From NCBI GenBank assembly GCA_965203795.1, contig OZ241915.1:2494255-2558254 (forward strand): 64,000 nt of DNA, given 5' to 3'. A model generated the notes under the pieces. It was not told the origin of the DNA, did not search any database, and was given only the letters and a program-made list of their open reading frames with translations. Positions 1 to 64,000 of the stretch are shown here, one piece after another. The position numbers were made by a program, and so were the translations under genes. How positions within the stretch are numbered: position 1 is the first letter of the stretch; every line of letters starts with the position of its first letter. This stretch comes from Paracoccaceae bacterium (GTDB taxonomy: Bacteria; Pseudomonadota; Alphaproteobacteria; Rhodobacterales; Rhodobacteraceae).

Positions 1-981
1 CTGATCGACAGCCATGTGCATCCCGTCGTCGGCGATTACACGCCTAGGCAGCAGCAGTTGCACTGGATCGATTCGACGCTCCACGGCGGCGTTACAACGC
101 TGATTTCCGCAGGCGAAGTTCACATGCCGGGCAGACCCAAGGACGTGGTCGGCCTGAAGGCGATGTCGATCGCGGCGCAGCGCTGGTACGAGAACTTCAG
201 GCCGTCAGGCGTCAAGGTTCATGCCGGCGCACCGGTCATCGAGCACGGAATGGAGGAGGAGGATTTCAAGGAGCTCGCCGACGCGGGCGTACGTTTCCTC
301 GGCGAGGTCGGCCTCGGCTCCGTGAAGGACGGTCCTACCGCGAAGCGGATGGTGTCCTGGGCCCGCAAGCACGGAATCCAGAGCACGATACATACCGGCG
401 GGCCTTCGATCCCGGGTTCCGGGCTGATCGACAAGGATGTCGTCCTTGAGGCGGACACCGACGTGATCGGACACGTCAACGGGGGACACTCCGCGCTCCC
501 GGACGATCAGATCGTCTGCCTCTGCGAGCAGTGCCGGCGAAGCCTCGAAATCGTCCACAACGGAAACGAGCGCGCCGCCCTGCTGACCCTGAACACCGCG
601 CGCGAGCTGAAACAGCTCGACAGGATCATTCTTGGAACCGATGGCCCGGCGGGATCAGGCGTCCAGCCGCTCGGTATCCTTCGCATGGTGGCCATGCTGT
701 CCAGCCTCGGGAACGTGCCTGCGGAAGAGGCGTTCTGCTTCGCCACGGGCAACACGGCGCGGCAGCGTAAGCTGGACGCGGGCATTCTGGAGTCGGGTTA
801 CGCGGCCGATTTCGTGCTGATGGACCAAGCCCAGCATTCCCCGGGAAAGACGATGCTGGAATCCGTCGGACAGGGCAATCTTCCGGGGGTGGGAATGACC
901 GTCATCGACGGTGTCGTCAGGACGTTCCGCAGCAGGAACACGCCTCCCGCTCAGCGGCTTCCGGAAGTCGAAAGTTCCTGA
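1..981 (+). CDS. Amidohydrolase family protein, enamidase-like (5-prime partial; runs off the window)
   Basis: The frame is open from nt 1 (LIDSHVHP, the HxH metal motif of amidohydrolases). A GxDGP motif and the C-terminal ADFVLMD pattern fit cyclic amidohydrolases. The neighbouring genes are nicotinate-type. Confidence 0.7.
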   Translation: MIDSHVHPVVGDYTPRQQQLHWIDSTLHGGVTTLISAGEVHMPGRPKDVVGLKAMSIAAQRWYENFRPSGVKVHAGAPVIEHGMEEEDFKELADAGVRFLGEVGLGSVKDGPTAKRMVSWARKHGIQSTIHTGGPSIPGSGLIDKDVVLEADTDVIGHVNGGHSALPDDQIVCLCEQCRRSLEIVHNGNERAALLTLNTARELKQLDRIILGTDGPAGSGVQPLGILRMVAMLSSLGNVPAEEAFCFATGNTARQRKLDAGILESGYAADFVLMDQAQHSPGKTMLESVGQGNLPGVGMTVIDGVVRTFRSRNTPPAQRLPEVESS

Positions 982-1422
982 CGGAACTCCGTTACTGCCG
1001 TCGGCAGTAAGGCGGTTCGCGCATCAGCCAGCACGGGCAAGCCGAAGCGCTTACGTAAAAGGGGCTCTACGGGAAACGCTGGCCAAGCGCACACCGCGGA
1101 AATGCAGATCGAGCCCCGGCCACATAGCAGCCCTAAATCCTGCGACGAGGTCGCCGCCAAGCTGGTTGCGTCCGGCTGAAATCCAGTCGAAAAGCACAAG
1201 CGGTGGGTTCTCTCCCGGACAGGAGCAAAATCACTGGGTTTTTCACTATTATTGAAATCGGCACTATTCAGATTAGAGTGCCGAATAATTCTTTACGCAA
1301 ATCTGGCAATTGCCGCCGGGCCTCCGCCTTGCCGCACGTTCGGTGACTGCGCAGAGAGGCTTAGCCATAACAGCAAACAAAATTGAAGCGATTTCCAATT
1401 CCTCGTACCGTTTACCTATTGA

Positions 1423-2577
1423 TCACAATTTGTCATCCCCGCGAAAGGGGCCTTTCCCAACCGCAGCGATCACTCGGTGCTTAATGCCTTCACGGAACTT
1501 GCCAAGTTCGTCCGGTTGCCAAAGCAGGTGGTTGTACTGCCGAGTGTCAAAATGCAGATGCTCCACATGGTCTTCGCGACAGGTCCAGATTACGGGAATG
1601 CCCAGCCCGTGGGCAAAGCCGGCCTCGAAATATACGCCGCCGCGGGGAATTGCCGTCTTATTATCGTCGGCGAAACCGCAGGTGAAGTCAGCGACGATCA
1701 GTCGGGCCTGCCGGATTTCCGCTTCGATCTCGGCATCAATTCGATTGACATGTTCCTTACGGTCGATCCGGACCGCGTTGTATCCTGCACTGCTTAGGCC
1801 TGGTTTGATAGCTTCACTCCAAGCATTCGCCATCCCATCACCGAACCACATCGCCACGAAGGCTCTGTCGCTGTCCGGCGCAGCATGACGGAGCCGGTCA
1901 AGTCGCATCGCGCCTTGACCCGAAAGCAAATACCACGTTCCGTCCTGATAACCAGTTCCAGGATGTCGCTTGAGAAAGCCCTGCTCCAGCGCCGCGTCGG
2001 CCAACCACCAGAGTTCATCATAATCCCGGCACTCCGTCGCAGCCATGCAACGTTCAGTAAATTCGGCGACCTTTTTGCATTGATTCATTGCCCAGCGCGT
2101 CGGTTGTGAAATTGGTCCGCGCTCTTCCACGCAACGTAGAAGTTCATCAATCCGATCCTGAATTCTCAAACGAGGATGGCGCGCCAATTTCTTGAGATCG
2201 TCGAGGTTGGTGATTAAGGGAAATAGTCCGCTGCGGTTCATCTTGAAGATATTCCGCGATGCGGCTATTCGTAATCGTTGGTCAGCATTTTCCTCGATTA
2301 GGGGAAAATCTTCGTAATTCCAAGGACGCCCAAATAAGCCGCCGCCTCTAGGAGAATACCACCATTCTGGTCGTTCCGGTTCGCGGCGAAAAAGCCACGC
2401 ACCCGTTCTAGCCTCGTCGGTCCAGATCGGGCATGCTTTCTGTTCGCCGTTCTTCTTAATCACATCAACCAGATCCGGTAGGTTCAGGTTCGGTGGGAGC
2501 GAAAGCAATTCAACGTTCATCAATCTTGCCTTGGATTTCCTGCGAATTTGGGCCGCGTAAATGTTATGCACGCTCAA
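1423..2577 (-). CDS. Hypothetical protein: unrecognised N-terminal region plus a C-terminal nucleoside 2-deoxyribosyltransferase/TIR-like Rossmann domain
   Basis: 384-aa ORF (TTG at 2577, alternative ATG at codon 20) in a visibly AT-richer patch, with AAGGAGG upstream. The C-terminal motif chain is FVAMWFGD, IDAEIEAEIRQARLIVADFT, GVYFEAGFAHGLGIPVIW, HFD. Confidence 0.6.
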   Translation of the reverse strand: MSVHNIYAAQIRRKSKARLMNVELLSLPPNLNLPDLVDVIKKNGEQKACPIWTDEARTGAWLFRREPERPEWWYSPRGGGLFGRPWNYEDFPLIEENADQRLRIAASRNIFKMNRSGLFPLITNLDDLKKLARHPRLRIQDRIDELLRCVEERGPISQPTRWAMNQCKKVAEFTERCMAATECRDYDELWWLADAALEQGFLKRHPGTGYQDGTWYLLSGQGAMRLDRLRHAAPDSDRAFVAMWFGDGMANAWSEAIKPGLSSAGYNAVRIDRKEHVNRIDAEIEAEIRQARLIVADFTCGFADDNKTAIPRGGVYFEAGFAHGLGIPVIWTCREDHVEHLHFDTRQYNHLLWQPDELGKFREGIKHRVIAAVGKGPFRGDDKL

Positions 2578-2885
2578 TTGTCAATAAGCCTCCTTTCGTG
2601 GCCCATTATTTGCATCCTTTTTTGCTCCTTTTCCAGAAGGGAACTCCTGCGGGCGGTTTCGCGTCGCAGCCCGATGCGGAGGAAGCGAGGCTGAGGGCTT
2701 GATCAGATTTGTGATTTCGACGCGGCGATGGGTAGTAGGCTTCTGGTGTCCGCCTTCCGAACTGGGTTCGCATCTCGAGCACGGCCGGAACCTCCAGCGT
2801 TCTATTTCGATCTCGATGATCTCGCGGCGGTGGCTAAGTGGTCTCTCTAAAGATTCAACGAATTGGACGTTATTTCTTTCGGACC

Positions 2886-3470
2886 CTACCTCAGGCCGTC
2901 TTCGCCCATGGCATCCTCTGCCCTCAAGCCCCCGACGCGCGGAAGCGGGCGGCCGCTATCCGTGACCGCAACCGCGACCATGATCTCCCCGGCCCTAGGC
3001 GCGTCGTTGATTCTGATCTCCATCCCGTCGAAATGCGACCTGACGTACGCGGCGTCCTTGTGCCCGAGCGGAATGTCGAGCGGCGCGCCCGGACCGCCCA
3101 TCTTCTTGGACGAAGGAACCAGAGCCGCCCCCTTTTCGACGGCCTTGCGCAGCGGCGCGCCCAGTTTCGGGTGCAGGATCGCCGCCGCGTGCTCCAGCTC
3201 GCCGCTTTCGCCCACCATCGCCGCCTTGCCGTAGCTTTCGGCCTGCCGCGGCTCGATTCCCAGCGCGGCGACGCATTTTGCGCCCAAGAGGCCGCCTAGC
3301 TCCGCGCCGATCTCCATGAGAGAATCCAGATCTTCAGCGAAGGATCCAGCGAACGGGTTCGCGATTACGGCGACGGCGGCGGCCTTCCGCGTCGGCGGTT
3401 CGATCCGCTGGTCGGCCTCCCTGCGGGTCTCTTCGACAAAGACCGCGATTTTCCGGATGCTCGCGTTCAT
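2886..3470 (-). CDS. Amino acid synthesis family protein (DUF1185)
   Basis: Starts MNASIRKIAVFVEE and contains AVIANPFAG. It is a paralogue of the upstream gene, and its ATG overlaps the upstream stop (ATGA). Confidence 0.75.
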   Translation of the reverse strand: MNASIRKIAVFVEETRREADQRIEPPTRKAAAVAVIANPFAGSFAEDLDSLMEIGAELGGLLGAKCVAALGIEPRQAESYGKAAMVGESGELEHAAAILHPKLGAPLRKAVEKGAALVPSSKKMGGPGAPLDIPLGHKDAAYVRSHFDGMEIRINDAPRAGEIMVAVAVTDSGRPLPRVGGLRAEDAMGEDGLR

Positions 3471-4051
3471 CTCAGGCCATCCTCCCCCTTCGCGTCTTCG
3501 GCCGCGAGCCCAAGCGACCGGTTGTGGATTCTCGGACCGGTCGACATCACGAGGGCCAAGCAGATCTCGTCCGATTTCGGGGCACCGCACAGCCCCACTT
3601 CCATCGCATCGAAGTGGCTGCGCACATAGGACGCGTTGATATGCGTGATCGGCACGTCGAGCCGGGCCCCGATACCGCCGACCTTCTTCGTCGACGGCAC
3701 GATCGCCTTGGCACCGCCCAAGAACTCCCGCATCGCGTACCCGCCCGGCGCGTGCCACAGCGCGCCGTGCTCCAGCTCGCCGCCGACGCCGATGATCGCG
3801 CCCTTGCCGTATCCCTCGACGACGGCCGGGCTGCCTCCGAGGATGTCCACCAGGCGCTCCGCCATTTCCAGCCCGAGCGGCTTCAGTATGTCCATGAACG
3901 GGGCGATTTCGGGAACATAGCGGCCAGCAAACGGGTTCTCGATGACGGCAAGCGCCGCGGCGCGCTTCAGCGGCTCGGAGGCCGCCGGGCCGCCTTCGTG
4001 GAATATCTCCTCGGCAATTGTTGCCATCCTGCGGACTTCGGGTTCACGCAT
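3467..4051 (-). CDS. Amino acid synthesis family protein (DUF1185)
   Basis: 194 aa containing AVIENPFAGRY. It aligns colinearly with the 2886-3470 product. Confidence 0.75.
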   Translation of the reverse strand: MREPEVRRMATIAEEIFHEGGPAASEPLKRAAALAVIENPFAGRYVPEIAPFMDILKPLGLEMAERLVDILGGSPAVVEGYGKGAIIGVGGELEHGALWHAPGGYAMREFLGGAKAIVPSTKKVGGIGARLDVPITHINASYVRSHFDAMEVGLCGAPKSDEICLALVMSTGPRIHNRSLGLAAEDAKGEDGLR

Positions 4052-4925
4052 GATCCAGCTGCCGGATATCGATTCCCGCTGCCCCCGAAAGGGCGCCGAG
4101 CGTCCGGGATTCGCCTCTCAGGAACAACGCCGCGGAGCTTATCAAACCGATGCCGATCATTCCATTCGCCGCCAAGGCACCGCGATCCAGAGCCAGAGCG
4201 ACCTCGTCCTTCGAAAGCTCGCCGCAGCCGGTCGCCACGTCCATGCCGACCAGGTCCGTTTCCGGATCGATCTCATCCGCCGGTCGGCGGCTTATCGACC
4301 GATGACCCGGAATGTCGACCGCATTAGCAACCATCGTGGCGGCGGCGTCGGCCACAGCCGCGCTGGCGGCGAAGACCGTGGCGGCGTCCGCGATTCCCGC
4401 CGAAAGGCTGCGGCCTCCCATGCCGCTCGTGGCCATTCCGCCGACGCCGATTCCACCTTGGATCACGACCCGGGCCAACTCTTTGCCGCTTGGCGCGCTG
4501 ATCGCCGCCTCGTAGCTCCGTCCTTCGCGCAGGAACATCGAAATGTCTCCGCCGTTGTTGACGTAGGCCCGCGTGATGTCGGCCGCGCGAAGCATCGCCT
4601 CCATTACGGTGTCTGCGACCGCGCCCGCCACGGCCGCCATCGGCGTGATGAATTGGCCCGCCGCGTGCGGTTTGGCGGCCGCCCACATCCGCTGTGCAAC
4701 GGCGCCTTCCGGAGCATGCCCGCCGTCCCGGATCGGCTTCCGCAGCAGATGGAGCTCGGCGACGATTTCCTCAAGCAGCCCGTCGAACCTGGCCGCGGCC
4801 GCGCGGAATGCTTGCTCTCTGCCGCGTGCGGGCTCGGTGTCGGCAAAAATCACGAGATCGATCGGACCGTGATGCAGATGCAGGCGCTTTCCGTCCGGCA
4901 AAAGCGCGGCCGAGAACTCCTTCAA
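4044..4925 (-). CDS. UPF0280 family protein (ApbE-like fold)
   Basis: 293 aa with an N-terminal LHLHHGPIDLVI motif. The TTG start overlaps the upstream stop (TTGA). Confidence 0.65.
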   Translation of the reverse strand: MKEFSAALLPDGKRLHLHHGPIDLVIFADTEPARGREQAFRAAAARFDGLLEEIVAELHLLRKPIRDGGHAPEGAVAQRMWAAAKPHAAGQFITPMAAVAGAVADTVMEAMLRAADITRAYVNNGGDISMFLREGRSYEAAISAPSGKELARVVIQGGIGVGGMATSGMGGRSLSAGIADAATVFAASAAVADAAATMVANAVDIPGHRSISRRPADEIDPETDLVGMDVATGCGELSKDEVALALDRGALAANGMIGIGLISSAALFLRGESRTLGALSGAAGIDIRQLDHA

Positions 4926-6391
4926 GCTTGGCCGTTCCGCCGGTTCCGGCGTCCCGCGCTGGTTTCCACTTTCCTGATTTCCGGCGTCATCACGCTCTCG
5001 ACAGGCCTAATGTGCTCGAGATGGCCGCCGAGCCGCTCGTAGTTTTCCATCGGAAGCGTGAACTCGATCGGCGCGACGAGCGCCGGCGTCGGAACGTAGC
5101 CGAACGCTTCCTCCGGCGTGTCCATGACATCCGCCATGAACGTGATTCCGCCGCCCGGCCAGATGTAGACGGGCGCTCCGCCGCAGGTAACGCGCGTCAG
5201 CGACTCGCGCACCGACATCGTCAGCCGGACCGGATTCTCGGTAACGCCCGCTCTGAGCGACCCGCCGGCGCCGCCCATGAACAGAACCGAGCACATCGCC
5301 GGTTCGCAGTTTTCCGCAACGCGTTCCACCGAGTCCCGCAGCGAGTCCGTGATTTCCGCTTCCCTCGGCGCCAAGTCGCCGTCCAGCTCGTAATAGGCCC
5401 ACTGCTCGCCGGTCGTCGAAACCATCAGCAGCCGGAGGCCCGGCCACGCAACCTTCGGATCAATGCGTTTGATGATCTCGATCGGGTTGTCGATGTTCGT
5501 GCCGCCCCAGCCTGTGCCCGGGTCGGCGACTTGGAAATACCGGCCGGGGGTCGACCGCCGCCCGGCGACCCTGATTCCGGCAGGAGGCAGATCAAGCTGA
5601 CGACCGGCCTCATGCTCTGTCAGAACGCCGGTTATGTGGTCGTCGACCACAACGACCTCGTCCGCGTGCGTTGCCCACTGCTTTGCGAACATGCCTATCG
5701 CCGCCGAGCCGCAGCCGACTCGCATGAGGGTTTCGGAAACGCCGTCGATCACAGGCGACTTGCCGGCCTGGACCACCAGATCCGCGCCTCCGTCGACCGA
5801 CATCTCCACCGCGCCGCGGTTGCAAAGGCGCAGCAAGCTGTCGCAGGTGACCCTGCCCTCCTTCTTCGAACCGCCCGTCAGGTGCTCGACACCGCCGAGC
5901 GACAGCATCTTCGAACCGTACTCGCTCGTCGTGACGTGCCCGATCGGCTCGCCTTCAACCCGCACCGCCTCCCGCTCCTCGCCGATGTGGCGGTCCGTGT
6001 CGATCTTCACCTTCACGCCGCAGTAGCTGAATATCCCTTCCGTCACGACGGTGACCATGTCCGCGCCGTCGACCTCCTGGCTGACGATGAACGGGGCGGG
6101 CTTGTAGTCCGGATAGGTCGTGCCTGCGCCGACCGCCGTCAGGAACGGGCGGCTTCCCTGCAGCACATCGCCGTCCCAGTCGCCGCCCGGATCGTTGAGC
6201 AGGAACGGAACCGCCTTTCCGCCCCTTTCCTCCGAGGACTCGATGACCGTTAGCGGGTCGAGGCGGACAAGCGTGCCGTCGCGGTTGGCATAGCGATCGC
6301 ATGCGCCCGAAAACCCGTCCGCGATGTAGCACATGACCGGGCACGCATCGCAGCGGATCTTGTCCGGCTTGCCGCGGCGGGGATTATCCAC
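4922..6391 (-). CDS. 6-hydroxynicotinate reductase-like protein
   Basis: 489 aa. The N-terminal Cys cluster KIRCDACPVMCYIADGFSGACDRYAN is typical of proteins annotated this way. GTG start overlaps the upstream gene. Confidence 0.65.
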   Translation of the reverse strand: MDNPRRGKPDKIRCDACPVMCYIADGFSGACDRYANRDGTLVRLDPLTVIESSEERGGKAVPFLLNDPGGDWDGDVLQGSRPFLTAVGAGTTYPDYKPAPFIVSQEVDGADMVTVVTEGIFSYCGVKVKIDTDRHIGEEREAVRVEGEPIGHVTTSEYGSKMLSLGGVEHLTGGSKKEGRVTCDSLLRLCNRGAVEMSVDGGADLVVQAGKSPVIDGVSETLMRVGCGSAAIGMFAKQWATHADEVVVVDDHITGVLTEHEAGRQLDLPPAGIRVAGRRSTPGRYFQVADPGTGWGGTNIDNPIEIIKRIDPKVAWPGLRLLMVSTTGEQWAYYELDGDLAPREAEITDSLRDSVERVAENCEPAMCSVLFMGGAGGSLRAGVTENPVRLTMSVRESLTRVTCGGAPVYIWPGGGITFMADVMDTPEEAFGYVPTPALVAPIEFTLPMENYERLGGHLEHIRPVESVMTPEIRKVETSAGRRNRRNGQA

Positions 6392-9122
6392 GCCCGGACG
6401 CCTTGATTGCCGCGCGAAGCCGCGACGGCGTGGCGGGAACGCGCGTCATCCTGACGCCGCATGCGTGCCGGATTCCGTTGAGCAAGGCCGGAGCGGTCGG
6501 GATCAAGGCATGCTCGCCCAGCCCTTTTGCGCCGAACGGCCCGTGGGCGTCCGGCTCTTCAATGATGATCGTTTCGATAGGCGGGATGTCGCCGATCGTG
6601 GGGATCAGGTAGTCATGCAGGTTTTCCGTCCTGCCGGGAACGTACTCCTCCATCAGGGCCATTCCGAGGCCTTGGGCGATTCCGCCCTGCACCTGGCCTT
6701 CGATCAGCAGCGGATTGATCGCCCTGCCGACATCGTGCGCCGCGACGAACCCCGTGGCGATGGTGGTGCCGAGCGCGATGTCGACTTCGACTGTCGCGAG
6801 CTGGGCGGCATAGCCGTACTGCGCATAGGGCGCGCCCTGCCCTTCCTCGTCCAGCGGCGTGGTCGGCGGATTGTAGGTTTCCTCGGCCCGCAGAACGTAC
6901 CCTTCCGGATCCGGGTCGAGCCGGTCCAGGTTCACCGTGTGGCTCAGGCCCCCGTCCGCCACCTCTATTGCCCCGCGCCCGAATCGAAGTTCGGCGTCCT
7001 TTGAAGCGTTGCAAAGCTTCAGTACCGACGCGCGCAGCGCCTCCCCGGTAAGGAGAGCCGCATTCCCGGTCACGAAGGTCTGCCTCGACGCCGATGTCTT
7101 GCCTGCGTCCGGCGTCAAATCCGTGTCCGCGCCGACGATCCGGAGGATGTCGACGGAAACGCCGAGCGTTTCGGCGAATATCTGCGGAATCACAGTGTTC
7201 GCGCCTTGCCCGATGTCCACCGCGCCTTGGTGAAGCACGACCGTGCCATCGGCGAGTATCCCGGCCTTGATTGTCGAAGGATTCGGCAGCGCGGTGTTCC
7301 CGCAACCGTACCAGCCGGCCGCGATTCCGGCTCCCTTCCGGAGCGGGCTTCCGCGCAATTCCGCGCGGCGGTTGAACGCCTCGGCTTCGCTTCGCGCCGG
7401 CTTCCAGTGCCCGCGCAACGCGGCCAGGCATTTGCGGATCCCCACGCCTTTCGGGAAGGTCTGTCCGCATACGGTCGGAACGCCGTTTTCCAAGGCGTTG
7501 ATCATCCGGAATTCGAGCGGATCGATGCCGACCGCGGCGGCGAGATCGTCGAAGAGCGATTCCTGCGCGATCGCCGACTGCGGCACGCCGAACCCCCTGA
7601 AGGCACCCGACGGCGGGCAGTTGGTATGGATCCCCGAAGCTACGGCAAGGTAGTCCTGCACCTTGTACGGACCCGACGCATGGACCGGAACGCGGTTGAC
7701 GACCGTCGGGCCCCAAGAGGCGTAGGCGCCGGTGTTGAACCGCCCCTCGAAATGCAATCCCGATACCAAACCATCCTTGTCCGCGCCGATCTTCATCCTG
7801 ATCTCCGCAGGATGGCGTTTGGTCGTCGACTGCATCGACTCGCGCCTCGAATAAGCGATCCGGACCCCGCGACCGGTCTTGAGGGCCGCCAGCGCAAGGT
7901 GGGGCTGGACTGAAATGTCGAGCTTCGAGCCGAACCCGCCGCCCACTCCGGTCGGAACGATCCTGACGTCCCGCCGATCCATGCCGAGAATGTCGGCGAC
8001 CGCTTCAAGATCCATGACGGGCGTCTGCGTGCCGACATGCATCTCAAGCCGCCCGTTCGCCTTCGACGCGCAGCCGGCTTCGGGCTCGATGTACGCATGC
8101 TCCACGAACGAGGTCGAAAACTCGCCTTGGACCGTCCGGTAGGCCCGCGCGAGGCCGGCTTTCGCGTCTCCGGCGCGAACGAAGCCGCTGCACATCGTGT
8201 TCGAGTCGCGCCCTTCATGCAGCTGCGGGGCATCGGCGGCCGTCGCCTCCGCGATCGTGGCGACAGCGGGCAGGGGGTCCCAAAGAACCGGGAATTCTTC
8301 GTCCGCGAACGATTCCATCGCCGATGCGGTGCCGACGACCGCCGCGACGGCCTCCCCGCGGAAGCGCGTTTCGGCCTCCGCGTAGACCGGCTGGTCCTCG
8401 TACCCCGGTATGACCCCGAATTTGTTGGCGCCCTTTATGTCGCTCGCCGTCAGCACGGCTTCGACCCCGGAGCGCGATGCAACGAATTCGTCGAGGTCGC
8501 CGAACTCGAAGCGCGCCCGCGCGTGCGGGGACCTGATGATCCGGACCCGCAGCGAGTCGGCCGAACCGACATCGTCGGAAAACATTTCCGTCCCTTCGAC
8601 CTTGCCGCGTCCGTCAAGGCGCCGGACCGGGCTGCCGACACCGCCGAATTCGTTCGGAGGCGACCGCTCTTCGCGCGAAGCGCGAATCACCGCCTCAATG
8701 ATCTTTCGGTACCCGGTGCACCGGCAGAGAACGCCGCCGAGCGCGTCGGCGACTTGCGATTGGTCGGGTTCGAAAACGCGCCTGAGCAGCGCAACGGCGG
8801 AGACGATCATTCCCGGCGTGCAAATTCCGCATTGGGCGGCACCCAAGTCCTGAAAGGATTCCGCTAGCGCCTTGGCCTGCGCATCCGACGCGGCAAGTCC
8901 GGCCAGTGTTTCCACATTGCGCCCGCGCGCCTGCTGCGCTTGCATCAAACAGGAGCAGACGGCGGCTCCGTCGACAAGCACGGTGCAGGCCCCGCAATCG
9001 CCTGCATCGCACCCGACCTTGACATCGCGCGTTCCGAGCCTCTCGCGAAGCGCTTCCGACAAGCGCTCCCCGATCTCCGGGGCGATTTCGACGGCACGCC
9101 CGTTCAGGTCGAACCCGATCAT
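6384..9122 (-). CDS. Molybdopterin-dependent hydroxylase with fused N-terminal [2Fe-2S] domains (xanthine/nicotinate dehydrogenase family)
   Basis: Contains CDAGDCGACTV and CGICTPGM...CRCTGY ferredoxin motifs, followed by a large MoCo-binding body. The start is ATG 9122 (AGGA upstream) or GTG 9146. Confidence 0.85.
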   Translation of the reverse strand: MIGFDLNGRAVEIAPEIGERLSEALRERLGTRDVKVGCDAGDCGACTVLVDGAAVCSCLMQAQQARGRNVETLAGLAASDAQAKALAESFQDLGAAQCGICTPGMIVSAVALLRRVFEPDQSQVADALGGVLCRCTGYRKIIEAVIRASREERSPPNEFGGVGSPVRRLDGRGKVEGTEMFSDDVGSADSLRVRIIRSPHARARFEFGDLDEFVASRSGVEAVLTASDIKGANKFGVIPGYEDQPVYAEAETRFRGEAVAAVVGTASAMESFADEEFPVLWDPLPAVATIAEATAADAPQLHEGRDSNTMCSGFVRAGDAKAGLARAYRTVQGEFSTSFVEHAYIEPEAGCASKANGRLEMHVGTQTPVMDLEAVADILGMDRRDVRIVPTGVGGGFGSKLDISVQPHLALAALKTGRGVRIAYSRRESMQSTTKRHPAEIRMKIGADKDGLVSGLHFEGRFNTGAYASWGPTVVNRVPVHASGPYKVQDYLAVASGIHTNCPPSGAFRGFGVPQSAIAQESLFDDLAAAVGIDPLEFRMINALENGVPTVCGQTFPKGVGIRKCLAALRGHWKPARSEAEAFNRRAELRGSPLRKGAGIAAGWYGCGNTALPNPSTIKAGILADGTVVLHQGAVDIGQGANTVIPQIFAETLGVSVDILRIVGADTDLTPDAGKTSASRQTFVTGNAALLTGEALRASVLKLCNASKDAELRFGRGAIEVADGGLSHTVNLDRLDPDPEGYVLRAEETYNPPTTPLDEEGQGAPYAQYGYAAQLATVEVDIALGTTIATGFVAAHDVGRAINPLLIEGQVQGGIAQGLGMALMEEYVPGRTENLHDYLIPTIGDIPPIETIIIEEPDAHGPFGAKGLGEHALIPTAPALLNGIRHACGVRMTRVPATPSRLRAAIKASGRG

Positions 9123-9138
9123 CCCTGCGTCCTGCGGC

Positions 9139-10053
9139 TCACCCACGGCCGCCGCACCGTTCGAGAGCAGTTGCGGTCGCGCGCCCGCAGAGCTCCGCGG
9201 CCGCTTCCATCCGGTAGCCGACGCTTCCCCGGATGTCGTCTATCGGCGACAGCTCCTTGAGATCATCCGGCGTAACCATCGGAGTGTGACGGAACTCATC
9301 GGCTTGCATTCCCGACAGCCTAGCCTCGAGTCCGCGAAGGCGCACGGCAACCGCGGAACATGACCCGACGGCGACTCGGACGTCTACAATGATCCCGTCC
9401 TTTCCAGTCCGAGCCACAACCGCCACCATGGCGATCGAGATCACGAGGTAGCGCCGGCTTCCCAGCTTGAGGAACGAGCTAGCCGCTTCGGAAGCGACTG
9501 AAGGAACATGAATAGCGGCGACAAGTTCGCCGGGCCGGAGATCGACCGCGCGAACGCCCGTTATGAAATCCCCGAGCGCCACCCGCCGCGTGCCCGCTGC
9601 GGACGCGATTTCCACTTCCGCGTTCAGCGCCAACAGCGGCGGCACGCCGTCCGCGGCGGGCGAGGCGTTGCAGAGGTTTCCGGCAACGGTTCCGGCGTTC
9701 TGGATCTGTATCGAACCGACTTCGCGGCCCGCTTCCTTCAGCGCGTCGAAACAGGCCGGCAGCGGTTCCGAAGCAATGTCCGACCACGTGGCCGCGGCAC
9801 CGATGCGCCAGCCGCCCGGCGTGCGGGCAATCCCCTTGAGCGCCTCAATTCCGGTCGGATCAAGGATGGAACGCGGCCGCTTGCCCGCGGCAAGGCCCGG
9901 AAAAAAGTCTGTGCCGCCGGCCACAATGCTCGCGTCGCCCCGGTCCAGGACCGAAAGGGCATCATCAAGCGACGCCGGAGCAAAGTAGCCCAAAATTCCG
10001 CCTAGTTCCTGATCCGAGCGCTGCCGATCCGCCTGTCTTGAACTATCGACCAA
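9139..10053 (-). CDS. FAD-binding subunit of the molybdopterin dehydrogenase (CoxM/XdhB-like)
   Basis: 304 aa containing IVAGGTDFFP and QIQNAGTVAGNLCNASPAAD motifs. It overlaps the downstream hydroxylase gene. Confidence 0.8.
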   Translation of the reverse strand: MVDSSRQADRQRSDQELGGILGYFAPASLDDALSVLDRGDASIVAGGTDFFPGLAAGKRPRSILDPTGIEALKGIARTPGGWRIGAAATWSDIASEPLPACFDALKEAGREVGSIQIQNAGTVAGNLCNASPAADGVPPLLALNAEVEIASAAGTRRVALGDFITGVRAVDLRPGELVAAIHVPSVASEAASSFLKLGSRRYLVISIAMVAVVARTGKDGIIVDVRVAVGSCSAVAVRLRGLEARLSGMQADEFRHTPMVTPDDLKELSPIDDIRGSVGYRMEAAAELCGRATATALERCGGRG

Positions 10054-10371
10054 ATCGGAAAAAAGCTAGCACCCATGCACAAGCCCCACAACGAAAGCAC
10101 TCGCCGGGGCGGGCGAACCTTGGGCCAAAGCCGCCATGCCGAACGGCTTCGCGGATGCGGATCGGATTCAAACCTGCCATCCCGCAAACGCTGCCCACCT
10201 GAAGCCGCGGGCGGCGAATCCGGAATGAGTCGCGACTCTGCCACGCCGTGATCGACGGTGCCGTTTGGTTTTGGCGATGCCGATCTCGACTGTTGTGCTG
10301 CCAACCCGCCACTCCCTTCCGAGAGCTGCGCTGGTCGCGGGCCGCATGTACAACGTGTCCGACCGCCGCAG

Positions 10372-10545
10372 TCGGCGCTACATATCGCGCGTGCGCGGAA
10401 GCCCGATGAAGAAGCCACCGCAGTCAGCCCCGTCACCACACCAATGGGAATGTCTTGGGGCGCCATGAGGATTCCGGCCACTGCGTCGGCCTAAACGAGC
10501 AGAAGGGTGCCGATCAAGGCCGATCCGGGCAAAACCCTCCTGTAT
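10372..10545 (-). pseudogene. Fragment of a FecCD/BtuC-type permease 3-prime end
   Basis: Reads VLPGSALIGTLLLV*ADAVAGILMAPQDIPIGVVTGL, which aligns with the C-terminus of the intact permease at 13164-14198. It has an in-frame stop (W to TAG) and a 1-nt deletion. The downstream non-coding DNA is also homologous. Confidence 0.6.
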
Positions 10546-10786
10546 CTCGACCGTGCTAAAACTCTCCCGCTGTCGGCCTGCCGATGCGGAGCCCCTTATC
10601 GCAGCGGAGGCAGGCCGACACCGCGGCCGTACGGCAATCGAAAACCCCGCCGCGCTCTGAATCCGGACCGACCGGTCGGCCGCCGGTCAGCGCGAAACGG
10701 GGCCAGCGATCAAAAACAGCCGCAGCTCCAAGCCGCGGATCAGGTCGAATGCAGCCTAAATTCCGGCACCCGCCGATACGGTTGCT

Positions 10787-10795
10787 GAACCTTAT
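10787..10795. repeat. Target-site duplication GAACCTTAT (left) of IS copy 1
   Basis: The identical 9-mer lies directly outside both inverted repeats (right copy at 12555-12563). Confidence 0.85.
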
Positions 10796-12554
10796 GGGTG
10801 CGGGCCAAATTTTTGGGCTGGGCCTGTTCCGCTGTTCCCCGGGCGTTGTCCGCGCCCGGCGTTCCGGGGGTTGCAAACGCTTCTCCGAGGGCCGGGATGG
10901 ATTGGTCCCGGCGCGGCTTCCGAAGACCTGCAAGCGGCAGGCGCCGCGCATCCGGGCGCGAGCAGTTGGGGTTCATCATGGCAGGCAAGACGAAGGACCG
11001 GGAGTTCCGCCATCCCGATGTGGCGGCGTATCTGCGGGGCTTGACGGGCGAGGCGGCGAAGCGGTCTCTTGTGATCCGCGAGCCCGACGGCGTTTGCACG
11101 GAGTATTGGCGCGAGGGCGGCCGGGTGCGCTGCCGCGAAGTCGGGGCGGGCGAAGCGTCCGGCGGCCCGGCTCCGGAGCTGCGGGCGCTGCTCGCGGCGG
11201 CGGAAGCGACGTTCGGCCGCTCGCTTCCGCGGATGAAGGCGGAGCCGGGAGGCGGCCGGGTTCCCGATCCGGCGCCCTCGAGACGGCGGTCCGCGACGGC
11301 ATGCTGGATTCCGGGGCGCGGGGCTGCGCGGCCCTTCTGGAGGCGCTCGACGCCGAGCTTCCGGCCCCGTCCTGCCCGGGCTGCGGCCGGCCGATGGAGC
11401 GGCACGGCCGGGTCGGGAAGACGTTCCTGGCGCGCCTCGGACGGGCCGGGGTCAAGCGCAAATACTTCCGCTGCCGCCAGTGCGGCGGCGGCCATTTCCC
11501 TTTGGACCGGGCGCTGGGCCTGGAGGACAGGAGCGCCGCGCCCGGGGCGGAAAGCATCCTTGCCGACGCCGCCGGCTCCGAAAGCTACGAGGAGGCTGGC
11601 TGCAAGCTCGACAACCTTGCCGGCGTCCGGGTTCCGAAGTCGACGCTCCGGCGCCATGTCGCGGGGATCGGCCGGGAGGTCCAGGAGTTCGAGCGGGCGG
11701 ACGCCGGGGAGCGCAAGCCCCCGGCGCCGCAGGTTGTGCTGACGGCCGACGGCGCCGGCGTCCCGGTTGTCGCGGGCGAGGTCGAGGGCGTCCCCGGCAA
11801 GCAGGAGGACGGCACGGCGAAGACCCGCGAGGCGAAGGCCATCGTCCCTGCACGGCCGAACGCCGGAACCCGAAGACCGGGGAGCCGAGGAAGGACAGGG
11901 GCAGCGGGGCTGCCGGCGTCCGCATCGACAGCGCGCAGTCGGCGGGCGGCGCCGGCCGGGCGTCGGAGTTCGCGGCGCGCCTTGAGCGGTTCGGGCACCG
12001 GGAGGGCCTGTTCGGGGCCGGGGAGCTGGTCGTGCTGTCCGACGGGGCGCCATGGATCCGGAACGTCTGCGAGGAGGTCTTGGCCGGCACGGGGACGACC
12101 TTCATCCTCGACCTGTTCCATGCCCTCGATTGCGCGGCGGCGGCGGTCCGCGCCCTCGTTCCGGACAGGGACGGGCGGAAGGCGCGGATGGAGAGCATCA
12201 AGGCGCGATTGAACGACGGGCGGGTCGACCTCGCCGTCGCCGGCCTCAAGCCGCACCGCCACCGAGACGAGGCCGTCGAGGCCTGCATCCGCTACTTCGA
12301 GTCGAACAAGGACCGGATGCGCTGCGACATCTGCCGGAAGCGCGGCATGCCGGTCGGGTCCGGCGTCGTGGAGAGCGTCTGCAAGCGGATAGTCGGGAGC
12401 CGGTTCAAGCGGTCGGGATGCCGCTGGTCGAAGGCGGGCGCCAACGCCCTGCTCGCCGCCGAATGCTGCATCGACAACAACCGGTGGGCCGACTTCCTCG
12501 ATTGGAGGGCAGGCCGCGCCGCAGCCGCCTGACCCAAAAATTTGGCCCGCACCC
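10796..12554 (+). mobile_element. ISKra4-like insertion sequence, copy 1 (1759 bp)
   Basis: Perfect 22-bp terminal inverted repeats GGGTGCGGGCCAAATTTTTGGG (10796-10817) and the reverse complement at 12533-12554. It has a 9-bp TSD and an internal transposase. Confidence 0.85.
10978..12532 (+). pseudogene. ISKra4-family transposase, interrupted by at least two frame changes
   Basis: Starts MAGKTKDREFRHP. It continues in a second frame (CPGCGRPMERHG...FRCRQCGG) and a third (VVLSDGAPWIRNVCEE...DLFHALD...RWSKAGANALL). The frame breaks lie near 11240-11290 and 11845. Confidence 0.75.
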
Positions 12555-12563
12555 GAACCTTAT
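12555..12563. repeat. Target-site duplication GAACCTTAT (right) of IS copy 1
   Basis: Matches 10787-10795 exactly. Confidence 0.85.
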
Positions 12564-12676
12564 CAATTCGTTGCAATCGCCCGGACGACCGAATAGAATC
12601 GATTCGAATCCGGCCTGTTTAGGGTCGGAGAAAGGAGGGCAAGACAGCAAATGAAGCAATCAACAAAAAGGAGATC

Positions 12677-12823
12677 ATGATGATAACATTCCTCCTCAAA
12701 TTAGTAGCTATAGAGCTTCTCTGGCAGGTCGCAAGACCGGTAGCCAAGGAACTAGGTCATTTACTGGCTGATCTTATTCAATTGCTTCGCCGGAGAATTG
12801 CGGTTCAGGAGGCTACAATCTGA
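12677..12823 (+). CDS. Small hypothetical protein (47-48 aa; hydrophobic N-terminus then an amphipathic, basic tail)
   Basis: Not in the ORF track because it is under 60 aa. AAGGAG lies 3-6 nt upstream of tandem ATGs. A 9-codon ORF (12651-12680) precedes it, and that ORF's TGA overlaps the ATG. The patch is AT-richer than its surroundings. Confidence 0.3.
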   Translation: MMITFLLKLVAIELLWQVARPVAKELGHLLADLIQLLRRRIAVQEATI

Positions 12824-13163
12824 GTTCTGATTGAGCTCTAACAACGCGGGCCGCGGCACATGGCGCGATGGTGCGTATAGCCGCGGCCTGCAATGAATAA
12901 GGACTTCCTCGGCAAGCATGTCCGTGGGATGTTGTTCCCCCGTCCAAATCGTCCAAGTAGATAGCGGGTCTGAGTTCGAGGCCGAGTTTGGACGCGAATC
13001 AGGGAGCGCAACATCCAGCTGCGAGCCTGTTGCGCCGAGATGGAGGATATCGTTCAGTTTCTTCAATGCCGGTTGCGACTGCTGTACTGCCCAGCTGTCG
13101 CTTACGTCCGAGAATGGCACTGGCCGCGGGTTGCATGGACTATGCGTCCGACCGCCATCGACG

Positions 13164-14198
13164 CTACACTTCGCGCCTGCGCAGAAGCCAAATGAAGAAT
13201 CCGCCGCCCACCAGCCCCGTGACGACGCCGATGGGTATGTCCTCAGGGGACAAGACCGTGCGGGCCGCGGCGTCGGCCCAGACAAGAAACAGGGCGCCTG
13301 CCAATGCGGATCCGGGAAGAACCCGGAAATTGTTCCCGCCGAGCACCATCCGCACCATGTGCGGCACCATCAGGCCCACGAAGCCGATCATCCCGGAATA
13401 GGCGACCATGACTCCGGTAAGAAGCGCCGAAACCGTGAACGCGGCAAGCCGGAAGCCGTGAACGGAAACGCCGAGCGTCGATGCCGTCTCGTCGCCGATC
13501 GTGACGGCGTTCAGATCCTGCGACTTGATCCAGAAGTAGGCGCCGCATCCCGCAAGCGCCAGCGCGGGGTACGGCAGGCGTCCCCACTCCGCGAGCCCCA
13601 GGCCGCCCAGCATCCAGAACACGACGGTGTGCGTCGCGCGCGGATCCCCGAAAAAGATCAGCAGGTTCGCGCACGCCATGAGCACGAACGACACGGCCAC
13701 CCCTACGAGCACGAGGCGTTCCGCGCTGGCATCCCCCGTCGCCCGCGAGGCCGACAGCACGGCAATCGTCGCGAGCAGCGATCCGGCGAACGCCATTGCC
13801 GGCACGGTGGCGCCGCCCAAAAACAGGCCCGTGTGCAGCAGCGCCAGAATTGCGCCCAGAGCGCCGCCGGAGGAGATCCCGAGGAGATGCGGGTCCGCCA
13901 GCGGATTGCGCGTGACCGCCTGAAGCACGGCGCCCACCAGCGCGAGCCCCGCTCCGACCAGGCAGGCGAGCAGCACTCTGGGAAGCCTGATTTCCCATAC
14001 GATCGCGGCGTGGGCACGAGTCCAGTGCGTTTCGACGGAACCGGGCCAAGCCCGGTCAGCAATGACTCCGGCAACGGTTGCGATCGGAACCGGAACGGAG
14101 CCCATGCCTGTCGCAGCGGCGACCGACACGAGCAGCGCAGCTGCGCATCCCAGATAGAGAGCCACCGGCGGCACCCGCGCGGCGGCGGGAGTCCTCAC
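13164..14198 (-). CDS. FecCD-family ABC permease (BtuC-like)
   Basis: 344 aa and polytopic, with the C-terminal EDIPIGVVTGLVGGGFFIWLL motif. It sits in an operon with a substrate-binding protein and an ATPase behind a B12 riboswitch. Confidence 0.85.
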   Translation of the reverse strand: MRTPAAARVPPVALYLGCAAALLVSVAAATGMGSVPVPIATVAGVIADRAWPGSVETHWTRAHAAIVWEIRLPRVLLACLVGAGLALVGAVLQAVTRNPLADPHLLGISSGGALGAILALLHTGLFLGGATVPAMAFAGSLLATIAVLSASRATGDASAERLVLVGVAVSFVLMACANLLIFFGDPRATHTVVFWMLGGLGLAEWGRLPYPALALAGCGAYFWIKSQDLNAVTIGDETASTLGVSVHGFRLAAFTVSALLTGVMVAYSGMIGFVGLMVPHMVRMVLGGNNFRVLPGSALAGALFLVWADAAARTVLSPEDIPIGVVTGLVGGGFFIWLLRRREV

Positions 14199-14213
14199 GT
14201 GGACTTCGTGCTG

Positions 14214-15152
14214 CTAGCGGCCACGAAAGGCTTCCGCCAGCTTCTTCGCCGCGTCGATGTTGCGAGGGCCGGGCGTCGCCTCGGCGTAGCCGAGAACGAC
14301 AAATCTACGGTCGCGGACGGCCGGAACATCCGCGAAGACTTTATGCCGAAGCAGGAAGTCCTGTTTCTGCTCCGCCGTAACTTCTCCGTAATCCACGATG
14401 ACGATGACCTCGGGCGCGCGCTCCACCACCGTTTCCCAGCTAACGGTCGCCCAGCTCTTCGGCAGGTCGTCCGCGATGTTGGTTCCTCCAGCAGCTTCGA
14501 TCAACGCTGTCGGCATTGCGAACCGCCCGGCGGTGAACGGGATGTCCGTGCCGCTGTCGTAAACGAACGCCCGGACTGGCGGGGCGGCAGGCGGGAGCGC
14601 GGATTCCAGCTCCGCGATTTCCGATCGGTAGGTCTCGACAAGTGCCTCGGCGCGGTCGCGGACGCCGAATATCGTCCCGAGATTGAGCAGGTCGGCGTAC
14701 ATGTCCTCCATGCTGGATTTCGGCTTTGGTCCGACGTGAATGCATGATTCGGTAAGCTCGTAGACGGCGATTCCGAACGGCGCCAGCGACTCCGGGGTGA
14801 CCTCTCCCCCGACTTTCAAGCCGTAGTTCCAGCCCGCGAAGTAGAAGTCCGCGCCGGACCCGACCAGGATTTCCTTGCTCGGGTATCGAGGCGCGAGAGA
14901 CGGCAGCCCGCGGATTTCGTCCGCGAATTTCGAGTCGGCGATCCATCGGCCGGAAATCCCCGTATGACCGATCATCCTGTCCGAAAGGCCGAGCGCCAGC
15001 ATCATTTCAGTAAGGTTGGAGTCGTTCGAAACCGCCCGCTCGGGAGGCCGATCGAATTCAAGCTGCCGACCGCAGCTTTGAACTTCAACGACTTCCGCCT
15101 GCGCCGCGGAACCGGCAATCGCGGCAGCAAGGAGAAGGGCGGCGGGGCGCAA
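14214..15152 (-). CDS. ABC transporter periplasmic substrate-binding protein (BtuF/FecB-like)
   Basis: 312 aa with signal peptide MRPAALLLAAAIAGSAAQA. Called from its cluster position. Confidence 0.75.
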   Translation of the reverse strand: MRPAALLLAAAIAGSAAQAEVVEVQSCGRQLEFDRPPERAVSNDSNLTEMMLALGLSDRMIGHTGISGRWIADSKFADEIRGLPSLAPRYPSKEILVGSGADFYFAGWNYGLKVGGEVTPESLAPFGIAVYELTESCIHVGPKPKSSMEDMYADLLNLGTIFGVRDRAEALVETYRSEIAELESALPPAAPPVRAFVYDSGTDIPFTAGRFAMPTALIEAAGGTNIADDLPKSWATVSWETVVERAPEVIVIVDYGEVTAEQKQDFLLRHKVFADVPAVRDRRFVVLGYAEATPGPRNIDAAKKLAEAFRGR

Positions 15153-15162
15153 CGCCGTACCC

Positions 15163-16092
15163 TCAGTTCAGCGAGTAGGCGAAGCGCTGCCGGGCGCTGC
15201 CGGGCATCCGCTCCAGCCGGGCTTCGACGGCAAACACCGAGGAAACCAGATTCGTCGAAAGCACGTCGCCGGTTCGGCCGATCGCCGCCGTCCGGCCGCC
15301 GGAAAGGGCCAGCACGCTGTCGGCGTAATCGAGCGCGGCGTCGAGATCGTGCAGACTGCAAACGACGGTGACACCCAACACTTTCAAAAGTTCAAGAATC
15401 TCAAGCTGGTGGCGGATGTCGAGATGGTTCGTCGGTTCGTCAAGCAGCAGCACGCGAGGCTGTTGCGCCAGCGCCCGGGCGACCATCACGCGCTGGCGCT
15501 CTCCGCCCGAAAGGGTTCCGAGGCGCCGCTGCGCCAGCTCCGCCAGATTGAGGCGATCCATCGCGCCGTCCACGATCGCCTGGTCCTCAAGGCCGTTGGC
15601 CGACCAAGGCGGCCTGTGCGGCGCGCGCCCAAGCGCGACCGTCTCGTGAACTGTCAGAGCGAAGGGCGCGGGCTGTTCCTGCAGGACAGCGGCGACGTTC
15701 CGCGCCGCCGCCCTCGCGCTCATGCTCCAAATGTCGCTGCCGCCGACAATCGTCTTTCCACGCCTCGGTCGGTAGTAGCGGTAAAGAAGCCTGAGCAGGG
15801 TCGATTTGCCCGACCCGTTCGGGCCGACGACTCCCAGGATCTCGCCCGGTTCGATCCTGAAACTGATGTCGTTGAGGACGCATGGCTTGCCTTTCGGACC
15901 CCAGGTAAGCCCGATGGCTTCAACCGATGCCGCTCCCGAATCGGGACGGCCTGTCCGGTCCGATTTGCCGAAAAGCCGCTGGTCCAGCGGAAGGCCGGCC
16001 TCCCGGCATTCGGCCGGATGTCCGCTGCCGTTCGCAATCCATTGCGAACGGCTAACTGCCGATGCGCTTGTAATGATGCCGCCCTCCTGCAT
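15163..16092 (-). CDS. ABC transporter ATP-binding protein (BtuD/FepC-like)
   Basis: Has Walker A GPNGSGKST, signature LSGGERQR and Walker B LLLDEPT. The start is uncertain (ATG 16092 or GTG 16122), and the N-terminal extension is unusually long. Confidence 0.8.
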   Translation of the reverse strand: MQEGGIITSASAVSRSQWIANGSGHPAECREAGLPLDQRLFGKSDRTGRPDSGAASVEAIGLTWGPKGKPCVLNDISFRIEPGEILGVVGPNGSGKSTLLRLLYRYYRPRRGKTIVGGSDIWSMSARAAARNVAAVLQEQPAPFALTVHETVALGRAPHRPPWSANGLEDQAIVDGAMDRLNLAELAQRRLGTLSGGERQRVMVARALAQQPRVLLLDEPTNHLDIRHQLEILELLKVLGVTVVCSLHDLDAALDYADSVLALSGGRTAAIGRTGDVLSTNLVSSVFAVEARLERMPGSARQRFAYSLN

Positions 16093-16194
16093 CGCGGGCG
16101 CGGCAGGCGCTGCGCGGGACACGGCCCGAACCGGCTATCGAAACAATAATCGGCATTCCGTCGAACCTCGTCCCCGGACCATCCCGCCCAAGTT

Positions 16195-16365
16195 CTTGAC
16201 GCGTCGACGGCAGGTCTCCTGGCTCGCGGGTCGCCGCAGTCCCGGTCCTTCCCGGCCGCTTCGGCCAGTGGCTCGTTCCGGTCAGCTCGCCGCACACAGT
16301 TGCGGGGGCAGCCGCGGCTTCGGTGGCTGGGTGGCTGCACCTGACCGCGTTCCCTTTTCATCGCC
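16195..16365 (-). promoter_or_regulatory. Cobalamin (B12) riboswitch
   Basis: The minus strand reads AAAAGGGAACGCGGTCAGG...GCTGCCCCCGCAACTGT...GAGCCACTGGCC...CCGGGAAGGAC...AGCCAGGAGACCTGCC. The last element is the B12 box, at 16209-16224 on the plus strand. It lies directly upstream of the ABC operon. Confidence 0.85.
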
Positions 16366-16655
16366 GAAGCGTTCTCGGCCCCGGCGAAACCGTCAATGTG
16401 GCAACTAGCAGACCGCCGGATTCGGGTAAACCCGCCGCGGAGCCTCGCTGCCGAATCCGGCGGCGCCGCGGACCGGGCGCGGGACGCGGATACCGAGGCT
16501 TGAATCGGTCCGAGCGGCTTCCCCGAACACTTGGCAATCGGCGATCGCGAACCGTCGCGGCCCGGAGCCGAAACAGCCCGACCTGATAGCCGAATCCGCC
16601 GCCCGCTCTCCGTTTACTGGAGCCGCGGGCTATATCTCTTCGGGAACCCGGGGGC

Positions 16656-16731
<76 letters not shown>

Positions 16732-16791
16732 GCGCGTCCCTCGCGCCGGATTATTGCGTTCGGGCGCGCACTTCAAGCCGAATCCGGCGAG

Positions 16792-17106
16792 CTACCTCTC
16801 ATCCTCCGTCGAAACGTTCTTGATGTCGTCCAGCGGAACGCTGTCCTCTTCGCCGTCATCAAGGACATCGTCTTCAATATCGATTTCGGCGTCGTCGAGG
16901 ATGTCGTCGGCGACATCGGTGGATTCGGAGTCGTCCTTCGCGGCCGGCTCTTTGACCGCATCGGCCTTTTCCTTTTCGCGGGGCTCAGTCTTCGCGTGCT
17001 CCATCACGGTGCCGCAAACCGGGCACACGACCTCCTTGCGCATGAGGTCGTAAAACTTGGCGCCGCACTCGCAGCGGTGCTTCTGGCCCCATTCTTCCTT
17101 CGGCAT
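16792..17106 (-). CDS. TIGR02300-type zinc-ribbon protein with an acidic tail (FYDLN family)
   Basis: Starts MPKEEWGQKHRCECGAKFYDLMRKEVVCPVCG and ends in a D/E-rich tail. Confidence 0.8.
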   Translation of the reverse strand: MPKEEWGQKHRCECGAKFYDLMRKEVVCPVCGTVMEHAKTEPREKEKADAVKEPAAKDDSESTDVADDILDDAEIDIEDDVLDDGEEDSVPLDDIKNVSTEDER

Positions 17107-17383
17107 CGTCGTCCTTCCGCTTGCGCGCATTCGCCGGGCGCGCCCACTGCCACATCAGCGCGCGCATTGTCAAAGTTCTGTTTCGATGGGGCTGCGGCTG
17201 GCCAGGCGGCTGAATCGCGAGCGGCGCCGCGTCCGCGCCGTGGGGCGCGCGGAATCTTGTAGAAACCCGCTGCTTGCGATTGTACGGTCGGCCGAATCGG
17301 CACTCCCAGCTTTCCCGCGGGATTCCGCCCGTCGGAAAGACCGCTCGCAGGACCCCCGCGCCGTCCAGCAAGGATCGGAATCC

Positions 17384-18103
17384 GTGGCAACGGTTACCAT
17401 TCCCGGAGACCCCCCGATTGCGGCCAAGCTGGTTCGCACGCGGGCTTACCGCCGCATCAGCCTGAGGGTTTCGCGCGCGGACGGCAGCGTGACGCTTGCC
17501 GTGCCCGCGCAAACCGACCTTCGGTCGGCGCTGGAGTTCGCCGAGAAGCGGCGGAGCTGGCTGCTGTCGCAGATCGAATCATGTTGGACGCCGGTCCGGC
17601 CGACATACGGGACCAGCTTCCCGCTTGAGGGGCGGCACCGGCTTATCGAGCCGACGGCATCGCGCCTGCCGAGCCACGACGAGTCCAAGCTTCTCGTGCC
17701 CGGTCCGCCGGACCTGGTGCCCGCCATACTGCGGGTCTATTGCAAGTGGCTGGCGGCCCGCAGGCTGGAGCCTGCAGCGCGCAAGTACGCGGCTGAAGTC
17801 GGCCGCGGCGTCGTTTCCGTGTCGCTCCGCGATCCGAAGACCCGGTGGGGATCGTGCTCGGTCGCGCCCGGCGCAAGGTCGGGGCGCCTGAATTTCTCTT
17901 GGCGCTTGATCATGGCGCCTCCGGAGGTGCTGGATTACGTCGCGGCCCACGAGGCGGCGCACCTTGTCGAGATGAACCACTCGCGCAAATTCTGGTCCTT
18001 GGTGGAGTCGCTCTGCCCCCGCTACCGCGAGCATTCCGGGTGGCTGAAGACGAACGGATCGGGCCTGCACCGCTACAGGTTTTCGGACTCCGCGGACGGC
18101 TGA
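17384..18103 (+). CDS. M48-family metallopeptidase (YgjP/DUF45-like)
   Basis: Contains WGSCS...FSWRL and the HEAAHLVEMNHS zinc motif. The GTG at 17384 was chosen as start; the longer ORF from 17057 overlaps the divergent gene. Confidence 0.7.
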   Translation: MATVTIPGDPPIAAKLVRTRAYRRISLRVSRADGSVTLAVPAQTDLRSALEFAEKRRSWLLSQIESCWTPVRPTYGTSFPLEGRHRLIEPTASRLPSHDESKLLVPGPPDLVPAILRVYCKWLAARRLEPAARKYAAEVGRGVVSVSLRDPKTRWGSCSVAPGARSGRLNFSWRLIMAPPEVLDYVAAHEAAHLVEMNHSRKFWSLVESLCPRYREHSGWLKTNGSGLHRYRFSDSADG

Positions 18104-18154
18104 TGCGGCGCAGCGCGCGGACTTCCGCAGCGGCAGCGCCGCCCGAAGGCCGCG

Positions 18155-19543
18155 TCAGGCGTGGATGGGGCCGTCGCCGCAGGCGAGCGCCGCCTCGCGG
18201 ACGGCTTCCGAATAGGTCGGATGGGCGTGGCATGTGCGCGCGACGTCCTCGGCTGCCGCGCCGAACTCCATCGCGACCGCAATCTCGTGGATGAGCTCGC
18301 CGGCGGAGGGGCCAAGGATGTGGCATCCCAGAATCCGGTCGGTCTTTCCGTCGGCCAGAATCTTGACCATCCCGTCCGAGGCGAAAGTCGCCTTCGCCCG
18401 CCCGTTGCCCTTGAAGGGAAACCTGGACGCCTTGTACTCCGCGCCGTCCGATTTCAGCTCTTCCTCTGTTTGTCCGACCCATGACGCTTCCGGATGGGTG
18501 TACACGACCGACGGAATGACGTCGTAGTTCACATGGCCCGCGCGGCCCGCCAGCGTTTCCGCCACCGCGATGCCCTCGTCCTCCGCCTTGTGGGCGAGCA
18601 TGGGCCCTGCGGTCGCATCGCCGATGACGTAGATCCCTTGCGCCGTCGTGCGCCCGTCGGCAGCATTGATCACGAATCCCCGCGGGTCGGTTTCGACGCC
18701 CGCCTCTTCCAGCCCCAGCCCCGCGGTGACCGGCCGACGGCCGGTCGCAACCAGAACGACATCCGCGGTTTCGCGCAGCTCCTCCTCGCCGCCCCTCTTC
18801 CGGTAGGCCAAGTTCAGCGCGTCGCCGGACCGCACGACCGACCGGACTTCCGCGCCGAGAACGAACTCCATCCCTTGCCGCTTCAGCAGCCGTTGGAACG
18901 CCGTGGCCATCTCGCGATCCATTCCGGCGGCGATCGAGTCAAGGTACTCCAGGAAAACGACCTTCGCGCCGAACCGCGCGAACACCGAGCCGAGTTCCAA
19001 GCCGATGACGCCCGCGCCGATGACCGCCAGCCTGCCCGGCACCGATTCCAGCTCCAGCGCGCCGGTCGAAGTGACGACGGATTTCTCGTCGACCTCGATT
19101 CCCTCGAGGCCGGCCGGTTCCGACCCGGAGGCGATCACGATGCCGCCGGCTTCATGGGTCTCGCCATCGACCTCGACCTGGCCCGGGCCCGCAAGCCTGC
19201 CCCATCCCTTGATCCAGTCGACGCCGTTCTTCTTGAACAGATACTCGATTCCCGCCGTGTTCTCCTTGATCGCCTTGTCCTTGTAGGAAAGGACTTTCGC
19301 CCAGTCGAAGGCGAGCGTGCCGGTCGACAATCCCATTTTCCGGAAGTTGCTCTCCGCCTCATGGTACATGGCGGTCGCGTGCAGCAGCGCTTTCGACGGA
19401 ATGCACCCGACGTTCAGGCAAGTCCCGCCGAGCTTCGGCCGGCCTTCCACGCAACCGGCCTTGAGGCCGAGCTGCGCCGCTCGGATCGCGCATGCGTATC
19501 CGCCCGGGCCGGCGCCGATGACCAGCACATCGTATTTCGCCAT
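18155..19543 (-). CDS. lpdA: Dihydrolipoyl dehydrogenase (E3)
   Basis: Starts [16 protein letters not shown] and contains [13 protein letters not shown]. 462 aa, downstream of sucAB. Confidence 0.95.
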
Positions 19544-19664
19544 TCGAATCTCCTTGCCTTCGGCAGGCCGGGCCCGGCAATCTCCGCGCGGCCCGGAAAG
19601 AGGGGCGGGCCGCGGGCGCAGCCCTGTCGTGATGGCCGGGGCGGGGCGGCCGCCTCGAACCCGC

Positions 19665-20915
19665 TCAGATCTCCATCAGGAGGCGGCGCGGGTCCTCGAT
19701 CGCTTCCTTCACCCTCACCAGAAACGACACCGCCCCTTTGCCGTCGACAATCCTGTGGTCGTAGGACAGCGCGAGATACATCATCGGCCTGATGGCGACC
19801 TGGCCGTCGACAGCGACCGGGCGCTCCTGGATCTTGTGCATTCCGAGAATTCCCGACTGCGGAGGATTCAGGATCGGCGACGACATCAGGGAGCCGTAGA
19901 CACCGCCGTTCGAGATCGTGAACGTCCCGCCCTGCAGTTCCTGCAGGGACAGCCGCCCGTCCCGCGCCTTCGCTCCGAGCTCGGCGATGCGCTTTTCCAC
20001 TTCGGCGAACGTCATGCCGTGCGCGTTGCGGACGACCGGAACGACGAGGCCCGAAGGCGTGCCGACGGCGATCCCCATGTGCACGAACCTCTTGTAGACG
20101 ACGTCCGTTCCGTCGATTTCCGCGTTGACCTCCGGGACTTCCGCCAGCGCGGTGCAGCACGCCTTCACGAAGAACGACATGAATCCGAGCCGGACGCCGT
20201 GCTTTTTGAGGAACGTTTCCTTGTACTCCGCCCTTAGCTCCATGACGCTCGACATGTCCGCTTCATTGTAGGTGGTAAGCATCGCGGCGGTGTTCTGGGC
20301 GCTCTTGAGCCTTGAGGCGATCGTTTGCCTCAGCCGCGTCATCCGGACGCGCTCGACCTCCTCCGCTTCCGCGGCCAGCGGCCTCTGCCGATCATGCTCC
20401 GCGGCGGCAGCCGCTGCACGGCCGGCCTCGATCACGCGCTGCACATCCTCCTTCATGATCCTGTCGTCGCGGCCCGTTCCCTGCACGCTTGCCGGGTCGA
20501 TGCGGTGCTCCGCCATGAGCCTCTTCGCCGACGGAGCGTGACCGGGCTCGCGAACCGCCTGGTCCGCGCGCCCGGTCCCGGCATTCCCGCCGTCGCTTTC
20601 GGATTCCGGCTTCGGAGCCGCCTCTTCCTCCTTCATCGCCGGGCCGCCGCGGGAGGCCTTCGGCGCCTTGCCCGTCGCGCCGACTTCGATTCTCGCCAGC
20701 ACCGCCCCGACCTCGACGGTGCTCCCTTCCGGGACAAGGATCTCGCGCAGCTGCCCGGACGACGGCGACGGCACTTCGATGTTGATCTTGTCCGTCTCCA
20801 GCTCGCAGAGGACGTCGTCGGCCTGAACCGCGTCTCCAACGCTCCTCGCCCACGATCCCACGACCGCCTCGGAGACGCTCTCGCCCAGAGCCGGAACCCG
20901 CACTTCATCCGCCAT
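19665..20915 (-). CDS. sucB: 2-oxoglutarate dehydrogenase E2, dihydrolipoyllysine-residue succinyltransferase
   Basis: Has lipoyl motif [15 protein letters not shown] and catalytic motif [10 protein letters not shown]. The start [13 protein letters not shown] is 1 nt after the sucA stop. Confidence 0.95.
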
Positions 20916-20916
20916 T

Positions 20917-23889
20917 CTATCTGTCCTTTCCGAGCGACAGCGCTTCGTCGACCAGCCGCGCCTGCTCGCTGAGGTGATCCGACATCCTCCCGGCAGCGGG
21001 CGACGCCGCGGCGTTCCGGCCCACATACCGCACATGGTAGTTGGTGCGGCCGACCTTGTTCATCACGTAGGCGAGGTCGGGCTCCATGAAGGTCCAGGCG
21101 CCCTGGTTCTTCGGCTCCTCCTGGCACCAGACGAATTCCGCGCTCTTGAAGCGCGCGAACTCCTTCCGCGCCGTCATGAAGGGGAACGGATAGTACTGCT
21201 CGAAACGCATGAGGTAGACGTCGTCGATCCCGCGCTCGTCCCGCTTCTCGAGCAGGTCGTAGTAGACCTTGCCGGAGGTCAGCACCACGCGCTTGATCTT
21301 GTCGTCCTCGACGAGCTTCACGTCCGACCTTCCCCGCTCCGCGTCGTCCGGAAGAATCCGGTGGAACCGGGTGCCCGGGAGGAATTCCGGCAGGTCCGAG
21401 ACCGCCCGCTTGTGCCGGAGCAGGGACTTGGGCGTCATCAGGACCAGCGGCTTCCTGTCGCTGCGGTGGAGCTGCCTCCGGAGCACATGGAAATAGTTCG
21501 CGGGCGTCGTGCAGTTCGCGACGAACCAGTTGTCGTCCGCGGACATCTGCAGGAACCGCTCCAAGCGGGCCGAGGAATGCTCGGGGCCTTGGCCCTCGAA
21601 CCCGTGCGGAAGCAGCAAGGTCAGCCCGGACATCCGAAGCCATTTCTTTTCTCCGGGCGAAATGAACTGGTCGAACATGATCTGCGCGCCGTTCGCGAAG
21701 TCGCCGAACTGCGCCTCCCAGAGGACGAGCGAGTTGGGTTCCGCAAGCGAGTAGCCGTATTCGAATCCCAGCACCGCGAATTCCGAAAGCATCGAATCGA
21801 TGACCTGGATTTTCGCCTCCTGGTCCTTCGTGATGCTGTTGAGCGGGAAATGCCTCTCCTCGGTCTTCTGATCGATGAAGGCGGCGTGCCTCTGGCTGAA
21901 CGTGCCGCGCACCGAGTCCTGACCCGAGAGGCGCACCGGAAAGCCCTCCAGCAGCAGGGTTCCGAAGGCCATCGATTCCGCATCCGACCAGTTGAAGCCC
22001 TTTCCGGCTTCGAACCGCCTCTTCCGCGCCTTGACCAGCCTGCCGAGCGTCGGGTGGATGCGGAAGCCGTCAGGGACCCTCGCCAGCGCCTGGCCGACGC
22101 TCTTGATCCGGGCCTTGGACGCCCCGGTTTCGTGGATGTCGACATCGCCCGTCGACGCCTTGAGATGGGACCAGCGCCCGTCAAGCCAGTCCGCGCGGTT
22201 GGGCTTGTAGGACTTCGCGACCTCGAACTCCTCGTTCAGCCGCGCCTGGAATGCCGCCTTCGCCTCTTCGATATCGCTCTGCGGAACCAGCCCTTCCTTC
22301 GAAAGCCGCTCGGAATAAAGCTGGAGCGTCGTTTCGTGCGACCCGATGATGTCGTACATCTTCGGCTGCGTGAACATCGGCTCGTCGCCTTCGTTGTGCC
22401 CGAAGCGGCGGTAGCAGAAGATGTCGAGCACGACGTCCTTGCCGAATTTCTGGCGGAATTCGGTGGCGACCTTCGCCGCGTGGACGACGGCTTCCGGGTC
22501 GTCGCCGTTGACGTGGAAGATCGGCGCCTCGGTCATCATGCCGATGTCGGTTGGATACGGCGACGACCGCGAGTTGTGCGGCGTCGTGGTGAAGCCGATC
22601 TGGTTGTTGACGATGATATGGATCGTTCCGCCGGTCCCGTAGCCGTAAAGCCCCGAAAGGCCGAAGCATTCGGCCACGACGCCTTGCCCGGCGAACGCCG
22701 CGTCGCCGTGGATCAGGACCGGAAGCACCCGGTCGCGGCTGCGGTCGTTCAGCTGGTCCTGCTTCGCCCTCGCCTTGCCGAGAACGACCGGATTGACCGC
22801 CTCGAGATGCGACGGGTTCGCAGTCAGCGACAGGTGGACGGAGTTGCCGTCGAACTCCCGGTTGGATGACGCGCCCAAGTGGTACTTCACGTCGCCCGAG
22901 CCCGATATCTCCTGCGGCATCGAGCTTCCGCCCTGGAACTCGTTGAGGATCGCACGGTACGGCTTGCCCATCACGTTCGCGAGGATGTTCAGCCTGCCGC
23001 GGTGGGGCATTCCGATGACGATTTCCTTGACGCCGAGCGCACCGCCCCGCTTGATGATCTGCTCCATGGCGGGAATGAGGGCTTCGCCTCCGTCCAGCCC
23101 GAACCGCTTCGTTCCGGTGTATTTCAGGTGCAGGAACTGCTCGAGGCCCTCCGCCTCCACCAGCTTGTTCAGTATGGCCCGGCGCCCTTCCTGCGTGAAC
23201 TTTATCTCCTTGCCGTAGCCCTCGATCCGCTCCTTCAGCCAGCCGGCCTGTTCGGGATCCGAGATGTGCATGAACTGCAGCGCGAGCGTCCCGCAATAGG
23301 TCCGCTTCACGATGTTCAGGATCTCGCGAAGGGTCGCCGTTTCCAAGCCGAGCACGTTGTCGATGAAGATCGGCCTGTCCAGCTGAGCGTCGTCAAAGCC
23401 GTAGTTCGCCGGGTCGAGTTCCGGATGGGCCACGTGGTGCGTCATTCCAAGCGGGTCCAGCTGGGCGATCCGGTGGCCGCGGATCCGGTAGGCCCTTATC
23501 AGCATGAGCGCCCTGATCGAATCGAGGACGTTCTGCCGGACCTCCTGCTCGGTGATGGCGACGCCGCCTTCGGCGGCCTTCGCCCGGATCTTCAGGCCCA
23601 GTTCCGACGGCGCTCCCCAATCGACGGCGTTCCAGTTGCCGTCGAACGCAGCCGTCAGCTCGTCCTGCGGCGGCGCGGGCCAGTCCAGCCTAGTCCAGGA
23701 AGGGCCCACCTTGCCGTGCGCGGCGAACCCCTGGCCGCCTTCGAACGCCTCGAAATACCGCTGCCAGGAGGAATCAACGGTAGTCGGATTGCGCGAGTAC
23801 TTCGCGTGAAGGCTTTCCACGTAGGCGGCGTTCGCGCCGTGAAGAAAGCTGGTTGCGCGGAATTCCTCGTTGGAGCCGTTCTTGCTCAT
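20917..23889 (-). CDS. sucA: 2-oxoglutarate dehydrogenase E1 component
   Basis: 990 aa with typical motifs ([28 protein letters not shown]). Confidence 0.95.
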
Positions 23890-23925
23890 CGTCTTCCCCG
23901 ACTTCGCGTCACCGCCGATCCGGGC

Positions 23926-24819
23926 CTATCCGGATCGGCCGATTGCGGTTTTCACGGCCGAACCCAGCGCGGCCGGACTTTCGGCAATGGCAATCCCCGC
24001 GGACCGCATCGCTTCGATCTTGTCGCCGGCGCCGCCCTTCCCTCCGGAAATCACGGCGCCTGCGTGCCCCATGCGCCTTCCCGGAGGCGCCGTGAGGCCC
24101 GCGATGAATCCGGCGACCGGCTTCGACCTGCCGCGTTTGGCCTCGTCCGCCAGCATTTGGGCGGCGTCCTCCTCGGCGTTTCCGCCGATCTCGCCGATCA
24201 TGACGATGGATTCGGTCTGGCTGTCGGCGAGAAACAGGTCGAGCACATCGACGAACTCCGTCCCCTTGACGGGATCGCCGCCGATTCCGACGCAGGTCGA
24301 CTGCCCCAGACCGGCGTCGGTCGTCTGCTTCACGGCCTCGTAGGTCAGGGTGCCTGACCTGGAAACCACGCCTACGGAACCCCGCTTGTGAATGGCTCCG
24401 GGCATGATGCCGATCTTGCACTCGCCCGGCGTGATCACTCCGGGGCAGTTCGGCCCGACCAGCCTGGAGCCCGAGGATTTGAGCGCGGCCTTGACCCTGA
24501 CCATGTCCTGGACGGGAATTCCTTCCGTGATGCACACGATCAGCCCGATGCCCGCGTCCACGGCTTCGAGCATCGCGTCCGCGGCGAAGGGCGGCGGAAC
24601 GTAAATTGCGGTCGCGGTCGCTCCCGTGCCCGCAACCGCTTCGTGGACCGTATTGAACACCGGAAGCCCGAGGTGCTGCTGGCCGCCCTTGCCCGGCGTG
24701 ACCCCGCCGACGACTTTCGTGCCGTAGGCGATCGCCTGCTCGGAATGGAAGGTCCCCTGCGCGCCGGTGAAGCCTTGGCAGATCACCTTGGTGTCCTTGT
24801 CGACCAGTATTGCCATCAA
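23926..24819 (-). CDS. sucD: Succinate--CoA ligase subunit alpha
   Basis: Contains [16 protein letters not shown] and MGHAGA. 297 aa. Confidence 0.95.
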
Positions 24820-24886
24820 CGATTCCCGTCTCCGGGCGGCCTGCGCCCGATGCCCATGCCGACAGCGTCCTGCCGCGGCACCCCCT

Positions 24887-26095
24887 TCAGCCGGCGCTCC
24901 CCGGCGATTCGACCGCGGCGACGATCTTGCGCGCCGCGTCGCCGAGATCGTCGGCCGCGATCACGTTCAGGCCGCTGCGGTTGATGATCGATTTGCCCTT
25001 TTCGACATTCGTTCCTTCCAGCCGGACGACCAAGGGGACGTCCAGCCCCGTTTCCCGGACCGCCTCCACAACGCCCTCGGCGATCACGTCGCAGCGCATG
25101 ATGCCGCCGAAGATGTTGACGAGAATGCCTTTCACCTTCGGGTCCTGCGTGATGATCTTGAACGCCTCGGCCACCTTCTCCTTCGACGCGCCCCCGCCGA
25201 CATCAAGGAAGTTCGCCGGCTCGGAGCCGCAAAGCTTGATGATGTCCATGGTCGCCATGGCGAGTCCGGCGCCGTTGACCATGCATCCGATCTCGCCGTC
25301 GAGCGAAATGTAGTTCAGGTCGAATTTGGAAGCCTCGCGCTCCCTCGGGTCCTCTTCTGACGGGTCGCGCAGGGCCACGATCTCGGGGTGGCGGTAGAGC
25401 GCGTTCGCGTCGAAGCCCATCTTGCAGTCAAGGCAAAGCAAATCGCCCGACGCAGTCAGAATAAGCGGATTGATTTCGAGCAGCTCGGCATCCTTTTCCG
25501 CGAACAGACCGTACAGGGCCTTCGCAAGCGCAGCGCATTGCCGAACCTGGCCGCCCTCCAGGCCAAGCGCGAATGCAATCCGCCTTCCGTGGAACGACTG
25601 AATGCCCGAAGTGGGGTCCACGCTGAACGACACGATTTTTTCGGGCGAGGACTTGGCGACCTCCTCGATGTCCATTCCCCCCTCGGTGGAGCAAACGAAG
25701 GAAACGGAGGAGGATTGCCGGTCGAGCAGAAGCGCGAGGTAGAACTCCCGTTCAATGTCCGCCCCCTGCTCGATGTAGACGCGGTTGACCTTGCGCCCCT
25801 CCGGCCCGGTCTGGTGGGTGACCAGGGTGCGCCCGAGCATGCGCTTGGCTTCCGCCGCCGCTTCCTCCACGGAGTTGGCGACCCTGACGCCGCCCTTGCC
25901 GCCTGCGCTCGGCTCGACGAATTCGCCCTTGCCGCGCCCTCCCGCGTGGACCTGCGCCTTCACGACCCAGGCGGGGCCGCGAAGCTCGCTGGCCGCCGCC
26001 TTCGCATCCTCGGCCCGGAGCACCGCGCGGCCCTCCGCCACCGGGGCGCCGCTGCGCCGAAGCAATTCCTTCGCTTGGTACTCGTGGATGTTCAT
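24887..26095 (-). CDS. sucC: Succinate--CoA ligase (ADP-forming) subunit beta
   Basis: The start [12 protein letters not shown] is at ATG 26095. The longer ORF-track start is rejected. Confidence 0.95.
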
Positions 26096-26215
26096 CGCAG
26101 ATTCCGCCCGATTGCGCTGCTCTACGGATTCCCACAAATCACGGGAAAACTGAAGCCGCCAACCGGGATGCGGCCGAGTTTTCCACCGAAATCGTTGCGC
26201 TTCGGCGAGTATCCG

Positions 26216-27193
<978 letters not shown>

Positions 27194-27249
27194 TCAGCTG
27201 ATGCCGACGGAAGACTGTACCGCTTGCCGATTTCGTGCGCAATCGCGTG

Positions 27250-27258
27250 TCCGCGCTC
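27250..27258. repeat. Target-site duplication TCCGCGCTC (left) of IS copy 2
   Basis: The identical 9-mer recurs at 31981-31989, immediately outside the right inverted repeat. Confidence 0.85.
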
Positions 27259-27435
27259 GGGTGCGGTCCAAATTTTTGGGTTGAACCTGTTCCGCTGTCC
27301 CGGCGTTGGCCGGGACCGGCGCGGGGGGGGTGCAAACGCGCCTCCGCGGGCCGGGATGGATCGGTCCCGGCGCGGCTGCCGAAGACCCGCGAACGGCGGG
27401 CGCCGCGCATCCGGGCGCGAGCAGCGGAGGCATCA

Positions 27436-27761
27436 TGGCAGGCAAGACGAAGGACCCGGAGTTCCGCCATCCGAACACGGTGGCGCATATGCGAAGCTTG
27501 ACGGACGAGGAGGCGGCGGAGCATCCTCCCGTGATCCGCAAGGCCGGCGGCGTCCACGCGGAGTATTGGCGCGAGGGCGGCCGTGTGCGCTGCCGGGAGG
27601 TCGGGGCGGGCGAAGCGTCCGGCGGCCCGGCCCCGTCCTGCCCGGACTGCGGCCGGTCGATGGAGCGGCAGGGCCGGATCGGGAAGACGCTCCCGGCGCG
27701 CCTCGGGCAGGCCGGGATCAAGCGCAGGCATTTCCGCTGCCGCGAGTGCGGCGGCGGCATC
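27436..27761 (+). pseudogene. ISKra4-family transposase, N-terminal fragment
   Basis: Reads MAGKTKDPEFRHP...CPDCGRSMERQG...FRCRECGGG, then homology to copy 1 ends. It also lacks the ~170-nt segment present in copy 1. Confidence 0.7.
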
Positions 27762-28081
27762 GCCTCCTTCGGCGGCCTCGGCCCGGACGGCCAAGGACGC
27801 GGCGCTTGCGAACCGCGCCTTCAATCCGAATACTTCCATCGTGGGTCTCCTTGCCGATTCAGTCGATGAAAACAGCTTGGTGACCCACGCCCCTCAGGGC
27901 AAGGGGTGGAGTGCCATCATTACCCGAACTCAATCACTGCTGTCGGCGCGCCGCGTCCCGGATGCCGTGCCTCCCGTCGGCCGGGAGGCAGGCGGCGCTG
28001 TCTTCCTTCCGGCGCCGCCGGCCCGACTCGGAAACGGGAACGCGTCCGCTCCGGACGGCCGCCGCATCAACACCGCTTGGC

Positions 28082-37013: not shown

Positions 37014-37793
37014 TCACATGGCGCGCTCGACCAGCATCTTCTTCAGTTCGGCAATGGCCTTCGCGGGATTCAAGCCCTTCGGACAGGTCTGGGCGCAGTT
37101 CAGTATGGTGTGGCAGCGGTACAGCTTGAACGGATCCTCGAGGTCGTCGAGCCTTTCGCCGGTGGACTCGTCGCGGCTGTCGACGACCCACCGGTAGGCG
37201 TGCAGCAGCGCGGCGGGTCCCAGATACCGGTCGCTGTTCCACCAGTAGCTCGGGCAGGACGCCGAGCAGCATGCGCACATCACGCACTCGTAGAGTCCGT
37301 CGAGATGCTTCCTGTCGCCGATCGATTGCCGCCATTCCTGGTGCGGCTCGCTCGTGCGCGTCTCCAGCCAAGGCTGCACTGAAGCGTGCTGGGCGTAGAA
37401 ATGCGTCAGATCGGGAACGAGGTCCCGAACCACCGGCAAATGCGGCAGCGGATAGATCCGGACCTCGCCTTTGCCCCCGTCCATGCCCTTGGTGCAGGCG
37501 AGGTGGTTCCTTCCGTCGATGTTCATGGCGCACGACCCGCAAATCCCTTCCCTGCAGGACCGTCGGAACGAAAGGGTCGGATCGATCTCGTTCTTGATCT
37601 TGATCAGCGCGTCGAGCACCATCGGCCCGCAACTGTCGAGATCGACCGAGTAGGTGTCGAGTCTGGGGTTTTCGCCGCTTCCGGGTTCCCAGCGGTAGAC
37701 CTTGAAGGTCCGGACGTTTCCGGCGCTCTCCGGCTTCGGCCACGTCTTTCCGACCTTCACCTTCGAATTCCTGGGCAGCGCTAGCTCAACCAT
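37014..37793 (-). CDS. sdhB: Succinate dehydrogenase iron-sulfur subunit
   Basis: Starts [13 protein letters not shown] and contains [29 protein letters not shown] and [13 protein letters not shown]. 259 aa from ATG 37793. Confidence 0.95.
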
Positions 37794-37812
37794 CTGCGGA
37801 TCCTTCCCTTGC

Positions 37813-38112
37813 TCAGCCAGGCCACGGCTGAGTCGGCTTGTCGCCGGACTTTTGAACAACGCAACGCTCGTAGACCTCCGCCGGCTCCTTGCCTGCGATA
37901 TAGTCGGTCGAAAGCTCAATTATCAGGCCGGACGAGACGTTTCCCTTCGAATCCACGCCGACCTTGACGGTTCCGGTGGGCGACGCCGCGGACGCCGCGC
38001 GCTTCTTGCATTGCTCCATCGCCACTTCGACCGGAACCGGCTTCGTTTCGCATGCCGCCAGCATGGATCCGAGCAGCAACATTGCGATGCAAGCCCTGAT
38101 CTTTGCGCGCAT
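37813..38112 (-). CDS. Small lipoprotein of unknown function (99 aa)
   Basis: Starts [21 protein letters not shown] (lipobox LAAC). Its ATG overlaps the sdhA stop (TGATG), and its stop lies 19 nt before sdhB. Confidence 0.6.
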
Positions 38113-39917
38113 CAGTACACCCTCGCTTGCGGCGCGATTCTGGACGGATTGATGCCGCCTTCCGCAACGTCGACCAGCGTCTCCGTGTGCACCGGGCGGT
38201 AGCCCAGCCGGACATCGGTTCCGTCGACCCAAGCGAGCGTATGGACCCTCCAGCCGTCATCGTTCCGCTCCGGATGGTCCTCGTGCGCGTGCGCACCCCG
38301 GGTCTCCTTCCGGGCCTCGGCGGACACGATGGTGGCCAAGGCGTTCGCCAGAAGGTTCTCCAGCTCAAGGGTCTCGACCAAATCGGTGTTCCAGACGAGA
38401 GACCTGTCGGTGACGCTAACGTCCGCGAATTCAGCCGCCATTTCCTTCAGCTTGCGGACCCCGGATTCCAAGGTCTCGCTGCTGCGGAACACCGCCGCAT
38501 CCTGCTGCATGGCGTTCTGCATCCGCAGCCGGAGCTTGGCGGTCGGCACCGAGCCGTTCGCATGGCGCAGCCGATCGAACTTGTCCATCGCGGCGTCCAC
38601 GGCCGACTTGTCCAGCTCCCGGACTGAACCGCCGCGGTCAAGGATCTCGCCCGCCCTGATCGCCGCCGCGCGGCCGAACACGACCAAATCTATCAACGAG
38701 TTGGACCCCAGCCTGTTCGCGCCGTGGACGGACGCGCAGCCCGCCTCGCCCACGGCCATCAGGCCGGGCTGTACCGCATCCGGATCCCCCGCATCCGGTC
38801 TCAGCACCTCGCCCCAGTGGTTGGTCGGGATTCCGCCCATGTTGTAGTGGACCGTCGGCAGAACCGGGATGGGATTCCTGGTCACGTCCACGCCGGCGAA
38901 AATCCTGGCGGACTCGGATATCCCCGGAAGCCGCTCCGCGAGAACCTCGGGCGGCAGATGGTTCAGATGCAGGTGGATGTGGTCGCGGTTCTGGCCCACG
39001 CCCCGGCCTTCCCGAATCTCGAGGGTCATGCATCTCGAAACGACGTCGCGGCTTGCCAGATCCTTGTACGTGGGCGCGTACCGCTCCATGAAGCGCTCGC
39101 CCTCGGAATTCGTGAGATAGCCGCCCTCCCCGCGCGCGCCCTCCGTGATCAGGACGCCCGCGCCGTAGATCCCGGTCGGGTGGAACTGCACGAATTCCAT
39201 GTCCTGCAGCGGCAGGCCGGCCCTCGCGACCATTCCGTTGCCGTCGCCCGTGCAGGTATGGGCCGAAGTCGCCGAGAAGTACGCCCGGCCGTACCCGCCG
39301 GTCGCGAGGACGACGAGCTTGGCGCTGAACCTGTGAATCGTGCCATCGTCGAGCTTCCAAGCCAGAAGACCCTGGCAGGATCCGTCTTCGCCGAACACCA
39401 GATCCGTGGCGAAATACTCGACGAAGAACTCCGCGTTCATCTTCAGCGATTGACCGTACAGCGTGTGGAGCATCGCGTGGCCGGTCCGGTCGGCGGCGGC
39501 GCAGGTCCTTTGGACAGGCGGCCCCTCGCCGAAATCCGTCGTATGCCCGCCGAACGGCCGCTGGTAAATCCTGCCGCCCTCCGTCCGGCTGAAGGGCACG
39601 CCGTAGTGCTCAAGCTCGTAGACGGCCTTCGGCGCTTCCCGGGCGAGGTATTCCATCGCGTCGACATCGCCGAGCCAGTCCGACCCCTTCACGGTGTCGT
39701 ACATGTGCCAGTGCCAATGGTCCGCGCCCATGTTCCCGAGCGAAGCCGCTATGCCTCCCTGGGCGGCGACCGTGTGCGAGCGCGTCGGAAAGACCTTCGT
39801 GACGCAGGCCGTCCTCAGGCCCTGCTCCGCCATGCCAAGCGTGGCGCGCAGGCCGGAGCCCCCCGAGCCCACGACAACGACATCGTAGGCATGGTCGACG
39901 AATTCGTAGGACGTCAC
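38112..39917 (-). CDS. sdhA: Succinate dehydrogenase flavoprotein subunit
   Basis: GTG at 39917 preceded by GAGGA, starting [22 protein letters not shown]. Contains the covalent-FAD motif [10 protein letters not shown]. Confidence 0.95.
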
Positions 39918-39927
39918 GAGTGAATCC

Positions 39928-40311
39928 TCACGCAGATCCGAGAGAGATCCGAACGACTGCAAACACGCCTGCGATCGCCAGCCCCCAGCACAAGAGCGAA
40001 TTCAACACGATCAGCACGGCGCGCGCCGCCTTGCCGTGCACGTAGTCCTCAACGACCACCTGCAACCCGTCCTTGAGATGCAGAAAGCCGACCAGCAGGA
40101 ACAGGATCGCCACCAGCGCGTTCCAAGGGTTCGCGTAGGCGGCGACCGCGGCGTCGTAGCCTGATCCGAGCGCCTTGGCGAAACTCAGGACGAACAGCGG
40201 CGCGAGCGGAACCAGAGCGATCGACGACAGCCTGAGCAGCCACCAATGGCGCGTGCCGTCCTTGGCGGATCCCAACCCCAAAACCCGCTTGTAGGAGGTC
40301 TGGTAGGTCAA
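39928..40311 (-). CDS. sdhD: Succinate dehydrogenase membrane anchor subunit
   Basis: The TTG start overlaps the sdhC stop (TTGA). Contains GTRHWW and three transmembrane helices. 127 aa. Confidence 0.85.
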
Positions 40312-40700
40312 ATCGAGGCCGCCGCCACGGCGCAGACGAACAGCGCCGCCGCTCCGGCGATGCCGGCGAAAGCGGAAATCCAGACATTCCGTTCGCTGAA
40401 GCCCAGCCCCGCGTCCCAGACCAAGTGCCTGATTCCGTTGCAGAAATGGAACGAAAGCGCGGCGAGGCAGCCCAGCATCAACAACTCGCCCGGAACAGTA
40501 GTCAGGAGGCCGTCGACGAACTCGAAATGCTCGCGGGAAATCGACGCCGCCAGCAGCCACCACACGACCAACACGGCGCCCCCGGCCAAGCCGACTCCCG
40601 TAAGCCGGTGCAGGATCGACAGCACCGCGTTCAGCGGAAAGCGGTAAATCGTCGCGTGCGGCGACAGCGGTCGATCAGTCCGATTCCGGTCTGCATCCAT
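40308..40700 (-). CDS. sdhC: Succinate dehydrogenase cytochrome b556 subunit
   Basis: ATG at 40700, starting MDADRNRTDRPLSPH. Contains ILHRLTG and HFCNGIRHLVWD. 130 aa. Confidence 0.9.
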   Translation of the reverse strand: MDADRNRTDRPLSPHATIYRFPLNAVLSILHRLTGVGLAGGAVLVVWWLLAASISREHFEFVDGLLTTVPGELLMLGCLAALSFHFCNGIRHLVWDAGLGFSERNVWISAFAGIAGAAALFVCAVAAASI

Positions 40701-41053
40701 GGCAGCGCTGCAATTCGCCAAGCGATTTCCGAGGGGTCGCAAGGTAAGGCGGCGCGCGGCCGAGTTCAACCTGCGACGCGTACGTTCAGTGCAGCTTGCT
40801 GCGGCGCGGCCGCCGACCAAGACGGACGCGGCCCGGATCCGGCAAACGCGGCTTCCGAACGCAGCCAGACACTTGACATCCGACCCCCCCGTAGGGTGCG
40901 CGCGGCTTCCCGATGGCGCCGCCGCGGTTCGCGCGAACGCCGGAGCCCGTTCCGGACAGGGCGTCGGCGCGGCCCGGTGGCGGCAGGAGCATCGCCTTGC
41001 CCCTCCGCCGACGGCGCGAAGGGACGCTGAACCAGCACCGGAGGGGAACGCTC

Positions 41054-42839
41054 ATGGACACGAAACTGATCGCGGCTCTTGCATGCGGCGCGGCCTTGGC
41101 TCTCGGCGCCTGCTCCGGCGGCAACCCGGCGACGCCGGCGGCGCCCGATCCCGCAACGACCGATCCGGACGCGGACGGCAGGACGGCCGCGGAAAGGGCC
41201 TTCGACGACGCGCTTGCGGAAGCGCAGAGGGATCTGGCCGCCGCGCGGGAGCTGGTGGAAACCGCGGAGGGGCTCGCGATGGCCGCCGACACGGACGGGA
41301 AGCGGACGGCGGCGAAGGCGCTGGCCGCGCCTTCGGGCGACTTCGGCAGGATCGGCCGGGCGGCCATCCTGGTCGACGACGCGGAAGCCGCCCAGGCCGA
41401 TGACGAGACGAAGCTGCGCGCGGCCGAAGGCAGCACGGGATGGGCAGGATCGTCCGCCCTGGTCATAGGGAAGGAGCTTCTCCGGCCTGCGCCCGCGGTC
41501 GATGCGGTCCGCAGGCTGCGCCGGAACGCCGACGGCACCGACGCCGCGACCCTGCTGACGGCGGCAAAGGTCCCGGCGGTCATGTACGACGCCGACGAGA
41601 ACCAGATCGTGATGGCCGAAGGCCTGGGCAGCAGCGGCGACAGGCTGCGCATGCGGGGAGCCCCGGTCGTTGCCGCGGCCCCTACTCCGGAAACACCGTT
41701 TGATTACAGGCAGTTTCTGCTTGTTGGACCCTATTTGGCCCCGCATCCGTTTTTGGACCCCCATGGCGGCGGAAACAACGGCGCCGAGTCGAAACTTGTC
41801 GCCGGGCTGAGGATCACTCCAAGCGGGCTTGTCGTGGACATCGGCGGAAAAGGCGCGCCCGGCATCGATCTCAGACTTCCCGGCTTCTTCACCACGGCAT
41901 GGGTTCAGCCCGACGGATCGAACGGCGGATACGATCTGACGCTGGATTTCGGCCGCCCGTCGGCCTCGCCCGAGGGCAACGCCGAGCATTACTGGACCGC
42001 CGCGCTCATGCCGTCGCCGGAGCATCTGGAGGAGCAAGGCGCCCTGTTCAGGGACGGCGAGCGGACCGTTCCGGTGGGCGCCTACGCCGTGCGGCTGTCC
42101 AACCACGCCGGCCTGGACAGGAATCTCGAGGACCCGGACGATCCGGCGGCCTCCGCGGAGGACGACGTGAACCACTACCTGTCCTACGCTGCCTACGGGC
42201 ACATGGAGTTCAGGCACAGCCTCGACAACCAGACACTCCGCTCGCAGCGGACCTTCCCCTTCCATGTGGGCTACGACGCGTTCAAGGACGAGGCGGGCAA
42301 GAAGACCACGGACATCGCCGAAAGGATCAAAGGGACGTTCAAGGGCCGGACCATGGCCTCGCAAATTCCGGTTCCCGTCATGGGGGGGAGGCACCCGCCT
42401 GCTATTCACGGGCGACTACTATTTGAGGCTGCGGGGCAACGTGGAGCTGACCGCGACGATTTCCGGAACCGCCGCCGACAACAAGATCAGCGGCAAGATC
42501 ACGGACCTGGAGTCCTGGGACGGGAACGGGTTCTGGAAGAACTACGCCGCGATCACCGGCGATCTGGCGCTCCAGGAAACCGCCATCGCCGCCGCGGGAT
42601 CCTTCGCCGGCGTCGTCGACACCGCCTCCTTGCCGGCGTTCGCGGAGGGAGGCTACAAGGGGAACTTCTACGGACCGCCCGCCAGCTTGGAGGCGGCCGG
42701 CATCTGGTACCTTCAGGACGGCGTCAACGACGCCGCCAACACCGAGGCCCGGAACCTGTCAATCGTGGGCAGCTTCGGCGCGGCGCTGGTCCGCGACGAC
42801 GGCATCTGGGGCGTGGCGAAGCCCGCCGCCGGCAACTGA
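41054..42839 (+). pseudogene. Surface lipoprotein with a TbpB-like C-terminal beta-barrel; the frame is broken at a G7 tract (possibly phase-variable or a homopolymer sequencing error)
   Basis: Starts MDTKLIAALACGAALALGAC (lipobox) after GGAGGGGA. The N-terminal frame runs to 42380. The C-terminal part (GGGTRLLFTGDYYLRLRGNVELTATISG...GNFYGPPASLEAAGIWY...IVGSFGAA) is in the +1 frame from the G tract onward. Confidence 0.7.
42382..42388 (+). repeat. G7 homopolymer at the frameshift point
   Basis: Sequence is tGGGGGGGa. Removing one G, or adding two, joins the two halves of the lipoprotein ORF. Confidence 0.9.
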
Positions 42840-42868
42840 CCCCCGGGCCTCCGGCCCGAAGACTTCCG

Positions 42869-42895
42869 GCTGCCGCGCCTTCCCGGCGCGGCAGC
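42869..42895 (+). terminator. Putative rho-independent terminator
   Basis: GCTGCCGCGCC-ttccc-GGCGCGGCAGC, an 11-bp stem, followed by TCCTGTTTCC. It lies 30 nt after the lipoprotein stop. Confidence 0.5.
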
Positions 42896-43500
42896 TCCTG
42901 TTTCCAGAACAGGCCTGTCATTGGGGAAATATATGCTGTCTGGGTTCAGGCGCTGTCGGCACTCCACCCGCGGTTCGGCTGACGAGGACGTCAGCGGGCC
43001 ATCAAGTACCAAGAGAGGCAAGGGAAGTATCCGGTTTGCCGGCGCAGGCCGCGAGGGCAGAGTCTTTTGCGGTGCGGGCGAAGGCACCGAAGGCGGCGCT
43101 GTGGCCGCGATCCGAAGGAACGCCTTGGCCCGGTGGCGCGGGGCGATGGACAGCGGGCTCACGGCGAAGGCTGGCGCGAAGGCGGCGAGGTGTCCTGACG
43201 GACGCTGTTCCGCTGGCGGCATCGGTCGGCGGAAGGCGCGACGGAAACCTCCGAAGCTACTGATTACCTCGTTCGGCATATCGAACAGGAGCGAAGGCGC
43301 CGACAGTTCGCCATGCATTGAACCCAGACATCCGCTTGCCTGATTCCAGCCGCTGGCGGTATTCTTCAACGCACGAACGCGCGCCGCTGCCGGACCTGTC
43401 CGGGAGCGGCATGGCCAGGGATTGCCGGATCGACATGAATGCTTCCGAAGGCTCGCACGACATCGCGTCGAAGCCGGACTCCGGTTCCGACCCAAGAGCG

Positions 43501-44532
43501 ATGCCAGCGCAGCCGGTCGACCTGAGAAGCGACACGGTCACCAAGCCCGATGCCGGCATGCGCCAAGCCATCGCCGCGGCGGAGGTCGGAGACGACGTCT
43601 ACGGCGACGATCCGACCACGAACGAGCTCGAGCGGCGAGCCGCGCAGCTGCTCGGAAAGGAGGCGGCGGCGTTCTTTCCGTCGGGAACCCAAAGCAATTT
43701 GGCAGCAATCCTTGCTCATTGCGGAAGGGGCGACGAAATGGTCGTCGGCCGAACCTACCACACCTACGTGTCGGAAGCCGGAGGCGCCTCCGCTCTGGGC
43801 GGGGTCGTGTTTTGCACGATTCCCGTCGCCGAGGACGGCTCGCTGGAGCCCGACGAGATTAACGCGGCGGTAAAGGAGGACGACCCGCACAAGCCGCGCA
43901 CCCGCCTCCTTTGCCTCGAGAACACGGTTTCGGGAACGCCCGTCCCCCTTGTTCGGATGGAATCCGCAGTCGAGGCAGCAAGGCGGCGCAGCCTGTCGGT
44001 CCATTTGGACGGTGCCCGGATATTCAACGCAGCGGCCGCACTTGGGACGAGCGCCGCGGACATCGCATCAGCGGCCGACTCCGTGTCCGTCTGCCTGTCG
44101 AAAGGCCTCGGCGCCCCTGCAGGCACGGTTCTCGCGGGCAGGAAGGGCTTTATCGGCTCGGCGCGCAGAAACCGGAAGGTTCTGGGCGGAGGAATGCGCC
44201 AGACGGGAGTCTTGGCCGCGGCGGGCCTTTACGCGCTCGAGAACAACATCGCGAAGCTGCCGGACGACCACCGGCGGGCGGAGGCGCTGGCGCGCGCGCT
44301 CCGCCAAATCCCCGACTCGGAGGGATTGACGGTCCGGCAAGCGACCAACATGGTCTTCGTCACGCCTCGGCCGGAAGACCACGCGCCGCTACTGGAGCAT
44401 CTGGGGCGGAAGTCCATTCTGACCGGCAGGACGCGCCCGACGCTGCGCATCGTGACGCACCTCGGCGTGACTGACGAGGACATCGAACGCGCCGCCGACG
44501 CGTTCAGGGAATTCTACCGCCGGGCCGGCTGA
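43501..44532 (+). CDS. ltaE: Low-specificity L-threonine aldolase
   Basis: Starts MPAQPVDLRSDTVTKP and contains VGDDVYGDDPT and SVCLSKGLGAP (PLP Lys). The start at ATG 43501 was chosen by family N-terminus. Confidence 0.8.
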   Translation: MPAQPVDLRSDTVTKPDAGMRQAIAAAEVGDDVYGDDPTTNELERRAAQLLGKEAAAFFPSGTQSNLAAILAHCGRGDEMVVGRTYHTYVSEAGGASALGGVVFCTIPVAEDGSLEPDEINAAVKEDDPHKPRTRLLCLENTVSGTPVPLVRMESAVEAARRRSLSVHLDGARIFNAAAALGTSAADIASAADSVSVCLSKGLGAPAGTVLAGRKGFIGSARRNRKVLGGGMRQTGVLAAAGLYALENNIAKLPDDHRRAEALARALRQIPDSEGLTVRQATNMVFVTPRPEDHAPLLEHLGRKSILTGRTRPTLRIVTHLGVTDEDIERAADAFREFYRRAG

Positions 44533-44553
44533 AGCCGGCGGACGATTTCGCGG

Positions 44554-45111
44554 TCAGCGGCGAAGCTTCCCGCGCAGCCAGTCGAATCGGTCGCTGACCC
44601 GGAGCTTGAACATCGTCCACAATCGCCAAACCATCACGGCCAGCAGCGCCGCGAGCACGTATCCGATGATTCCGATCCAGTTGACGGGGTCGTCGGCCGG
44701 GTTTTCGACCTCCCACAGGCTGACCGCGTTCGGATATATGGACAGGAAAGTGGAACGCCATCCGTAGTGCCGCACCGCGACCCTCTTCTGGGTCGAGAGC
44801 TGGGCGGCGCCTTGGAGGTCCCCGCTGTCGAATTTGAAATACGGCGGCCACCCCCAGCCGGTGTCCTCGTTCCGGAAGACCCGCGGCGTTCCGTCCTCGA
44901 ACGCCGTATTGATGAACCGGATGTCGCGGTTTCCGGCCGCGTCCGTCGAATCGCCGGTCGAGGACCAGAAGAAGCTGCGGTTTCCCACGTCGGTGCGCAC
45001 GACCTCCGTGCCGACGATGGTGACCATGTCGATTGACGGCAATGTGTAATTCAGGAACACTACATAGATCGCCACGATCACGATCCTTGCGACGATCCTC
45101 AATGTCCTCAT
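44554..45111 (-). CDS. DUF1523 family membrane protein
   Basis: 185 aa with an N-terminal and a C-terminal transmembrane segment. Contains FRNEDTGWGWPPYFKFDS. Confidence 0.6.
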   Translation of the reverse strand: MRTLRIVARIVIVAIYVVFLNYTLPSIDMVTIVGTEVVRTDVGNRSFFWSSTGDSTDAAGNRDIRFINTAFEDGTPRVFRNEDTGWGWPPYFKFDSGDLQGAAQLSTQKRVAVRHYGWRSTFLSIYPNAVSLWEVENPADDPVNWIGIIGYVLAALLAVMVWRLWTMFKLRVSDRFDWLRGKLRR

Positions 45112-45264
45112 GCTTTTTACTCCGGCGTTGCGCGGGCATTCCGCGAATTGGCGCGTTCAAGGCCCACTATTGAACATTTGCAGGCGCCTGCACAAGAATT
45201 CCGGCGTCGGCGCGCGGCTGGCGCGAGAAATGCCTTGCGAACCCGCCGGAGCGCCCGCGGCGCC

Positions 45265-46554
45265 ATGACGAAGCTGCAGCGGCTGCTGGACGAGATCGAG
45301 CAGAGGCGCGACGACCTTGTGCGGCTCACGTCGCAGCTGATTTCGATCCCCACGCTCAATCCTCCGGGCGCAAATTACCGCGAAATCTGCGAGTTCCTGC
45401 GGGCGCGGCTGGCCCGATCCGGGTTTTCAACGGAGCTCATCCGCGCCGAGGGAGCGATCGCCGACAGCGACAGGCATCCGAGATGGAACATCGTCGCGCG
45501 CAAGCAGGGGCGCGATCCCGGTGAGTGCGTCCATTTCAACTCGCACATCGACGTCGTCCAGGCGGGGCACGGGTGGACGCGCGATCCGTTCGTTCCGACC
45601 ATGGCCGACGGAAGGGTCTACGGGCGCGGAGCATGCGACATGAAGGGCGGGCTGGCAGCGTCGATCGTGGCCGCTGAGGCGTTCTCGGACCTCTTCCCGG
45701 AGTTCCGCGGCGCGATCGAGATATCAGGGACCGCCGACGAGGAATCGGGAGGATACGGCGGCGTGGCATGGCTGGCCGAGCGCGGGCATTTCTCGCCGGA
45801 ACGCGTCGACCATGTCGTGATCCCGGAGCCGCTGAACAAGAACCGGATCTGCCTCGGGCACCGGGGCGTGTGGTGGGCGGAGCTGGTGACCAAGGGAAGA
45901 ATCGCCCACGGCTCCATGCCGTTCCTCGGCAGCTGCGCTGTCCGGCACATGGGAGCGGTCGTCGCCGAGATCGAGCAGAATCTGGTGCCCGCACTCGCGC
46001 GAAGGCGGACGGAGATGCCCGTTGTGCCCGAAGGCGCGAGGCAGTCGACGATCAATCTGAACTCCATACACGGAGGGGAGCCGGAGCAGGACGAGGATTA
46101 CACCGGGCTCCCCGCGTCCTGCGTGCCCGACCGGTGCAGCCTCGTGATCGACCGGCGCTACCTCTTCGAGGAGGACGCCGACGGCGTGCGGGGCGAAATC
46201 GAGGCGATCCTGGACCGCGTCGCCGGCGCGCGGCCCGGGTTCGCGTTCGAATTGAACGAGCTGTTCAATGTGCCGCCGACGATGACCGGGCGCGACGCGC
46301 CTGTTTCGCGGGTCGTCGCCTCGGCGATAGAACAGGTTCTGGACGCCGCGCCGGAGTACGTGCTGTCGCCGGGAACCTACGACCAGAAGCATATCGACCG
46401 CATCGGCAGAATGAAGAACTGTATTGCCTACGGGCCGGGAATACTTGATCTTGCCCACCAGCCCGACGAATGGATCGGCATCGACGACATGGTCGACAGC
46501 GCGAAAGTCATGGCGCTGTCCTTGGCGGAACTGCTTGCTCCGCAAGGGGACTGA
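45265..46554 (+). CDS. M20-family deacylase (ArgE/DapE/ACY1 type)
   Basis: Starts MTKLQRLLDEIEQRRDDL and contains HIDVV, GRGACDMKGG and ADEESGG. Confidence 0.8.
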   Translation: MTKLQRLLDEIEQRRDDLVRLTSQLISIPTLNPPGANYREICEFLRARLARSGFSTELIRAEGAIADSDRHPRWNIVARKQGRDPGECVHFNSHIDVVQAGHGWTRDPFVPTMADGRVYGRGACDMKGGLAASIVAAEAFSDLFPEFRGAIEISGTADEESGGYGGVAWLAERGHFSPERVDHVVIPEPLNKNRICLGHRGVWWAELVTKGRIAHGSMPFLGSCAVRHMGAVVAEIEQNLVPALARRRTEMPVVPEGARQSTINLNSIHGGEPEQDEDYTGLPASCVPDRCSLVIDRRYLFEEDADGVRGEIEAILDRVAGARPGFAFELNELFNVPPTMTGRDAPVSRVVASAIEQVLDAAPEYVLSPGTYDQKHIDRIGRMKNCIAYGPGILDLAHQPDEWIGIDDMVDSAKVMALSLAELLAPQGD

Positions 46555-46603
46555 TTCAACCCAGGCGCGGACGACGCGCCGACTCGAACCGAAGGAGGAT
46601 GAA

Positions 46604-48091
46604 ATGGCATTGAAACGGAAGCTGGCATCGCTGGCGGGAGGGCTCGCGGCATCCGCTGTCTGCGGGGCCGCAATGGCTGCGAGCACGTCGATTACGATCG
46701 TCATGCCTTTGGAGCCGCCCAACCTCGACCCGACCGGCGGAGCCGCCGCGGCGATCGACGAGGTCGTGTACGCGAACGTCTTCGAAGGGCTGACCAGATA
46801 CGCGCCGGACGGAACCGTTCTGCCGGCCCTCGCCCATTCCTGGGACATCTCCGACGACGGCTTGCAGTATACGTTCAACCTGCGCGACGGCGTGAAGTTC
46901 CACGACGGAACGGCGTTCGACGCCAACGACGTCAAATTCTCGCTGGACAGGGCCCGGGCCGAGGATTCCACGAACGCCCAGAAGGCGCTGTTCGCGGGAA
47001 TCGAGGCGGTGGAGGTCGTCGACCCGCTCACCGTGAGGGTCGTGCTGTCGAACCCCAACGGAACCTTCACGACGAACATGGCATGGGGCGATGCGGTGAT
47101 TGTCGCGGAGGAGACCGTCGCGAACGCGGCAACGAATCCCGTCGGAACGGGCCCGTTCACGTTCGTAAGATGGGTGCAGGGAGACAGCGTCGAGCTCGCC
47201 CGGAACGCCGACTACTGGGGCGCGCCGGTCGCGCTCGAAAAGGCCGTGTTCAAGTTCATTTCCGACCCGAACGCGCAGCTCGCCGCGCTGATGGCCGGCG
47301 ATGTGGACGCGATTCCGAACTTCGCCGCGCCGGAAGCGGTCGGGCAATTCGAAGCCGACGCGCGCTTCAACGTCATCCTCGGATCCACCGAGGGCGAAAC
47401 GATCCTTTCGACGAACAACAAGTCCGGGCCGCTCGCGGATGTCCGGGTGCGGAGGGCGATCGCCCATGCGCTCGACCGCCGCGAGATCATCGACGGCGCG
47501 ATGTTCGGATTCGGAACGCCGATCGGCACCCACTTCCCGCCGCACAGCCCGGATTACGTCGATCTGACCGGAATGTCGGCCCACGATCCGGACATGGCGC
47601 GCCAGCTGCTCGAAGAGGCGGGCCACGGCGACGGGCTGGAGCTCCGCCTGATGCTGCCGCCTCCGTCGTACGCGCGGCGATCCGGCGAAATCATCGCGGC
47701 CCAGCTTCGCGAGGTCGGAATCGATGTCGAGATATCGAATCTGGAATGGGCCCAGTGGCTTGAACAGGTGTTCCGGAGCAAGGACTACGACCTGACGATC
47801 GTCAGCCACACCGAACCCAGCGACATCAACATCTACGCCCGGCCGGAGTACTACTTCCAGTACAACAGCGCCGAGTTCCAAGCGATCAACGCCGAGCTCG
47901 CCGTAACCAACGATGCTGCAATGCGGACGGAACTGCTCGGGGCCGCACAGCGGATGATCGCCGAGGACTACGTGAACGGATACCTGTTCCAGCTGGCGAA
48001 GATCGGCGTGGCGAACGCGAACATCCAAGGGCTGTGGGCGAATTCGCCCACGCAGGCGAACGACCTGACCGGCGTTTCCTGGACCGACTGA
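46604..48091 (+). CDS. ABC transporter substrate-binding protein, peptide/nickel family (family 5)
   Basis: GAAGGAGGA upstream. It has a signal peptide and the motifs LTRYAPDGTVLPALAHSW and YTFNLRDGVKFHDG. Confidence 0.85.
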   Translation: MALKRKLASLAGGLAASAVCGAAMAASTSITIVMPLEPPNLDPTGGAAAAIDEVVYANVFEGLTRYAPDGTVLPALAHSWDISDDGLQYTFNLRDGVKFHDGTAFDANDVKFSLDRARAEDSTNAQKALFAGIEAVEVVDPLTVRVVLSNPNGTFTTNMAWGDAVIVAEETVANAATNPVGTGPFTFVRWVQGDSVELARNADYWGAPVALEKAVFKFISDPNAQLAALMAGDVDAIPNFAAPEAVGQFEADARFNVILGSTEGETILSTNNKSGPLADVRVRRAIAHALDRREIIDGAMFGFGTPIGTHFPPHSPDYVDLTGMSAHDPDMARQLLEEAGHGDGLELRLMLPPPSYARRSGEIIAAQLREVGIDVEISNLEWAQWLEQVFRSKDYDLTIVSHTEPSDINIYARPEYYFQYNSAEFQAINAELAVTNDAAMRTELLGAAQRMIAEDYVNGYLFQLAKIGVANANIQGLWANSPTQANDLTGVSWTD

Positions 48092-48154
48092 GGAGCCCGT
48101 TTCCCGCGCCGGCGCGGCCCCGTCCGCGCCAGCGCTTCCCGTTCCGCTAGAGGC

Positions 48155-49780
48155 TCAGTTGGGAGGCGCTGGCCGATTCTGCGCCTCCAGCCTCCAGCCT
48201 TCCGGTATCGACGGCGCGGCTTCGATAAGCTGCCGCGTGTACTCGTGGCCGGGATGCTCGAGCACGGTTTTCGTGTCGCCCTCCTCGACGATCGAACCGT
48301 CCTTCATCACCAGCACCCTGTCGGTGATCGCCTTCACGACCGTCAGGTCGTGGCTGATGAACAGGTAGGACAGTCCGTGCTGGACCTGCAGGGCGGCGAG
48401 CAGATCCAGAATCTGCGCCCGGATCGACACGTCGAGCGCTGAAACCGCTTCGTCGAGCACGATCAGCTCCGGCCGAAGAACAAGCGCGCGGGCGATCGCG
48501 ATCCTTTGGCGCTGACCGCCGGAGAACTCGTGAATGAACTTGCCCGTGTCCGAGGCCGACAGGCCGACATCCGCAAGGGCGGCGGCCACGCGGTCCTCCC
48601 GCTCCGACCTCGGAACCCGCCGGCTTCTGATCAGGTGGAACGGCTCCGCCACCAGGCGACCCACCTTGTGCCTCGGATTGAAGGAGCCGTGCGGGTCCTG
48701 GAACACGACCTGCATCTTCACCCGCACGGCTTCCGCAAGGGAGGACTCCGCGACGATCGGCTTTCCGTCGATCCGGATCGTGCCGTCCTGAAGCGGATCG
48801 AGTCCGAGAATGGCCCTGGTCAGCGTGGACTTCCCGCAGCCGGATTCCCCGACGAGGCCGAGGCTCTCGCGGCGCCGCAGAGAAAATGTCACGCCGTTCA
48901 CCGCGCGCACATTCCGCGGACGGGCGAACAGGCTGGTCCTCGGCAGGCTGTACTCGCGCACTGCCCCCCGGACCTCGAGCAACGGCTGCTCGGCGGGAAG
49001 AGCCGGCCTGTCCGGCACGTGGCTGGACGCGGCGAAGAGCTTCTTCGTGTAGGGGTGCCGCATCCGGCGGAACAGGGACTCCGTGTCCGCCGATTCGACG
49101 ACCCTCATCTTCTCCATGACCGCGACCGAGTCGGCCATGCCGGCGACGACGGCGAGATCATGCGTGATCAGCATCAGCGACATCCGCTCGCTATGCACAA
49201 GCGAATCCAGCAGCTGCAGGATCTGGACCTGGGTCGACACGTCGAGTGCGGTCGTGGGCTCGTCGGCAATCAGCAGCTTCGGCCTGAGCGCGATCGCAAG
49301 GGCGATGCATACCCGCTGCCGCTGCCCGCCCGACAGCTGGTGCGGATACAGGTCGAGCGGGAACCGCTCTTCCGGCATTCCGACCCTCTCAAGCTTCTCG
49401 CGGGCGACATCGCGCGCCTCCGCCGGAGCCATTTTGCCGTGCACCAGAAGGGTCTCGGCCACCTGGTCCCCGATGGTCTTGACCGGGTTCAGGGCGGTCA
49501 TCGGCTCTTGGAAGATCATGCCGATCTCGCCGCCGCGCACCGAGCACATCTCGCGCTCCGACAGCGAAAAAAGCTCCTTTCCGCCCAGCATCGCGGATCC
49601 TTTGCGGACGGAGGCGGGCGGAAGGAGGCCCATGATCGACAAGGCCGTCATGGACTTGCCGGAGCCCGATTCTCCGACAATTCCGAAGGTCATCCCCGGA
49701 TCGATCTCCAGCGACACGCCCTTGAGCACGTCGACCCCGCCGATCGCGACGTCCAGATCCCTGACCGAGAGCAGCGCCAT
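48155..49780 (-). CDS. ABC transporter ATP-binding protein, fused double ATPase (DppD/DppF-like)
   Basis: Has two Walker A sites (GESGSGKS, GESGCGKST) and two LSGGQRQR signatures. The ATG at 49780 overlaps the permease stop. Confidence 0.85.
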   Translation of the reverse strand: MALLSVRDLDVAIGGVDVLKGVSLEIDPGMTFGIVGESGSGKSMTALSIMGLLPPASVRKGSAMLGGKELFSLSEREMCSVRGGEIGMIFQEPMTALNPVKTIGDQVAETLLVHGKMAPAEARDVAREKLERVGMPEERFPLDLYPHQLSGGQRQRVCIALAIALRPKLLIADEPTTALDVSTQVQILQLLDSLVHSERMSLMLITHDLAVVAGMADSVAVMEKMRVVESADTESLFRRMRHPYTKKLFAASSHVPDRPALPAEQPLLEVRGAVREYSLPRTSLFARPRNVRAVNGVTFSLRRRESLGLVGESGCGKSTLTRAILGLDPLQDGTIRIDGKPIVAESSLAEAVRVKMQVVFQDPHGSFNPRHKVGRLVAEPFHLIRSRRVPRSEREDRVAAALADVGLSASDTGKFIHEFSGGQRQRIAIARALVLRPELIVLDEAVSALDVSIRAQILDLLAALQVQHGLSYLFISHDLTVVKAITDRVLVMKDGSIVEEGDTKTVLEHPGHEYTRQLIEAAPSIPEGWRLEAQNRPAPPN

Positions 49781-50598
49781 CAGCGCTCGCGCCTGACCTT
49801 GGGGTCGAGATGGTCCCGGAGGCCGTCGCCCAACAGGTTCAACCCCAGGACCATGAGGATGATCGTCACTCCCGGGATGACCGCGAGCCTCGGATCCGTG
49901 TAGATCAGGGTCTGGGCGTCGGCCAGCATGCGCCCCCAGCTCGGCGTGGGCGGCTGGGCGCCGAGCCCGACATACGAAAGGCCGGCCTCCGCAAGGATGC
50001 CCAAGGAGAACTGGATCGTGCCCTGAACGATCACCAGATTGGCGATGTTCGGCAGTATGTGCTCCGCCGAGATTCTGAAGGCGCGCTTCCCGGCGACCCG
50101 CGCCGCGAGGATGTAGTCCAGCGTCCACAGGCTCAGCGCGCCGCCGCGGGTCACCCTCGCGAACACGGGGATGTTGAAGATGCCGATCGCCAGAATCGCG
50201 TTCACGGCCGAAGGCCCGAACACGGCGGTGATCAGGATCGCGATCACCAGGGACGGGAACGCGAACACGAGATCGTTGCCCCGCATGATGATCTCGTCGA
50301 AGACGCTTCCGCGGTTCGCCGCCGCCGCGAGCCCGAGGGGAATGCCGAGAGCCATCCCTATCCCGACGGCCAGCACGGCGACGCCGATCGAGGTCCTGGC
50401 GCCGACCATCAGCATCGACAGCACGTCGCGCCCGAAATGGTCGGTCCCGAGCAAGTGCTCCGCGCCGGGCTCCTGCAGCTTGGCGGCGATGTTCAGGGTT
50501 TCGACCGGATAGGGCGTCCAGGCGAAAGAGAGCAGCGCGGCGGCGAGAAAGAACGCTGAGAGGGCCGCGCCCACGACCAGTACCGGCGGAAGCCTCAC
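49780..50598 (-). CDS. ABC transporter permease (DppC-like)
   Basis: 272 aa and polytopic, in the operon position for this subunit. Confidence 0.8.
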   Translation of the reverse strand: MRLPPVLVVGAALSAFFLAAALLSFAWTPYPVETLNIAAKLQEPGAEHLLGTDHFGRDVLSMLMVGARTSIGVAVLAVGIGMALGIPLGLAAAANRGSVFDEIIMRGNDLVFAFPSLVIAILITAVFGPSAVNAILAIGIFNIPVFARVTRGGALSLWTLDYILAARVAGKRAFRISAEHILPNIANLVIVQGTIQFSLGILAEAGLSYVGLGAQPPTPSWGRMLADAQTLIYTDPRLAVIPGVTIILMVLGLNLLGDGLRDHLDPKVRRER

Positions 50599-51542
50599 TT
50601 GCGGATCCTGAGCCGGGGATCGACCACCGCGTACGCCAAGTCCACCAGGAAGTTCACGGACACAACCGCGAACACGAGCAGCATGACGACGCTTTCGACC
50701 ACCACCAGGTCGCGCTGCGTGATCCCTTGGAAGATGAGCCTTCCCAAGCCAGGCAGGAAGAAGACGTTCTCAATGATGATCGCCCCGGCCAGCAGGAAGG
50801 AGAACTGGAGGCCGATGATCGTGAGGACCGGGATAAGCGCGTTCCGCAGCGCGTGCCTGGCGACTGCCTGGCGCCTCGTCAGCCCCTTCGCTCTGGCGGT
50901 CCGGATGTAGTCCTGCGACAGGGTTTCGATGAGGGCGGACCGCATGACTCTGGACAGTATCGACGCCTGCGGAAGCGCGAGCGCGACCGCAGGAAGCGTC
51001 AGGGCCTTGAGACCTTCGAGAAGGCCGGCTTCCCAGCCCGGAAACCCGCCCGCCGAAAACCATCTCAGCCCGATCGCGAACACCACGACGAGAAGCATCG
51101 CGAACCAGAAGTTCGGAAGCGCGATTCCGAGCTGCGTCGCGCCCATGATCCCGAAATCCGTCGCGGTTCCGCGCTTCGACGCGGCGATCAGGCCGACCGG
51201 AAACGCTATGGCAGTCGAAAGCGCCAGCGCGTAAAGCGCCAACGGCAGCGACACCATGGTCCGCGCCGCGACCAGCTCCGCGACCGGCACCCGGTAGGTG
51301 TAGGATGTGCCGAAATCGCCCGTCAGCATGCCGCCGACCCACGCCGCGTACCGCGCGAAGACGTTGGCGTCCAAGCCGAGCTCCTGGCGAAGCGCGGCGA
51401 CCGTGTCCGGCGACGCGTTCAGGCCGAGCATGAACGCGGCGGGGTCCCCCGGTATGATTTCGATGACCGCGAAGATGACGAGGCTGGCGGCGACAAGGCT
51501 GGCGGCAAGCGACGCGAACCGCATCAGTGCGTAGCGGAGCAT
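50595..51542 (-). CDS. ABC transporter permease (DppB-like)
   Basis: Starts MLRYALMRFASLAASL at ATG 51542 and contains DYIRTARAKGL. Confidence 0.8.
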   Translation of the reverse strand: MLRYALMRFASLAASLVAASLVIFAVIEIIPGDPAAFMLGLNASPDTVAALRQELGLDANVFARYAAWVGGMLTGDFGTSYTYRVPVAELVAARTMVSLPLALYALALSTAIAFPVGLIAASKRGTATDFGIMGATQLGIALPNFWFAMLLVVVFAIGLRWFSAGGFPGWEAGLLEGLKALTLPAVALALPQASILSRVMRSALIETLSQDYIRTARAKGLTRRQAVARHALRNALIPVLTIIGLQFSFLLAGAIIIENVFFLPGLGRLIFQGITQRDLVVVESVVMLLVFAVVSVNFLVDLAYAVVDPRLRIRK

Positions 51543-51582
51543 CCGGGAATGCGGCCTCAGGCCGGCGCGGCCGGGCGCGCCC

Positions 51583-52491
51583 TCACTTGCGCCGCCAGAT
51601 CGGGTGGGGCACCGGATCCTTCGCGCGGAAGAAGTATTTCGAGAACACGTCGGAGTATTTCCTGAAGACGTAGCCCTCATTGCTTTCCACGAACCGTTCG
51701 CGCTCCCGGTCGAACATCGCCGGAAGCCGGTACCAGGGCTCGAACGGATTCATGTGGTGCACGAGATGGAAGTTGTTGTTCAGAAAGAGCAAGGCCAGCA
51801 GGCCCCTATCCTCGACCACGACCGTCCGGCCGCGCGGGCTTTCGTGGGCGCGGTGCTCAAGGAACGTCCGGATCTTCAGAACGGACAGCCCCGCATAGGC
51901 CGCAAAAAGATACTGCCAAATCGACAGCGGGCTGGCCCAAACGACAATTGCGACGACCGGCACGGTCCCGGCGGCGTGGAGAGCCCATGCGGACGCGACG
52001 CCGCGCTCTCCGGCGCGGATGCGCCGGACGTCGTCGCGCATGAACGCGAATTGCGAAATCAGCGGCCCGACCAGCATCCTGCCTGCCAGCGAATTGTTGA
52101 AGCGGAACAGCGCCTGAAGGTAGCCGGGCAGCCGCGACCAGACCTCCGGATCAAGGAAATTGGATTCCGGATCCTCGTAGGGATCCGTGAGGTTGGGGTC
52201 GACATGGTGCTGCAGGTGGAGGTCGCGGAACCTCCTGTACGGGATGAACAGCCCCACCGCCGGAAACACGAGAGCTTCGCTCCAGCCCTTGCTCGGCAGC
52301 GGGTGCCCGTGCAGGACCTCGTGCTGGAGCGACGAATGGAACGCGATCACGAGCGCGAGAAGCGGCAGCGCCGCCAAGGCCGACAATTCCGCGACAGGGA
52401 GGACGACGGCGAACCAGAGCCCGTAGCACAGCGCAATCAGAAGCAGCGTCGGCGGTTCGACCGTGGAGTGCGGGCGGAATGCCATTGGCAA
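51583..52491 (-). CDS. Fatty acid desaturase family protein
   Basis: Has histidine boxes HEVLHGH, HLQHH and HLVHH. 302 aa, membrane protein. Confidence 0.8.
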   Translation of the reverse strand: MPMAFRPHSTVEPPTLLLIALCYGLWFAVVLPVAELSALAALPLLALVIAFHSSLQHEVLHGHPLPSKGWSEALVFPAVGLFIPYRRFRDLHLQHHVDPNLTDPYEDPESNFLDPEVWSRLPGYLQALFRFNNSLAGRMLVGPLISQFAFMRDDVRRIRAGERGVASAWALHAAGTVPVVAIVVWASPLSIWQYLFAAYAGLSVLKIRTFLEHRAHESPRGRTVVVEDRGLLALLFLNNNFHLVHHMNPFEPWYRLPAMFDRERERFVESNEGYVFRKYSDVFSKYFFRAKDPVPHPIWRRK

Positions 52492-52625
52492 TGCTCCGGC
52501 TTGGCGGCCGCCGCGTTGAACGCCTGGATCACCGCGGAAGGCCGTAGGCTTTCCATCGCTTCAATTTAGCGTGCGGGAGCGACTTCGCAACAAGCGCGAC
52601 GGCGTGTTTACCGGCTCCCGCGGCC

Positions 52626-53828
52626 CTAAGCGGATGCGCCCCGTTCCGCCCGGATTTCGTCCCAAGCCCGGTTGATCGCGGCCAGCCTGCTCTCCGCGAG
52701 CTTGGCCGCTTCATGCGGAACGCCTTTGCCGACCAGCGCGTCGGGATGGTTCTCCCTTACGAGCTTGCGCCACCGCGTCCGAATTTGACCGGTCGGCGCG
52801 TCCGGGCTGACACCGAGCACCTCGTAAGGCGACTCGCGCCCGCTGGCGGCGTAGCGCTCCAGGAGCAGCTTGAATTGGCCCGCCGGGCATCCGAAGATCT
52901 CGGCGATCCGGTGAAGCATTTGCTCCTCCCGGGTCGAAATCTCTCCGTCGGCTGCCGCAACGACAAACAGCCCCTCCAGCACGACATCAAGCGTGCGGTT
53001 GCCCGGCCCGAAGTGCTTCGCCGCCTGGCCAGCGTAGAATTCGTAGCTGACCGAGCTTTGCTTCGCGACGTTGAAGGCCTTCCCGGCGAGCTTCTCGCCG
53101 GCTTCATCGATGACGAACACCCTGCGGAATGCCGCAACCTCGTCGCGGGTGACGCGGCCGTCAGCCTTCGCGAGCTTTGCGCCGAGAAAGATGACGGCGA
53201 CCATGAACGTGAGCGAGTTGTCGCGCGGCGCCGAGGGCCTGCTGGATGCGCTCCCGGACCAAGGCCCCTCGCTTCCGCTGCGCGAGAGGAAGCTGGCCAG
53301 GCGCGACCAGACGGATTTCCTTGCCGCGCGGCCTTCCGCGAGGAGCTTCTGCATCAGAACGAGGTCGTGCCACCGGTTCAGCTTGCGGCCCACCTCGCGC
53401 AGCCTGCCCACTTCCTCGTAGCCAAGAGACCTATGGAACGAGATGGCGTCCCGGTTCGTGCCGCTGATCCCGGCGATCAGCGAATGCACGCCGCTTCGCG
53501 CCGCGTGGGCTTCGATCGCCTCCATGAGCTTGCGCCCTATCCCTCTCCTCCTTGCGCCAGCATCGAGGACAATCGTGTGCTCCATTGTCCGAACGTACCC
53601 GATGCTGGGCCGGAACTGCCCGTAGGTTGCGAAGCCTGCGACCGGCCCCGCTTCGGCCACCAGGAACGGATGCCCCTCGCGCTTCTTTTCCTCCAGCAAT
53701 GCGGCGATGTCCGAAGCCGTCGTCTCCACGCTGTTGAACGTCTTGTCGGTTCCGGCGATGATCTGGTTCCAGATCGCCGCGATGGCATCGGCGTCGCCTG
53801 TTTCCGCCGGACGGATTCTGACTTCCAT
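52626..53828 (-). CDS. Fusion protein: N-terminal GNAT acetyltransferase (phosphinothricin/MSO acetyltransferase-like) plus a C-terminal DjlA-like TerB and J-domain
   Basis: Residues 1-170 read MEVRIRPAETGDADAIAAIWNQ...RRRGIGRKLM...WHDLVLMQ. They are followed by SVWSRLASFL, a TerB-like segment and the J-domain YEVLGVSPDAPTGQIRTRWRKLVRENHPD. It is a single uninterrupted ORF. Confidence 0.7.
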   Translation of the reverse strand: MEVRIRPAETGDADAIAAIWNQIIAGTDKTFNSVETTASDIAALLEEKKREGHPFLVAEAGPVAGFATYGQFRPSIGYVRTMEHTIVLDAGARRRGIGRKLMEAIEAHAARSGVHSLIAGISGTNRDAISFHRSLGYEEVGRLREVGRKLNRWHDLVLMQKLLAEGRAARKSVWSRLASFLSRSGSEGPWSGSASSRPSAPRDNSLTFMVAVIFLGAKLAKADGRVTRDEVAAFRRVFVIDEAGEKLAGKAFNVAKQSSVSYEFYAGQAAKHFGPGNRTLDVVLEGLFVVAAADGEISTREEQMLHRIAEIFGCPAGQFKLLLERYAASGRESPYEVLGVSPDAPTGQIRTRWRKLVRENHPDALVGKGVPHEAAKLAESRLAAINRAWDEIRAERGASA

Positions 53829-53986
53829 TCAGGAGGCTCCCTGCATCGCCGGTTGCGGCCGGAAGCGCCTTCGCCAAGGGCGCGTTCGCCGGAGCGCGAC
53901 GTTCGCGATTTTGATAGCCGCAGACGCAAAGACCTTCAAATGCCGAGGTCGTCGAATATCCTGCGGCTGCCTTCTCTTTCGCTGAC

Positions 53987-54637
53987 TTAGATCCACGAAT
54001 AACGAGCGCCATGGCGGCGCAGAAGCTCATAGGTTGCCGAGTGCGCGGACGCCGCTACATCCAGCACGGTTTCATGATTGTCGTTCGCAATGTTCGGGTC
54101 GGCGCCCGCGTCCAGCAGAAGCCTCGCGTTGGCATTGCTTCCTACGCGTGCCGCCTCGTGCAGCGGCGTTTCGCCGTTGCCGTCCTGGGCATTCGGGTCC
54201 GCGCCTGCATCCAGCAGCAGCTTCACGATGCCCTTGAATCCGCGCTCTTCGTCGCAGGGCAGGAGCCAGCTCGGCGCCGCTTTTCCTTCGTAATCCCGCG
54301 CTGCGTTGCAGTTTGCCGCCCAGTGCAGCGGCGTTTTTCCGTCATTGTCCTCAGCATTCGGGTTCGCGCCTGCCTCAAGAAGCAGAACCACAACGGCTTC
54401 GCGACCGCGTTTCGCCGCGACATGCAGCGGCGTATAGCCGACATCGTTTCCGGCGTTCAGGTTCGCGCCCGCGTCCAGCAGCTGGTTCACGCGCGCTAGG
54501 TCCCCGGTCTGCGCCGCCTCGACCAGCGGAGGCGTTTGCGCAGCGCAAGCGGCAAGCATCGCTGAGACCGCCGCCGGCCCGAGCAGGGATTTCCAATTGA
54601 TGCCGCCGCTTGAGGGCAGCTTCGTTTTCTTGGCCAT
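53987..54637 (-). CDS. Ankyrin-repeat lipoprotein
   Basis: Has lipobox SAMLAAC and at least four ankyrin repeats (GYTPLHVAA, GKTPLHWAA, GETPLHEAA, ETVLDVAA). Confidence 0.8.
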   Translation of the reverse strand: MAKKTKLPSSGGINWKSLLGPAAVSAMLAACAAQTPPLVEAAQTGDLARVNQLLDAGANLNAGNDVGYTPLHVAAKRGREAVVVLLLEAGANPNAEDNDGKTPLHWAANCNAARDYEGKAAPSWLLPCDEERGFKGIVKLLLDAGADPNAQDGNGETPLHEAARVGSNANARLLLDAGADPNIANDNHETVLDVAASAHSATYELLRRHGARYSWI

Positions 54638-54884
54638 CCGCGATTCATCCCCCGCCGACAGCGGTAATCACCGCGCAGCGAATCCGTAGCGCAACGCGCC
54701 TTCGATCGGCAACGCCATGCCAGCTTCGCGTTGGCGAAACTGCGCGCAAACGGCCTGCATAGCGCGCGGCGCTGGATCAGGATCAAGACGGATTTGGGTA
54801 TGCCCTTGCGGAACAGGATGCGCCAATATTGTGTTACCGTTCCCGCTCAGGCGGCTCGGGAAGCGGCTTATCAAGGAGGCGCGC

Positions 54885-55349
54885 TTGTCCAAGACACTTT
54901 ATCTCGCCAATCCGTACGGCTTTTCGAAGGCGCAAAAGCGGTCGCTCCTGCCCGAAATCCAAACGGCGCTGGAATCGATTGGCGCGGAGGTCTGGGAACC
55001 CTTCGCCCGGAACAACCAGATCGACACCAGCAGCGCGGGCTGGGCATACCAGGTCGGCCAAGCCGACCTCCGGGACGTGCGCGATTCGGACGGAATCTTC
55101 GCCGTCGTCAACGGCTGCCCGCCTGACGAGGGAGTGATGGTCGAGCTTGGCATAGCGATCGCATGGGGAAAGCCCACGTTCCTGTTCCGGGACGACTTTC
55201 GCCGCTGCACCGACAGCGAGGCTTATCCGCTTAACCTGATGCTGTTCACCGGGCTGTCCAGATCGGGCTGGCGGGACCACTGGTATGAATCGGTCGAAGA
55301 GATCGCGGATCCGAACAAGGCGCTGGCCCGCTGGCTGGCGGAGAGCTGA
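54885..55349 (+). CDS. Nucleoside 2-deoxyribosyltransferase family protein
   Basis: TTG at 54885 lies 6 nt after AAGGAGG. Contains TLYLANPYGFS and GVMVELGIAIAWGKPTFLF (catalytic Glu context). Confidence 0.7.
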   Translation: MSKTLYLANPYGFSKAQKRSLLPEIQTALESIGAEVWEPFARNNQIDTSSAGWAYQVGQADLRDVRDSDGIFAVVNGCPPDEGVMVELGIAIAWGKPTFLFRDDFRRCTDSEAYPLNLMLFTGLSRSGWRDHWYESVEEIADPNKALARWLAES

Positions 55350-55417
55350 GCCGCAAACGCGGGATTTTCTCCGTTGCGGCATAGGATTGCGCACGACGCG
55401 AACGCTGGAGTCCGCAA

Positions 55418-56887
55418 ATGCAAAAGGGATCAAGAACGGCCGCGATTATCGGCGGCGGCGTGATCGGAGGCGGGTGGGCCGCGAGATTCCGGCTGGCCGG
55501 ATGGAACGCGCGGATTTTTGATCCGGAGCCTGCATCGATTCGCCGCGCCGACAGGATGATGGAGAACGCGAAGCGATCCTACCCGGCGCTCTACGATTGG
55601 TCGCTGGCGGCCGAGGGACCGGCAATGGAGTGCGGGAGCATCGCCGAGGCGGTCGAGGGCGCATCGTGGGTGCAGGAAAGCGTTCCCGAGCGGCTTGGAT
55701 TGAAGCAGGATGTGTTGCGCCAGATTCAGGAGGCCTGCGAACCCGGCACGATGGTCGCCTCTTCAACGTCGGGCTTCAAGCCATCGGAGCTGCAGGCCGG
55801 CGCGCCCAGGCCGGACGAGATCATAGTCGCCCATCCCTTCAACCCTGTGTACCTCATCCCCTTGGTCGAACTGGTCGGCGCCGGCGCGGTTTCGGGAACC
55901 AAGACGGCCGCCGCGCGGGAAACGCTGATCGAACTCGGGATGTTCCCAGTCATCGTTCGGAAGGAGATCGACGCGCATGTCGCCGACCGGCTGCTGGAGG
56001 CCGTCTGGCGGGAAGCGCTCTGGCTGGTCCGCGACGGAATCGCGACAACTGAAGAGCTCGATAACATCATCCGTTTCGGGTTCGGGCTCCGGTGGGCGCA
56101 GATGGGGCTGTTCGAGAGCTACAGGATCGCAGGCGGCGACGACGGAATGGCGCACTTCTTGGAGCAGTTCGGCCCGTGCCTGAAACATCCGTGGACCCGC
56201 CTCATGGATGCGCCCGAGCTCGACGCGGATCTGATCTCGCTGATTTCCAGCCAGTCGGACAAGCAGTCGGACCATTCCACGATCGACGAGCTGGAGCGCG
56301 CGCGCGACGACAACCTTGTAACGATCCTGAGAGGACTCAAGTCGCGGAACTGGGGAGCCGGGGCGTTTCTTGCGGAGAAGGACAGGCGGGTTTCGCCAAG
56401 CCCCCGATTCGAGCCCGGAGCGCCGATGGCGACCGCGAAGCGAACGGTGCCGGTCGACTGGACGGACTACAACGGCCATGTGAACGAAGCCCGCTATCTC
56501 GAGCTGTTCAGCCGGGCGACGGACCGGTTCATGGAGGTTGCCGGCTGCGACGCCGATTACGTCGCCACCGGCAAGAGCTTCTTCACTCTTGAGACCAGCT
56601 TGCGGCACCTCGGCGAAGTCTTCGCGGGAGAGGAAGTGCGCGTCGAAACGGTGTGCCTCGCTGCGAAAGGCCGCAAGCTCCACCTTTATCAAGGCCTGTT
56701 CGGCGCGGACGGGGAACTGAAGGCCACGGGCGAGCACCTTCTGGTCCATGTCGATCTCGGCACAAGGAAGTCCTGCGAGCCGGCCGGAACGGCAAAAGAG
56801 AAGCTCCTCGAGATCGGCGCGTCGCACGCCGCCATGGTTCGGCCGTCCTGGGTTGAACCCAAGCTGGGCTTCAGAGCGGCAGCTTAG
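55418..56887 (+). CDS. L-carnitine 3-dehydrogenase with a fused C-terminal thioesterase-like domain
   Basis: Has the N-terminal AAIIGGGVIGGGWA NAD fold of the 3-hydroxyacyl-CoA dehydrogenase family and a C-terminal ~140-aa hotdog-like part (VDWTDYNGHVNEARYLELF). 489 aa. Confidence 0.7.
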   Translation: MQKGSRTAAIIGGGVIGGGWAARFRLAGWNARIFDPEPASIRRADRMMENAKRSYPALYDWSLAAEGPAMECGSIAEAVEGASWVQESVPERLGLKQDVLRQIQEACEPGTMVASSTSGFKPSELQAGAPRPDEIIVAHPFNPVYLIPLVELVGAGAVSGTKTAAARETLIELGMFPVIVRKEIDAHVADRLLEAVWREALWLVRDGIATTEELDNIIRFGFGLRWAQMGLFESYRIAGGDDGMAHFLEQFGPCLKHPWTRLMDAPELDADLISLISSQSDKQSDHSTIDELERARDDNLVTILRGLKSRNWGAGAFLAEKDRRVSPSPRFEPGAPMATAKRTVPVDWTDYNGHVNEARYLELFSRATDRFMEVAGCDADYVATGKSFFTLETSLRHLGEVFAGEEVRVETVCLAAKGRKLHLYQGLFGADGELKATGEHLLVHVDLGTRKSCEPAGTAKEKLLEIGASHAAMVRPSWVEPKLGFRAAA

Positions 56888-56924
56888 CGAAGCAAGACTT
56901 GCCGCGGCACGCCAAGGGAACGAA

Positions 56925-58760
56925 ATGAAAAACGAGAACCGCCGCAACGCGCGGCAAGCAGCGTCCGAAAGCCCGTCCGGCCCGGAGCCCAAGCTTGGCG
57001 CGCTTCCTGTCTGGAACCTGGACGATCTCTACCCGGGTCCGGATTCGGCGCAGCTGAAGCAGGACTTGGAATGGCTGGAGACGGCCTGTCGAAGCTTTGC
57101 CGAAACTTTCGAAGGACGAATCGCGTCTCTCGACTCCGAAGGACTCCTCAAATGCGTCGAGCAGCGCGAACGCATAGACGCCGTCGCGGGACGAATTCTG
57201 TCGTTCGCGTCTCTGCGCCACGCGCAGGACACGCTCGACCCAGCGAACGGGAAGCTCCTCGGCGACTGCGGCGCACGGGTCAGCGAGGCGAAGAGCAGGC
57301 TCGCGTTCTTCGAAATCGAGCTGAACGACATCGAAGCCGACGCCTACGCGAGGATGATCGAATCGAATGCCGGTCTGCGCCGGTACCGCCAGGTGCTGGA
57401 CAGGCTGCGGAAGCTCCGGCCGCATCTCCTGTCCGCCGAGCTGGAAAGGTATGTCAGCGAAAAATCCGCGTCCGGAACCGCAGCGTGGATCCGTCTGTTC
57501 GACCAGACCGCGGCCGCTATGCGATTCGGGGGCGCAGGCGAGGAGCTCACGCTGGAGCAGGTGCTGGACCGCATGAGTTCGCCAAACCGGGCGGTCAGGG
57601 AGAAGAGCGCCAAAGCGCTGGCGGTCGAGCTGGACCGGAATCTGCCGCTGTTCACGCTGATCACGAACACGCTGGCGAAGGACAAGGAAATCGAAGATCG
57701 ATGGCGCCGCTTCGAGACCGCGCAGGCATCACGGCATCTCGCGAACGATATCGAGCCGGGGATCGTCGATGCCATGGCCGAAGCGGTAGCCAAGGCGTTC
57801 CCGGAGATTACCCATCGCTACTACCAGCTGAAAGCGCGCTGGCTCGGCGTGGACAAGCTCGAGGTCTGGGACAGGAGCGCCCCGCTGCCGGAAGATTCGG
57901 ATCGCCGAATTCCATGGGAAGAGGCGAAGAGCACGGTGTTGGCGGCATTCGAGGCGTTCTCGCCGCGCATGTCCGAAACCGCCGCGCAATTCTTCGACAA
58001 CAGCTGGATCGATGCCGCCGTGAGGCCGGGAAAGGCCGGAGGCGGCTTTTCGCACCCGACTGTCGCCGACGCCCATCCCTACATCCTGCTGAATTACCAA
58101 GGCAGGTCGCGCGACGTCATGATCATGGCCCACGAGCTGGGCCATGGAATCCACCAGGTCCTCGCCGCGCAGCACGGCGAATGGCTGTCGGACACGCCCC
58201 TGACGCTCGCCGAGACGGCGAGCGTTTTCGGAGAGGCGCTGACGTTCCGCAGCTTGGTTGCCTCCGCCCGCGACGCACGGGAGCGGCGACGGCTTCTTGC
58301 CGGACGGGTCGAGGACACGATCAACACCGTCATGAGGCAGGTCGCGTTCTACCGGTTCGAATCCCGCCTGCACGAAACGAGGCGGTCCGGCGAGCTGGAG
58401 CCGGACGACATCAACGCGATCTGGCTTGAGACCCAGCGCGAGTGCCTCGGCCCGGCATTCGAATTCATGGACGGCTACAAGGTGTTCTGGTCCTACGTCC
58501 CGCACTTCGTCCACGCGCCGTTCTACGTGTACTCGTACGCTTTCGGGAGCGGCCTCGTTCAAGCGCTGTTCGCGGTCTACATGCGGGGGCTGGAGGGATT
58601 CGTTCCGCGGTATTTCGATTTGCTCGCGGCGGGCGGCTCGCGTCCTTACAAGGATCTGCTCGAGCCCTTCGGCATAGATGTCGCCGATCCGGAGTTCTGG
58701 CGCGGCGGGATGTCGACGGTTTCGGAGATGATCGACGAGCTTGAGGCCTTGGAGGCCTGA
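56925..58760 (+). CDS. M3-family oligoendopeptidase (PepF-like)
   Basis: ATG at 56925. Contains the HELGHGIH zinc motif. 611 aa. Confidence 0.8.
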   Translation: MKNENRRNARQAASESPSGPEPKLGALPVWNLDDLYPGPDSAQLKQDLEWLETACRSFAETFEGRIASLDSEGLLKCVEQRERIDAVAGRILSFASLRHAQDTLDPANGKLLGDCGARVSEAKSRLAFFEIELNDIEADAYARMIESNAGLRRYRQVLDRLRKLRPHLLSAELERYVSEKSASGTAAWIRLFDQTAAAMRFGGAGEELTLEQVLDRMSSPNRAVREKSAKALAVELDRNLPLFTLITNTLAKDKEIEDRWRRFETAQASRHLANDIEPGIVDAMAEAVAKAFPEITHRYYQLKARWLGVDKLEVWDRSAPLPEDSDRRIPWEEAKSTVLAAFEAFSPRMSETAAQFFDNSWIDAAVRPGKAGGGFSHPTVADAHPYILLNYQGRSRDVMIMAHELGHGIHQVLAAQHGEWLSDTPLTLAETASVFGEALTFRSLVASARDARERRRLLAGRVEDTINTVMRQVAFYRFESRLHETRRSGELEPDDINAIWLETQRECLGPAFEFMDGYKVFWSYVPHFVHAPFYVYSYAFGSGLVQALFAVYMRGLEGFVPRYFDLLAAGGSRPYKDLLEPFGIDVADPEFWRGGMSTVSEMIDELEALEA

Positions 58761-58938
58761 ATCCTCAGCGATACTGCCCCCTTGCCGCGTCGCCATCGCG
58801 GCAATGCCTGTGCCGGAATGATTTTGCGGCGAGCGTTCGGCATGGCCGCCCGGCGTTCAATTCCGCGTCAGGGCCTGCCTTTGCTTCAGTTCCGGAAGCT
58901 GGACGGGCGCGGCGGGCGTCTCAAGCCCGAGCGCGCGA

Positions 58939-59838
58939 TCAGGACGCCGGGGACGCCATCCCCTTCTCTGAAGCGAGATTGAGCATCCGCGATTTCACTC
59001 TTTCGAATGCGCGCAGCTCGATCTGCCTGATGCGCTCCCTGCTCACGCCGTACTTTTGCGCAAGCACCTCCAAGGTGGAGGGCGTGTCGCTCAGCTTCCG
59101 GCTCTCGAACACGTCCCGCTCGCGATCGTTCAGAACCTCCAAGGATTCCTTGAGAAGCTCGCTCTTCACCCGCGCCTCCTGCGCGTCCGCATAGTCCCCA
59201 GCATGGTCGGCCGATTCGTCCACGAGCAATTCCATTCGCTCGGCCGATCCGTCGACATCGTTGCGCACGGGGGCGTTCAGCGACGTGTCCCGCCCGGCGA
59301 GCCGCTCATTCATGTTGCGGATTTCGCCCTCCGGCAGCCCCAGCAATTCCGAGAGCTGGTTGTAGTCCGACGGCGTCATTTCCGAATCGTCGATCACTCC
59401 GATTCTCGCCTTCGCCTTCTTGAGATTGAAGAACAGCTTTTTCTGGGACCTCGTCGAACCGATCTTCACCAGGCTCCATGACCGAAGGATGAATTCCTGG
59501 ACGCTCGCGCGTATCCACCAAATCGCGTAGGTGGCGAGCCGGAAGCCCTTGTCGGCGTCGAACCGCTTCACGGCCTGCATCAGCCCGATGTTCGCTTCCG
59601 AGATCACGTCGGCGACGGGCAATCCGTATCCGCGGTAGCCAAGAGCGATCTTCGCGGCCAGCCGCAGGTGGGACGTGACCAGCCTGTGGGCGGCATCGGA
59701 ATCCCGGTCGTCCGACCACCGCTTCGCCAGCATGTACTCCTCGTCGGGATTCAGCAGCGGAAACCGGTTGATCTCGGACAAATAAGTCGACAGGCCGACA
59801 TCGGTCGGCCGCAGCGCGAGATTGGAATGGTTGCTCAT
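58939..59838 (-). CDS. rpoH: RNA polymerase sigma-32 factor
   Basis: Contains SEANIGLMQAVKRFD and the RpoB-box-like QKKLFFNLKK. 299 aa. Confidence 0.9.
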   Translation of the reverse strand: MSNHSNLALRPTDVGLSTYLSEINRFPLLNPDEEYMLAKRWSDDRDSDAAHRLVTSHLRLAAKIALGYRGYGLPVADVISEANIGLMQAVKRFDADKGFRLATYAIWWIRASVQEFILRSWSLVKIGSTRSQKKLFFNLKKAKARIGVIDDSEMTPSDYNQLSELLGLPEGEIRNMNERLAGRDTSLNAPVRNDVDGSAERMELLVDESADHAGDYADAQEARVKSELLKESLEVLNDRERDVFESRKLSDTPSTLEVLAQKYGVSRERIRQIELRAFERVKSRMLNLASEKGMASPAS

Positions 59839-60094
59839 CTGACCTTCCCTGAACTTACCCCAAGATTAACGCAAAAACGGCGCCGCTCCCAACCCTTGAA
59901 GCCGAACTCCGCGCGCACCTTGGTCTTTTGCAATTGCTTGTCATTCGACAGATAGGTCGCGGCGGCGGCGTTTCAAGTCCCGGAAGAAAATTCCTGACAG
60001 CGGCCCTCGCCCCGGACGCCGCGCCACGACCACCGGCAGCCGCCGCGCTTGTCCAGACTTCAGCGCCCCAGTCCGCTCCTGCGACCGGACTCGA

Positions 60095-60103
60095 CCTATA
60101 CAG
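60095..60103. repeat. Direct repeat CCTATACAG (left flank of the ISAs1-like composite)
   Basis: The same 9-mer is at 63061-63069, immediately outside the other end of the IS-derived block. Confidence 0.7.
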
Positions 60104-60292
60104 CAGGGCGATTGTGTGTGGACGCCCCCCTGAGACGCGGGATCATTCCTTCCGCAGCCCCGGGCATTTGGTCAAGCGCGTACGTGTGTCCGGCCTGTCG
60201 GTGCGGCGCGTCGCATATGAGCGTCCATTGCTTCGAGGCGTTCTCCGGATGCGGCGGCGACAGCCGCGCCGAGCAGGGCCAGGAGGCAGGCA

Positions 60293-61075
60293 ATGGGCGG
60301 ATTCTCCCTTTGTTTCAAGGACGTCGACGATCCAAGGACGGGCAACGCGAAGCGCCACGACTTCCGCGAGATGGTGATGATCGCGCTGCTTTCGAGCATG
60401 TGCGGCGGGCGGACCTGCGTCGACATGGCGGATTTCGCCGCCAACAACGAGGCGTTTCTGCGCCGTTTCATGGCGCTGGAGCGCGGAACCCCGAGCCGCG
60501 ACACGTTCTCCCGGCTGTTCCGGCTGCTGGACCCGGAGCCGTTCGCGGCGGCGATGGCGCAATTCGCCGAGGACTGGGGGAGGGCGCTGGAGGAGGACGG
60601 CGGACGGCAGATCGCGGTCGACGGCAAGACGCTCCGGCGGTCGCATATGCGCGCCGGGGAGACGTCGCCGCTGCACATGGCGGGCGCCCTCCTGACGGAG
60701 GCCGGCATCGTGCCCGGCCAGACCGCGGTCGACGGCAAGTCCAACGGGATTCCGGCGATGGCCGCGCTGCTCGAGCTTCTGGACATCAAGGGCGCGGCGG
60801 TTACGGCCGACGCGATGCATGCGCAGCGGAACACGGCGGAGCCGGTCACCGGCAAGGGCGGGGATTGCGCCCTGGCCCTGAAGGCCAGCCAGGGATCGCT
60901 CCGCAAGGACGCGAAGGAGTGGCTGGAGGATCCCGAGGCGGCCAAGGAAATGCTTTCCTGTCGGCACGTCGGCGGCAGCCACGGGCGGACCGGAACGCGC
61001 GCCGCGACGGTCTCGCACGACATCGGATGGCTGCAGGACCTCCACCGGTGCCGGGCCTCAAGGCAGGCGGCAGTC
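60293..61075 (+). pseudogene. ISAs1-family transposase, 3-prime truncated copy
   Basis: Starts MGGFSLCFKDVDDPRTGNAKRHDFREMVMIALL and contains IAVDGKTLRRSH and VTADAMHAQ. Homology is lost shortly after HDIGWLQDLH. Confidence 0.75.
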
Positions 61076-61274
61076 CGCCGCGTTCCCCGCTTCCGCCTTC
61101 GATTCCTCAAGACAAGGGCAGGAACAATGGCAGTCGACGACGCGGAGCCGGACAATATGAATGTCGTCCATCCCCGCCGCTGCACAAGGCCCCAGGGAGA
61201 TGCGGACTGGATTTCGGACCGCAGAGTGGCGGAATTTGCAAAACTACCGGGACACAACTTTTTTCCAAGGATTC

Positions 61275-61529
61275 TCAAACCTTTGGAAAATACCGCGGAA
61301 TCCTTCCATCTCCCGCCTCCGGAAACTGCTCTTCGTCGCTGTTTTGACGGAAGAGCACTACTATGCGACGGAAAGGAGAAACGAAAGATTCAAAAAGCGA
61401 CGACCTTCGTGTAAGGCACATCTCGTCGAATTCCTTCATTTTGTGCTTCGACATAACGCCTGCTTCCATCAGGTCGGCCGCGGTCTCGTGTACCGTTGCC
61501 AAAGCGTCGCTTTTGTACTTCTTAGCCAT
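61275..61529 (-). pseudogene. XRE-type HTH antitoxin remnant
   Basis: The first ~40 aa, MAKKYKSDALATVHETAADLMEAGVMSKHKMKEFDEMCLT, fit the antitoxin partner of the upstream toxin type. An HTH-like segment (REMEGFRGIFQRFENPWKKVVSR) is only readable in another frame. Confidence 0.5.
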
Positions 61530-61797
61530 CGGCGTTCACCTCAACGATAGATCCTTTTGATAATGCTACTTCAAGTTCTACATCGTTCAATTCAAGCATC
61601 TCTTCGGCTAGTTTCCGGTAAGCCTTAATTTCATCCTGTTCAAGATTCCCACGATCATTTTTTGCAAAGCCATGGACAAAGAACACACGCTCGCCCCGGC
61701 GACCGGGCCGCCTTCCGCGGCCGCCGCCTTGATCGACATCGAGGCCGCCCTTGCAAAGCGGGAGCCGTGTCTGATTACTTGCATTGCGGGTCTCCAT
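61522..61797 (-). pseudogene. RelE/ParE-superfamily toxin remnant (DUF1044-like type)
   Basis: The C-terminal part RVFFVHGFAKNDRGNLEQDEIKAYRKLAEEMLELNDVELEVALSKGSIVEV is typical. The N-terminal half is degenerate. There is an 8-nt overlap with the antitoxin start. Confidence 0.55.
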
Positions 61798-61848
61798 TTT
61801 GTTCGCCTTTCACGAACAGGTTGGAAGACCCGCGCCCCTTCGTCAATC

Positions 61849-61886
61849 GCCATCCAATCGGGCGGGGCCCCGCCCGATTGGATGGC
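61849..61886. repeat. Perfect 38-bp palindrome
   Basis: GCCATCCAATCGGGCGGGG directly abuts its reverse complement CCCCGCCCGATTGGATGGC. Confidence 0.9.
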
Positions 61887-62028
61887 GGGGCCAGTCCAGC
61901 ATGTGTCTGAACTCAGTCAGCCACTCCTAGGTCGAATTCACGGCGATTGCACATGAGCGTCCATTGCTTCAAGGCGGGCTCCGGATGCGGCAGCAACAGC
62001 CGCGCCGAGCAGGGCCAGGAGGCAGGCA

Positions 62029-63054
62029 ATGGGCGGATTCTCCCTTTGTTTCAAGGACGTCGACGATCCAAGGACGGGCAACGCGAAGCACCACGACTTC
62101 CGCGAGATGGTGATGATCGCGCTGCTTTCGAGCATGTGCGGCGGGCAGACCTGCGGCGACATGGCAGATTTCGCCGCCAACAACGAGGAGTTCCTGCGCC
62201 GCTTCATGGCGCTGGAGCACGGAACCCCGAGCCGCGACACGTTCTCCCGGCTATTCCGGCTGCGGCGATGGCGCAGCTCGCCGCGGATTGGCGGAAGGCG
62301 CTGGAGAAGGGCTGCGGACGGCGGATCGCGACCGACGGCAAGTCCAACGGGATTCCGGCGATGGCCGCGCTGCTGGATCTCCTGGACATCAAGGGCGCGG
62401 TGGTTACCGCCGACGCGATGCATGCGCAGCGGAACACAGCGGAGCCGGTCACCGGCAAGGGCGGGGACTGCGCCCTAGCCTGAAGGCCAACCAAGAATCG
62501 CTCCACAAGGATGCGAAGGAGTGGCTGGAGGATCCCGAGACGGCCAAGGAAATGCTTTCGCATCAGCATGTCGGCGGCGACCACGGGCGGGCTGTGACGC
62601 GCACCGCGACGGTCTCGCACGACGTCGGATGGCGGCGGGATTTGCGGAGCAAACGGCGCAGCCGCCGCCGGTGGCCGGGACTCGAGGCGGTCGGCAAAAT
62701 CAAGGCGGTCCACGAGACCAAGGGACGAACCACCACCGAGACCCGCTATTGCATCATGAGCCGGGAAATGGCTCCCGATGAGCTCCTGGAGGCCGTCCGC
62801 AGCCACTGGGCGACCGGGAACCGGCCGCACTGGGTCCTGGACGCCGGATGCGGGAGGACGACCTGCGGAACCGGGCCGGGCACGGGCCGGCGAACCTCGC
62901 TGCGGTCCGCCGACTCGCCGCGGGCATCGTGCGCCTGGCGGACGACAAGCTGTCGTTCCAGAGACGGCTCCTGAAGGCGGCGCAAGTGCAGGACTACCGC
63001 TTCGAGCTCATCAGGAAAGCTGCCGGGCTCTCCACGGAAATTGATGTGCGATAG
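62029..63054 (+). pseudogene. ISAs1-family transposase, copy with internal deletions and frameshifts
   Basis: It has the same N-terminus as the copy at 60293. It is missing segments after SRLFRL and around DGKTLRR, has an in-frame stop at 62479, and its C-terminal part (WPGLEAVGKIKAVHETKG...HWATGN...) is spread over two frames. Confidence 0.75.
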
Positions 63055-63061
63055 CCTTGGC

Positions 63062-64000
63062 CTATACAGCCTTCAACGTGTCGAGGAAAAGCCGGATATC
63101 CGGCGGCAATTCGGATTCGAACTCCAGCCGACGGCCGTCCCGGGGATGCGCGACGCCCAGCGCGCCGGCATGAAGGGCCTGCCTCGGAAATTCCTCCGCC
63201 GCCCGCCTTTTCGCAGCGTCCGTCCCGCCGGGAAACCGCTTGTTCGCGCCGCCGTATAGCGGGTCGCCAAGCACCGGATGGCCGATGTATTCAAGATGGA
63301 CGCGGATCTGATGGGTCCTTCCCGTTTCCAACCGGCATTCCGCAAGCGACGCCTCTCCATCCGCAAGCGGCTCAAGCACGCGCAGCCGGGTTGCAGCGCG
63401 ACGCCCTCCCCTTGCGACCACGGACATCTTCAGCCGGTTGGCCGGATGCCGGCCGATCAAGTTCTCGATCCGTATGACTCCGCCGGGCTCGTAGCCGACT
63501 CCGTCGCGGCGACCAAACCCGTCGCTCCGATCCCCCGGAACGCCTTTCAAGATCGCCAAGTATCGCCGCAGGACCGTTCTGGCGGCGAATTGCTCGCTCA
63601 GCGACCGCATCGCGACATCCGATTTCGCCACGGCGAGAAGGCCTGAGGTGTCCTTGTCGATGCGGTGGACGATGCCCGGGTAGCGGCCGGCCGACGGGGC
63701 CGCGAGGCCGCCGCCACAGTGGTGAAGCAGCGCGTTGACCAGCGTTCCCGACCGGTTGCCCTTCGCGGGATGCACGACCATCCCGGCAGGCTTGTCGACG
63801 ATCAGCAGGTCGCGATCCTCGAACACGATTTCGAGAGGAATGTCCTCGGCTTCCAATCCGCCGGGCGGCTCCGCCGGAAGAGCGATTCGCCATTCCTCGT
63901 CCGCCCGGACCGGCGCGCTTGGCGTGCGCACGACCGCGCCGCCTCGCGAAACGGCTCCCGCCCGGACCAGCTTCCCCGCCCGCGTCCTTGTCAGCGCGGC
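63062..64000 (-). CDS. rluD: 23S rRNA pseudouridine synthase, RluD family (5-prime partial; runs off the window)
   Basis: Contains LIVDKPAGMVVHP, HRIDKDTSGLL and GRTHQIRVH. The frame is open to nt 64000. Confidence 0.85.
   Translation of the reverse strand, partial: AALTRTRAGKLVRAGAVSRGGAVVRTPSAPVRADEEWRIALPAEPPGGLEAEDIPLEIVFEDRDLLIVDKPAGMVVHPAKGNRSGTLVNALLHHCGGGLAAPSAGRYPGIVHRIDKDTSGLLAVAKSDVAMRSLSEQFAARTVLRRYLAILKGVPGDRSDGFGRRDGVGYEPGGVIRIENLIGRHPANRLKMSVVARGGRRAATRLRVLEPLADGEASLAECRLETGRTHQIRVHLEYIGHPVLGDPLYGGANKRFPGGTDAAKRRAAEEFPRQALHAGALGVAHPRDGRRLEFESELPPDIRLFLDTLKAV

Follow-up and report, generated by a model that had tools for sequence, protein, structure and literature searches.

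We conclude that a 1,904-bp islet in a Paracoccaceae genome is a foreign insertion carrying one gene, and that this gene is probably a horizontally acquired, single-gene anti-phage module. Its product appears to combine an N-terminal sensor or regulatory half with an N-glycosidase of the TIR/nucleoside 2-deoxyribosyltransferase (NDT) class, in the TIR-DrHyd-SLOG clade. We favor phage defense because the insert is foreign, the predicted architecture is that of a sensor joined to a TIR/NDT-like enzyme, and relatives of the gene have anti-phage neighbors. Positions given here refer to the window, the whole 64-kb stretch of DNA that was analyzed.

The limits of the islet were defined by blastn comparison with close relatives and by GC content.

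982..2885, no strand assigned: inserted islet of 1,904 bp, standing where close relatives have a 45-bp spacer (blastn and GC content)

The islet is a true insertion because near-identical flanks enclose only 45 bp in relatives. Homology to three empty-site loci (L087, L088 and L089) breaks off at positions ~970-982 and ~2882-2883, and in all three the same two stop codons are 45 bp apart, versus 1,904 bp in the window. The flanks of these relatives are 93-96% identical to those of the window. Thus, the islet is missing from the closest relatives, one of which comes from the same metagenome as the window; in that sample the filled allele has a coverage of 2.5x, versus 14x for the empty allele.

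The base composition of the islet also indicates foreign DNA. The GC content of the insert is 0.542, versus a mean of 0.662 +/- 0.023 for the other 1.9-kb windows (z = -5.2), making it the lowest-GC stretch of the 64 kb. Locally, GC is 0.50-0.57 over positions 1200-2850 and 0.64-0.68 in the flanks, and GC3 is 0.57 for the islet gene versus 0.80-0.83 for both flanking genes. The original prediction had described an islet of lower G+C wedged between convergent gene ends. Both points hold, and the gene ends can now be placed at the stop codon of an amidohydrolase gene on the left (979-981, plus strand) and that of an AA_synth gene on the right (2886-2888, minus strand). The neighbors of the islet gene within the window are these metabolic genes, not defense genes.

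Inspection of the islet borders for signs of mobility turned up no convincing direct repeat or target-site duplication and no convincing sign that the spacer had been reused, and the insert contains no copy of the relatives' 45-bp spacer sequence. We found no integrase or transposase and no second credible gene within the islet, and no match to Rfam families, including retron-type ncRNAs, in region 900-3000. One structural feature lies at the left edge of the insert, directly 3' of the amidohydrolase stop codon.

984..1018, plus strand: inverted repeat with 17-nt arms (repeat search; 82% complementary, 1-nt loop)

This repeat may be the hairpin of a terminator; it was not among the calls of the terminator scan.

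The single open reading frame on which the original prediction rested is present (1423..2577, minus strand), and its start involves several features.

1423..2520, minus strand: coding sequence for a 365-aa protein (ATG at 2520, stop codon 1423-1425; ORF list)
2521..2577, minus strand: possible 19-codon N-terminal extension from a TTG at 2577, giving a 384-aa form (ORF list)
2589..2595, minus strand: AAGGAGG, Shine-Dalgarno-like (read from the sequence)
2574..2615, minus strand: 13-codon upstream ORF, MQIMGHERRLIDN followed by a stop codon (translation and sequence)

The reading frame from the TTG exists as first described, but the protein is probably 365 aa from the ATG at 2520, rather than 384 aa. 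We think the shorter form more likely because public gene calls and the closest homolog begin at the equivalent of this ATG (MNVELLSL versus MKIELLSL). The start of homolog P0002 agrees with this. A full-length homolog, 64% identical, occurs at an unrelated locus. The 19-codon extension is conserved neither in P0002 nor in other homologs and is probably a 5' leader rather than coding sequence. The strong AAGGAGG of the original prediction is there, 11 nt upstream of the TTG and 69 nt upstream of the ATG; given the likely start at 2520, it may not serve the true start. The 13-codon upstream ORF is preceded by AAGGAG (2625-2630), and its stop codon overlaps the TTG. A promoter and terminator scan of the gene's strand detected neither.

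Some of these observations would suit a decaying or non-functional passenger gene that was brought in by recombination and now has no role. No promoter was detected, the start is uncertain, the filled allele is the less covered one in its sample, and the window protein reads SPRGGG where the family has SPRAGG. We consider decay very improbable, since the ORF is intact over its full length and keeps every family-invariant residue, an identical 365-aa product (P0001) is found in two assemblies, and the full-length, 64%-identical ortholog exists elsewhere.

The islet protein belongs to a large, unnamed family and is not an oddity. It comprises over 4,800 proteins distributed patchily over at least a dozen phyla, nearly all labeled 'hypothetical', and some members are on plasmids and viral contigs, including 13 IMG/VR loci. 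A tblastn search found no match in 50,697 annotated phage genomes, despite a strong PHROG match. PADLOC 2.0 contains no dedicated model for the family, and Pfam gives no match above threshold. JGI and PGAP call some members or distant relatives 'nucleoside 2-deoxyribosyltransferase', and one member has the UniRef name 'Cap12/Pycsar effector TIR domain-containing protein'. A literature search found no description of the family and no phenotype, toxicity or enzyme assay for any member.

Profiles and structural models support assignment of the C-terminal ~140 aa to the TIR/NDT class, as a predicted N-glycosidase effector.

1453..1872, minus strand: TIR/nucleoside 2-deoxyribosyltransferase-class Rossmannoid domain, aa 217-356 (profiles and Foldseek)
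1624..1626, minus strand: GAG codon of an invariant Glu, predicted to be catalytic, in RGGVYFEAGFAHG (alignments)

The Pfam NDT profile (PF05014) matches the window protein at 17.3-17.4 bits (E = 0.005) over aa 254-318 only, below its gathering threshold of 28.8 bits. It is the commonest Pfam match in the family, found sub-threshold in 48 of 52 homologs at E <= 0.1 (best 5e-6). The PADLOC profile PDLC00733, 'TIR effector' of CBASS, matches the window protein (E = 8e-6) and all 52 homologs (best 3.6e-11), in each case only within the C-terminal domain, and this domain also matches phrog_16139 at E = 2e-35. Two other profiles, TIR_2 (PF13676) and CAP12-PCTIR_TIR (PF10137), do not match the window protein; the former matches 2 of the 52 homologs (best E 0.06) and the latter, weakly, 5 (best E 0.012). 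An NCBIfam profile search gave no match. Sequence searches of the PDB, whether run with the full-length protein, with the family profile or with just the C-terminal domain, returned noise, e.g., a birnavirus VP4 protease at E ~1.

An AF2 model of the 365-aa protein has a pLDDT of 86.8. The top Foldseek matches are the TIR of SfSTING (7un8, the top PDB structural match), a trypanosomal NDT, the TIRs of SPARTA (8spo) and SARM1, DNPH1 and BcmB. The three TIR matches have a probability of 1.0 with weak E-values (1.5e-3 to 2e-2) and target-normalized TM-scores of 0.6 or less, and NDT-family enzymes score as well as the TIRs. The top viral structural match is annotated as a CMP/hydroxymethyl-CMP hydrolase. 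All of the TIR/NDT family matches are sub-threshold or weak (Pfam, 17 versus 28.8 bits; Foldseek, E ~1e-3).

Conservation points the same way as the original proposal of an NDT/TIR-like C-terminus. The motif chain on which that proposal was based (FVAMWFG, LIVADFT, GVYFEAGFAHGLGIPVIW and HFD) is present, and its key residues vary little or not at all among the 52 homologs. The Glu of the YFEAGF motif (E299 in the 365-aa form, E318 in the 384-aa form) is invariant in 52/52 and in 12/12 aligned homologs, together with ~20 other residues that are invariant across the 52, and it falls inside the stretch matched by the NDT profile (positions 45-101). It is presumably the counterpart of the catalytic Glu of NDTs and TIRs, which in NDTs is the nucleophile.

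NDT, DNPH1 and the BcmB-MilB N-glycosidases share with the islet protein the Rossmannoid fold, the FVAMWF strand-then-aromatic start and the GVYFEAGFA.G Glu motif. Given the database labels and the prevalence of PF05014 matches, the protein might be taken for a nucleoside 2-deoxyribosyltransferase or nucleotide hydrolase with a housekeeping or salvage role and a chance N-terminal extension. We find this hard to credit. The PF05014 match is below cutoff, close relatives lack the gene, and its distribution is patchy and extends to plasmids and viral contigs, with no syntenic metabolic context. In addition, the metabolic enzymes have neither a mobile single-gene distribution nor a defense-island context, and a conserved, 215-aa N-terminus of nucleic-acid-binding type is foreign to salvage NDTs.

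The N-terminal half, ~230 aa that the original prediction could not recognize, does resolve into identifiable parts.

2323..2448, minus strand: degenerate zinc-ribbon subdomain, aa ~25-66 (alignment and model)
1882..2169, minus strand: winged helix-turn-helix plus C-terminal helix, aa ~118-213 (model and Foldseek)

Alignments and models indicate a degenerate zinc ribbon, a helical region and a PadR/MarR-like winged helix, in that order, ahead of the TIR/NDT-like domain. C30-P-I-W33 and S56-P-R-G-G-G61 replace the two CxxC knuckles of the zinc ribbon: CPIW aligns with CPIC/CPVC, and SPRGGG with CPNCG/CENCG, of distant relatives. Relatives that bear the CxxC form include those of B. mycoides and of viruses. 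Three of the four zinc ligands are lost in the core family, and C30, W33, S56, R58 and G60/G61 are conserved at 90% or above. In the N-terminal model (pLDDT 90, pTM 0.88) the zinc-ribbon region forms four short strands (aa 26-28, 41-44, 52-56 and 61-65). A PDB sequence match of aa 26-75 to ribosomal protein S19e (E = 0.02) was set aside as chance or generic winged-helix-like similarity.

The winged-helix-like tail noted in the original prediction was right at the level of the fold. Foldseek matches it to PadR, MarR and the RQC domains of WRN/BLM over ~95 aa, with probabilities of 0.96-0.99 but E >= 0.06. The LTxxGxxRL motif of the winged helix reads LSGQGAMRL in the window protein, and some homologs weakly match wHTH-PRTase_assc, HemN_C and WH_III-A (Pfam and PADLOC). 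The N-terminal half is probably a DNA-binding sensor. Mean pairwise identity is 67% in the C-terminal domain versus 29-30% in the N-terminal parts, and a conserved C-terminal domain with fast-diverging N-terminal parts fits an effector paired with a sensor.

A search of 1.84 billion representatives with the N-terminus alone found 16 proteins. Most have the length of family members (300-370 aa) or are shorter and probably fragments, and one is a 1,048-aa protein that matches weakly and locally; none of the 16 is a clear case of fusion of the sensor module to another effector. Homologs covering 50-70% of the query were considered as domain swaps and rejected. They carry the same N-terminal motifs, and thus their low coverage reflects divergence, not modularity.

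The family usually sits beside known anti-phage genes. No neighbor or partner gene is conserved across 80 GTDB loci, and the recurrent neighbors are HsdM/S/R, Type ISP enzymes, MNT/HEPN pairs and resolvases. At ~7-8 of the 80 loci the gene lies between hsdS and hsdR inside an hsdM-hsdS-hsdR operon. PrrC, an anticodon nuclease whose fold and chemistry are unrelated to those of the islet protein, sits at the same hsd-operon position; the likeness to such PrrC/RloC-type guardians is positional only, and there is no R-M system near the islet gene in the window. Individual homologs have other neighbors of this kind: the 64%-identical one is near McrBC and IS21, and others adjoin PIN/Phd, NADAR and a methyltransferase, adjoin a resolvase and a Cap12/Pycsar-TIR protein, or, on a Leptospira phage-plasmid, are flanked by a SEFIR protein and a methyltransferase.

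Some homologs are inside MADS-type loci with SNF2/NOV_C, DUF1156, DUF499 and many AAA_15/21 ATPases. PADLOC families among 134 immediate neighbors include mad2 (9), Type I and Type II methyltransferases (5 each), Type I S and Type IIG (4 each), and Type III methyltransferase, DRT and GajB (3 each); for 134 distal ORFs at these loci the count of any one family is at most 2. Counting against the enrichment, the distal ORFs still match 256 PADLOC families, versus 417 for the immediate neighbors, and the measure is crude, using a home-made ORF caller, counts of the top 25 families and the distal ORFs, rather than whole genomes, as baseline. The adjacency to mad2 suggests embedded cargo and not a core MADS component; the window protein matches no mad model, and no MADS genes surround the islet. 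The original prediction had put the gene forward as a candidate for defense. The genomic context supports this, with R-M, MADS, SEFIR, toxin-antitoxin, McrBC and recombinase genes recurring near homologs, and the defense function itself we infer.

Embedding in methylation-based systems (Type I, II and III R-M, and MADS) would also suit an enzyme directed at DNA. The zinc-ribbon and winged-helix module would serve to bind the DNA of the phage, perhaps in a modified form that evades restriction, and the NDT-like domain would excise bases from this DNA or ADP-ribosylate it, giving direct, non-abortive restriction. The N-terminal parts are classic nucleic-acid-binding folds, NDT (the best Pfam relative) acts on 2'-deoxyribosyl N-glycosidic bonds, the annotation of the top viral structural match is compatible, and for the effector of retron-Eco1, ADP-ribosylation of DNA has been suggested as a possible result (PMC12673091). 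We nevertheless judge restriction of this kind unlikely. The loss of zinc ligands makes it less likely that a canonical zinc-ribbon DNA clamp is strictly required, and the winged-helix matches are weak. The characterized relatives act on free nucleotides or NAD+, and we know of no NDT/TIR-class domain shown to be a DNA glycosylase. A nucleic-acid-guided N-glycosidase that senses a phage base modification or a replication intermediate, and acts on the DNA itself by base excision or ADP-ribosylation, is a somewhat longer shot.

The resemblance of the winged helix to PadR and MarR repressors raises the idea of a ligand-sensing transcription factor or signaling protein, in which the winged helix binds an operator and the TIR/NDT-like domain binds a nucleotide or makes a signal in the manner of ThsB, so that the protein is regulatory or depends on a partner encoded elsewhere. 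In the TIR-DrHyd-SLOG clade, a protein can act as a non-catalytic sensor or generate a signal (PMC9503650), and the AA_synth operon lies upstream of the islet, in tandem with it. However, close relatives with the same operon lack the gene, no neighbor or operon is conserved across the 80 loci as a target, and there is no recurrent partner of the ThsA, CD-NTase or cyclase type. The invariance of the catalytic-type Glu and of many polar residues also argues against a purely regulatory role, which we regard as doubtful.

A stand-alone anti-phage enzyme has several precedents, and the TIR-DrHyd framework covers both NDT-like and TIR-like defense effectors (PMC9503650). The effectors of type II retrons (retron-Eco1/Ec86, and the Sen2 RcaT type) consist of an NDT-like domain and a winged-helix DNA-binding domain (PMC7736814), and the retron-Eco1 effector hydrolyzes NAD(P)+ in phage defense (PMC12673091). 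Like them, the islet protein joins an N-glycosidase domain of the NDT type to a winged helix in one polypeptide, and winged-helix models associated with retrons give weak matches to a few family members. In contrast, the retron effectors have the NDT domain N-terminal and the winged helix C-terminal, the reverse of the order in the islet protein, which has an extra zinc-ribbon-like subdomain. There is no reverse transcriptase in the islet or its flanks and no recurring RT cluster among the 80 loci, and retron effector structures are absent from the best 50 Foldseek matches.

Swarozyc/DUF4062 proteins are single-gene NADases that spread patchily by horizontal transfer and occur in defense islands (10.64898/2026.05.01.722283). 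They likewise have, in one protein, a TIR/NDT-like domain with a catalytic-type Glu and an auxiliary sensor domain. They differ in having the TIR-like domain N-terminal, a different auxiliary domain, and a phage portal protein as trigger, and DUF4062 matches neither the window protein nor the 52 homologs at E <= 0.1. TIR effectors of CBASS and Pycsar (Cap12 TIR-STING and PycTIR) are the best defense-HMM match of the family through PDLC00733. Unlike them, the islet protein has no STING- or SAVED-type cyclic-nucleotide sensor, and no CD-NTase or cyclase is found in the window flanks or recurs among neighbors at the 80 loci. The same loci speak against Thoeris, with no ThsA-type protein among the top PADLOC neighbor families.

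By analogy with these systems, the islet protein is probably a stand-alone sensor-effector abortive-infection protein, and most likely an NADase. We postulate that the enzyme domain would be kept inactive until the N-terminal module recognizes a sign of infection, for which a nucleic-acid structure or a protein of the phage is the most plausible candidate. The activated enzyme would then cleave a nucleotide cofactor at its N-glycosidic bond, with NAD(P)+ as the likeliest substrate, and depletion of the cofactor would abort the infection.

If this prediction is correct, a widespread single-gene family joins the abortive-infection systems that target NAD+ or nucleotides. The new element would be its sensor module, a previously undescribed fusion of a zinc ribbon that has lost zinc ligands to a winged helix. 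Since the islet protein looks like a type II retron effector that lacks its retron, it may shed light on the control and triggering of effectors of this kind. If the protein instead acted on DNA as a nucleic-acid-guided N-glycosidase, it would be the first protein of the TIR/NDT clade to target DNA, and could back up the Type I R-M and MADS systems in which the family is often embedded. Lastly, the filled and empty alleles in near-identical genomes provide a natural isogenic comparison for the effects of the islet on fitness.

The low-GC segment near the beginning of the window is a real insertion. GC content is 0.50-0.57 from ~1200 to ~2850, 0.62-0.66 before this and 0.64-0.68 after it (300-bp windows). 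The exact insert has a GC content of 0.542, the minimum of the window (z = -5.2 relative to the remaining 1.9-kb windows across the 64 kb, mean GC 0.662 +/- 0.023), in agreement with the low-GC islet of the original prediction. GC3 is 0.57 in the islet gene and 0.80 and 0.83 in the flanking genes. The relevant features of the window are:

982-2885: low-GC insert
1423-2520, minus strand: islet gene, probably 365 aa from ATG 2520
2886-3470, minus strand: AA_synth-family gene adjoining the insert

Orthologs of the AA_synth gene that are 98% and 95% identical lie on long contigs with the same catabolic cluster (molybdopterin hydroxylase, a 489-aa protein, AbpE/UPF0280, two AA_synth genes and a convergent amidohydrolase). 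In three relatives with an empty site (L087, L088, L089), the AA_synth stop codon is 45 bp from that of the amidohydrolase. Nucleotide homology to the empty-site relatives is 93-96% and ends at window ~970-982 and ~2882-2883; the 45-bp spacer was not found within the insert, and the borders show no target-site duplication. An empty-site contig (~14x coverage) and a contig identical to the window (~2.5x) come from the same metagenome, and thus the islet gene is a presence/absence polymorphism among closely related genomes in one sample. The islet contains no Rfam match and no recombinase, and its non-coding flanks match no other homolog-carrying locus, only the coding sequence being common to them. 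Among named organisms, Kaustia mangrovi (Hyphomicrobiales, Parvibaculaceae) has the closest relative of the flanking gene.

Two other features of this neighborhood were observed. The 489-aa protein of the molybdopterin-hydroxylase/AA_synth/UPF0280 cluster (window 4922-6391, minus strand) has no Pfam domain on record and is syntenic in every relative examined. Beyond the amidohydrolase, just past the 5' end of the window, a region also varies among near-identical genomes (L087 8158-9941; L088 8200-8556; L001 12929-13186). Depending on the genome, it contains a Phd antitoxin, a PIN toxin, or a 130-aa unknown protein plus Phd, and it resembles a second, small hotspot of variability beside the islet.

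The segment has one long ORF (1423..2577, minus strand, 384 aa from TTG), with AAGGAGG at 2589-2595, 11 nt upstream of TTG 2577. This ORF, its AAGGAGG and the motif chain in its translation are as originally described, and there is no second credible gene, but the start and length need correction. The product is likely 365 aa, because the identical protein (P0001) has a public gene call that begins at ATG 2520, a 64%-identical homolog (P0002) starts at the equivalent site (MKIELLSL, compared to MNVELLSL in the window protein), and further homologs do likewise. Residue numbers below refer to the 365-aa form; those of the 384-aa form are higher by 19. A 13-codon upstream ORF (MQIMGHERRLIDN; window 2574-2630, minus strand) is preceded, at a distance of nine nt, by an AAGGAG of its own, and its TGA overlaps TTG 2577. 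This small ORF may encode a leader peptide, may serve in translational coupling, or may have arisen by chance.

An AlphaFold2 model of the whole protein, built on 52 homologs, has a mean pLDDT of 86.8. Structure searches of both halves gave matches with weak E-values, to TIR/NDT-class domains for the C-terminus and to winged helices for the N-terminus. Two stretches of the protein are considered below:

aa 217-356: C-terminal enzyme-like domain (Pfam, PADLOC, PHROG, Foldseek)
aa 26-75 of the 384-aa form (nt ~2353-2502): S19e-like stretch, overlapping the zinc-ribbon-like subdomain

The only Pfam match of the C-terminal domain is nucleoside 2-deoxyribosyltransferase (PF05014), which is sub-threshold (17.4 bits, cutoff 28.8). 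Family-wide, PF05014 matches 48 of 52 members, CAP12/Pycsar TIR five and TIR_2 two, and the PADLOC CBASS "TIR effector" model matches all 52 (best E = 3.6e-11). phrog_16139, of unknown function, also matches (E = 2e-35). Foldseek matches in the PDB are weak (E 1.5e-3 to 3e-2) and mix TIR NADases (SfSTING, SPARTA, SARM1) with NDT-family N-glycosidases (trypanosomal and cyanobacterial NDT, DNPH1, BcmB); those among viral models are "CMP/hydroxymethyl-CMP hydrolase", Cap12/Pycsar TIR and NDT proteins. A PDB sequence search found nothing detectably similar. The profile and fold matches support the predicted NDT/TIR-like domain and indicate that it belongs to the TIR-DrHyd(NDT)-SLOG Rossmannoid clade, a framework for such domains (PMC9503650), at the TIR/NDT border and below the threshold of both the Pfam NDT and the Pfam TIR families. 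One unlikely rival explanation is that the protein is a salvage enzyme. Another, also unlikely, is that the insertion carries a decaying passenger gene. In the homolog alignment, Glu299 in RGGVYFEAGFAHG never varies, and neither do ~20 further residues, most of them polar (including R251, D253, D262, D278, R293, H323, R327 and Q328; D325 is nearly invariant).

The N-terminal 216 aa, modeled alone, form one compact unit (pLDDT 90, pTM 0.88). Foldseek matches to this unit are winged helices only (PadR, MarR, WRN/BLM RQC) over ~95 residues, with probabilities of 0.96-0.99 but E >= 0.06, consistent with the winged-helix-like tail noted from sequence. The secondary structure of aa 120-199 (H-S-H-H-S-S) agrees with a winged helix and is followed by a helix (201-213) with the family motif LTxxGxxRL (LSGQGAMRL in the window protein). 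A small number of members give weak matches to wHTH-PRTase_assc, HemN_C or a retron III-A winged-helix model. The first ~110 aa match no solved structure. CxxC motifs in distant relatives, the Bacillus mycoides plasmid copy and viral contig L103 (CPVC...CENCG and CPIC...CPNCGRYEISGTA), align with CPIW...SPRAGGxYxITGSA of the core family, and four short strands in the model fit two zinc-knuckle hairpins. This subdomain is thus predicted to be a zinc ribbon in which the core family retains only one of the four cysteines, and the N-terminus, not recognized originally, is better described as a putative degenerate zinc ribbon plus winged helix. The N-terminal motif set is common to every homolog inspected, including those with low query coverage. 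The N-terminus evolves much faster than the enzyme domain (mean pairwise identity 29-30% versus 67%), and as a lone query it retrieves only 16 proteins among 1.84 billion representatives. The weak similarity to archaeal/eukaryotic ribosomal protein S19e (E = 0.02, PVW...WWY pattern) is probably due to chance.

The gene is no isolated oddity: its family has >4,800 detectable members. Nearly all are unnamed or "hypothetical", and a few have automatic labels (NDT or Cap12/Pycsar-TIR). No description of the family was found in the searchable literature collection, and PADLOC 2.0 lacks a model specific to it. Among GTDB species representatives it occurs in Binatia, Acidobacteriota, Latescibacterota, Chloroflexota, Alpha- and Gammaproteobacteria, Bdellovibrionota, Verrucomicrobiota, Rhodothermales, Nitrospinota and others. 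It is also on 22 plasmids (e.g., conjugative Bradyrhizobium plasmids and a Leptospira phage-plasmid) and 13 IMG/VR contigs. One Dehalococcoidia genome has two paralogs within 3.5 kb (L052, ~10601-10717 and ~14087-14203).

Clustering of all ORFs within 10 kb of the gene in 80 loci revealed no conserved partner, which, together with the empty sites in relatives, supports the proposed foreign single-gene islet. The commonest neighbor is a generic ABC ATPase (15 of 80 loci). The recurrent neighbors are defense or mobility genes: Type I R-M (HsdR in 8 loci, HsdM in 7 and HsdS in 7, with the gene between hsdS and hsdR), Type ISP enzymes (6), MNT/HEPN pairs (5) and resolvases (6). Homologs are thus repeatedly near defense or mobile genes, but the neighbors in the window itself are metabolic. 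In a crude comparison (home-made ORF caller, top 25 families only, distal ORFs in place of a genome-wide background), 134 immediate-neighbor ORFs touched 417 PADLOC families and 134 distal ORFs, 6.5-10 kb away in the same loci, touched 256. The families most often matched by immediate neighbors were mad2 (9), Type I MTase (5), Type II MTase (5), Type I S (4), Type IIG (4), Type III MTase (3), DRT (3) and GajB (3), whereas no family was matched more than twice by distal ORFs. This contrast is consistent with a defense-island gene, the signal being strongest beside the gene.

Individual loci provide further examples:

L025 3910-15944 (also L031, L047 and others): Type I R-M operon with the gene inside
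L003 and L004/L007 (10001-11071), plus 9 of the 134 immediate-neighbor ORFs in L007-L086: insertions upstream of mad2
L005 10001-11962: locus of P0003, a 44%-identical paralog
L091 6459-11271: Leptospira interrogans plasmid p4

In ~7-8 of the 80 loci, the gene forms part of a Type I R-M operon, with hsdS on one side, hsdR on the other and an MNT/HEPN pair next to it. The equivalent position in EcoprrI belongs to the anticodon nuclease PrrC, and this likeness hints at an R-M guardian role for the family. Single-locus look-ups found McrBC and IS21 near one homolog, PIN/Phd, AAA_15, NADAR and a methyltransferase as neighbors, and a resolvase with a 635-aa Cap12/Pycsar-TIR protein. There are also two independent insertions into loci of the MADS type (SNF2/NOV_C, DUF1156, DUF499 and multiple AAA_15/21 genes; see 10.1101/2023.03.30.534895 for the system). 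Insertion of family members immediately upstream of mad2 (DUF1156), which encodes the MADS methyltransferase, recurs, amid other AAA_15/21 modules embedded there. Such loci may be landing pads for accessory defense genes, or the family may cooperate with MADS. On p4, which also encodes phage baseplate proteins, a distant member that lacks both the CPIW and the CxxC motifs is flanked by genes for a SEFIR-domain protein and a 772-aa SAM-dependent methyltransferase; the three genes may form a defense cassette.

One-protein abortive-infection systems commonly combine a fast-evolving sensor with a conserved nucleotide-cleaving effector, and the domain pieces of the window protein fit this plan. We postulate that the zinc-ribbon-like and winged-helix module would sense phage nucleic acid or protein, that sensing would release or assemble the C-terminal domain, and that this domain would hydrolyze NAD(P)+ via Glu299, stopping the infected cell. 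Less probably, the protein, with its winged helix, might be a regulator or signal generator. We think that the islet gene is probably a defense gene. NAD(P)+ as substrate is a more tentative proposal, made by analogy because characterized defense relatives of this effector class are NADases: the NDT-like N-glycosidase of retron-Eco1 hydrolyzes NAD(P)+ (PMC12673091), and DUF4062/Swarozyc, which a phage portal protein activates, hydrolyzes NAD+ (10.64898/2026.05.01.722283). The structural matches also include TIR effectors from CBASS, Pycsar and SPARTA. A DNA-directed glycosidase or ADP-ribosylase is a less probable rival to an NADase. P0003, from the same sample (ERZ25070167), adjoins a PIN/Phd pair and is directly upstream of a gene for a NADAR-domain protein, a class of enzyme that processes ADP-ribose adducts. 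The NADAR neighbor may bear on the substrate question.

Several known systems are similar in part. Retron type II effectors are closest in their pieces, an NDT-like domain and a winged helix (PMC7736814), but the window protein has the reverse domain order and neither RT nor ncRNA. Swarozyc/DUF4062 is closest in logic, although the window protein has no DUF4062 match and the opposite domain order. The CBASS TIR effector is the best HMM match, whereas the islet gene has no cyclase and no cyclic-nucleotide sensor.

Based on our results, the islet gene is a well-supported candidate for a single-gene defense protein with a sensor and a TIR/NDT-like effector. The principle will not surprise a specialist, but the family is large, has no name and would be easy to test.

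Follow-up and report, generated by a model that had tools for sequence, protein, structure and literature searches.

The window (the whole stretch of 64,000 nucleotides that was analysed) contains, beside sdhCDAB and a threonine-aldolase-like gene, a lipoprotein gene whose two parts are read in different frames; all coordinates given below refer to the forward (+) strand. The frame that starts at the ATG at 41054 encodes a lipoprotein precursor (MDTKLIAALACGAALALGAC...) with a signal peptide carrying the lipobox LALGAC (41054-41113), and its translation is protein-like through ...IPVPVMGG, giving 445 residues (41054-42388). At its end lie seven consecutive G residues (42382-42388), where the local sequence is ...gtcATGGGGGGGAGGcacc... 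(...GTC ATG GGG GGG AGG...). The +1 frame, running from 42384 to the stop codon at 42837-42839, encodes 151 residues (GGGTRLLFTGDYYLRLRGNVELTATISG...GNFYGP...IVGSFGAAL...) with alternating beta-strand-like segments. Past the G7 tract the first frame turns into Arg-rich nonsense, which stays open until 42982 (read-through product P0003) simply because the DNA is 63% G+C. A GC-rich hairpin on the 3' side of the stop codon (42869-42895) is a probable terminator stem, which was missed by the terminator scan because its T run is weak. The earlier note on this DNA had placed the lipoprotein part and the C-terminal barrel-like part one base out of phase, and this was borne out when both frames were translated.

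Upstream of the gene, a -35-like hexamer TTGACA (40873-40878) and a -10-like hexamer TAGGGT (40892-40897), the latter assigned from its position and its conservation among paralogs, are separated by 13 nt that include a run of seven C (40884-40890) ending 163 nt before the ATG. The hexamers and the poly-C run are read here as a putative promoter. They are followed by a long conserved leader (40898-41053), and comparison of upstream regions placed this leader in a promoter/leader/signal-peptide cassette that is common to the paralogs of the gene. No site was called at the window gene in a sigma-70 consensus scan, and an Rfam search of the leader and the gene gave no match.

A protein search with the N-terminal part returned the read-through product of the window and, from ENA metagenome assemblies, the proteins P0004 and P0005, each 612 aa long. 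Both are encoded on megabase contigs at the same chromosomal place, with sdhC on one side and a beta-eliminating-lyase/threonine-aldolase-like gene on the other. These contigs (L027 and L028) belong to the same species as the window and are about 99% identical to it over an 11.8-kb alignment, one recombined stretch excepted. Both carry six G at the tract and have a single 612-aa frame that reads ...PVMGGGTRLLF.... In this alignment no indel other than the one extra G of the window occurred in the 3' half of the gene, and the coincidence of the tract with the frame junction is therefore not a chance impression. The position that had been proposed for the break (42382-42388) was thus confirmed by intact conspecific alleles that are one G shorter. 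The claim that either G6 or G9 would give one protein of 594 aa was right for G6; in the window allele G9 gives 595 aa. The intact relatives have 612 aa and not 594 because the window copy also lacks 54 bp.

The domain structure of the intact ortholog P0004 was predicted with AlphaFold from a 73-sequence alignment (pLDDT 85.6, pTM 0.77). According to this model the N-terminal reading frame comprises a disordered linker, a three-helix bundle (ortholog residues 45-146) and a beta-rich middle domain (168-460), and these are followed by a C-terminal barrel (475-608). The C-terminal part of the window, modelled alone, was predicted to form an eight-stranded beta-barrel (pLDDT 83.9). In profile searches this part scored 19.7 bits against TbpB_B_D (PF01298; E = 1.3e-3, cut-off 26), 14.5 bits against FHBP_C (cut-off 28.1) and 16.9 bits against the NCBIfam model slam_lipo (cut-off 80), and weak TbpB_B_D matches were present in only 9 of 73 relatives. 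When TbpB-type profiles were searched against the genome in six frames, 11 sub-threshold matches were obtained, the best at 24.8 bits, and 8 of the 11 fell in the family; the same search gave none in 14 control genomes, a difference that suggests remote homology. A profile search of PDB sequences returned only signal peptide and coiled-coil noise. When the complete model and the isolated barrel were compared with the PDB by Foldseek, nothing was found at E of 1e-3 or below and no TbpB-type chain was among the top 50; the best matches were the eight-stranded barrels of avidin and streptavidin (TM 0.4-0.5). The label "TbpB-like" given to the gene earlier thus describes a remote likeness at most: the gene encodes a lipoprotein with a predicted eight-stranded barrel, and its profile scores lie under the curated HMM cut-offs. 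In Slam cargo as it has been defined (PMC5449769), a lipobox is combined with a handle domain and an eight-stranded barrel at the C-terminus, and the modelled architecture of the family conforms to this.

Exactly three indels were specific to the window in comparison with both contigs, namely C7 instead of C9 in the promoter tract, the loss of 54 bp and G7 instead of G6, and all three were located in the gene and its promoter, which account for about 17% of the alignment. The loss of 54 bp does not shift the frame, its junction lies at 41304/41305 between 10-bp direct repeats (GACGGCGGCG), and it removes 18 residues (88-105 in the ortholog), that is most of helix 2 (81-106) of the predicted three-helix bundle. 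The deleted segment was kept in all 73 aligned relatives and includes the invariant Ala94 and several residues that are at least 90% conserved; to judge from this conservation, its loss is probably harmful. The only two window-specific substitutions in the gene were both 3' of the frameshift and both non-synonymous. One of these, G to A at 42438, turns RGDVEL into RGNVEL in the first strand of the barrel; the Asp that is thereby replaced by Asn was found in 48 of the 49 relatives in which the motif could be located. Further mutations of a disabling kind, which the earlier note had regarded, if found in relatives beside a uniform G7, as the mark of a plain pseudogene, were therefore present in the window copy itself (the 54-bp deletion, Asp to Asn and the promoter C7), and together with the frameshift they would be expected to abolish the function of this copy. 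An ortholog at this chromosomal site was not found in the sister species; in G001, an unrelated ATPase-like gene is located between sdhC and the aldolase gene. A scan of JGI metagenomes with the G-tract region gave no match.

The seventh G could in principle be a homopolymer error of the assembly, with a true sequence of G6 and an intact frame. Homopolymer indels are the commonest type of error in long-read metagenome data, the genomes related to this one are bins from long-read metagenomes (contig ctg394272_58.88x_l; G002 is labelled MAG), and a 3x contig of another sample contains a probable 1-nt error in a paralog. Against this explanation, the G7 tract was the one clear case of a frameshift at a G/C run among the strongly coding stretches that were examined, and the assembly is therefore not error-prone at runs of 6-7 nt; the other candidates for a change of frame in the homopolymer census were gene boundaries or IS copies with A7/A8 programmed-frameshift geometry. 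The genome is 98% complete, and the same gene has three other strain-specific changes that are impossible as homopolymer errors. An error in the tract is on balance unlikely, and it is the alternative that survives best.

In the 3.96-Mb genome, searches with tblastn and with an HMM of the C-terminal domain identified 24 more full-length paralogs, each of which has the two parts joined in a single frame, and two further short or fragmentary family ORFs. Most paralogs have an almost identical signal peptide (about 18 of them closely matching that of the window gene). The family was present in all three species of the genus (30-40 matches each) and in none of 28 other genomes searched from the same family, order and class. 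As far as these searches reach, it is a family of about 25 paralogs that is restricted to one uncultured, marine-type genus of Paracoccaceae. All seven of the closest paralogs lack a G run at the site equivalent to the G7 tract, which is an indel-rich loop between two conserved blocks, and G/C runs of at least 8 are absent from the family ORFs. Runs of G6, G7, C6 or C7 occur in nine paralogs; they are in frame, scattered and at unrelated positions.

These observations bear on the proposal of the earlier note that the coding G tract is a phase-variation switch, that is, a G6/G7 run kept by selection that turns translation reversibly on and off. Several features are as expected for such a device: the frame breaks exactly at the run, the conspecific alleles differ by one G and are intact with G6 and broken with G7, the intact alleles spell Gly-Gly as GGG-GGA where the paralogs use GGC, and other slippage-prone tracts are clearly present in the genome. 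The run is only 6-7 nt long, however, and hypermutable G/C tracts are usually longer than this in the contingency loci of Neisseria, Campylobacter and Haemophilus. A tract that is not a feature of the family, either as a run at this site or as a run of 8 or more anywhere in its ORFs, also speaks against a dedicated switch, as does the presence of MutS and MutL in the genome. A G6 revertant would still lack the conserved helix 2 and would still have Asn for a conserved Asp, and the promoter is altered as well. The same holds when the gene is compared with Neisseria hpuA and similar contingency genes with coding poly-G, in which, as here, a change of one base in a G run decides whether a full-length surface lipoprotein is made; their tracts are conserved and about 8 or more in length, whereas here the run is 6-7 G, occurs in one paralog and is accompanied by other lesions. 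The earlier reading was thus supported in part, and we regard a dedicated translational switch at this site as improbable. Bypass of the frameshift, whether the G run causes slippage during transcription or a frameshift of the ribosome, with some full-length protein being made, is very improbable: homopolymer runs can make RNA polymerase slip, a well-established effect of long A/T runs in endosymbionts and IS elements, and about 14 IS copies with A7/A8 frameshift sites are present in this genome, but the known cases use A/T runs mostly of at least 9, no stimulatory structure was evident (the sole hairpin called nearby, at 42396-42414, is weak, terminator-like and at the chance rate) and the other lesions speak against selection for the product.

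Given that the G7 tract, the C9 to C7 change in the promoter, the loss of 54 bp from a helix and the Asp to Asn change coincide in one copy, the window gene is best explained as a silenced and decaying member of its family, to which we assign a probability of roughly 0.6. In the proposed course of events the promoter tract would have contracted by two bases (C9 to C7), the gene would have lost 54 bp that code for a conserved helix, and a G would have been gained in a short G6 run, parting the lipoprotein from the barrel that is presumably needed for its export; a conserved barrel residue would have been changed too. The extra G would then be a mutation of the slippage type that is revertible in principle and incidental, rather than a dedicated switch. 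Taken alone, the G7 frameshift is ordinary, one broken copy in a large and fast-turning gene family.

The tracts upstream of the family genes are of a different kind. In the main subfamily a run of C6-C10 lies inside the motif (T/G)GACATCCG...C(n)G TA(T/G)(A/G)GG upstream of 10 family genes, and is therefore placed between -35-like and -10-like boxes; in eight paralogs exactly 174 nt separate the end of the run from the ATG. In a second subfamily, G9-G13 is found immediately 5' of TA-rich boxes. Altogether, 16 of 23 family genes have a run of at least 6 (C6-C10 or G9-G13) at the upstream position, and 13 of the 33 G/C runs of 8 or more in the genome are located 126-176 nt upstream of family start codons. 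In the genomic census of G/C runs there were 26 runs of 7 nt, 8 of 8 nt, 16 of 9 nt and 9 that were longer. This bimodal distribution was considered as proof of contingency loci, and the argument was weakened by the finding that runs of exactly C9 are frequent in other genera of Paracoccaceae as well (0-62 per genome); the abundance of tracts alone is therefore not special. A JGI scan with a loose promoter pattern gave 120 matches, all 120 of them by chance and lacking a poly-C run. In the sister species, C10-C13 was present in 4 of 8 loci, following TGGACA or TTGACG and preceding TAGAAT, TACGAT or TAAATG, and at the three TGGACA loci the spacers were 18-19 nt with good -10 boxes. In G000 and G002 the hexamer on the 5' side of the tract is TTGACA or TGGACA, and that on the 3' side is TAGGGT, TATAGG, TAGAAT or TACGAT. 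The spacers between hexamers are 17-19 nt in one cassette type and 13-15 nt in the type of the window gene, in which TTGACA and TAGGGT are 15 nt apart at C9 and 13 nt apart at C7. For this latter type it is possible that the hexamers are misassigned or that C9 is already an off state.

Tract length differed in 5 of 9 orthologous promoters compared, by 1 to 7 nt and between flanks that were 94-100% identical. The lengths in the different strains were C7/C9/C9 (the window gene), C6/C10/C9, C9/C8, C9/C14 (a pair in which 7 nt were added in total) and C7/C8, where it should be kept in mind that long-read metagenome assemblies can miscount a long homopolymer by one. The four other orthologous promoters were unchanged in tract length, and one gained a C by substitution. 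One paralog has a different cassette type in two other assemblies, over a coding sequence that is 97-99.7% identical, and the cassette of L027 is a mosaic; the cassettes therefore seem to be exchanged between copies. On the evidence of these sequence comparisons, the poly-C/G tracts would be parts of promoters, and it is likely that the tracts found across the family, and not the coding G run, are the phase-variation device. The idea of phase variation suits these tracts, which went unmentioned in the earlier note, much better than the G run.

The genome encodes one Slam homologue, a 501-aa ORF with TPR and SlipAM regions (PF04575 about 50 bits, cut-off 22), which adjoins no family gene. Slam genes were also present in 10 of 28 relatives that lack the family. 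Co-presence in the genome is what points to a dependence of the family lipoproteins on Slam, which we infer from it. The barrel of TonB-dependent receptors (PF00593) had no match in the 98%-complete genome, and control genomes did match. Of the partners that the earlier note had expected elsewhere in the genome, a Slam-like protein was thus found, unlinked, and a TonB-dependent receptor was not. With this receptor undetected, a function of the TbpB/TbpA type, and with it a TbpB-like role in iron piracy, is unlikely.

The mechanism that we propose for the family as a whole is as follows. About 25 surface-type lipoproteins, restricted to the genus, are probably displayed through a single outer-membrane protein of the Slam or type-11 secretion kind. 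Individual members would most likely be switched by slipped-strand changes in the promoter poly-C (poly-G in one subfamily). The tract would act from its position between the -35-like and -10-like boxes, within a cassette of promoter, leader and signal peptide that would also be exchanged between copies. Beyond this, we put forward as a tentative idea, and one that we hold to be somewhat less probable than not, that these lipoproteins are independently switched by promoter slippage, reshuffled by cassettes and served by one unlinked Slam in a genome where no TonB-dependent receptor was detected. They would then coat the cells, form a variable surface system of an alphaproteobacterium that resembles Vlp and, at the same time, supply missing cargo of the type-11 secretion system (T11SS; PMC12282271).

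Homopolymer-driven phase variation is textbook knowledge for a few host-adapted pathogens. The porA (poly-G) and opc (poly-C) genes of Neisseria meningitidis and the fim genes of Bordetella (poly-C) share with the family a G/C homopolymer located between -35-like and -10-like boxes of a gene for a surface protein. In those systems as in this one, tract length differs between close strains, and the spacing of the hexamers therefore changes. The arrangement differs from them in being repeated before about 16 paralogs of an uncultured alphaproteobacterium, in being putative and read from sequence alone, and in that the cassette of the window gene seems to space its hexamers too closely (15 nt with C9 and 13 nt with C7). 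A limited literature search found no description of homopolymer phase variation in Alphaproteobacteria or in marine or symbiotic Paracoccaceae. By analogy, the promoter tracts of the family are likely to represent a known kind of switch, that of porA and opc, in an unusual lineage. The likeness to the vlp genes of Mycoplasma hyorhinis extends to the whole layout, with a multigene family of lipoproteins, one homopolymer per gene (poly-A at each promoter in vlp) and a shared cassette of promoter, leader and signal peptide, which would allow combinatorial on/off expression. Here, in contrast, the organism is Gram-negative, with an outer membrane and a Slam-type exporter instead of the envelope of a wall-less Mollicute, the tracts are poly-C/G and not poly-A, and repeat-driven size variation of the coding region was not seen.

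The known Slam cargo proteins TbpB, LbpB, HpuA and fHbp (PMC5449769, PMC12282271) resemble the family in several respects: they have a lipobox, their N-terminal part is variable, a beta-rich domain is combined with a C-terminal eight-stranded barrel whose ending is of the GxFYGP...GSFGA type, and the genome encodes a DUF560/SlipAM outer-membrane protein. They differ from it in that the family has HMM scores under every curated cut-off and no TbpB-type barrels among its Foldseek matches. They differ, too, in that their Slam gene is usually adjacent and not unlinked as here, in that no TonB-dependent receptor was found here, and in that one Slam would serve about 25 cargo genes. In marine Rhodobacteraceae, a 2025 survey seldom found recognisable cargo close to T11SS outer-membrane proteins (on average about 0.21 cargo genes for each; PMC12282271). 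The genome studied here has one Slam-like protein and about 25 unlinked candidate cargo genes whose predicted barrels fall just under the detection thresholds of surveys of this kind. If the proposed system is real, the family would supply the so far missing, sequence-divergent cargo of T11SS of the marine Rhodobacteraceae type (PMC12282271) and give the T11SS field a concrete set of cargo proteins to test. It would also indicate that stochastic surface variation is used outside the classical pathogens.

Apart from the window gene, some other interrupted family members were noted. P0065/P0081, which are encoded on a 3x contig, and P0126/P0127 are fragments that break at short runs and not at long homopolymers; since they look like low-coverage errors, they were left out of the evidence. 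In G002, one family member is split by an IS4/5-type transposase gene.

A run of nine G residues (read on the gene strand) is present at window positions 30718-30726, inside a minus-strand gene that starts at 30991 and encodes an exported caspase-ankyrin protein. The run is in frame at about codons 89-91 (...AASRGGADV...) and the YAGHG catalytic motif of the protein comes right after this position. Given that a run of such length is located within an open reading frame, this G9 was ranked above the G7 tract of the lipoprotein gene as a candidate for translational on/off switching. Outside the window, in the same genome (G000), a C11 tract (read as G11 along the gene; G000:C1:2837222-2837232, corresponding to 323-333 of locus L060) was found about 20 codons short of the 3' end of a low-GC ORF of 753 aa, the domains of which are those of a Type ISP restriction-modification coupler, a methylase and a C-terminal specificity region. 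This ORF may be a phase-variable restriction-modification gene.

The tract-bearing putative promoters of G000 extend past the lipoprotein family, as additional C9-C11 and G8-G9 runs are located immediately 5' of TA-rich -10-like boxes (e.g. G000:C1 3360-3368, 1608538-1608571, 1611688-1611696, 2622087-2622096, 2971220-2971229 and 3231525-3231535). The genes behind these boxes gave no Pfam match, and the additional runs include one divergent C9/G8 pair separated by just 17 nt. C/G runs of exactly nine were also frequent in several other Paracoccaceae genera (genomes G045, G047, G051 and others), with a maximum of 62 in one genome and the majority in the form GCCCCCCCCCG; they could be either a wider, unexplained feature of Paracoccaceae or an artefact of some assemblies.

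One paralog of the lipoprotein family was compared between three assemblies (L038 6501-8351, L051 275-2112 and G000:C1:3785940-3787946). Its coding sequence is 97-99.7% identical, whereas its promoter cassette is of the TGGACA...TATAGA type in G000 and of the TTGACA...TAGGGT type in the other two, and such unlike cassettes on nearly the same coding sequence point to exchange of promoter cassettes among family members. In the sister species G002 an IS4/5-type transposase gene (DDE_Tnp_1, DUF4096) interrupts one member (L036 571-1449, equal to G002:C1 ~1064724-1065602) past about residue 330, and a copy with a similar split is present in G001, also a sister species. Two short ORFs of G000, of 188 aa (G000:C1:2314299-2314862) and 273 aa (G000:C1:3353369-3354187), contain only the barrel domain of the family, and the former looks like a truncated remnant.

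When the window was aligned with two conspecific contigs, a cluster of about 50 substitutions relative to both was observed at 45423-46410 in an M20-peptidase gene, within a region that is otherwise about 99.9% identical; the segment is a recombination tract. Finally, about 14 sites on G000:C1 carry A7/A8 (or T7/T8) runs in an identical frame geometry (e.g. at 358469, 663949, 1313848, 2610671 and 3749745), in which the upstream frame reaches its stop codon 23 or 62 nt past the run and the downstream frame is already open about 200 nt or more ahead of it. The sites have the appearance of an insertion sequence present in many copies and carrying a programmed -1 frameshift site.
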